In this document: in pieces, positions 1-7,633 of the stretch
How the letters are laid out: each line of letters begins with the position of its first letter
Numbering within the stretch: position 1 is the stretch's first letter
IMG/VR virus record: IMGVR_UViG_2654587509_000013
Direction: 5' to 3' (one strand)
Source: a virus
Taxonomy: Duplodnaviria; Heunggongvirae; Uroviricota; Caudoviricetes
Length of the DNA: 7,633 bases
Program-made: the position numbers and the translations under genes
Notes under the pieces: model-generated
What the model saw: only the letters and a program-made list of their open reading frames with translations
Databases searched by the model: none
Told to the model about the DNA's origin: nothing

Positions 1-282
1 CTGTAAGTTTCTAATAAGTGGATCAATCATAGCTAATAATCCTTTTCAATGAAGCTGGAGGTGTGTTTAACTATTAGTTAAATTTCTATTTTTATAGAAA
101 CAAGCTTTACAACTTCATCAAAGTTTCTCAAATCCTAATCCACTTTGCAAATCCACTAACCATGCTGAATGCTTTCTGTTGTTAAACATATCCGCTGCTG
201 GCACCAAGCAGACAAACACACTAACTCTACCCTACTCCACAAAAGAGCCAATCAATATCTGAACTAATAAACTTTAATCTCA

Positions 283-705
283 TCACTTCAATAAATATCG
301 AGCATTTCCCTGATAGAATGCTAGTATGCGCTGCATAACTTCACTCTTCCGGCACTCGCGACAGATTATGTTCTGACGCCTGTCGTAGCGACGTATTTCT
401 CCGTCAGGTAATGACCAGATAAGGTCCGGATCAACCGCAGATGGTTCCTTCAGCTTTGCCCTTGAGAGCTTTTTACGGGCATTTTGCCAGTCCTTACGCG
501 CCTGTTCAGACGGGAATAACCCGTAACCAGAGTTGTATACATCGCCGCTGGCAACCAGCTCTCTTGCGAGAACGCTCATCAGATATCTTGTCGCACCTGT
601 CTTGACTTCCAGTTGCCGTAACGTCTCACGACCGCTCTGGCGCACGAGTTCCACCACCTGCCCTTTAATTTTTTCCCGCTCTTCTTGTGTAAAAACTTTT
701 GCCAC
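283..705 (-). CDS. Phage early protein of unknown function (140 aa), last gene of the leftward replication operon
   Basis: Uninterrupted 141-codon frame. GTG start at 705 is preceded by a strong SD (AAGGGGGA, 3-nt spacer). Lies 40 bp downstream of the replication gene on the same strand. No motif I can name with confidence. Confidence 0.75.
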   Translation of the reverse strand: MAKVFTQEEREKIKGQVVELVRQSGRETLRQLEVKTGATRYLMSVLARELVASGDVYNSGYGLFPSEQARKDWQNARKKLSRAKLKEPSAVDPDLIWSLPDGEIRRYDRRQNIICRECRKSEVMQRILAFYQGNARYLLK

Positions 706-745
706 AAGTCCCCCTTAAAATTACCTCATGACCTGAAATCAAAAC

Positions 746-1711
746 TTATCCTCTGAAACCAGGCGGAATTTCTGTATCCGGTTCAGAAATATGATTAACA
801 CAACGCTGTACAGGTGAACGCCCCAGGCGGATGACCAGTTCGTCCCATTTTTCGCGGAGCTTTGACGGGCTCATGATGTTTTTTACCCAGAACGGATCCC
901 GCTGTACCCGACCAAACATTTCACAAATTTGTCTGTGGCTTCTGCCATCCAGCATCCGCATTGTGCGCACATCATTGGCCCAGACAGTCCAGTTAGGCTC
1001 TTTTGGTCGCATGATCTCGCCATCATCACTGGCGGCCTGTTCGTAGAGACCCACGATCCGCCCCCATATCCACTGCGCACACGCCAGATCCTCCTGGCTA
1101 CCCCACTGGCGTTTTTTCGCACTAAACACAACTGCGCCAGGGTGCCGGATTAAAAAATCCTGTTCAGCCGTCTGCGGGTCCGGTTGCGAAGCTTCCGGAC
1201 GAAAAGTGTTTTTATTCTCTGTAGTAATCTCTGTTGTATTCTCTGTAGGATCATCGGGCCATTTTGACCCGATGACATTGGGTCGTTTTGAACCAATGGA
1301 GCGTTTCATTTTGACCTCTTCCATCGTGTCATTTTGACCTGATGGAGCGGCGCATTTTGAACCGATGGATTCGCTCAATTTGCCATCATCTAAAAGCTCG
1401 CTCCCATAGTTAATCGTGTAGAAATTGGTCATATCGCGCTTTGATTTATTGAGCTTTTCACAACGCAAGAGCCCCAGCGTTTTCAGACTTGCAAACGCGC
1501 GCTTTAACGTTGACTCTGACCAGAATGGGAACTGTTCCAGCCATTGTTCCGTTGTGTTGTAAATCCAGCGAACACCATCACATTCCATGCCGGAATTGGT
1601 ATCTCTCAACCAGTAATGCAACTGCTGCAACACAATGGCTTCATTTAAGCCAATCTTCATCGCAAGCTGTGTGTTTATAACCAGTGGGCGTTCAGCAAAA
1701 AGAAGGCTCAT
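746..1711 (-). CDS. Phage replication initiation protein (lambda O functional analogue), 321 aa from the first ATG
   Basis: Long ORF at the O position downstream of the Cro-like and CII-position genes. The coding sequence contains a tandem iteron array plus an AT-rich tract, as lambda O contains ori. The ORF track opens at a TTG (1765); the first ATG is at 1711 with a weak GGA-type SD, so the start is uncertain (1711 or 1765). Confidence 0.8.
   Translation of the reverse strand: MSLLFAERPLVINTQLAMKIGLNEAIVLQQLHYWLRDTNSGMECDGVRWIYNTTEQWLEQFPFWSESTLKRAFASLKTLGLLRCEKLNKSKRDMTNFYTINYGSELLDDGKLSESIGSKCAAPSGQNDTMEEVKMKRSIGSKRPNVIGSKWPDDPTENTTEITTENKNTFRPEASQPDPQTAEQDFLIRHPGAVVFSAKKRQWGSQEDLACAQWIWGRIVGLYEQAASDDGEIMRPKEPNWTVWANDVRTMRMLDGRSHRQICEMFGRVQRDPFWVKNIMSPSKLREKWDELVIRLGRSPVQRCVNHISEPDTEIPPGFRG
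1260..1398. repeat. Iteron array, putative phage origin of replication embedded in the initiator gene
   Basis: Direct repeats with consensus CATTTTGA(C/A)CnGATGG start at 1260, 1284, 1307, 1330 and 1353, with a degenerate sixth copy near 1376. Spacing is 23-24 bp. An AT-rich tract at 1203-1250 lies just downstream in the coding direction and carries a 12-bp motif TATTCTCTGTAG at 1213-1224 and 1237-1248, with a degenerate copy between. Confidence 0.7.
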
Positions 1712-2213
1712 AATTCCATCCAGCTTTTTGTTGGTATTGCTGTCGATACGCAAGTTTGAAAGCAATTGCTTTTTCTATAAGTTCGTCAGTTTCACGATCC
1801 ACTACGGCAGGATCAGCAAAAAGCAGTCCGGACTCCACCACATCGCCATATTCTTTGTTTAACCCGGCGATCATGTACGTGATGCTTTTTCCGTCACTAA
1901 TTTCACGATACAACCTGAAATCATTAATCCGGATAGCCTCCATAATTGCAGGCACTAGCGCCGTGAACTTTTCACGCTTATCCCTGGTGTCGATAGCCTT
2001 CCAGCGTTCGAATATCTTCACTCGATTAACGCCAAGCGCTCGCTGATCAACCGCGCCACCTTCATCTGTGACACGCTGAACATCGATGTTCGGGCGCTCT
2101 TTCAAAGCCCAGAATGCTTCAGTGATTAATATCGTCGCCTGCTCCTGTGTCATTCCTGGTCGACATATCCAGGCATCCAGAGCCTCACGAGCCTGTTCAG
2201 GAGTGATTTTCAT
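1692..2213 (-). CDS. Early regulator at the CII position (173 aa), possibly YdaT-like
   Basis: ATG at 2213; its start overlaps the stop of the upstream Cro-like gene by 17 nt and its 3' end overlaps the start of the replication gene. Assignment to the YdaT/CII-like class is by synteny and memory only, not by a motif I can verify. Confidence 0.8.
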   Translation of the reverse strand: MKITPEQAREALDAWICRPGMTQEQATILITEAFWALKERPNIDVQRVTDEGGAVDQRALGVNRVKIFERWKAIDTRDKREKFTALVPAIMEAIRINDFRLYREISDGKSITYMIAGLNKEYGDVVESGLLFADPAVVDRETDELIEKAIAFKLAYRQQYQQKAGWNYEPSFC

Positions 2214-2424
2214 TGTTCAACCGCCCCGCCCGCTTCGTCTTACGATATTCGTCATAAACCTTGGGATCATACAGAAGCTCGCCGCCAGATGCCTCCTGTA
2301 GACGCATCGCGCGACCTTCAGGAACTAGCTCTTGCCATTGAGAAACAGCAGATGGGTCAACGCCAGCAGCTTTCGCTACTTTGGCTTTCGTACCGTAAAA
2401 ATTAATTACGTCTGATTTAAACAT
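2197..2424 (-). CDS. Cro-like HTH regulator (DicC/YdaS-type), 75 aa
   Basis: ATG at 2424 is preceded by a strong SD (GGAGGT). The ORF track start at 2451 is a TTG inside the operator region. Divergent from the repressor gene. Protein has an HTH-like GTKAKVAKAAGVDPSAVSQW segment and a C-terminus resembling what I recall of DicC. Confidence 0.85.
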   Translation of the reverse strand: MFKSDVINFYGTKAKVAKAAGVDPSAVSQWQELVPEGRAMRLQEASGGELLYDPKVYDEYRKTKRAGRLNNENHS

Positions 2425-2501
2425 CGCACCTCCAATATTGAGTTTTCTCAATGCTAATCACTCAAGGAATCTCAAGTCAAGGGTTATTAAGATATCTAAA
2501 T
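2425..2501. promoter_or_regulatory. Divergent promoter/operator region between Cro-like and repressor genes
   Basis: Perfect palindrome TTGAG-TTTT-CTCAA at 2438-2451, followed by direct CTCAAG(G) half-site copies at 2461, 2471 and 2477. Candidate leftward promoter on the minus strand: -35 TTGACT (complement of 2475-2480), 18-bp spacer, -10 TAGCAT (complement of 2451-2456). Confidence 0.6.
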
Positions 2502-2909
2502 ATGAACGAGAAAACTTTAGGTCAACGCATTAGAGAAAGACGTAAGCAGGTAGGCTTAAGTCAAAACGGTTTAAGCAAAGCTGCTGGCGTATCTGGCTCA
2601 TCAATTTCATTATGGGAAAGTGACCATACAGCCCCGCGCGGGCAAAATTTGCATCGCCTCGCCGAGGTATTGCAATGTTCACCAACCTGGATACTGTTTG
2701 GCGACGAGGACAAAACACCAGCTCCCCCTGTTTCACTCGATAGTACCCTAGACTTATCGGAAGATGAGTTAGAGATGCTGCGTTTGTATCGCGCACTTCC
2801 TAAATCAGAGCAACAAGCACAACTCAGCGAACTCCGCGCCCGCGTTGAGAATTTTAATCGCCTGTTCACCGAGCTATTAGAGGCTCGCAAACGCAACAAG
2901 CATCAATAA
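2502..2909 (+). CDS. dicA: DicA-like HTH (XRE-family) prophage repressor, 135 aa
   Basis: N-terminal HTH (LGQRIRERRKQVGLSQNGLSKAAGVSGSSISLWE) and the C-terminal motif VLQCSPTWILFGDEDK match what I recall of E. coli DicA (135 aa). Start taken at ATG 2502 (MNEKTLGQRIR) rather than the upstream in-frame ATG at 2451, which lies in the operator. No S24 peptidase domain, so this is not a LexA-like autocleaving repressor. Confidence 0.85.
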   Translation: MNEKTLGQRIRERRKQVGLSQNGLSKAAGVSGSSISLWESDHTAPRGQNLHRLAEVLQCSPTWILFGDEDKTPAPPVSLDSTLDLSEDELEMLRLYRALPKSEQQAQLSELRARVENFNRLFTELLEARKRNKHQ

Positions 2910-2966
2910 TCATCCCTTCACAAAATTTTAAAGCCTTACATTTCAATGTATTGGCTTTATCTTGCG

Positions 2967-3025
2967 CCAATACTTGAGTTTTCTCATCAAAAAACCTTGA
3001 CGAAAAATAATGAGAAAACTAAATT
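2967..3025 (+). promoter_or_regulatory. Second operator set and putative rightward promoter (OL/pL analogue)
   Basis: CCAATACTTGAGTTTTCTCA (2967-2986) repeats the operator at 2432-2450 with a 1-nt indel, sharing a 13-nt identical core. An inverted partner TGAGAAAACTA sits at 3011-3021. Between them: -35 TTGACG (2996-3001), 18-bp spacer, -10 TAAATT (3020-3025). Confidence 0.55.
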
Positions 3026-3101
3026 ACCTCCATCAACACACCGCACGGTGTTCTCCGCAAACAGTTCCGCTACCCCGGCGTTAAGGGGAAATGAGGTCAG
3101 C

Positions 3102-3254
3102 ATGGATACTATCGATCTTGGCAACAGCGAATCTCTGGTATGTGGCGTGTTCCCCAACCATGACGGTACGTTCACCGCGATGACATATACCAAAAGCAAA
3201 ACGTTTAAAACCGAATCTGGCGCGCGTTGCTGGTTAGCCAGAAACACTGACTGA
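3102..3254 (+). CDS. ydfA: YdfA-like small protein (DUF1391-type), 50 aa
   Basis: ATG 3102 with SD GAGG and a 5-nt spacer. MDTIDLGNSESLVCGVFPNHDGTFTAMTYTKSKTFKTESGARCWLARNTD resembles what I recall of E. coli YdfA/YdaF. Sits immediately downstream of the dicA-like gene, as ydfA does. The ORF track's longer 2946 start spans the operator region. Confidence 0.7.
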   Translation: MDTIDLGNSESLVCGVFPNHDGTFTAMTYTKSKTFKTESGARCWLARNTD

Positions 3255-3265
3255 TGAGGCTGACG

Positions 3266-3631
3266 ATGGAATTTAAAGATTTACCGTCTGATGTACAGAA
3301 AACAGCAGCTCATACATTGCATTCTGTGCTGCGAGAAATCGGGAAAGATATTGCAAGCGAGCCAGCAAAAGATCTGGCCCGGAAAATCAAGACCGCTTTC
3401 GTTGAGCTTTATAATGTTGGCACTGACTCTGAAACTGTCGAGACCAAGACCGTAAGTTCACCAATATTCTCACTTGAGCCAGGCGTATTATCAGGTGAAA
3501 TATGCACCGAGATTTCCAGCGAACTGCTTCCGGTAATACGAGAAGCAATTTGCCGTCGCGGTTTGGATGGAAGTTACGATCATGACGTCCTGCAAGTTCT
3601 CAGGACAATGGTGACTTCACTGGGGATTTGA
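3266..3631 (+). CDS. Hypothetical protein, 121 aa, co-transcribed with the repressor-side operon
   Basis: ATG 3266 with SD TGAGG and a 6-nt spacer. An alternative ATG at 3254 overlaps the ydfA-like stop (TGATG). Amino-acid composition is protein-like; no recognisable motif. Confidence 0.7.
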   Translation: MEFKDLPSDVQKTAAHTLHSVLREIGKDIASEPAKDLARKIKTAFVELYNVGTDSETVETKTVSSPIFSLEPGVLSGEICTEISSELLPVIREAICRRGLDGSYDHDVLQVLRTMVTSLGI

Positions 3632-3800
3632 TCCCTGCGTCCTCTAACCTTTTGATATAGCGGTCCTCCAAGAAGCGGTAAATTTTGTCGAAATCATCTT
3701 TCCCCTCTGGTTTATTCAGAGGATTACAGGACCCGTAAGTAGCGGCATACATTTCAACCGTTTTATCAAAAATATAAGAGACAAATTCTTCTTTAGTCAT
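3600..3800 (-). CDS. Hypothetical small protein, 66 aa, antisense AT-rich moron-like gene
   Basis: ATG at 3800 with a good SD (AAGGAA, 7-nt spacer). Visibly more AT-rich than its neighbours. The 3' end overlaps the 3' end of the 121-aa gene by 32 bp, convergently. Confidence 0.6.
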   Translation of the reverse strand: MTKEEFVSYIFDKTVEMYAATYGSCNPLNKPEGKDDFDKIYRFLEDRYIKRLEDAGIKSPVKSPLS

Positions 3801-3877
3801 ATAGATTTCCTTCTTGGTTATTCGGAATAAGAAGGATACCACCTCGCCTGACGTGGTTAAAAGCAGGCACACAACAC

Positions 3878-4050
3878 GAAAGCGCACGGCGAAGTTCGTC
3901 TCACTGTACGGTGTCGTTAAATTTAATTCGACCGTGCGCTTCCGGTTGTGGCAACCCGCGAAATGGCGCGGCGGTAAGTATGGCGGGGTTATTCCTTCCC
4001 CGTTGAGGACACCGAGTTGTCAGGTTGACCATACGCTTAAGTGACAACCC
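3878..4050. other. GC-rich structured spacer, candidate ncRNA or protein-binding element (strand unknown)
   Basis: A 13-bp stem with a 1-nt bulge (3881-3893 pairs with 3927-3940), a hairpin CGGGG/CCCCG (3984-3988 and 3998-4002), and a 7-bp stem GTTGTCA/TGACAAC (4016-4022 and 4042-4048). The only ORF here (3814-4044, basic and low-complexity) does not look coding. Confidence 0.3.
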
Positions 4051-4090
4051 CGCTGCAACGCCCTCTGTTATCAATTTTCTGGTGACGTTT

Positions 4091-4133
4091 GGCGGTATCA
4101 GTTTTACTCCGTGACTGCTCTGCCGCCGTTTTT
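4091..4133 (+). terminator. Possible intrinsic terminator (plus strand)
   Basis: GGCGG (4091-4095) pairs with CCGCC (4123-4127) around a long, partly self-paired loop, followed by a T5 run at 4129-4133. The loop is unusually large for a canonical terminator. Confidence 0.3.
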
Positions 4134-4302
4134 AAAGTGAATTTTGTGATGCGGTGAATGCGGCTAAGCGCACGCGGAACAGTTAAAACCAAAAACAGTG
4201 TTATGGGTGGATTCTCTGTATCCGGCGTTAATTGTTAACTGGTTAACGTCACCTGGAGGCACCAGGCACTGCATCACAAAATTCATTGTTGAGGACGCGA
4301 TA

Positions 4303-4491
4303 ATGAAAACGTTATTACCAAACGTTAATACGTCTGAAGGTTGTTTTGAAATTGGTGTCACTATCAGTAACCCTGTATTTACTGAAGATGCCATTAACAA
4401 GAGAAAACAAGAACGGGAGCTATTAAATAAAATATGCATTGTTTCAATGCTGGCTCGTTTACGTCTGATGCCAAAAGGATGTGCACAATGA
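4303..4491 (+). CDS. Hypothetical small protein, 62 aa
   Basis: ATG 4303 with SD GAGGA and a 7-nt spacer. Its stop overlaps the next start (ATGA at 4488-4491), implying translational coupling. Confidence 0.55.
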   Translation: MKTLLPNVNTSEGCFEIGVTISNPVFTEDAINKRKQERELLNKICIVSMLARLRLMPKGCAQ

Positions 4492-4679
4492 ATTCAGCAT
4501 TTGCGCTTGTTCTGACAGTTTTTCTTGTTTCCGGAGAGCCAGTTGATATTGCAGTCAGTGTTCACAGGACAATGCAGGAGTGTATGACTGCAGCAACCGA
4601 ACAGAAAATTCCCGGTAACTGTTACCCGGTCGATAAAGTTATTCACCAGGATAATATCGAAATCCCGGCAGGTCTTTAA
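4488..4679 (+). CDS. Hypothetical small exported or membrane protein, 63 aa
   Basis: ATG 4488 with an AAGGA SD. N-terminal hydrophobic segment MNSAFALVLTVFLVSG resembles a signal peptide or transmembrane helix; three Cys in the mature part. Confidence 0.6.
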   Translation: MNSAFALVLTVFLVSGEPVDIAVSVHRTMQECMTAATEQKIPGNCYPVDKVIHQDNIEIPAGL

Positions 4680-4772
4680 AACAGTTCCGTAATAAATATC
4701 CGGTTTCATTCTTATATGCCAGCAATGGCAGGGATTTGTTCATCCTTAAATCTGTCATGAGGTTAAAACAAA

Positions 4773-7244
4773 ATGAGTAAAGTCTTTATTTGCGCCGCTA
4801 TTCCTGACGAACTGGCAACAAGGGAAGAAGGCGCTGTGGCTGTAGCCACAGCCATTGAAGCTGGCGACGAACGCCGTGCTCGAGCAAAATTTCACTGGCA
4901 GTTCCTGGAACATTATCCGGCTGCTCAGGACTGCGCTTATAAATTTATTGTCTGCGAGGATAAACCTGGCATACCCCGCCCTGCCCTCGATTCATGGGAT
5001 GCTGAATATATGCAGGAAAACCGCTGGGATGAGGAGTCTGCTTCTTTTGTCCCGGTTGAGACTGAATCCGATCCGATGAACGTCACTTTTGACAAGCTGG
5101 CCCCTGAAGTACAGAACGCTGTCATGGTTAAGTTCGACACATGTGAAAACATCACCGTTGATATGGTTATTAGCGCACAGGAATTGTTGCAGGAAGACAT
5201 GGCAACATTCGACGGACATATCGTTGAAGCGTTGATGAAAATGCCAGAAGTTAACGCCATGTATCCGGAGCTTAAGTTGCACGCCATTGGGTGGGTTAAG
5301 CATAAATGTATTCCTGGTGCTAAATGGCCCGAAATTCAGGCAGAGATGCGCATCTGGAAAAAACGTCGCGAAGGTGAACGCAAGGAAACCGGAAAATACA
5401 CGTCTGTTGTTGATCTCGCCCGCGCCAGAGCCAATCAACAGTACACTGAAAATTCAACAGGAAAAATCAGCCCGGTCATTGCTGCCATTCATCGCGAATA
5501 CAAGCAGACATGGAAAACACTGGATGACGAACTGGCCTACGCTCTCTGGCCTGGTGATGTGGATGCCGGAAACATTGACGGCAGCATCCATCGCTGGGCA
5601 AAAAAAGAAGTTATCGACAACGACCGCGAAGACTGGAAGCGTATCTCGGCATCAATGCGCAAACAGCCTGATGCCCTTCGCTACGACCGCCAGACTATTT
5701 TTGGCCTTGTCCGTGAGCGTCCGATCGACATTCACAAAGATCCCATAGCACTGAACAAATATATCTGCGAATACCTGACGACAAAGGGCGTGTTTGAGAA
5801 TGAAGAAACAGACCTGGGCACTGTTGATGTTCTCCAGTCATCAGAAACACAAACTGATGCAGTGGAAACTGAGGTATCTGATATCCCAAAAAATGAAACC
5901 GCGCCGGAAGCTGAACCATCTGTAGAGCGTGAGGGGCCGTTCTATTTCCTCTTCGCAGATAAGGACGGAGAAAAATACGGTCGCGCAAACAAACTTTCTG
6001 GTCTGGATAAGGCACTGGCTGCTGGCGCCACTGAAATCACAAAAGAAGAATATTTTGCCCGAAAAAATGGCACATACACGGGCTTACCGCAAAATGTAGA
6101 TACCGCTGAAGATTCAGAACAACCAGAGCCGATAAAAGTTACCGCTGACGAAGTAAACAAAATTATGCAGGCAGCCAATATCAGCCAGCCTGACGCCGAT
6201 AAGTTGCTTGCTGCATCACGTGGTGAATTTGTTGAAGGGATTAGTGACCCGAATGATCCGAAATGGGTTAAGGGGATCCAGACCCGCGATTCTGTGAACC
6301 AGAACCAGCATGAATCGGAACGGAACTACCAAAAAGCGGAACAAAACAGCACAAATGCGTTACAAAACGAGCCAGAAACGAAACAGCCTGAACCAGTGGC
6401 GCAACAGGAAGTGGAAAAAGTCTGCACCGCCTGCGGTCAGACCGGCGGCGGCAACTGCCCTGATTGTGGCGCGGTGATGGGCGACGCAACATACCAAGAA
6501 ACATTCGATGAAGAGTATCAGGTTGAAGTTCAGGAAGATGATCCGGAGGAAATGGAAGGCGCTGAACATCCACACAAGGAGAACACTGGCGGCAATCAGC
6601 ATCACAATAGCGATAATGAAACTGGCGAGACGGCAGATCACTCAATTAAGGTGAACGGTCATCACGAAATCACATCCACCAGCAGGACGTGTGACCATCT
6701 AATGATCGACCTTGAAACCATGGGAAAAAATCCTGATGCCCCGATCATCTCAATAGGTGCAATATTTTTCGATCCGCAAACCGGAGATATGGGACCGGAA
6801 TTTAGTAAGACTATCGATCTGGAAACTGCTGGCGGAGTCATTGATCGGGACACCATTAAATGGTGGCTTAAGCAATCACGCGAAGCGCAATCTGCCATTA
6901 TGACCGATGAAATCCCGTTAGATGATGCACTGTTACAATTACGGGAATTTATCGACGAAAACTCCGGTGAATTTTTTGTTCAGGTTTGGGGAAATGGAGC
7001 CAACTTCGACAACACAATTTTGCGCCGTTCATACGAACGGCAGGGGATCCCCTGCCCGTGGCGTTACTACAACGATCGCGATGTACGCACAATCGTTGAG
7101 CTGGGGAAAGCCATAGACTTCGATGCCAGAACGGCTATTCCATTCGAAGGTGAGCGCCATAATGCACTTGATGACGCCCGTTACCAGGCAAAATACGTTT
7201 CAGTTATCTGGCAAAAACTGATCCCGAGTCAGGCTGATTCTTAA
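4773..7244 (+). CDS. Large multidomain exonuclease protein, 823 aa: unknown N-terminal domain, acidic linker, Cys4 zinc ribbon, C-terminal DnaQ-like DEDDh 3'-5' exonuclease
   Basis: Single 824-codon frame. Zinc ribbon CTACGQTGGGNCPDC (C-x2-C-x7-C-x2-C) at 6423-6467. DEDDh motifs: Exo I DLE at 6708-6716, Exo II NFD at 7002-7010, Exo III H-x4-D (HNALDDA) at 7158-7178. Sits at the exo position upstream of the excisionase-like gene. Related prophage genes are often labelled exodeoxyribonuclease VIII-like, but no PD-(D/E)XK motif or partner annealase is visible here. Confidence 0.9.
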   Translation: MSKVFICAAIPDELATREEGAVAVATAIEAGDERRARAKFHWQFLEHYPAAQDCAYKFIVCEDKPGIPRPALDSWDAEYMQENRWDEESASFVPVETESDPMNVTFDKLAPEVQNAVMVKFDTCENITVDMVISAQELLQEDMATFDGHIVEALMKMPEVNAMYPELKLHAIGWVKHKCIPGAKWPEIQAEMRIWKKRREGERKETGKYTSVVDLARARANQQYTENSTGKISPVIAAIHREYKQTWKTLDDELAYALWPGDVDAGNIDGSIHRWAKKEVIDNDREDWKRISASMRKQPDALRYDRQTIFGLVRERPIDIHKDPIALNKYICEYLTTKGVFENEETDLGTVDVLQSSETQTDAVETEVSDIPKNETAPEAEPSVEREGPFYFLFADKDGEKYGRANKLSGLDKALAAGATEITKEEYFARKNGTYTGLPQNVDTAEDSEQPEPIKVTADEVNKIMQAANISQPDADKLLAASRGEFVEGISDPNDPKWVKGIQTRDSVNQNQHESERNYQKAEQNSTNALQNEPETKQPEPVAQQEVEKVCTACGQTGGGNCPDCGAVMGDATYQETFDEEYQVEVQEDDPEEMEGAEHPHKENTGGNQHHNSDNETGETADHSIKVNGHHEITSTSRTCDHLMIDLETMGKNPDAPIISIGAIFFDPQTGDMGPEFSKTIDLETAGGVIDRDTIKWWLKQSREAQSAIMTDEIPLDDALLQLREFIDENSGEFFVQVWGNGANFDNTILRRSYERQGIPCPWRYYNDRDVRTIVELGKAIDFDARTAIPFEGERHNALDDARYQAKYVSVIWQKLIPSQADS

Positions 7245-7255
7245 TGTTCAACTGT

Positions 7256-7287
7256 CGCCGGTTGTGACTGGTATTCTGCAACCGGCG
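7256..7287 (+). other. Stable hairpin between the exonuclease and excisionase-like genes
   Basis: Perfect 9-bp stem CGCCGGTTG (7256-7264) with CAACCGGCG (7279-7287) and a 14-nt loop. No clear U-tract follows, so it may be an attenuator or processing site rather than a terminator. Confidence 0.35.
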
Positions 7288-7316
7288 CTCGTCTGATGTA
7301 AGAGATAAAGAAATCG

Positions 7317-7538
7317 ATGAGCGAAGTAATCATGATTGTCTCTCCCGGCAAATGGGTATCCGAAGAGCAGTTAATTGCGCTGAAAGGAATAAAAAAAGGT
7401 ACGTTAAAAAAGGCCCGGGAAAAATCGTTTATGGAAGGAAGGGAATATAAGCATGTCGCTCATGACGGTATGCCATGGGATAACAGTCCATGCTTTTACA
7501 ACCTGGAAGAAATTGATCGCTGGATTGAGCGCCAGTAA
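7317..7538 (+). CDS. Excisionase-like small DNA-binding protein, 73 aa
   Basis: 73-aa basic protein directly downstream of the recombination-side exonuclease gene, where xis sits in lambdoid prophages. Assignment is by position and general resemblance to prophage excisionase-like proteins; the integrase is presumably beyond the right edge. Confidence 0.7.
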   Translation: MSEVIMIVSPGKWVSEEQLIALKGIKKGTLKKAREKSFMEGREYKHVAHDGMPWDNSPCFYNLEEIDRWIERQ

Positions 7539-7633
7539 GCGTACAGCGAGGGCCGTATTGACGGGGATGTGTTATTCAGCTGGCAGTGCTATGCGCCACG
7601 GAAGCAGTTCGCTGACCCGGTTGACCGGCCAGT

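Follow-up and report, generated by a model that had tools for sequence, protein, structure and literature searches.

A candidate theta-type replication origin with iterons and a conserved 12-mer block inside the initiator gene of a lambdoid E. coli (pro)phage

Our analysis indicates that positions 1178-1390 of a 7,633-nucleotide stretch of viral DNA (IMG/VR record IMGVR_UViG_2654587509_000013, analysed as a whole and called the window here) are very probably where a lambdoid E. coli (pro)phage starts theta-type replication, the origin lying within its initiator gene, in the stretch coding for a predicted disordered linker between the two protein domains. This reading draws on analogy with known phage origins, from which we infer the origin activity itself, and the prophage could be cryptic. 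It is supported by an ori-type architecture, in that the order of N-domain, iterons, AT-rich block, palindrome and C-domain matches that of the annotated ori-lambda, in line with an earlier note on this DNA that had placed an iteron-type origin within the initiator gene. Read with transcription, an AT-rich region of low duplex stability comes directly after the iterons, the succession of iterons with a 22-24-bp period and then 12-mers recurs in many unrelated lineages, and near-identical modules occur in the complete-genome phages HannyBb, mEp460_ev081 and PhiR42_1. Sequence and models together establish the anatomy, the DNA-level constraint, the low duplex stability, the co-variation of N-domain and iterons, and the exchange of modules at the 12-mers.

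The initiator gene and the layout of the candidate origin

The features of the gene are collected in Table 1. A profile search placed its product in PHROG 391, 'replication initiation O-like' (E 3.5e-92), with a full-length match (residues 35-339 of a 339-aa ORF aligned to positions 11-298 of the 298-position profile). Together with GenBank phage annotations, this identifies the enclosing gene, independently of the repeats, as the O-like initiator that the earlier note had taken it to be. The 339-aa ORF is an alternative that starts at a TTG and extends to 1765, into the cII/YdaT-like gene; the phage HannyBb gene is 97% identical to the initiator, and its GenBank annotation begins at the ATG. 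Pfam (E <= 0.01) and NCBIfam searches assigned the initiator to no family. In some GenBank records the initiator gene carries the name DnaT (primosomal protein I). We rejected an identification of the protein as DnaT, since its NCBIfam score was 16.2 bits against a cut-off of 201 and only the last 20 residues match.

Table 1 Positions of the initiator gene, its encoded domains and the elements of the candidate origin in the window
Feature	Positions	Strand	Basis and remarks
Initiator gene	746..1711	-	ORF list; 321 aa counted from the ATG at 1711
N-terminal winged-helix domain, aa 1-107	1391..1711	-	AF2 topology; presumed iteron-binding
Iteron array, six 23-bp units head to tail	1252..1390		Repeat finding and register layout
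Three 12-mers	1213..1248		Candidate DNA-unwinding element; block conserved across phyla
Palindrome GTCCGG-(11)-CCGGAC	1178..1200		Hairpin scan; counterpart of the right-hand palindrome of ori-lambda
C-terminal helical domain	791..1177	-	PHROG 2357/277/2514 matches; exchangeable, presumed replisome-recruiting
C-terminal tail ISEPDTEIPPGFRG	749..790	-	Matches the C-terminal end of E. coli DnaT

The immunity and replication genes are ordered cI / cro-cII-O-like-ren-like. A Ren-like DUF977 gene follows the initiator, and a P- or DnaC-like loader gene is absent there. A promoter scan found no sigma-70 promoter within the origin, its sole match being the cro-side TTGACT-18-TAGCAT at 2480-2451, and we therefore dropped the reading of an origin-internal promoter. 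The initiator gene contains no DnaA box when up to one mismatch is allowed, and a single GATC, at 1249. There was no Rfam match in 700-2500 at E <= 1, and thus no known RNA explains the conservation described below.

The iteron units occupy 1252-1274, 1276-1298, 1299-1321, 1322-1344, 1345-1367 and 1368-1390, corresponding as an array to gene nt 322-460, mid-gene between the N- and C-domains (boundaries taken from the AF2 model). The 23-bp periodicity claimed earlier was borne out both by Tandem Repeats Finder (period-23 array at 1286-1369, 3.7 copies) and by a repeat scan, which recovered in-register 23-nt units from 1252, 1276, 1322 and 1345 and a second register at 1286/1309/1332/1355, with spacings of 23-24. 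The earlier count of five clear iterons and one degenerate one stands as six units, with the refinement that only units 1, 2 and 4 are full 23-bp palindromes, CATCGGGTCA-TTT-TGACCCGATG (10-bp arms around a TTT centre), and that units 3, 5 and 6 have one good arm each. With up to three mismatches allowed, the consensus proposed in the note, CATTTTGACCNGATG, had five matches in 1260-1367 and a single further one in the rest of the 7.6 kb; shuffled sequence yielded 0.97 +/- 1.0 matches, and none of 200 shuffles reached six. The units fall in codon phases 0,2,1,0,2,2. All three phases are thus used, as expected of the proposed drift of the reading frame through the array, but the IGSK peptide that was said to result recurs only in the three phase-2 units, at offsets of 69 and 24 nt, the remaining units encoding GQND, VKMK and GKLS instead. 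Variants with four iterons deleted occur naturally in genomes; if two iterons are not enough, the prophages concerned must be replication-defective.

The 12-mers begin 3 nt (1249-1251) beyond the last iteron, and the AT-rich tract with its own 12-bp repeats that had been noticed beside the iterons is confirmed by them and by a GC content of 0.38-0.42 around 1200-1260. The repeat scan placed their starts at 1213, 1225 and 1237 (TATTCTCTGTAG, TAATCTCTGTTG and TATTCTCTGTAG); on the sense strand they read CTACAGAGAATA CAACAGAGATTA CTACAGAGAATA and encode TENTTEITTEN. Tandem Repeats Finder reported a period-12 array of 2.8 copies at 1216-1248. Within the gene, duplex stability is lowest at the 12-mers, where the 36-bp stretch 1208-1244 has -41.3 kcal/mol (gene mean -50.7, sd 3.4), and the 12-mers are invariant in an alignment (A1). 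By inspection, we rejected a reading of the 12-mers as a DnaA-trio array (only two of four triplets per unit fit) and also the reading of an IHF or DnaA site.

The palindrome has an alternative pairing with 10-bp arms, two mismatches and a 3-nt loop. In relatives its arms are GTCNGGTTNC/GNAACCNGAC, with one pair that co-varies as GC/CG/UA and is paired in 27 of 27 sequences, which are related and do not count as independent events. With six perfect bp, the palindrome of the window is weaker than those of its relatives.

Exchangeable protein modules and a shared 12-mer block

The N-domain was modelled by AF2 with the topology H-H-b-b-H-H-b-b at a pLDDT of about 70. The whole-protein model is of low confidence (mean pLDDT 53.6), and the C-domain fold was therefore left uninterpreted. 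Profile and Foldseek matches of the N-domain were to winged-helix proteins only, with weak E-values, and include the plasmid Rep structures 5kbj/4pql. Residues 109-177, encoded by the origin segment, are predicted to be disordered (AF2). They are followed by AF2 helices spanning 183-305, and the PHROG 2357/277/2514 matches cover aa 205-327. The 14-aa tail matched positions 160-179 of the NCBIfam DnaT equivalog (E 0.006, below the cut-off) and only residues 159-179 of the PDB DnaT chains 2ru8, 6aep and 9zbt_D; it is retained in relatives with different C-domains. A cryo-EM paper on DnaT describes no role for the extreme DnaT C-terminus (PMC13377028).

Across 65 distinct N-domains, which are related and thus non-independent, residue 67 varies in step with the iteron core, being Ser where the core is TCA, Asp where it is GCA and Lys where it is ACA, a few Lys67 proteins having mixed ACA/TCA arrays. 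This correspondence suggests Ser67 as a specificity-linked residue of the presumed iteron-binding N-domain. Module exchange is seen on both sides of the 12-mers. Klebsiella phages have only window positions 1216-1666 in common with this prophage, the N-domain and iterons travelling as a module, and about 1000 E. coli genomes share only the C-side (1101-1212), with the break in homology at the 12-mers. At a further locus, L165, an N-domain of family B is joined to a window-type C-domain at the 12-mer block. From sequence comparison, the N-domain and iterons appear to be inherited together, and at least four unrelated C-domain types follow the block.

We then consider the block in other replicons. 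The 12-mer ACAGAGAWTACW (sense strand) stands in two to five copies beside unrelated iteron arrays with 22-24-bp periods in initiator genes of Enterobacterales, Acinetobacter, Burkholderia, Bacillus, Staphylococcus and Geobacillus phages. DNA-pattern scans yielded exact matches of the block in 36 species genomes, 120 IMG/VR loci and 88 GenBank phages, and iterons of this period followed by 12-mers at 36 genome loci, in 22 IMG/VR clusters and in six named phages. It was these scans that brought out the diversity, an alignment-based locus search (A3) having returned only near-identical E. coli loci. In phage origins ranging from E. coli to Bacillus and Staphylococcus, the 36-bp element is preserved without a letter changed. 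About 30 nt of the block are identical across Proteobacteria and Firmicutes, and degenerate copies are present in a cyanobacterial plasmid. Plasmid pBSG3 carries the block and three iterons outside any long ORF, without an initiator gene; in a plasmid search the annotation at the block was mostly that of phage-type genes or was missing, with one 'replication protein'. Two apparent matches were discounted: a 'Bacillota MAG' contig (L106) that is identical to the window and thus a contamination, and 'Xanthomonas phage SU1', the initiator of which is like that of Staphylococcus phage 37. We propose a grouping defined by at least two ACAGAGAWTACW 12-mers, no more than about 30 nt downstream of iterons with a 22-24-bp period, in an initiator gene whose product has a winged-helix N-domain of the YW type. 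The window, with three units 3 nt past its iterons, belongs to it.

Literature string searches with 18-mer DNA strings or 10-residue peptides from the block matched no paper, shorter strings retrieved only unrelated papers among the matches listed, and a search on pBSG3, pLS32 and replisome organizers found nothing on the block. The 12-mer element, undescribed in searchable papers, may therefore be new, whereas the origin type itself is already known. Exact conservation of the 12-mers across phyla, next to freely changing iterons, makes it probable that ease of melting is not their whole function; most likely a conserved partner recognizes their sequence, in single- or double-stranded form. 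Candidate readers would be a surface of the winged-helix initiator that holds the melted strand, a DnaB-family helicase, or DnaG primase; every unit presents CTG on the antisense strand, and most also present CTA on the sense strand, at 12-nt intervals. The wider proposal, that the ACAGAGAWTACW array is an undescribed sequence-specific origin element read as DNA by a conserved partner throughout a very large superfamily of phage 'O-like/DnaD-like' replicons (in Proteobacteria and Firmicutes, and as degenerate copies also in a cyanobacterial plasmid), is a tentative one that we consider possible but short of probable. If true, the 12-mers would be a portable, host-independent signal to 'open here and load', and also an unchanging junction for swapping the origin-specific and host-specific modules of initiators.

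Constraint, proposed mechanism and rival explanations

Among 49 distinct homologues, third-codon-position diversity fell from 0.116 in the N-domain and 0.105 in the C-domain to 0.029 across the iterons and 0.000 at the 12-mers. Within the 12-mers Glu is encoded by GAG in 66 of 66 cases, versus 233 of 474 (49%) elsewhere in the same genes (Fisher 4.5e-19), Ile by ATT in 22 of 22, and Thr by ACA in 85 of 117, versus 102 of 386 elsewhere. Thus, constraint on the iterons and 12-mers acts at the level of DNA. The counter-explanation raised in the earlier note, that the repeats merely encode a flexible repetitive linker (SIGSK..., TENTTEITTEN) and have no cis function as DNA, fails on these values and on the presence of repeats in three frames. 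We regard it as highly improbable, even though the segment is translated and predicted to be disordered, the IGSK and TE-x-T peptides are reiterated, and all lineages seen read the 12-mers in one constant frame. All three frames are in use for the iteron core (as GSK, GQND and VKM), the synonymous sites are frozen relative to a diversity of about 0.11 in the domains, the GAG and ATT codons of the 12-mers are invariant, and in pBSG3 both elements stand outside any long ORF. In lambda, moreover, 12- and 15-bp in-frame deletions in the AT-rich DNA kill the origin in cis while O still complements (PMC6022878), so that the equivalent peptide is dispensable and the DNA is needed.

That cis requirement also argues against the 12-mer block being a recombination linker at a module boundary, at which N- and C-modules swap without its being read at initiation. 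Homology does break exactly at the block in both the Klebsiella phages and the E. coli genomes, the N/C join of L165 lies there, and the variety of C-domain types after it fits such a role. However, crossovers are expected at any conserved stretch between diverged modules, and second-order selection would hardly keep about 30 nt the same in both Proteobacteria and Firmicutes. Next to the iterons, the block is also where duplex stability is lowest, and its sequence is kept in pBSG3, where no gene fusion is at stake; we consider the linker role unlikely. Less likely still is that the array is a platform for something other than initiation, be it autoregulation, initiator titration, 'handcuffing', phage exclusion, or a site for Cro, a cII/YdaT-like or a Ren-like protein. 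Plasmid iterons do double as copy control, the module sits in resident prophages of many host genomes, pBSG3 has iterons and 12-mers but no initiator gene, and cloned phage origins are reported to inhibit related phages (PMC3349717, PMC4488673). Yet the stability minimum, the palindrome and a position identical to that of ori-lambda and SPP1 oriL are features of an origin and not of an operator, the partner in co-variation is the initiator's own N-domain, and such roles would exist alongside origin function without replacing it.

For the origin reading we propose a sequence of steps modelled on ori-lambda and SPP1 oriL. The initiator would be expressed by rightward early transcription that starts at the cro-side promoter. 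Dimers of its N-terminal winged-helix domain would bind the palindromic 23-bp iterons, and residue 67, placed where the recognition helix begins, would read the outer core base. Six sites at a 23-bp period may wrap the DNA into an O-some-like complex, and on supercoiled DNA the stress would melt the adjoining least stable 36 bp, the three ACAGAGAWTACW 12-mers. The C-terminal domain and DnaT-like tail would then recruit the host helicase machinery. In a phage without a helicase-loader gene, this tail suggests a hijack route to the host restart primosome.

The module is present in 1864 of 5426 complete E. coli genomes (about a third), mostly labelled 'hypothetical protein', and the N-domain family has more than 10,000 50%-identity-cluster representatives, while the window N-domain has no Pfam model. 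Strain DA33133 has a copy with 100% identity to window positions 1100-1500. A rule that combines a YW-type winged helix, an array with a 22-24-bp period and ACAGAGA 12-mers would pinpoint origin and initiator in thousands of prophages, and the correspondence of Ser/Asp/Lys67 with T/G/A is a directly testable recognition code. As a rare case of a candidate origin-opening element with exact DNA-level conservation across phyla amid divergent surroundings, the 12-mers could allow a test of what is read in DNA-unwinding elements (DUEs).

Comparison with known origins

Like the window, ori-lambda places the origin in the middle of the initiator gene, between a DNA-binding N-domain and a recruiting C-domain, with the gene order cro-cII-O matched by cro-cII-O-like in the window. 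Its iterons are likewise dyad-symmetric, with start-to-start distances of 20, 24 and 23 bp over gene nt 349-433 (322-460 in the window), and its palindrome, GTCAGAG..CTCTGAC, follows the AT-rich tract at the same place as 1178-1200. The two differ in that lambda has four 18-bp iterons and the window six contiguous 23-bp units with 10-bp arms, in that the AT-rich part of the window is a defined array of three ACAGAGAWTACW units and that of lambda is only loosely similar, and in that the window lacks a P-like loader gene and has an initiator with a DnaT-like tail. Six iterons are also found in the origins of the Stx phages 933W and P27, which share the lambda-type organization (PMC7466680). No homology of the N-domain to lambda O was detected by hhalign of its profile (probability 0.2), nor did the N-domain match Pfam Phage_rep_O at E <= 0.01. 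'Lambda-like' thus refers here to architecture and mechanism and not to protein-family membership.

A second parallel is oriL of SPP1, proven by experiment, in which AB-box iterons and an AT-rich DUE lie inside the G38P gene between its N- and C-domains (PMC5737612). The Phg_2220_C C-domain of G38P is that of Klebsiella, Pantoea and Staphylococcus relatives with the same 12-mers, whereas the C-domain of the window initiator is unlike it and the N-domain and iterons are unrelated. When oriL was checked, the ACAGAGA block was absent and the AT-rich part was AACAATGATAAC-like.

Origins of RepA_N-type plasmids consist of central repeats inside the rep gene. The N-domains of such Rep proteins (PDB 5kbj/4pql, staphylococcal, with iteron DNA) are among the best structural matches to the window model, as a weak fold match (E about 0.03-0.04, TM about 0.45-0.5 on target) with no sequence-family match. 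Repeated DUE motifs are known from the 13-mers of oriC, the 13-mers of RK2 (bound as ssDNA by TrfA), DnaA-trios and the ATCA repeats of V. cholerae chromosome 2; they adjoin initiator-binding sites and provide a precedent for an initiator that reads one opened strand. The 12-mers of the window differ from all of these in sequence, in their 12-nt period and in their place inside a coding region and, unlike those repeats, they are conserved exactly across phyla while the iterons and initiator domains around them diverge.

Layout of the region and its repeats

The window, 7.6 kb long, corresponds to the region for immunity and early replication in a lambdoid E. coli (pro)phage (Table). Three phages, HannyBb, mEp460_ev081 and PhiR42_1, are 97% identical to window 700-1800 and name the initiator gene 'replication initiation O-like protein', 'Primosomal protein I' or 'DNA replication protein O'. 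Among 5426 complete E. coli genomes, 1864 carry window 1100-1500 (coverage of at least 80%), mostly under the label 'hypothetical protein'. An alternative initiator start, TTG 1765, gives a 74-nt overlap with the cII/YdaT-like gene (window 1692-1765); the HannyBb annotation uses the ATG equivalent to 1711, and in three database proteins of 448 aa (P0002-P0004) the YdaT-like gene is fused to the initiator. The 823-aa protein has a long unannotated N-terminal part with a CxxC...CxxC motif, and its counterpart in a related prophage locus (L255) matches Pfam YdfE_N/YdfE_C. A 13-nt tandem repeat at the start of a small ORF (4307-4331; AAACGTTAATACC, 1.9 copies) is probably due to chance.

Features of the window and of the probable origin within the initiator gene
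Feature	Window	Strand	Initiator gene (sense)	Details
DUF977/Ren-like gene	283-705	minus		
Initiator gene	746-1765 (ORF); 746-1711 (from ATG)	minus		
DnaT-like tail	749-790	minus		last 14 residues, ISEPDTEIPPGFRG; match to C-terminal end of E. coli DnaT
Palindrome	1178-1200		nt 512-534	
12-mers	1213-1248		nt 464-499	plus strand TATTCTCTGTAG, TAATCTCTGTTG, TATTCTCTGTAG; gene sense strand CTACAGAGAATA, CAACAGAGATTA, CTACAGAGAATA
Iterons	starts in register 1252, 1276, 1299, 1322, 1345, 1368		nt 322-460	spacings 24, 23, 23, 23, 23
cII/YdaT-like gene	1692-2213	minus		
P22-Cro-like gene	2197-2451	minus		
HTH repressor gene	2451-2909	plus		
823-aa protein	4773-7244	plus		C-terminal Rv2179c-like 3'-5' exonuclease domain (E 2.3e-67)
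DUF1233 excisionase gene	7317-7538	plus		

The earlier note had proposed an iteron-type origin inside the initiator gene, and this was correct overall: repeats, period and enclosing gene are all upheld. Tandem Repeats Finder and a second repeat search both recovered the 23-bp period (~1252-1390) and the 12-bp repeats inside the AT-rich tract. The proposed iteron consensus matched five times inside 1260-1367 and six times in the whole window, as against 0.97 ± 1.0 matches in the shuffled window, with none of 200 shuffles reaching six. Units 1, 2 and 4 are full 23-bp palindromes (10-bp arms around TTT), and a single good arm is left in units 3, 5 and 6. The reading frame does shift through the array, the six units having codon phases 0,2,1,0,2,2, but the reiterated IGSK peptide is limited to the three units sharing one phase; in the remaining two phases the same DNA core encodes GQND and VKMK.

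Because the array is read in three codon phases, the repeats are a DNA element and not a peptide repeat. Third-codon-position diversity was 0.116 in the N-domain (aa 1-107) and 0.105 in the C-domain, versus 0.029 in the iteron array and 0.000 in the 12-mers, among 49 distinct homologous genes chosen by gene similarity independently of the repeats. Thus, the phases and the low diversity together reject a peptide-repeat-only reading, and the earlier note's own counter-explanation, a linker conserved at the protein but not the DNA level, fails. Gene nt 322-534 (aa 108-178) coincides with a segment disordered in the AlphaFold2 model (residues 109-177, pLDDT 24-33).

By nearest-neighbour energies over 36-bp stretches, duplex stability in the gene is lowest at 1208-1244 (dG -41.3 kcal/mol versus a gene mean of -50.7, sd 3.4), as expected of a DNA-unwinding element (DUE). 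The palindrome is weak in the window (six perfect pairs) and reads GTCNGGTTNC-nnn-GNAACCNGAC in relatives. In one pair the two bases vary together (GC, CG, UA), and pairing is kept in 27/27 distinct sequences; in these counts over related sequences the outer arms were picked by the search pattern, so that the inner pairs alone are informative. Staphylococcus phage 37 and Bacillus phage BtCS33 have GTC..GAC palindromes of their own at the corresponding place.

The initiator and its pairing with the iterons

A Pfam search of the initiator matched no family, whereas PHROG 391 'replication initiation O-like' matched end to end (E 3.5e-92), with separate PHROG matches to an N-part (aa 19-186) and a C-part (aa 205-327). 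The AlphaFold2 model is poor (mean pLDDT 53.6), with residues 14-100 forming H-H-b-b-H-H-b-b at a pLDDT of about 70. The N-domain profile found only winged-helix regulators in the PDB (best E 2.6e-4), and the top Foldseek matches, all with weak E-values, are winged-helix proteins; the weak matches include the plasmid Rep-DNA complex 5kbj and the Rep N-terminal domain 4pql. Profile-profile comparison of the N-domain with lambda O gave no match (probability 0.2), and the initiator is therefore not a sequence-family member of lambda O.

In Klebsiella phages, 79% identity to the window is confined to 1216-1666 (N-domain and iterons), and the remainder of the initiator gene is unrelated. The predicted recognition helix spans residues 66-78, with Ser67 in its first turn. 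In 65 distinct N-domains of the family, the residue at this position tracks the iteron core. Ser accompanies GGTCAAAATGACC-type iterons (Escherichia, Klebsiella, Citrobacter, Xenorhabdus, Morganella, Serratia), Asp accompanies GGGCAAATTGCCC (Pantoea, Rouxiella and others) and Lys accompanies GGACAATTTGTCC, with mixed ACA/TCA arrays in a few proteins (L090, L093, L114). This correlation, computed over related sequences, is the pattern predicted by co-evolving protein-DNA specificity, with residue 67 as a putative contact. A further 38 representatives of the N-domain family (P0125-P0229, 220-880 aa) have two tandem winged-helix domains, a different architecture with the same DNA-binding domain; they carry no canonical TExTTE block (a single unit-like match in one), and the composition of many suggests a high GC content.

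No P-, DnaC- or DnaB-like gene was found among the genes after the initiator in the window or HannyBb. The initiator tail matches NCBIfam DnaT positions 160-179 and residues 159-179 of PDB 2ru8, 6aep and 9zbt_D, which accounts for the GenBank name 'Primosomal protein I', and -IPxGFRG is retained in relatives with different or unrelated C-domains. This sequence match suggests that the initiator docks onto the same partner as the DnaT tail, and may represent mimicry of a host primosome docking peptide. A 2026 preprimosome paper describes no role for the DnaT tail.

Spread of the 12-mer block

The 36-bp block was invariant in a seven-sequence alignment, including Pantoea phage AH07 despite its differing iterons. 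Exact matches to TCTCTGTAGTANTCTCTGTTGTANTCTCTGTA were found at 36 loci when each species was represented by a single genome; those outside Enterobacterales include the isolate Oceanospirillum maris and MAGs labelled Aeromonadaceae, Ventosimonas, Desulfuromonas, Lachnospiraceae and Pseudobutyrivibrio. The block is read in the TE-x-TTE frame at 36/36 loci, and in nearly all the surrounding ORF is an initiator-like gene, a few being truncated or disrupted (L093, L112). Directly upstream is a tandem array, nearly always of 22-24-bp period, whose sequence varies by lineage.

To avoid the bias of an exact DNA pattern, IMG/VR was scanned with back-translated TE[NT]TTEITTE, allowing any codon. The 120 loci obtained form 22 clusters whose iterons are unrelated; codon use is identical throughout. 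Glu in the block is GAG in 66/66 cases, versus 233/474 outside it in these genes (Fisher 4.5e-19), Ile is always ATT (22/22) and Thr is ACA in 85/117 (102/386 outside the block); only the 8th and 12th bases of each 12-mer vary.

Against GenBank phages, blastn with the block found 88 records. Hosts among the matches listed were Escherichia (including Stx1a/Stx2a phages), Klebsiella, Pantoea, Erwinia, Acinetobacter, Pseudomonas and Burkholderia, as well as Bacillus, Staphylococcus and Geobacillus; the genes, among the same matches, were annotated as O-like, DnaD-like, replication initiation or primosomal, or else were unnamed or annotated as regulators. All six phages inspected (BtCS33, Staphylococcus phage 37, IME-AB2, DC1, PT9.1 and Stx2_14040) have their own iterons of 22-23-bp period immediately before the block, and host-typical flanks of their own. 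The adjoining N-domains fall into several, still alignable subfamilies (Q..YW, L..G), and the C-domains into at least four unrelated kinds (window type, Phg_2220_C, DnaB_2/DnaD-like and the DnaT DNA-binding domain). Two records were left out of the host-range evidence since they look like mislabelling or contamination: 'Xanthomonas phage SU1' (L247, OR842880), with an initiator near-identical to that of Staphylococcus phage 37 and assigned to Rockefellervirus, a staphylococcal phage genus, and a 'Bacillota bacterium' MAG contig (L106, JAEWTL010000124), identical to the window over the ~280 nt compared around the origin and in its initiator protein.

The 8.4-kb Bacillus plasmid pBSG3 (L251, NC_014104) carries three iterons and three perfect 12-mers outside ORFs >88 aa. 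These repeats (about 1480-1620; CCTACAGGGAAA, then ACAGAGATTACT x3) lie about 540 bp upstream of the rep gene, an arrangement found on small Bacillus velezensis/amyloliquefaciens plasmids, and might serve, with no initiator of their own, as a phage-type origin or as a decoy. A degenerate block copy (ACAGAGATTACATCAGAGATTACTTCAGAGACTACT) is found in Nostoc sp. HK-01 plasmid2 (L252, about 1380-1800), in an initiator-like gene (470 aa) that lies upstream of dnaB; the copy is preceded by repeats (AATTTACCAAAAAGTG) with a period of about 16 nt, not 23 bp.

The block is not universal in the N-domain family. Of 93 single-domain proteins of 200 aa or longer, each representing a 50% cluster, 65 show one or more canonical units in the peptide sequence, and 41 of the 93 show at least two. 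Its absence from part of the family shows that the block is dispensable in evolution; where retained, it is kept at the nucleotide level. We found no paper containing the block strings.

Probable role of the 12-mers and relation to known origins

Initiator forms of 290 aa have lost exactly 93 bp in frame between iterons 5 and 1, so that two iterons remain (for example L255:3290-3440, protein P0023, versus window 1252-1367, where the adjoining prophage genes look intact). Protein P0100 has a fourth 12-mer, and E. coli genome H118 matches a 401-nt query over 413 nt, a 12-nt difference. Thus, the direct repeats grow and shrink in frame, as in lambda r mutants. In the IMG/VR locus L165, an N-domain and iterons of the Stx2_14040 type (L250, an Stx2a phage) are joined to a window-type C-domain exactly at the 12-mers, and in about 1000 E. 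coli genomes the similarity to the window is confined to the C-domain side, up to position 1212. Judged from these junctions, the block is the crossover point in initiator module exchange.

The block might then be merely a recombination linker, which agrees with the homology breakpoints, but its conservation is too deep for this and the pBSG3 copy does not fit. The 12-mers are the stability minimum of the gene, are under DNA-level constraint and occupy exactly the position of the lambda and SPP1 DUE, and homology between modules ends exactly at them. Exact conservation across phyla cannot be due to low stability alone; it suggests that a conserved partner reads the 12-mers sequence-specifically, and we tentatively propose that they are a previously undescribed sequence-specific signal, a possibility we rate somewhat below even. 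Candidate readers would be a conserved surface of the winged-helix initiators, a DnaB-family helicase or DnaG primase. Every 12-mer has an antisense CTG and most also a sense CTA, at 12-nt intervals, a pattern that, speculatively, may be meaningful for DnaG. Precedents for the reading of DUE repeats are TrfA on the RK2 13-mers, the DnaA-trios and RctB on ATCA repeats. Together with the clean residue-to-base co-variation, the block is what raises this origin above the ordinary, and both are directly testable.

In lambda, in-frame deletions of 12 and 15 bp in the AT-rich region destroy origin function in cis, and the shortened O proteins still complement (PMC6022878). The lambda GenBank record annotates four iterons (starts 39034, 39054, 39078 and 39101; spacing 20, 24 and 23) at gene O nt 349-433, followed by an AT-rich tract and the palindrome GTCAGAG(14)CTCTGAC. 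The order along transcription is the same in lambda and the window: N-domain, iterons, AT-rich tract or 12-mers, palindrome, C-domain. The lambda and SPP1 tracts resemble the block only loosely. Our combined findings make it very probable that 1178-1390 is the phage's replication origin, and its assignment to the lambda/SPP1 kind, as an 'initiator-solo' module with an N-domain that belongs to no Pfam family, is well supported. By analogy, the element would work like ori-lambda and O, without sequence-family kinship of the protein.

Follow-up and report, generated by a model that had tools for sequence, protein, structure and literature searches.

Does one repressor control transcription on both sides of its own gene at this locus? 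The window, that is, the whole stretch of 7,633 nucleotides of viral (Caudoviricetes) DNA analysed here, holds a repressor gene with an intergenic region at either end. An earlier note on this DNA had proposed that copies of one operator motif bracket the gene, and that a single repressor acts on a leftward lytic promoter as well as on a rightward operon.

The source of the DNA was sought with a 1.1-kb query (window 2200-3300), which matched the chromosome of Escherichia coli strain L65 with 100% identity. The L65 prophage with the query region adjoins rspB and also carries hokD and rem. The rspB-adjacent place and the gene content are those of the K-12 prophage Qin; hence, the window belongs to a Qin-type prophage of E. 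coli, and it holds the immunity region of a lambdoid prophage of the Qin/mEp460 type. The rem gene is annotated in L65 approximately 6 kb left of the window region, outside the window, and also in phage mEp460_ev081 (annotation only in both). A single match covering at least 80% of the query was present in 796 of 5426 complete E. coli genomes. The relevant genes are as follows.

2197-2424, minus strand: Cro-like gene, a DicC homologue of 75 aa and first gene of the leftward (PR-like) operon (WP_000476993.1; Pfam P22_Cro, 59.3 bits).
2502-2909, plus strand: repressor gene, a DicA homologue of 135 aa (WP_001003382.1; Pfam HTH_3).
3102-3254, plus strand: ydfA-like gene (DUF1391), heading the rightward operon under putative control (Pfam DUF1391, 92.6 bits).
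4077-4128, plus strand: DicF small RNA, inside the rightward operon (Rfam RF00039, 72.5 bits, E=5.8e-15).
4303-4679, plus strand: dicB (cell-division inhibitor) and ydfD (lysis protein), cargo farther down the operon (Pfam DicB, 136.8 bits; DUF1482, 92 bits; RefSeq).
4773-7538, plus strand: genes for an 823-aa exonuclease and an excisionase, at the far end of the rightward operon (Pfam domains Rv2179c-like exonuclease and DUF1233 excisionase; RefSeq).

The cro and repressor assignments made earlier hold. The P22_Cro protein is 70% identical to K-12 DicC, and RefSeq labels its gene as a Cro/CI family regulator; the HTH_3 repressor is 57% identical to K-12 DicA over 127 aa (E=3e-52). Besides cro, the leftward genes encode a DUF977 protein, a replication-type protein, and a YdaT-like protein (Pfam/RefSeq annotation). 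The rightward operon does run toward exonuclease and excisionase genes, as had been described, and by Pfam, Rfam, and RefSeq it also holds DicF, dicB, and ydfD. A 121-aa open reading frame lies between the ydfA-like gene and the DicF RNA, and the integrase gene is the next gene after the excisionase gene, just past the window end (RefSeq annotation).

The motif had been located exactly. CCAATATTGAGTTTTCTCA is present at 2432-2450, in the cro/repressor intergenic region, and CCAATACTTGAGTTTTCTCA at 2967-2986, downstream of the repressor gene; the exact core common to both is TTGAGTTTTCTCA, at 2438-2450 and 2974-2986. The inverted partner, first placed near 3011-3021, occupies 3011-3023 with one mismatch, and the minus strand there reads TTTAGTTTTCTCA. 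Allowing one mismatch or fewer, the window contains three copies in 7633 bases versus a mean of 0.01, and 0 of 200 dinucleotide-preserving shuffles reached three; chance is thus excluded. The longest word common to the two intergenic regions (77 and 192 nt) measures 13 nt, a length reached in none of 5000 shuffles. Beyond the locus, the complete 45.9-kb genome of mEp460_ev081 has the same three copies only, at the same stringency. With three mismatches, five matches were found versus 3.75 expected; hence, a possible fourth copy at 2507-2519 (three mismatches, within the repressor gene) is not significant. It is not kept in Buttiauxella, and it was rejected.

The functional core is the 16-bp palindrome ATTGAG-TTTT-CTCAAT at 2437-2452. 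The CCAATA extension, which had been written as part of the motif, falls beyond the palindrome, and relatives do not keep it as such, so that the repeat stands and the extension as part of the operator does not. Within each genome, the 2432-2450 and 2967-2986 copies have some flanking bases in common, apart from a 1-nt indel.

A promoter scan of 2200-3300 gave two promoter-like matches only, and both coincide with motif sites. Both promoters are consensus matches. The elements in the cro/repressor intergenic region are listed below; the palindromic sites carry no strand.

2437-2452: site A, perfect palindrome ATTGAG-TTTT-CTCAAT, at the position of the K-12 operator Oc (OR1 analogue; alignment with K-12 Oc).
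2451-2480, minus strand: predicted leftward sigma-70 promoter, -35 TTGACT (2480..2475), 18-nt spacer, -10 TAGCAT (2456..2451) (consensus scan).
2462-2475: site B, weak candidate TCAAG-GAAT-CTCAA (TCAAGGAATCTCAA), 24 bp from A, at the position of K-12 Om (spacing).
2487-2500: site C, candidate TTAAG-ATAT-CTAAA (TTAAGATATCTAAA), abutting the repressor ATG, at the position of K-12 Oa (palindrome; invariant in Buttiauxella).

With the leftward -35 and -10 placed in this way, the expected start falls within site A. The geometry agrees with that of the K-12 dicC promoter mapped by 5'RACE (PMC3441716). K-12 Oc is a 20-bp inverted repeat that binds DicA in vivo and overlaps the mapped dicC -10; a single base change in Oc abolishes DicA binding, and Oc is needed for dicA activation (PMC3441716). 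Om and Oa of K-12 show no DicA binding on their own (PMC3441716). The divergent region of the window has one strong site (A) and two weak candidates (B and C), at spacings of 24 and 25 bp. Site B is operator-like in part only. Site C overlaps a -10-like TAAGAT (2488-2493) and is unchanged in Citrobacter braakii, a locus of another operator class (class 2 below); therefore, it may belong to a promoter or a leaderless start and not be an operator that carries specificity. A Shine-Dalgarno sequence is absent from the repressor gene, which together with the TAAGAT suggests a leaderless repressor mRNA, like that of lambda cI from PRM.

Downstream of the repressor gene, the following elements were found.

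2929-2967, plus strand: hairpin (2929-2959) with UUUAUCUU after it, a candidate intrinsic terminator for transcripts of the repressor gene (folding energy -14.2 kcal/mol, z=-3.28).
2974-2987: site D, TTGAG-TTTT-CTCAT, exact 13-mer copy of A (motif search; invariant in Buttiauxella).
2997-3025, plus strand: predicted rightward promoter, the dicBp equivalent (lambda PL analogue), -35 TTGACG, 17-nt spacer, -10 TAAATT (consensus scan).
3010-3023: site E, ATGAG-AAAA-CTAAA, inverted copy with one mismatch to the motif (motif search; invariant in Buttiauxella).

Site D ends 10 bp upstream of the rightward -35, and site E fills the promoter spacer and overlaps the first bases of the -10 (common TAA). 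The rightward promoter that had been thought plausible at the inverted partner is recovered by the consensus scan, with D and E flanking its -35 and overlapping its -10, and there is no third site at this promoter. At 36 bp apart, approximately 3.4 helical turns, D and E would lie on different DNA faces. A conserved block upstream of D, TTTCAATGTRTTG (2941-2953), was considered as a third operator and rejected, since it misfits the operator pattern. This block looks IHF-like by eye and lies inside the terminator-like hairpin. The hairpin at 2929-2967 is a candidate terminator of the repressor transcript, and a simple terminator scan did not call it. For a structured leader RNA 3' of the rightward promoter, RNAalifold gave only a weak 4-bp helix, and Rfam (E up to 10) gave nothing credible.

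The repressor has a Pfam HTH_3 domain at residues 10-64, and the detected HTH domains fall within residues 6-71 of 135. Residues 1-72 are 47% identical to the N-terminal domain of P22 C2 (1ADR, E=8.1e-16; 2R1J, E=3.9e-15), and the P22 C2 homology ends at residue 72. The C-terminal part is short, helical, and not a peptidase; a Pfam search of the repressor found no LexA/S24-type autocleavage domain. The VLQCSPTWILFGDEDK motif is invariant, and the sequence from VLQCSPTWILFGDEDK onward is far better kept than the HTH part. In the alignment, the recognition helix of the repressor has G, S, and L at positions 32, 33, and 37, against N, V, and Q in P22 C2. These positions, which we take to be DNA-reading residues in PDB 2R1J, serve as a lead only. 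The P22 operator consensus is ATTTAAG-N4-CTTAAAT. The C2 operators so described resemble the sites here in having two 5-bp half-sites around a 4-bp A/T-rich centre, and the left half of candidate site C is P22-like; they differ in the half-site itself, which is TTGAG here and TTAAG in P22.

To place the sites in a comparative frame, genome contigs were scanned with a DicA alignment. The scan gave nine loci, with Buttiauxella ferragutiae, B. gaviniae, Citrobacter braakii, Citrobacter sp., and K-12-type E. coli as sources; three of them (L003, L004, and L008) come from E. coli-like contigs that had been binned into unrelated MAGs, and L011, being too distant, was left out. PPompW of O157 and phage BUCT709 were added by a tblastn search of phages. 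The comparison set comprised eight loci in five specificity classes.

The repressors of B. ferragutiae and B. gaviniae are 74-76% identical to that of the window and have the same recognition helix. In these two loci, all three sites are kept as the longest invariant blocks in diverged spacers. The block invariant in both is TGAGTTTTCTCAAT at site A, TGAGTTTTCTCA(AT) at site D, where TGAGTTTTCTCA comprises 12 columns of an otherwise diverged spacer, and TGAGAAAACTAA at site E. The earlier note had regarded the loss of the downstream copy from related prophages as evidence against its proposal; this copy is kept in the Buttiauxella prophages, which belong to another genus.

Across the eight loci, each of the five classes has its own palindrome at the same five positions. 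Site-A palindromes and recognition helices are as follows.

Class 1 (window, Buttiauxella): site A TTGAGTTTTCTCAA; repressor helix SGSSISLWE, Cro-like helix PSAVSQW.
Class 2 (C. braakii): site A TTGAGTTTATTTAA.
Class 3 (K-12 type, Citrobacter NCU1): site A TTAGTCATAACTAA; repressor helix SHVSVSQWE, Cro-like helix LASLYSW.
Class 4 (PPompW): site A TTAGATTTTCCTAA; repressor helix AHVTISQWE, Cro-like helix LASVAAW.
Class 5 (BUCT709): site A TTAGATTTTTCTAA; repressor helix AHVTISQWE, Cro-like helix APTVYAW.

The recognition helices of the repressor and of the Cro-like protein differ between classes in step with the operators. Site A of each locus was compared with the downstream region of every locus. 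Class 1 site A had 0-2 mismatches in the downstream regions of its own class, 2-3 in class 2, and 4-6 in classes 3-5; classes 4 and 5 are alike in this matrix. Between the window and the K-12 type (L009), the site-A 14-mer of either one had five or more mismatches in the downstream region of the other. Spacings are kept in the eight loci, with A-B at 24-26 bp, B-C at 25 bp, and a D-E centre distance of 34-37 bp. The leftward -35 (AGTCAA/GGTCAA) is kept in 8/8 loci, and a comparable -35, a spacer of 17-18 nt, and a -10 are readable at the place of the rightward promoter in all eight, followed by a conserved CATCAA. Sites A and D lie 496-549 bp (47.2-52.3 turns) apart, and the helical phase of this distance is not kept; hence, OL-OR looping over a phase-conserved distance is without support, although looping as such may occur. 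Homology between the window and K-12 resumes right after the rightward -10 (CATCAACACACCGCACGG...), which marks the specificity cassette as reaching from the Cro HTH to site E. The span from the Cro HTH to the PL-side operator is the usual one of a lambdoid imm region.

The sites exist, they exceed chance by far, they are conserved, they co-vary with the recognition helices, and they lie on consensus promoter elements. It is highly likely, judging from the sequence comparison, that the 135-aa DicA-type repressor uses the three copies as operators; the divergent DicC/Cro-type protein very probably uses them too. Promoter overlap, conservation, helix co-variation, and the K-12 experiments considered next all speak for the earlier proposal that one repressor would act on both promoters.

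The closest known system is dicA-dicC-dicBp of K-12 Qin (Yun et al. 2012, PMC3441716), with the same order and orientation of the dicC-like gene, the dicA-like gene, the promoter, ydfA, DicF, dicB, and ydfD. The two also share the rspB neighbourhood, a 135-aa repressor without a cleavage domain, a rem gene within the prophage, five operator positions that align, and identical sequence 3' of the rightward promoter. They differ in the operator, which is TTGTTAGTCATAACTAACAA in K-12 and ATTGAGTTTTCTCAAT here, in the HTH parts of both proteins, which have diverged, and in the exonuclease, xis, and int genes, which are full-length here and pseudogenes in K-12. The different operator and the diverged HTH parts point to a separate specificity, so that the allele of the window is probably heteroimmune to K-12 Qin. 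The arrangement is a textbook lambdoid OR/OL, specifically that of Qin dicA-dicC-dicBp, which the earlier note missed. As far as the account of Bejar et al. (1988) given in PMC10448788 goes, an operator-bracketed repressor design was proposed for Qin at that time.

In K-12, dicBp lies upstream of ydfA, and deletion of dicA raises dicBp activity 22-fold, whereas deletion of dicC has no effect; Rem relieves the repression as an antirepressor (PMC10448788). These data bear on a rival explanation, in which the Cro-like DicC homologue is the main reader of D and E, so that no single protein would control both promoters as proposed. The direct in vivo occupancy on both sides of K-12 dicA does come from DicC ChIP-seq, not from DicA: the indicated sites flank dicA and show a palindromic TT(A/C/T)G...C(G/A/T)AA motif, and the signal is strongest at the dicA/dicC locus (PMC11430063). 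For the DicA site at dicBp, one source gives the location as unknown or low-evidence (PMC7567609), and the Cro recognition helices also change with the operator class. However, the deletion phenotypes in K-12 favour DicA at dicBp, and A, D, and E share their core, with A at the position of the DicA-bound Oc (PMC3441716). Because the repressor and Cro of lambdoid phages share operators, reading by DicC and by the repressor is not exclusive. We therefore judge exclusive or predominant use of D and E by the Cro-like protein to be very unlikely.

According to another explanation, the D/E repeat acts as an RNA hairpin (2971-2987 with 3010-3026) that terminates or processes read-through before dicBF, and the similarity to A is secondary. 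The arms are 17 nt long, 88% complementary, and 22 nt apart; the repressor gene and the operon are co-directional and approximately 190 nt apart, so that read-through must stop somewhere. However, a palindromic operator that occurs twice will always yield complementary copies, and the D/E pairing thus carries no independent information. There is no U-tract after the 3' arm, no terminator was called at D/E, a separate terminator-like hairpin lies upstream (2929-2967), and the loop of the proposed hairpin would hold the conserved -35. In the other classes, the sites change with the protein helices, not by compensatory pairing alone. An RNA role as the primary function of the repeat is likewise highly improbable. 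Least credible is that the repeats arose by chance or are a dead leftover, where the immunity module ends, of a duplication or a recombination junction: K-12 homology does resume right after the -10, which places the sites at a mosaic boundary, and A and D do share extra flank bases beyond the palindrome (with the 1-nt indel), but three copies against 0.01 expected, sites invariant across genera while their flanks diverge, class-specific palindromes at the same five positions in eight loci, and the overlap with promoter hexamers contradict it through conservation and co-variation.

With operators for the DicA-type repressor as the preferred reading, a circuit can be proposed, in which we infer the binding of the repressor, the transcription starts, the activation of the promoter of the repressor gene, and how induction comes about. 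The operator would be a 14-16-bp two-fold site, TTGAG-N4-CTCAA, the layout expected for a P22-C2-like HTH dimer. Site A would cover the leftward -10 end and the start point, and repressor bound there would block transcription of cro and of the genes for replication and late functions. If it behaves as K-12 DicA does at Oc, it may also activate its own weak, probably leaderless promoter. Repressor dimers at D and E would silence the ydfA-DicF-dicB-ydfD-exonuclease-xis(-int) operon, which corresponds to that of lambda PL. The Cro-like protein would use the same sites, which would give a bistable switch. As the repressor has no S24 domain, induction is expected via Rem or a flip of the switch, not via RecA-mediated cleavage; release would come from an antirepressor (the rem homologue elsewhere in the prophage) or from the DicA/DicC switch.

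The design has been known since lambda, and no concept is changed by this locus. Lambda OR/OL also has a repressor gene between two regions with one motif, of which one controls a divergent cro (PR) and the other a co-directional PL operon through recombination genes to xis and int; in lambda, the repressor and Cro share sites in a bistable switch, as proposed for the window. In contrast to the three tandem operators 23-24 bp apart in lambda, the PL-like promoter of the window has two sites 36 bp apart, and there is only one strong site at OR. The repressor differs in having no S24 autocleavage domain, hence no direct RecA-dependent induction, and the window has no rex genes and no N gene after the PL-like promoter.

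The same immunity region is found in viable phages. In mEp460_ev081 (LR597641) and HannyBb (PP925841), it is 99.2-99.3% identical over 711 bp, with 99.3% in mEp460_ev081, and includes all three sites, and mEp460_ev081 also carries homologues of dicB, exonuclease, xis, int, and rem. Unlike the window, which is a prophage copy in a chromosome, both are complete and viable phages. One source calls mEp460_ev081 functional and notes that mEp460_evo81 has genes similar to dicA/dicC, dicB, dicF, and rem (PMC10448788). A literature search found no operator analysis of mEp460_ev081 or HannyBb.

A fuller reading, which we hold tentatively and at rather less than even confidence, joins three elements: an uncharacterised immunity specificity of the DicA/DicC family, the placement of the sites at dicBp, and a speculative roadblock at D/E. 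For the specificity, TTGAG-T4-CTCAA may be read by a helix with G32/S33/L37, where P22 C2 has N/V/Q. The five-class comparison suggests that a DicA-type protein may act at dicBp through two sites that clamp the -35, the downstream one being fused to the -10. More speculatively, repressor bound at D/E might be a roadblock to read-through from its own gene, which is conceivable because a constitutive repressor gene faces the toxic dicBF operon approximately 190 bp away.

This immunity allele is common in E. coli and is also present in viable human-gut phages, and its operator sequence, hitherto uncharacterised, is new. So is the comparative placement of the dicBp operators, which is useful for understanding control of the DicF/DicB cell-division inhibitors. 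The co-variation of sites and recognition helices over five immunity classes lends sequence-level support to the operator prediction. The matched repressor/operator pairs might be used as orthogonal parts, or to derive a recognition code for P22-C2-like HTH domains.

The repressor gene (2502-2909, + strand) lacks a Shine-Dalgarno sequence (region 2483-2504). A -10-like TAAGAT is located at 2488-2493, 8 nt upstream of the repressor ATG, and is contained in the palindrome TATTAAGATATCTAAATA; this element does not differ between the class 1 loci (the window and Buttiauxella) and the class 2 loci (Citrobacter braakii). These features suggest that the repressor mRNA is leaderless, like the lambda cI mRNA transcribed from PRM.

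Downstream of the repressor gene, the spacer between its stop codon and site D, a predicted operator right of the repressor gene (2974-2987), holds the block TTTCAATGTATTG at 2941-2953, which is unchanged between E. coli and Buttiauxella. The K-12 counterpart of this block is ATCAATGAGTTA, which by eye matches the integration host factor (IHF) core WATCAANNNNTTR. The block is also enclosed by a terminator-like hairpin (2929-2959; z = -3.28) with the tail UUUAUCUU. An IHF site upstream of the PL-like promoter is one possible role and a terminator another, and the block may serve as both.

Sites A (2437-2452, a predicted operator left of the repressor gene) and D share left-flank bases outside the palindrome, at 2430-2437 and 2965-2973 in the window. 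The same sharing was found in B. gaviniae (530-537 and 1064-1072 of locus L006), and the match carries a 1-nt indel in both. The shared flank reads C(T/G)CCAATA[C] in the window, and its B. gaviniae counterpart is CTCCAAAC[A]. At site A, the flank is the reverse complement of the Shine-Dalgarno sequence of the divergent cro-like gene. One possibility for its recurrence at site D is gene conversion between the operators.

The palindrome ACACCGCACGGTGT lies at 3038-3051, approximately 7-20 nt past the point at which the rightward operon is predicted to start, and is common to the window, K-12, and PPompW. Other loci carry AATCAC...GTGATT at this position, with both arms altered and complementarity retained. 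The palindrome was not recovered by RNAalifold, and Rfam gave no match for it. Its role is either that of a hairpin in the 5' leader or that of a DNA site bound by some other factor.

One gene of this operon is as follows:
4773-7244, full-length exonuclease, 823 aa, whose C-terminal domain is of the Rv2179c-like 3'-5' exoribonuclease/DEDD type.
Its K-12 Qin counterpart, ydfE, is a pseudogene, both truncated and interrupted by IS2; hence, the early-left operon is kept intact in the window prophage copy.

Three contigs (L003, L004, and L008) carry the window-type E. coli prophage region (99% identity) or the K-12-type allele. Their metagenome-assembled genomes are labeled Bacillota, Veillonella parvula, and Collinsella, a placement that almost certainly reflects binning contamination, not host range. 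A full DicA/DicC-type module was also observed in phage vB_SmeS_BUCT709 (L014, 9270-10838), recorded on Stenotrophomonas maltophilia. The BUCT709 repressor is 51% identical, the five-site operator layout is the same as that of the window, and the promoter geometry (TTGACG-17-TAAATT) matches that of the window's rightward promoter. Given this complete module in a Stenotrophomonas phage, the DicA/DicC-type module appears to extend past Enterobacterales.

What the first reader, a model, noticed from the sequence alone, without database searches (positions are those of the whole stretch)
3102..3800. Repressor-linked accessory slot carrying uncharacterised cargo
The genes directly downstream of the repressor occupy the position where lambda carries rexAB and other lambdoids carry varied lysogen-expressed exclusion or defence genes. 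Here the slot holds a YdfA-like 50-aa protein, a 121-aa protein with no recognisable motif, and a convergent AT-rich 66-aa gene with its own SD. These are plausible lysogen-expressed superinfection-exclusion or toxin/antitoxin-like functions. This is an inference from position and composition only.
Basis: inference. Interest (0 to 1): 0.6.

Follow-up and report, generated by a model that had tools for sequence, protein, structure and literature searches.

The report
Prophage early genes plus sieB-slot cargo
The three small genes are real, but two of them belong to the repressor-silenced early operon of a Qin-like E. coli prophage; only the third, backwards-pointing 66-codon gene sits in the slot, behind the same conserved DNA element, where phages lambda, P22 and Rac keep their exclusion gene sieB, which in P22 is expressed from the prophage.

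Summary
The window is the immunity and early-left region of a Qin/mEp460-type lambdoid prophage of E. coli. All three ORFs exist and are real genes: ydfA-like 3102-3254, a 121-aa gene 3266-3631, and a convergent 66-aa gene 3600-3800.

The rexAB analogy fails for the first two. A promoter-like site flanked by two copies of the operator-like repeat lies between the repressor gene and ydfA. This is the dicBp/PL equivalent, shown in K-12 to be repressed by DicA, so ydfA and the 121-aa gene are early-operon genes co-transcribed with DicF and dicB.

Positions 3255-3831 form a swappable cassette that replaces K-12 ydfB-ydfC. It occurs in 392 of 5426 complete E. coli genomes.

The 66-aa gene is under strong purifying selection and points against the operon. 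It is preceded by a conserved element of about 37 nt that also precedes sieB in lambda, Rac and P22-like phages. In other prophages the same element precedes about nine other unrelated small genes. This gene therefore occupies the sieB slot and is plausibly lysogen-expressed.

Its function is unknown. There is no family, defence-system or fold match, and expression and phenotype were not testable here.

The parts
2438..2450 (.). Operator-like repeat TTGAGTTTTCTCA in the cro/repressor intergenic region (OR-type copy)
   Evidence: three copies in the window against 0.39 expected by chance.
2502..2909 (+). DicA-like repressor (135 aa, HTH_3, no S24 cleavage domain). It is heteroimmune to K-12 DicA.
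   Evidence: HTH_3, E = 2.5e-15; annotation; only about 60% nt identity to K-12 dicA.
2974..2986 (.). Operator-like repeat, exact copy, just upstream of the -35 of the early-left promoter
2997..3025 (+). Promoter-like site TTGACG-17-TAAATT, the equivalent of K-12 dicBp (lambda PL analogue)
   Evidence: In the alignment it lies at the position of K-12 TTGACC-17-TAATCT, and near-identity to K-12 starts at about 3029, right after the -10. dicBp repression by DicA is documented in PMC10448788 and PMC3441716.
3011..3023 (.). Operator-like repeat (reverse orientation, 1 mismatch) overlapping the -10
3029..3101 (+). Leader of the early-left transcript, about 98% identical to K-12 Qin
3102..3254 (+). 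ydfA homologue (DUF1391, 50 aa), first gene of the operon
   Evidence: 86% identical to K-12 YdfA and 82% to Rac YdaF.
3266..3631 (+). 121-aa early gene. It has a conserved N-terminal two-helix domain (residues 1-50, 'MEFKDLP' family), a disordered linker, and a cassette-specific C-terminal domain (82-121).
3255..3831 (.). Exchangeable cassette that replaces ydfB-ydfC of K-12
   Evidence: (392 of 5426 genomes; right-hand junction at 3832).
3600..3800 (-). 66-aa soluble two-helix protein gene, convergent with the 121-aa gene (32-nt overlap); it fills the sieB slot
   Evidence: dN/dS 0.10-0.28; contexts; sieB parallel.
3808..3836 (.). Inverted repeat TCCTTCTT / AAGAAGGA (arms 3808-3815 and 3829-3836). 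On the minus strand it pairs the Shine-Dalgarno of the 66-aa gene with the end of the conserved element.
   Evidence: swap test across cargo families (7.07 vs 5.37 bp, p = 0.013).
3832..3868 (-). Conserved 'sieB-slot' upstream element GCCTGCTTTTAACCACGTCAGGCGAGGTGGTATCCTT. It is either a promoter or a leader.
4077..4128 (+). DicF sRNA (context: same operon, downstream)
   Evidence: Rfam RF00039, 72.5 bits.
4303..4491 (+). dicB (context: same operon)
   Evidence: (PF05358, E = 2e-40).

Best explanation
The stretch is not one unit but two transcription units facing each other, inside the early-left region of a Qin/mEp460-type lambdoid prophage.

(1) ydfA and the 121-aa gene are the promoter-proximal genes of the dicBF (PL-type) operon. 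They are transcribed from a promoter just downstream of the repressor gene. That promoter carries the same operator-like repeat as the cro/repressor intergenic region. These genes are therefore kept mostly off by the DicA-like repressor. They are made together with DicF, DicB, YdfD and the exonuclease when the repressor is inactivated. The 121-aa protein combines a backbone-encoded N-terminal helical hairpin, found as the first or second early-left gene in many enterobacterial prophages, with a C-terminal part that belongs to the inserted cassette.

(2) The 66-aa gene is a separate, reverse-oriented cargo gene (a moron) in the slot that holds sieB in lambda, P22-like phages and Rac. It is preceded by the same conserved element of about 37 nt. 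I infer that it is transcribed on its own when the early operon is silent, that is, in the lysogen. I also infer that convergent early-left transcription (antisense to it) and the hairpin that can sequester its Shine-Dalgarno limit its expression once the operon fires, as the sas antisense RNA does for P22 sieB. Its product is a small soluble alpha-hairpin that most likely acts by binding another protein. A superinfection-exclusion or other lysogen-benefit role is the best guess from the slot alone.

Shown: the gene reality, operon membership, cassette nature, slot and element homology. Inferred: independent transcription, timing of expression and biological role.

Confidence by part: operon membership about 0.85; sieB-slot moron with its own conserved upstream element about 0.7; lysogen expression with an exclusion-type role about 0.35.
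For: Operon membership:
- DicF, DicB, YdfD and DUF1391 lie in K-12 order.
- Identity to K-12 Qin is about 98% over 3029-3245 and over 3912-4500.
- A promoter-like site lies at 2997-3025, flanked and overlapped by two copies of the repeat that also lies between cro and the repressor gene (3 copies against 0.39 expected).
- Other immunity types show the same OL/OR repeat logic next to 121-aa-family genes: L008 and L016.
- In K-12, dicBp is repressed 22-fold by DicA and gives a ydfABC-dicF(-dicB-ydfD) transcript (PMC10448788). ydfA RNA rises when dicA falls (PMC3441716).

Cassette:
- Positions 3255-3831 are unrelated to K-12 ydfB-ydfC.
- The cassette is present in 392 of 5426 genomes, whereas some part of 2900-4320 (leader, ydfA, dicF precursor) matches in 4738.
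- It is present in the isolated, sequenced phage mEp460_ev081.

The 66-aa gene:
- dN/dS is 0.10-0.28.
- In every locus examined it is antisense to an early operon. It sits after the first early-left gene in the window, L004, L007, L008, L015 and L016, and between cro and cII in Cedecea.
- The motif GGTGRTAYCCTT occurs once per locus, on the cargo strand, 28-38 nt before the ATG, in 12 of 17 loci and in none lacking such cargo.
- The element is shared with lambda sieB, Rac sieB (with compensatory stem changes) and sieB of the P22-like phage ST104; see alignment A11.
- Rac has the same gene order: repressor, ydaG, ydaF (DUF1391), convergent sieB, sRNA, division inhibitor, exonuclease.
- P22 sieB is expressed from the prophage (abstract of PMC10883804).
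- Genes antisense to lytic operons are typical accessory loci (PMC7067206).
Against: - No transcription start site or expression data exist for this cassette.
- The promoter scan found no site of 9/12 or better upstream of the 66-aa gene.
- The extended -10 reading (TGgTATCCT) is not conserved in lambda and Rac, where GGTGGT is followed by a different sequence.
- The extended -10 reading is also incompatible with the hairpin being part of the mRNA.
- The hairpin could act on either strand, because G-U and A-C evidence is symmetrical. The authors of the SfV genome annotated it as a terminator of the early-left strand.
- The 66-aa protein is unrelated to SieB and has no membrane segment.
- It has no match in PADLOC, Pfam or NCBIfam and no informative fold match, so the exclusion role rests on position only.
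- dicBp is leaky in stationary phase and in subpopulations (PMC10448788), so 'silent in the lysogen' is not absolute for ydfA and the 121-aa gene.
Confidence: 0.6

Rival explanations
1. One reading: the whole of 3102-3800 is a rexAB-type slot, co-expressed with the repressor in the lysogen, that carries exclusion or defence cargo.
For: The genes lie directly downstream of the repressor gene on the same strand. The region is variable between prophages. DicB from the same operon does give phage exclusion when expressed (PMC6832061 abstract; PMC10448788 introduction).
Against: A 192-bp gap with a promoter-like site and two operator-like copies lies between the repressor stop codon and ydfA. In lambda, rexAB lie before OL/PL, not after it. 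K-12 dicBp is repressed by DicA and ydfA is on the dicBF transcript. ydfA and the N-terminal domain of the 121-aa protein are conserved backbone genes rather than variable cargo.
Confidence: 0.08
2. The cassette encodes an interacting pair. The 66-aa protein would be a lysogen-expressed effector or toxin, and the C-terminal domain of the 121-aa early protein would be its antagonist, made only when the prophage is induced (an effector/immunity or toxin/antitoxin-like logic).
For: The C-terminal domain travels with the 66-aa gene even when the N-terminal part of the convergent gene is different: the L004/L015 129-aa protein is 36% identical over 39 residues, beyond the overlap. Other cargo families behind the same element also come with their own cargo-specific C-terminal tail on the convergent early gene. 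The convergent overlap makes their transcription mutually antagonistic.
Against: Overlapping genes are co-inherited for trivial reasons. The Cedecea homologue (73% identity) stands alone between cro and cII, and the first early-left gene there is unrelated. There is no similarity to any known toxin, antitoxin or defence protein. The confidence of the C-terminal domain model is low (pLDDT about 53). In K-12, toxicity of the operon is accounted for by dicF and dicB (PMC5069750). No complex prediction could be run.
Confidence: 0.15
3. The reverse unit works mainly as RNA. Its transcript is an antisense brake on leaky early-left transcription of toxic DicF/DicB, and the 66-aa product is secondary.
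For: The unit is antisense to an early operon in every context, including a different operon in Cedecea. lambda uses antisense transcripts this way (PRE, paQ and OOP; general knowledge and PMC12197685). The upstream element is more conserved than the cargo behind it.
Against: Strong purifying selection acts on the protein (dN/dS 0.10-0.28 with saturated dS). The Shine-Dalgarno is good. About nine unrelated but intact ORF families sit at a fixed distance behind the element, which argues that the proteins matter.
Confidence: 0.12
4. The 121-aa protein is the functional analogue of antiterminator N, because it is the first early-left gene and is convergent with the sieB-slot gene, as N is in lambda.
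For: Position only. In L007, L008 and L016 it is the sole gene between the repressor and the reverse cargo, exactly where N (lambda) and gene 24 (ST104) lie. No N homologue is annotated in the prophage. The transcript must pass the DicF terminator.
Against: There is no arginine-rich N-terminus: 2 basic residues in the first 22, and a domain pI of 6.7. The N-terminal domain is predicted as a folded helical hairpin, whereas N is disordered. There is no Pfam match. Many family members are only 50-65 aa.
Confidence: 0.05

Closest known systems
dicBF operon of cryptic prophage Qin, E. coli K-12 (dicA/dicC immunity, dicBp, ydfABC-dicF-dicB-ydfD)
   Same: Same chromosomal site next to rspB, same gene order, and about 98% identical leader, ydfA, dicF precursor and dicB. 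The promoter sits at the same position, with operator copies matching its own immunity region.
   Different: The repressor and operator specificity differ (heteroimmune). ydfB and ydfC are replaced by the 121-aa/66-aa cassette. The prophage here looks complete, and the same region occurs in the isolated, sequenced phage mEp460_ev081.
sieB loci of lambda, P22-like phages and Rac (superinfection exclusion; in P22 expressed from the prophage, with esc and the sas antisense RNA)
   Same: A reverse-oriented gene convergent with the first early-left gene(s). It is preceded by the same conserved element, GCCTG..TTTTMACCAC.TCAGGC..GGTGGT. Rac also shares ydaF (a ydfA homologue) and the order sRNA, division inhibitor, exonuclease.
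   Different: The cargo protein is unrelated to SieB (E > 1). It is 66 aa, soluble and without hydrophobic segments, whereas SieB is 160-195 aa with hydrophobic stretches. There is no evidence for an internal esc-like start or a sas-like RNA. The distance from the element to the ATG is about 31 nt here and about 50-75 nt for sieB.
lambda rexAB
   Same: Non-essential cargo next to the repressor gene in a mosaic part of the immunity region.
   Different: rexAB lie between cI and OL/PL and are co-transcribed with cI. Here the genes lie beyond the operators and promoter, so two of them are early-operon genes and the third is on the opposite strand.
Prophage morons / accessory loci transcribed antisense to lytic operons (e.g. 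lambda bor, ST64B STMMW_20121)
   Same: A small autonomous gene, slightly AT-richer than its surroundings, embedded against the flow of a repressed operon (PMC7067206).
   Different: Here a conserved upstream element is shared by many unrelated cargo genes. I did not find that feature described in the papers I could search.

Membership tests
dicBF / PL-type early-left operon | Promoter with repressor operators between the repressor gene and the first gene | tested here: met
   Promoter-like site at 2997-3025. Two copies of the repeat found in the cro/repressor intergenic region. Aligned with K-12 dicBp. Repressor binding itself was not tested.
dicBF / PL-type early-left operon | DicF RNA, dicB and ydfD downstream on the same strand | tested here: met
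   Rfam DicF at 72.5 bits; PF05358 and PF07358.
dicBF / PL-type early-left operon | ydfA (DUF1391) as the first gene | tested here: met
   PF07151, E = 1e-26; 86% identical to K-12 YdfA.
dicBF / PL-type early-left operon | ydfB and ydfC between ydfA and dicF | tested here: not met
   Positions 3255-3831 are unrelated to K-12 ydfB/ydfC. This is a variant filling of the operon.
rexAB-type slot (cargo co-transcribed with the repressor) | Cargo lies between the repressor gene and OL/PL, with no promoter or operator in between | tested here: not met
   The operator-like copies and the promoter-like site lie upstream of ydfA. Compare the lambda layout.
sieB-slot reverse cargo (moron) | Gene on the strand opposite to the early-left operon, convergent with the promoter-proximal early gene(s) | tested here: met
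   66-aa gene at 3600-3800 (-) overlaps the end of the 121-aa gene. Same arrangement in lambda N/sieB, ST104 24/sieB and Rac ydaF/sieB.
sieB-slot reverse cargo (moron) | Conserved upstream element shared with sieB genes | tested here: met
   Alignment A11; lambda; Rac; ST104; 158 phage records.
sieB-slot reverse cargo (moron) | Transcribed from its own promoter in the lysogen | not testable with these tools
   Only a candidate extended -10 (TGgTATCCT) is present. The scan found no 9/12 promoter, and there are no expression data.
SieB protein family | Sequence homology to SieB | tested here: not met
   BLASTP against lambda SieB gives E = 1.2. No Pfam or PHROG link.
Superinfection exclusion / anti-phage defence systems | Match to a known defence protein model | tested here: not met
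   PADLOC returned 0 families for all three proteins at E <= 1.
Superinfection exclusion / anti-phage defence systems | Protection phenotype against phage challenge | not testable with these tools
   Needs an experiment.
Toxin-antitoxin (type II or type I) | Known toxin or antitoxin domain, or a small hydrophobic toxin | tested here: not met
   No Pfam, NCBIfam or PADLOC hit. The maximum 19-residue hydropathy is 0.31 for the 66-aa protein and 1.04 for the 121-aa protein. The genes are convergent, not a co-directional bicistron.
Toxin-antitoxin (type II or type I) | Toxicity of one partner relieved by the other | not testable with these tools
   Indirect only: in K-12 the toxicity of the induced operon disappears without dicF and dicB (PMC5069750). 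That covers ydfA but not this cassette.
N-type antiterminators | Arginine-rich RNA-binding motif at the N-terminus | tested here: not met
   The first 22 residues have 2 basic residues; the N-terminal domain has pI 6.7 and is predicted as a folded helical hairpin.

The most novel reading that the evidence does not exclude
The conserved element of about 37 nt (GCCTG..CTTTTMACCAC.TCAGGC..GGTGGT, here followed by ATCCTT) may be a portable 'head' for exchangeable small-gene cassettes in the sieB slot of enterobacterial lambdoid and P22-like phages. Behind it sit sieB and about nine other unrelated small ORF families, at a fixed distance. A hairpin covaries with each cargo's Shine-Dalgarno. Many cargoes come with a cargo-specific C-terminal tail on the convergent early gene. 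If so, the element marks a family of lysogen-expressed effectors, each paired with an early-expressed antagonist or an antisense off-switch, in a generalisation of P22 sieB/esc/sas. The 66-aa/121-aa cassette would be one uncharacterised member.
Probability: 0.25. Interest if true: 0.6.

Novelty: new member of a known kind. Interest (0 to 1): 0.4.

Why it matters
The practical result is a correction of the map. In dicBF-type prophages, present in most E. coli genomes, genes directly after the repressor are not automatically lysogen-expressed cargo. Here the early promoter comes first.

The one gene that plausibly is lysogen-expressed lies in the sieB slot and is recognisable by a short conserved upstream element. 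That element could serve as a sequence tag to harvest candidate exclusion or lysogenic-conversion genes from prophages. Nearly all of these sites are unannotated or annotated as hypothetical.

The element also offers a tractable case of how a prophage might switch such a gene off when its own lytic programme starts. None of this is a new kind of system; it extends the moron and sieB concepts.

Tried and rejected
- **Family searches.** Pfam, NCBIfam and PADLOC gave nothing for the 121-aa and 66-aa proteins. PHROGs gave only 'unknown function' families.
- **Weak histone signal.** The N-terminal domain hit archaeal histones at E about 0.05 (NCBIfam; PDB profile). I rejected it: it is below any threshold, short (about 27 residues), the two hits are not independent, and the AF2 model breaks the helix where histones have one long helix.
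- **Structure.** The AF2 model of the 121-aa protein is poor (pLDDT 59.9). The model of the 66-aa protein is fair (80.8) but is a plain two-helix hairpin. Foldseek against PDB and BFVD gave nothing with E < 1. The profile search against PDB sequences gave nothing for the 66-aa family.
- **Domain fusions.** Pfam returned nothing for 24 longer members of the N-terminal-domain family.
- **Rfam.** Searching 3740-3960 at E <= 10 gave no family.
- **Promoter for the 66-aa gene.** The consensus scan found none. The extended -10 reading and the anti-Shine-Dalgarno hairpin reading are mutually exclusive, and I could not decide between them. G-U against A-C pairs did not settle the strand of the hairpin.
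- **Literature.** The original sieB paper (PMC204922) is not held. Searches for the protein accessions found no paper.
- **Selection on the C-terminal domain.** The dN/dS estimate for the C-terminal domain of the 121-aa protein is uninformative because there are too few substitutions.
Full report
**What the window is.** The 7.6-kb window is 100% identical to part of a prophage in the E. coli L65 chromosome. That prophage is integrated next to rspB, the site of cryptic prophage Qin in K-12. The same segment is 99.7% identical in phage mEp460_ev081.

The map is as follows:
- cro/dicC-like gene, 2197-2424 (-)
- YdaT-like (CII-analogue) gene, 1692-2213 (-)
- DicA-like repressor, 2502-2909 (+)
- ydfA-like gene, 3102-3254 (+)
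- 121-aa gene, 3266-3631 (+)
- 66-aa gene, 3600-3800 (-)
- DicF RNA, 4077-4128 (Rfam 72.5 bits)
- dicB, 4303-4491
- ydfD, 4488-4679
- 823-aa exonuclease, 4773-7244

**Observation.** They are genes rather than chance ORFs.
- The 50-aa protein is DUF1391. It is 86% identical to K-12 YdfA and 82% identical to Rac YdaF.
- The 66-aa ORF has full-length homologues down to 54% identity. Its dN/dS is 0.10-0.28 with saturated synonymous change.
- The 121-aa ORF has dN/dS of 0.38-0.54.
- The 66-aa gene has a strong Shine-Dalgarno and 40.8% G+C against 46.8% for the window.

**Are ydfA and the 121-aa gene a rexAB-like, lysogen-expressed slot? No.**
- Between the repressor stop codon (2909) and ydfA (3102) lies a promoter-like site, TTGACG-17-TAAATT, at 2997-3025.
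- The 13-mer TTGAGTTTTCTCA occurs in the cro/repressor intergenic region (2438-2450). It occurs again at 2974-2986 and, inverted with one mismatch, at 3011-3023, so it brackets and overlaps this promoter. That is 3 copies against 0.39 expected. This is the OR/OL logic of lambdoid immunity regions.
- Aligned with K-12, the promoter-like site falls at the position of TTGACC-17-TAATCT. Near-identity to K-12 (about 98%) begins at 3029, immediately after the -10, and runs through ydfA. The immunity module (repressor, operators, promoter) has therefore been swapped as a unit, and the transcribed region is conserved.
- For K-12 this promoter (dicBp) is experimentally repressed 22-fold by DicA. It is described as the PL analogue and gives ydfABC-dicF and ydfABC-dicFB-ydfD transcripts (PMC10448788). 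ydfA RNA rises with dicB, dicC and dicF when dicA drops (PMC3441716).
- In two other immunity types, the gap between the repressor gene and a 121-aa-family gene also carries copies of the repeats found between cro and the repressor gene (L008 and L016).
- In lambda, rexAB lie before OL/PL. Here the genes lie after the equivalent site.

ydfA and the 121-aa gene are therefore early-operon genes, mostly silent in the lysogen. K-12 data show that the promoter is leaky in stationary phase and in subpopulations.

**The cassette.** Positions 3255-3831 have no similarity to K-12, where ydfB and ydfC lie. The cassette occurs in 392 of 5426 complete E. coli genomes. Some part of 2900-4320 (leader, ydfA, dicF precursor) matches in 4738 genomes. 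The right-hand junction is at 3832.

Other fillings of the same site are:
- K-12: ydfB and ydfC.
- Strain 13C1079T and phage HannyBb: a truncated ydfB plus a reverse-oriented 106-aa membrane protein gene. It is unannotated there but has 60 homologues.
- PPompW- and Evi-type phages: a 118-aa gene, ydfC, a 135-aa 'MEFKDLP' protein, and a convergent 77-aa gene.

**The 121-aa protein.**
- Residues 1-50 form a two-helix hairpin in the AF2 model (pLDDT about 78), followed by a disordered linker and a low-confidence C-terminal pair of helices.
- The N-terminal domain defines a family with 94 clusters at 50% identity in 1.8 billion representatives. Many members are only 50-65 aa, and others carry unrelated C-termini. 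Pfam matched neither this protein nor 24 longer members of the family.
- In every locus examined it is the first or second gene after the repressor gene.
- The C-terminal domain recurs in a 129-aa protein with a different N-terminus, again convergent with a 66-aa homologue.
- There is no arginine-rich motif, so it is not N-like.
- Its function is unknown.

**The 66-aa gene.**
- The model is a soluble two-helix hairpin (pLDDT 80.8), acidic and without a hydrophobic segment.
- No family, defence-model, solved-structure or fold match was found.
- Its contexts are informative. In the window and in L004, L007, L008, L015, L016 and L017 it is convergent with, and overlaps, the first early-left gene. 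In Cedecea it lies between cro and cII, antisense to the early-right operon.
- It is thus always set against an early lytic operon, the arrangement described as typical of prophage accessory loci (PMC7067206).

**The conserved upstream element.**
- All homologues share a block upstream of the ATG: GCCTG(t)CTTTTmACCACnTCAGGC-nn-GGTGGTATCCTT. In the window it lies at 3832-3868 on the minus strand.
- The core GGTGRTAYCCTT occurs exactly once, on the cargo strand, 28-38 nt before the ATG, in each of the 12 loci with such cargo. It does not occur in the other five loci. The chance expectation in the window is 0.07, allowing one mismatch.
- The ORF that follows at a fixed distance falls into 10 BLASTP clusters, one of them a doubtful 40-aa ORF. 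They include our 66-aa family, an 81-aa family (the commonest), the 106-aa membrane protein, the 77-aa family of PPompW, and a Cys-rich 66-aa family.
- Sequence upstream of the block is unrelated between backbones, so the block is portable and the cargo behind it is exchanged.

**Link to sieB.**
- Rac in K-12 has the parallel order racR, ydaG, ydaF (a ydfA homologue), convergent sieB, kilS sRNA, kilR, recE.
- Upstream of Rac sieB lies a diverged copy of the element, with compensatory changes in the GCCTG/CAGGC stem, which becomes GCCCGG/CCGGGC.
- In lambda, sieB (34482-35036, convergent with N) is preceded by TGTGCCTGTCTTTTAACCACATCAGGCTCGGTGGT.
- In the P22-like phage ST104 the element precedes sieB, which is convergent with gene 24. 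Alignment A11 shows all of these together.
- The 35-nt lambda version occurs in 158 phage records, almost always in unannotated sequence.
- P22 sieB is a prophage-expressed exclusion gene (PMC10883804 abstract). It is controlled by the antisense RNA sas (PMC12197685).

The 66-aa gene therefore fills the sieB slot, although its protein is unrelated to SieB.

**What the element does is unresolved.**
- *Reading A, promoter.* This reading proposes an extended -10 promoter (TGgTATCCT) with a 4/6 match to the -35. The size of the block fits a promoter. However, lambda and Rac lack TATCCT, and the scan threshold was not reached.
- *Reading B, leader hairpin.* TCCTT plus the next 2-6 nt pairs with the cargo's Shine-Dalgarno region. 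Swapping flanks between cargo families shortens the stem from 7.07 to 5.37 bp (p = 0.013), so the pairing covaries with the cargo. But the hairpin could act on either strand, and the SfV genome authors annotated it as an early-left terminator.

A and B cannot both hold for the same transcript.

**Mechanism, with confidence.**
- Shown: two opposed units, repressor-type control elements in front of ydfA and the 121-aa gene, an exchangeable cassette, and a shared slot and element with sieB.
- Inferred: the 66-aa gene is transcribed independently when the early operon is off, and is shut down by convergent transcription or antisense pairing when the operon fires. Its product acts by binding a protein, for the benefit of the lysogen. 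Exclusion is the leading guess, from the slot only.
- A pairing with the C-terminal domain of the 121-aa protein is possible but weakened by the stand-alone Cedecea gene.
- Toxicity is not indicated. In K-12, toxicity of the operon is due to dicF and dicB (PMC5069750), which covers ydfA only.

**Verdict.** This is a new, uncharacterised member of known kinds: early-left operon accessory genes plus a sieB-slot moron. The shared upstream element with interchangeable cargo is the most interesting by-product.

Noticed in passing
window 3832-3868 (-); loci L018-L137; lambda J02459 34396-34430: A conserved element of about 37 nt precedes the 66-aa gene, sieB of lambda, Rac and P22-like phages, and about nine other unrelated small ORF families at a fixed distance. 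The lambda-type version is found in 158 phage records and is almost never annotated. It is also compatible with a pseudoknot (GCCTG/CAGGC plus ACCAC/GTGGT).
   Followed up: partly
L011 2147-2467 (-), same in phage HannyBb L012: A reverse-oriented 106-aa membrane protein gene fills the same slot. NCBI left it unannotated in this genome, and the HannyBb authors called a 205-aa ORF on the opposite strand instead. It has 60 homologues of the same length, including in Yersinia, Herminiimonas and Reinekea.
   Followed up: partly
window 3029 (junction) and 2400-3028: The mosaic junction with K-12 Qin falls right after the -10 of the early-left promoter. The repressor, cro, operators and promoter were exchanged as one immunity module, while the transcribed leader is about 98% conserved.
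   Followed up: partly
window 3912-3930 (GTTAAATTTAA at 3917-3927); Rac L138 3004-3030: The start of the conserved dicF precursor region shares GTTAAATTTAA with the sequence just upstream of the Rac sRNA KilS, which was reported as possibly independently transcribed (PMC8175672). This hints at an internal promoter upstream of dicF, which the 2023 dicBF paper argues against for K-12.
   Followed up: no
L014 2440-2500 (-): In PPompW-type phages the element is followed by a 13-codon ORF, MNTIKFSCPECGG*. It is a truncated remnant of a 66-aa Cys-rich cargo gene that is intact in viral contig L064. This is evidence of cargo decay in the slot.
   Followed up: no
L141 (phage SfV) 1552-1584: The hairpin next to the element is annotated by the SfV genome authors as a putative rho-independent terminator of the early-left strand. 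No ORF is annotated behind the element there.
   Followed up: no
window 3266-3415 (residues 13-40 of the 121-aa protein): There is a weak local similarity to archaeal histones HMfA/HMfB (GKDIASEPAKDLARK against GRDIASEAIKLARH; E about 0.05 in two non-independent searches). I judged it not significant.
   Followed up: partly
window 4773-7244: The 823-aa 'exonuclease' has only a C-terminal Rv2179c-like 3'-5' exonuclease domain (residues 642-813). Its middle part is long, acidic and low-complexity and has no family match.
   Followed up: no
E. coli ATCC 8739 (NZ_CP043852.1 1227304-1227949): This strain carries the 121-aa/66-aa cassette at 99.8% identity. A 2016 survey (PMC5069750) described its dicF locus as K-12-like but lacking ydfB, so the cassette seems to have been overlooked there.
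   Followed up: no

Follow-up and report, generated by a model that had tools for sequence, protein, structure and literature searches.

The small RNA DicF (RF00039) of the K-12 Qin prophage is processed out of a polycistronic transcript, as described by Faubladier et al. 1990 and confirmed by Ragunathan et al. 2023 (PMC10448788). RNase E generates the 5' end of DicF and RNase III a 190-nt form, and the RNA is Hfq-dependent and represses ftsZ (PMC10448788, PMC5069750, PMC9438474). The 5' end of the 190-nt species requires RNase III; this RNA is a substrate of RNase E, builds up on RNase E inactivation and accumulates in stationary phase, the 53-nt form requires RNase E, and an internal promoter was not found (PMC10448788). 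Both species end at the DicF terminator (PMC10448788, PMC5069750, PMC9438474), and such terminated species are the main products in vivo, the read-through transcript being visible only in rne-ts cells (PMC10448788). The 190-nt precursor and its processing through the two nucleases RNase III and RNase E go back to Faubladier et al. 1990 (as cited in PMC10448788). As far as the accessible text of these reports extends, the 5' part of pre-DicF is treated as a processing intermediate, and neither a conserved pseudoknotted fold nor its presence in other phages is described there. Other systems used for comparison are the put RNAs of phage HK022, which are about 70 nt long and form two stem-loops (PMC9378689), the nut sites of phage lambda, and a bare "dicF-like region" feature in the phage P1 record (NC_005856, 68791-68892). 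The put RNAs are processive antiterminators made of RNA only, which suppress termination through the zinc-binding domain of the RNA polymerase beta' subunit; a lambda nut site combines boxA and a boxB hairpin with a cognate N protein.

In the window (the whole stretch of 7,633 nucleotides that was analyzed) a lambdoid prophage is represented by its immunity and early-left region, and over the compared part the window is 100% identical to the plaque-forming phage mEp460 and to many E. coli chromosomes. To judge from its sequence, the studied region is the dicF locus of a mEp460/Qin-type lambdoid prophage, with the same terminator hairpin, the same neighbors (dicB and ydfD) and the same DicA/DicC-type immunity position as the K-12 locus. 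The initial annotation had proposed one structured, GC-rich candidate ncRNA element here. Its ncRNA part holds and its four stems are all present on the plus strand and recur in folding, but the locus is built of four modules rather than one (hairpin 1, a 115-nt core, a small hairpin, and the 53-nt DicF with its own terminator; Table 1). DicF and its 190-nt precursor as an entity are already known, and the locus as flagged adds nothing new. What is new is that in temperate enterobacterial phages the 5' domain of the precursor constitutes an RNA family with covariation and a pseudoknot, coupled to an intrinsic terminator. The enrichment in G and C was real but modest (0.52-0.53 versus 0.36-0.47 in the flanks), and ARAGORN finds no tRNA or tmRNA, in agreement with the lack of a T-loop noted earlier.

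Table 1. Features of the dicF locus and its surroundings in the window
Feature	Position	Strand	Basis or remark
cro-like gene and replication genes	in the window	-	
DicA-type repressor, DUF1391 gene, 125-aa ORF	upstream of the studied region	+	
Hairpin 1, lower stem 3877-3893 with 3927-3945	3877-3945	+	MFE equals centroid
Conserved pseudoknotted core, 5' domain of pre-DicF	3945-4059	+	covariation, MFE/centroid
Helix P1	3945-3952/4052-4059	+	core helix
Helix PA	3956-3960/3967-3971	+	core helix
Helix PB	3972-3975/4011-4014	+	core helix
Pseudoknot, GUAUGG/CCAUAC	3978-3983/4029-4034	+	core
Helix P2, CGGGG/CCCCG	3984-3988/3998-4002	+	core helix
Helix P3	4016-4022/4042-4048, plus 4023-4024/4036-4037	+	core helix
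Small hairpin, UGUUAUCA (4066-4073) with UGGUGACG (4080-4087)	4066-4087	+	RNAalifold consensus
DicF sRNA, 53 nt	4076-4128	+	RF00039 and K-12 ncRNA annotation
Rho-independent DicF terminator, stem GGCGGUAUCAG...CUGCUCUGCCGCC	4091-4133	+	Rfam consensus structure, sequence
U5 run of the DicF terminator	4129-4133	+	
dicF-dicB spacer (dicB 5' leader)	4140-4280	+	highly conserved
dicB	4304-4492	+	RefSeq annotation of identical locus; ORF
ydfD	4488-4679	+	RefSeq annotation of identical locus; ORF
dicB, ydfD, 823-aa exonuclease, xis, int (in this order)	3' of the studied region		

Homology to K-12 Qin starts abruptly at about 3866-3872 and runs on through dicB, with near-identity to the K-12 precursor sequence from about 3926 to 4133; the genes 5' of this mosaic boundary are unrelated to K-12 Qin. 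The plus strand of the locus would be transcribed within the early-left (dicB) operon, which is under repressor control, and dicB and ydfD are reachable only via read-through of the DicF terminator. A distance of about 1 kb and two ORFs separates the core from the presumed promoter in the window.

Several neighboring genes have features of their own. A 66-aa minus-strand gene (3600-3800), annotated in RefSeq as hypothetical, converges on the 125-aa plus-strand ORF (3254-3631), with about 32 nt of overlap at the 3' end of that ORF, inside a plus-strand operon. Neither of these two genes has a Pfam match, and the equivalent position in K-12 is occupied by ydfB and ydfC. The 823-aa "exonuclease" (4773-7244, plus strand, 3' of ydfD) carries a C-terminal Rv2179c-like 3'-5' exoribonuclease domain (PF16473, E = 2e-67), and its N-terminal ~640 aa have no Pfam match.

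The prophage sRNA suspected in the initial annotation corresponds, in the 3' part of the region, to DicF. The Rfam covariance-model search that had been proposed as a check matched RF00039 at 4077-4128 on the plus strand with 72.5 bits (gathering score 48, E = 6e-15) over the full model length (positions 1-52 of 52). The RefSeq dicF of K-12 maps onto the 53 positions of the window DicF with 52 identities, the last base being the only difference. The RNA is placed in the dicB operon, upstream of dicB, and ends in a Rho-independent terminator, which is the GGCGG...CCGCC hairpin with T5 that had been described as terminator-like. A simple terminator scan of 2800-4400 called no terminator; it missed this one because the hairpin loop is longer than the 8-nt limit of the scan, which is a limit of the scan and no evidence against the DicF terminator. 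Upstream, a small hairpin was obtained as the RNAalifold consensus of 78 DicF loci, in which its changes are one-sided only. Its AU-rich loop, AUUUUC, contains the DicF 5' end (4075|4076), where RNase E would cut and thereby create the 5' end of the 53-nt form, and within the precursor the hairpin would mask the first ~12 nt of DicF. The published processing, the Hfq dependence and the repression of ftsZ may be carried over to the window by sequence identity, and the 53-nt form would then be an Hfq-dependent antisense regulator of ftsZ, manX, xylR and pykA, acting on cell division and metabolism. Taken together, the identity of DicF and the published processing of the locus very probably apply here.

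The dicF gene is annotated as an ncRNA in K-12 and is unannotated in at least one RefSeq E. coli record, NZ_CP012376.1 (identical to the window over 3600-4500; locus L001), in which dicB and ydfD are annotated and dicF is not, despite its score of 72.5 bits.

The first module, hairpin 1, is the most thermodynamically distinctive piece of the region (z = -2.68; 2 of 200 shuffles equally stable). The 13-bp bulged stem recognized in the initial annotation (3881-3893 with 3927-3940) is real and forms part of this longer hairpin, whose lower stem has about 15-16 bp with single-nt bulges. All 31 sequence variants keep the lower stem, and the apical ~35 nt are variable and freely replaced. Counting back 190 nt from 4128 leads to 3939, inside the 3' arm of the lower stem, and the sequence in Fig. 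S1 of PMC10448788 begins in the hairpin 1 loop and ends at the DicF 3' end. Hairpin 1 and the AU-rich loop are thus located where the published 5' ends must be (PMC10448788), and the processing element considered in the initial annotation matches, in this first stem, the published RNase III site of the 190-nt precursor. By this arithmetic and the published figure, whose marked base is unreadable as text, hairpin 1 is the probable RNase III site, at which a cut at ~3939 would produce the 5' end of 190-nt pre-DicF. An outer stalk (3863-3882/4141-4160), considered for the published 72-nt DicF 3' end, was rejected, its energy being -11.9 kcal/mol versus -8.4 ± 2.8 kcal/mol in shuffles, 11% of which are as good.

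Hairpin 1 is associated with a few additional sequence features. The octamer AAGCGCAC occurs in its 5' arm (3880-3887) and again at 4166-4173, about 35 nt past the DicF terminator, and both copies are complementary to GUGCGCUU in its 3' arm (3934-3941). The corresponding long-range pairing, 3926-3945/4160-4179, has an energy of -21.3 kcal/mol versus -26.5 kcal/mol for the local hairpin; in read-through transcripts this alternative would enclose all of pre-DicF and could be a second RNase III substrate. Phage PhiR5_2 (PV340546.1, 6653-6733) matches query positions 1-79 only, with 83% identity, that is hairpin 1 without the core, so that the RNase III hairpin may represent a module of its own. 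In a Salmonella enterica locus (L125, 3639-3774, minus strand) the DicF core pattern is matched and the 5' region is different: covariance model R1 finds no core there, and only ~136 nt lie between the shared anchor AACACGAAAGC and the DicF 3' end. The same locus shares GGAUACCACC..GUGG..AAAAG.CAGGC.CACAACACGAAAGC with 3833-3885 of the window, upstream of the K-12 homology boundary.

Between hairpin 1 and the small hairpin lies the 115-nt core. Its MFE and centroid structures equal the nested part of the covariation structure, and its folding energy is unexceptional (z = -1.2 for the core alone and for 3872-4076; -2.4 for the whole region on either strand). The case for more than chance structure is made by the Rfam match and by covariation, not by single-sequence folding energy. 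Covariation in homologues, named in the initial annotation as a check, is absent from near-identical E. coli copies and strong in divergent phage copies. The divergent homologues were obtained by BLAST against phages and by a pattern excluding the E. coli allele, and 40 diverse homologues (alignment A4) were used to test P1, PA, PB, P2, P3 and the pseudoknot. In this alignment 94.4% of cells are paired, and sliding the 3' partners by 1-3 columns lowers this to 31-57%. Changes on both sides are seen in 14 pairs (64 cells), and none of 500 shuffles reaches any of the five covariation measures.

Two of the stems proposed in the initial annotation reappear as core helices, CGGGG/CCCCG (3984-4002) as P2 and the 7-bp stem (4016-4048) as P3. 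Helix P3 shows compensatory changes in five of its seven pairs and occurs in six forms: GUUGUCA/UGACAAC, GUUGCCA/UGGCAAC, GUAACCA/UGGUUAC, GCUACCA/UGGUAGC, GUUACCA/UGGUAAC and AUCACCA/UGGUGAU. PB alternates between CGGU/ACCG and CGGC/GCCG, and helix P1 between C-G and U-A. The pseudoknot reads GCAUGG/CCAUGC in the phage P1 clade and GUAUGG/CCAUGC, with a wobble pair, in others. Most core homologues were retrieved by an exact pattern within the P3 loop, and in the IMG/VR set all but one of the six bases in the 3' strand of the pseudoknot were fixed by the search pattern, so that the apparent invariance of the P3 loop and of this strand is partly due to ascertainment. The evidence for the pseudoknot consists of the conserved, free 5' strand, one covarying position (in one clade, that of phage P1) and the wobble intermediates. 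G-U pairs are frequent and would be A-C on the minus strand, which fits the plus strand only. The covariation shows that the core is a conserved structured RNA.

A search of Rfam 15 found no match over 3945-4059 (E <= 5, permissive filters) or over the cores of P1, P7, cdtI and F1055 (E <= 1), and the family merits an Rfam entry. Full-text literature searches linking DicF with structure, pseudoknot, antitermination or P1 returned nothing; earlier remarks on a conserved upstream block may exist.

The core is widespread beyond DicF. By BLAST against phage genomes the core block was found, at 75-89% identity and without the DicF seed, in phages P1, P7 and cdtI, in Stx2c-converting phages, in 2H10 and Ayreon, and in Salmonella phage F1055. 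A pattern scan of IMG/VR gave 51 distinct cores, and 4,308 of 5,426 complete E. coli genomes (79%) possess the core, with as many as eight copies in one genome; in the genome records among the matches listed, no annotated feature covers it. In 99 of 100 loci, covariance model R1 detects a single copy of the core. Among 117 non-DicF loci, an intrinsic terminator is located within ~110 nt 3' of the core in 106, and most of the remaining 11 have long-loop terminators that the criterion missed. The terminators are diverse, comprising 26 different hairpins, including an unrelated one in P1. The most variable part is the spacer between core and terminator, ranging from ~8 nt in P1 to ~35 nt in the window, where it holds the DicF seed. 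Since the core also occurs without the DicF seed and is nearly always followed directly by a terminator, the ancestral unit was probably the core plus terminator. DicF probably arose by insertion of a seed between the two, with the terminator doubling as an Hfq-type 3' end. The "dicF-like region" feature of P1 matches the core and terminator just 3' of Pban; P1 has no DicF seed and an unrelated terminator hairpin, and the similarity is to the 5' domain of the precursor, not to DicF.

An Actinobacillus phage was rejected as a distant relative because of its E. coli-like sequence, truncated core and duplicated terminator. This phage, vB_Apl-pPE4 (L257, 2470-2770), is labeled as infecting Actinobacillus pleuropneumoniae and has an E. 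coli-type DicA/YdaT/Kil/ExoVIII early region, in which the core is 5'-truncated and the spacer-terminator segment is present as a tandem duplicate. Its host assignment or assembly may merit a second look.

In its position in early operons, the core may be compared with HK022 put. Each is a cis-encoded RNA located upstream of terminators in an early operon, and the temperate phages concerned carry no annotated N gene. In P1 and P7, the core and terminator unit begins ~40 nt past the C1-controlled Pban promoters; in cdtI it begins ~285 nt after a promoter that matches 11 of 12 consensus positions and lies behind the cI terminator, and the distance from the start of the unit to the first early-left gene is ~180 nt. 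The distance to the promoter in cdtI resembles that of putR in HK022 (~270 nt), and with an early promoter upstream and a terminator downstream, the positions in P1 and cdtI would fit the put context. No N-type gene is annotated in mEp460 and 2H10, and none was found by Pfam among the ORFs scanned. The architecture is different: the core has 115 nt with four helices and a pseudoknot and is present once per phage, whereas put has ~70 nt with two stem-loops and is present in two copies. When five cores were compared with HK022 by BLAST, only 10-14-mers expected by chance appeared, and model R1 had no match at E <= 1 in the whole HK022 genome. Homology of the core to put was thus rejected on account of this architecture and the missing BLAST and covariance-model matches.

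A nut site of the lambda type was likewise rejected for the window, where there is no boxA consensus and no N-like gene by annotation and Pfam scans. In cdtI- and F1055-type loci a boxA-like GUGCUCUC(UU) (CGCUCUUUU in L206) precedes the core directly and is followed by the short hairpin PA, but the PA loop is not GNRA-like, unlike the boxB loop of lambda nut, and the corresponding segment of the window is GUGCGCUUCC, in the 3' arm of hairpin 1. The likeness of boxA to lambda nut may be incidental. In F1055-type loci (L133, L142, L183), a boxA-like GUGCUCUCUUC together with the 5' strand of helix P1, GUUGUGG, is complementary to ACACAACAGAAAAGAGCAUC directly past the terminator. The duplex has an energy of -20 to -21 kcal/mol, a level that 0.4-1.7% of shuffles reach; it would surround the entire unit of ~180-220 nt and compete with helix P1. 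It was rejected as a family feature, being significant in F1055-type loci only and not in cdtI-type loci.

Our leading guess about the function of the core, offered tentatively and by analogy, is that it may act in cis on RNA polymerase or the adjacent terminator and set the choice between stop and read-through. A stop at the terminator would yield the ~190-nt RNA and DicF, and read-through would lead to dicB, exo, xis and int, with the same logic as in HK022 put and without family relationship. The leader positions of the unit are in line with this proposal, as is the fact that strong terminators must be passed for the expression of dicB, exo, xis and int, or of the tRNAs and ban in P1. No conserved alternative pairing is apparent, and the occurrence of the core across phage types fits a host target such as RNA polymerase. 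In P1 bac-1 lysogens the expression of ban is constitutive and is not known to be accompanied by other lytic functions, a behavior that would require factor-independent passage of the P1 leader terminator. The presence of only one copy per phage and the lack of similarity to HK022 speak against such control, the absence of N is drawn from annotation and a few Pfam scans, and terminated RNAs dominate in vivo (PMC10448788).

It is possible, though doubtful, that the core represents an undescribed class of phage cis-regulatory RNAs for RNA-only read-through control, used by lambdoid phages with no annotated N and by the ban operon of P1, with DicF as a secondary invention. If the core does control the adjacent terminator, RNA-only antitermination would gain a second example, unrelated in structure to the first, and the passage of strong leader terminators in these phages and in the P1 ban operon would be explained.

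The same constant coupling of core and terminator is also what an sRNA gene would look like, and the core could be the functional, stabilizing or gating body of a family of ~190-200-nt sRNAs composed of core, variable seed and Hfq-type terminator, a reading that we regard as conceivable yet rather unlikely. Such a body would protect the 5' end, mask the seed as long as RNase E has not released the 53-nt form, and/or act in trans by binding a host protein. Consistent with this, the 190-nt RNA is seen as a separate species, which builds up in stationary phase and serves as a substrate of RNase E (PMC10448788), a hairpin would mask the DicF 5' end, the spacer that holds the seed in DicF varies as expected for diversifying seeds, and promoter, core and terminator of P1 constitute a self-contained unit of ~200 nt. 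However, the ~8-nt spacer of P1 leaves no seed, so that the core itself would have to be the effector, and it is left unexplained why the unit heads early operons that need passage of its terminator. If the core is the body of a long sRNA, DicF biology, including the control of EHEC virulence, has an unstudied component. The value of the locus lies in the two-thirds of the 190-nt precursor that have so far been treated as a processing by-product: the core is more conserved than the neighboring genes, and is common to P1 and several lambdoid lineages without the DicF seed.

The compact architecture of the core, several helices and a pseudoknot whose junctions and loops are conserved, located in 5' leaders directly 5' of an intrinsic terminator, also brings to mind a riboswitch-like element, in which an aptamer recognizing a ligand, tRNA or protein would control the terminator by alternative pairing. 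This is improbable, as the spacer between helix P1 and the terminator varies in sequence and in length (from ~8 to ~35 nt), the terminator hairpins are of 26 kinds, inspection of 21 representatives revealed no conserved anti-terminator pairing, and no Rfam riboswitch matches.

The readings in which the core has no function, a protein-coding ORF is present or the minus strand is the functional one are, together, very improbable. In the first of them, the ~200 nt upstream would be mere spacer or UTR, seemingly conserved through a recent spread of the dicF module, and the stems would be incidental. The 78 DicF-linked E. coli copies, more than 95% identical to each other, show no compensatory pairs in RNAalifold, and the single-sequence z-scores are weak; the missing signal is explained by sequences that are too alike. 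Where identity falls to 75-89%, in unrelated phages, the fold is maintained via compensatory changes. In 102 distinct DicF loci, which were collected by way of the DicF core, nucleotide diversity amounts to 0.035 in 3944-4076, 0.016 in DicF and 0.045 in the dicF-dicB spacer, versus 0.21 in dicB, 0.27 in ydfD and 0.44 in the upstream flank. The core block is thus about 6-fold less diverse than the adjoining coding genes, and its variation is limited to two islands, which are helix tips and have indels that are not multiples of three. Mere spacer or UTR is therefore highly improbable. Hardly credible at all is a small protein encoded at 3814-4044 (plus), 3911-4006 (plus) or 3901-4074 (minus), or a functional minus strand: although ORFs of 31-76 aa exist, some phage records have short hypothetical minus-strand CDSs over the region and the minus strand folds about equally well, the three crossing ORFs are broken by 1-, 2-, 3- and 4-nt indels in many homologues, in line with the ORF-poor character noted initially, RefSeq (PGAP) has no CDS there, the frequent G-U pairs would turn into A-C, and the DicF match and published RNAs are on the plus strand.

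The dicF-dicB spacer, outside the element outlined in the initial annotation, resembles Rfam STnc100 (RF02076) below threshold (34.5 bits, gathering score 47, E = 7e-6). STnc100-like matches are also found upstream of tciA/terB in P1 and P7 (L131, 2842-2961; L134, 2910-3025), every match being below the gathering score (33-43 bits versus 47). The conservation of the spacer is near that of DicF, with the overall diversity given above falling to 0.001 over 4228-4257. This STnc100-like spacer may represent a mobile module that serves as the 5' leader of cell-division or tellurite-type genes.

Finally, many loci (L224, L231, L251, L254, L255, L162, L226 and L197) keep the core and the GGCGG...CCGCC-U5 terminator, and carry, ~10-110 nt 3' of the core, another sequence at the position of the DicF 5' seed (for example AACCCAUGUUGAUUACCUUU) and different terminator loops. 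By their sequences these loci look like DicF paralogues with other target specificities.

Follow-up and report, generated by a model that had tools for sequence, protein, structure and literature searches.

The closest described relative of the locus considered here is the dicBF operon carried by the E. coli K-12 prophage Qin. In K-12, the repressor DicA acts on dicBp, a promoter located 5' of ydfA, and a single polycistronic RNA carries ydfABC, dicF, dicB, and ydfD; a 1,608-nt ydfABC-dicFB-ydfD species has been detected, a transcript end has been reported after ydfD, and the antirepressor Rem is able to derepress the operon (PMC10448788). The small RNA DicF is excised from the polycistronic RNA by RNases III and E and blocks translation of ftsZ and manXYZ, and dicB and ydfD are described in the literature as partially overlapping genes of one operon. 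K-12 DicB binds MinC, and ZipA brings the complex to the septal ring, leading to FtsZ depolymerisation and filamentation (PMC6832061). Via the same interaction with MinC, DicB inhibits the ManYZ inner-membrane channel and thereby blocks the entry of phage DNA; DicB confers roughly 100-fold resistance to lambda, as well as resistance to other ManYZ-dependent phages, and prevents growth on mannose and glucosamine (PMC6832061).

The second protein of the pair, YdfD, is a lysis protein. In PMC8835842, expression of K-12 YdfD is described as causing rapid, near-complete lysis, and the same paper, citing Masuda et al. (2016), relates that co-expressed DicB stops this lysis. SulA does the same, and lysis by YdfD therefore requires ongoing cell division. 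Binding of YdfD to IspG has been observed by pull-down, SEC, ITC, and FRET, and YdfD-expressing cells are rescued by overexpression of ispG or by a supply of the product, HMBPP (PMC8835842). On the strength of the binding and the rescue, YdfD was proposed to block the MEP pathway, and hence the supply of wall precursor lipid, the isoprenoid carrier (PMC8835842). As the authors themselves say, this mechanism comes from the binding and rescue data of one laboratory and includes no enzyme kinetics (PMC8835842).

We analysed a stretch of 7,633 nucleotides (hereafter, the window) from a Caudoviricetes record of IMG/VR, IMGVR_UViG_2654587509_000013, in which the initial annotation had pointed to two very small genes upstream of an exonuclease. 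We conclude, with little room for doubt, that these two genes are dicB and ydfD and form the distal portion of a dicBF operon belonging to a Qin-type lambdoid phage or prophage of E. coli, because DicF, a DicA-family repressor, a ydfA-like gene, and the exonuclease surround it, together with a position next to rspB/rspA as seen in E. coli strain L65. Both genes lie on the plus strand. dicB occupies 4303..4491 (ATG at 4303, TGA at 4489-4491) and encodes 62 amino acids, and ydfD occupies 4488..4679 (ATG at 4488, TAA at 4677-4679) and encodes 63, which confirms the two overlapping genes of the initial annotation. At the junction, which reads CAATGAATT, the start codon of ydfD and the stop codon of dicB both fall within the ATGA at 4488..4491 on the plus strand. 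Shine-Dalgarno-like motifs that may serve the two starts stand on the same strand at 4291..4295 (GAGGA, 7 nt 5' of the dicB ATG) and, within the 3' end of dicB, at 4475..4479 (AAGGA, 8 nt 5' of the ydfD ATG). The cassette (4303-4679) was also correctly noted as AT-rich: its G+C content is 40.1% (36.0% in dicB and 43.8% in ydfD) versus 46.8% for the whole window.

The overlap is conserved in four diverged copies of the cassette, those of K-12, mEp460_ev081, vB_EcoM-606R7, and vB_EcoS-640R1, as are the start and stop codons of both genes, and these copies differ by several amino acids. Other reading frames cross the same DNA, including an in-frame GTG frame at 4198..4491 and antisense ORFs. We considered the longer forms starting at GTG 4198 (4198..4491, 97 aa) and at ATG 4434 (4434..4679, 81 aa) as the main products and rejected them, since the family profiles fit exactly the 62- and 63-residue forms; RefSeq and the K-12 annotation also use the short starts, and the title of the original dicB paper (Cam et al.) speaks for them as well. 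A scan for promoters and terminators gave counts not above those in shuffled sequence. At 4717-4730 a weak hairpin precedes a T-rich tract and is at most a hint of a transcript end 3' of ydfD.

The initial annotation could place neither protein in a family, yet both belong to curated ones. The dicB product matches the Pfam DicB family PF05358 over its full length (positions 1-62 of 62; E=1.9e-40; 136.8 bits, cut-off 27) and the NCBIfam DicB model NF049927 (E=2.8e-39; 132.8 bits, cut-off 100), and is identical to DicB of K-12 MG1655 (b1575) at all 62 residues. RefSeq labels it 'dicB: cell division inhibition protein DicB' on DNA that is 100% identical, and the operon context that goes with DicB is present, with DicF upstream at 4077-4128 and the DicA-family repressor at 2502-2909. 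The initial annotation had named clear homology to characterised Kil/CIII-type proteins as its refutation, and in spirit this applies: DicB is identical to a characterised division inhibitor, and the supposed novelty falls. A sequence search of the PDB with DicB and YdfD returned no entry for either at E<=1.

The ydfD product matches Pfam PF07358 (DUF1482) across the whole profile (positions 1-57 of 57; E=2.1e-26; 92 bits, cut-off 25) and phrog_1092 at positions 1-63 of 63 (E=1.1e-36), and RefSeq names it 'ydfD: lysis protein YdfD' on 100%-identical DNA. It is identical to K-12 YdfD (b1576) at 62 of 63 residues, the sole change being A6 for V6. This A6 variant is WP_001083273.1, annotated in E. 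coli E24377A and L65 among the annotations examined, and the substitution is conservative and lies inside the hydrophobic segment. The protein begins MNSAFALVLTVFLVSG, and the hydrophobic N-terminus reported for it is borne out by a Kyte-Doolittle maximum of 2.95 in an 11-residue window at residues 4-14 (AFALVLTVFLV). The hydrophobic segment, approximately residues 4-15, is retained in the diverged copies. YdfD contains seven acidic and three basic residues, and its C-terminal part is acidic. Given full-length profile matches far above the cut-offs and identities of 100% and 98% to the K-12 proteins, dicB and ydfD are genuine genes rather than ORFs that arose by chance.

Upstream of the cassette, the Rfam model for DicF (RF00039) matches 4077..4128 on the plus strand over its full length, 1-52 (E=5.8e-15; 72.5 bits, gathering score 48). 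This small RNA gene lies 175 nt 5' of dicB and has a run of T after it; a single position, at the 3' end, distinguishes it from K-12 dicF. DicF is the best-known element of the operon, and the initial annotation made no mention of it in this finding. On the opposite strand, a 51-aa 'hypothetical protein' (4037..4192, minus strand) is annotated in several phage records, at local positions 135..290, also on the minus strand, in three of the loci compared; it overlaps the whole of the DicF gene, and the call is probably spurious. The first gene of the operon is ydfA-like (DUF1391; 3102..3254, plus strand; Pfam PF07151, E=8.9e-26). It corresponds to a RefSeq CDS in identical DNA and shares 90% DNA identity with K-12 ydfA.

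The repressor gene, at 2502..2909 on the plus strand, encodes a CI-like protein of the DicA family that matches NCBIfam NF007257 ('transcriptional repressor DicA') with E=1.5e-71; its coordinates are those of the CDS in identical DNA of strain L65, and its role in control is taken from PMC10448788. A divergent Cro/DicC-like gene is also present upstream. The immunity region (1934..2909) is a mosaic. Positions 1934-2327 are 98% identical to K-12 (ydfX and the 3' part of dicC), and 2328-2666, which contains the operator region and the 5' portions of both the cro-like gene and the repressor gene, has no match in K-12. This unmatched segment, despite the DicA-family score of the repressor, suggests an immunity specificity different from that of K-12. 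In the position of cII, a YdaT-family 'toxin' gene encoding 173 aa (1692..2213, minus strand) overlaps two neighbours, the cro-like gene at its end and a replication O-like gene at its start; the YdaT counterpart in K-12 Qin is reduced to the ydfX remnant.

A second mosaic segment, 3246..3858, has no counterpart in K-12 Qin, and other small ORFs stand there in place of ydfB and ydfC. One, encoding a 'hypothetical protein' of 121-125 aa, runs from 3254 or 3266 to 3631 on the plus strand (phrog_33007), and an antisense, overlapping ORF at 3600..3800 on the minus strand encodes a 66-aa 'hypothetical protein' (phrog_34441); neither has a Pfam family. Because this segment is unlike that of K-12, processing of the upstream part of the transcript could differ here.

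The exonuclease gene that had been noted downstream is present at 4773..7244 on the plus strand. It is intact, is the last gene of the operon, and encodes 823 aa, with a match to PF16473 (Rv2179c-like, E=2.3e-67) and a full-length match to phrog_2082; the nuclease domain, of the Rv2179c-like DEDD 3'-5' exonuclease type, is C-terminal. In K-12 the same gene survives as the ydfE pseudogene, of which the window has the full-length form; homology to K-12 ends at window position 5539, where IS2 splits ydfE. We rejected the protein as a RecE equivalog, as the RecE (exodeoxyribonuclease VIII) model covers residues 246-625 only, at 282.9 bits against a cut-off of 1269. Some records nonetheless carry the label RecE or exodeoxyribonuclease VIII for it. 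An excisionase gene starts at 7317, 3' of the exonuclease, and in strain L65, whose locus is identical, an integrase gene comes next, beside rspB/rspA. The cassette thus lies between a CI-like repressor and exonuclease, xis, and int, in the equivalent of the leftward early operon, and the kil/cIII-type position ascribed to it was correct.

At the far end of the window, similarity to the best prophage and phage records among the matches listed ends at or before 7535, and 7536-7633 matches sequence that in O121 strains bears the annotation of an IS66-family ISEc8 transposase element. This insertion sequence appears to interrupt the excisionase gene, which suggests that this copy of the prophage may be unable to excise normally.

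How would the pair act? Since the two proteins are 100% and 98% identical to those of K-12 and the A/V change is conservative, this copy very likely acts as the K-12 copy does. DicA would keep the promoter 5' of ydfA off, and derepression would yield one polycistronic RNA including dicF, dicB, and ydfD. DicB, together with MinC and by way of ZipA, would then break up the FtsZ ring and cause filamentation, and would disable ManYZ so that lambda-like phages are excluded. YdfD would bind and inhibit IspG, leading to a shortage of isoprenoid carrier lipid for wall synthesis and to lysis. DicB made from the same message would hold off lysis by YdfD, since that lysis needs ongoing division. The earlier guesses of a host inhibitor, an exclusion pair, or a partnered small membrane toxin come close to these published functions, namely division inhibition and phage exclusion for DicB and DicB-suppressed lysis for YdfD. 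A classical (type II) toxin-antitoxin pair is improbable: protection by DicB has been attributed to the block of division, which SulA mimics, rather than to binding of YdfD, and it is DicA that regulates the operon.

Several other readings of the pair were weighed against this one. That both ORFs arose by chance in AT-rich DNA between genes might be argued from their very short length, their composition, and the longer GTG frame and antisense ORFs that cross the same positions, but this is refuted by the full-length matches to curated families, the identity or near-identity to characterised proteins, and the conservation of start, stop, and overlap, and we regard its probability as negligible. 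More weight attaches to the target of YdfD. YdfD could be a single-gene lysis protein that is anchored in the inner membrane and kills there, mainly by striking a step of division-coupled wall synthesis, with binding to IspG being secondary. The hydrophobic, membrane-anchor-like segment at the N-terminus, with its Kyte-Doolittle maximum at residues 4-14 and its retention in diverged copies, is in keeping with a membrane target and sits awkwardly with the inhibition of a cytoplasmic enzyme such as IspG, and the dependence of lysis on active division, together with its prevention by DicB or SulA, points the same way. The N-terminus of YdfD was reportedly treated as a membrane anchor by Masuda et al. 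in 2016, which counts for this reading too. We retain it on two grounds, this odd N-terminus and the fact that the IspG study contains no kinetics of enzyme inhibition (PMC8835842). Yet the interaction with IspG was observed by four methods, pull-down, SEC, ITC, and FRET, and either ispG overexpression or HMBPP rescues the cells (PMC8835842), and on balance we consider that a membrane or division-site target is unlikely to be the main one.

The pair could also serve a different purpose. Rather than taking over the host in the lytic cycle, it could be a defence module of the lysogen, in which DicB excludes ManYZ-dependent phages and YdfD brings about abortive lysis upon derepression. The roughly 100-fold resistance to lambda conferred by DicB (PMC6832061), the retention of the operon in most E. 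coli genomes, often within defective prophages, and the published increase in ydfD mRNA under stress are consistent with such a module. However, the pair is also found in intact, isolated temperate phages, for which an early-operon role benefiting the phage itself is equally plausible, and we think a dedicated defence function very unlikely. A further proposal starts from the gene overlap. Judging from the layout of the junction, the translational coupling that the initial annotation stated outright is plausible: the ATGA overlap and the internal AAGGA may couple translation of ydfD to that of dicB. If the conserved overlap also fixed the ratio of DicB to YdfD synthesis, the pair could operate as a lysis timer gated by division, or as a switch for abortive infection, with DicB holding off YdfD lysis until DicB decays or division resumes. 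This would amount to a built-in antidote/toxin logic within the dicBF operon, but we find it quite improbable that the pair is such a device.

The reading we prefer, a dicB-ydfD cassette with K-12-like functions, means that the feature is real and already known. dicB and ydfD are textbook E. coli prophage genes, are found in most sequenced strains, and are correctly annotated by standard pipelines; the analysis therefore strikes a candidate 'unknown host-takeover pair' off the list. Two questions, the translational coupling of dicB and ydfD and the standing of IspG as the physiological target of YdfD, are general to the operon and are not raised by this window specifically.

The distribution of the cassette fits this assignment. 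In a megablast search, the segment 3900-4800 matched 4753 of 5426 complete E. coli genomes. Between 4060 and 4780, the window differs from K-12 Qin at 7 positions at the DNA level. The two loci share DicB (100%), YdfD (98%), the ATGA overlap, the position of DicF upstream, and the exonuclease (ydfE) downstream, as well as the rspB/rspA neighbourhood, which was seen for the 100%-identical locus of strain L65. They differ in residue 6 of YdfD (A here, V in K-12), in the exonuclease, which is whole here whereas ydfE is cut by IS2 in K-12, in the ydfB/ydfC segment, which is replaced by other small ORFs, and in the immunity region, which is partly unlike that of K-12.

The pair is also carried by phages. 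A 2016 paper, covering about 2,000 sequenced phage genomes, reported that homologues of DicB and DicF were absent from them and inferred that defective prophages are the only place where the operon persists (PMC5069750). This argument is out of date: 8 current phage records, isolated temperate phages among them, contain the complete dicB-ydfD pair, and it is thereby superseded. In four isolated temperate Escherichia phages, Tritos, HannyBb, PhiR42_1, and mEp460_ev081, the 377-bp cassette is 95.5-100% identical to that of the window, and all four also match the exonuclease and repressor regions. In mEp460_ev081, the phage in which the flanks were examined, the cassette lies directly 5' of the exonuclease gene, and the match to this phage extends over 95% of the window, with an identity of 95.6%. 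The four phages differ from the window in that their immunity and replication flanks are mosaic, with coverage of the whole window ranging from 59 to 95%.

Two further comparisons reach beyond the dicBF operon. Lambda Kil is a functional analogue of DicB, in that both are small proteins of the early leftward operon. Kil blocks assembly of the FtsZ ring and filaments the host, and it hits FtsZ directly, whereas DicB does so via MinC. The initial suggestion of a Kil/CIII-type gene thus holds for the functional resemblance of DicB to Kil but not for homology: neither protein of the cassette matches a Kil or CIII Pfam family at E<=0.1, the matches at that threshold being DicB, DUF1482, and one at chance level, and no sequence relationship between DicB and Kil was detected by this search. 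YdfD, in turn, resembles the single-gene lysis proteins phiX174 E (target MraY), Qbeta A2 (MurA), and phage M LysM (MurJ), in being a small lysis protein that cuts the supply of wall precursor without degrading murein, and IspG has been ranked as the fourth target of this kind (PMC8835842). YdfD has no sequence similarity to E, A2, or LysM, and is set apart from them by its reported target, a cytoplasmic enzyme of the MEP pathway, and by its gene's place in an early operon, within a temperate tailed phage whose own holin-endolysin cassette is located elsewhere.
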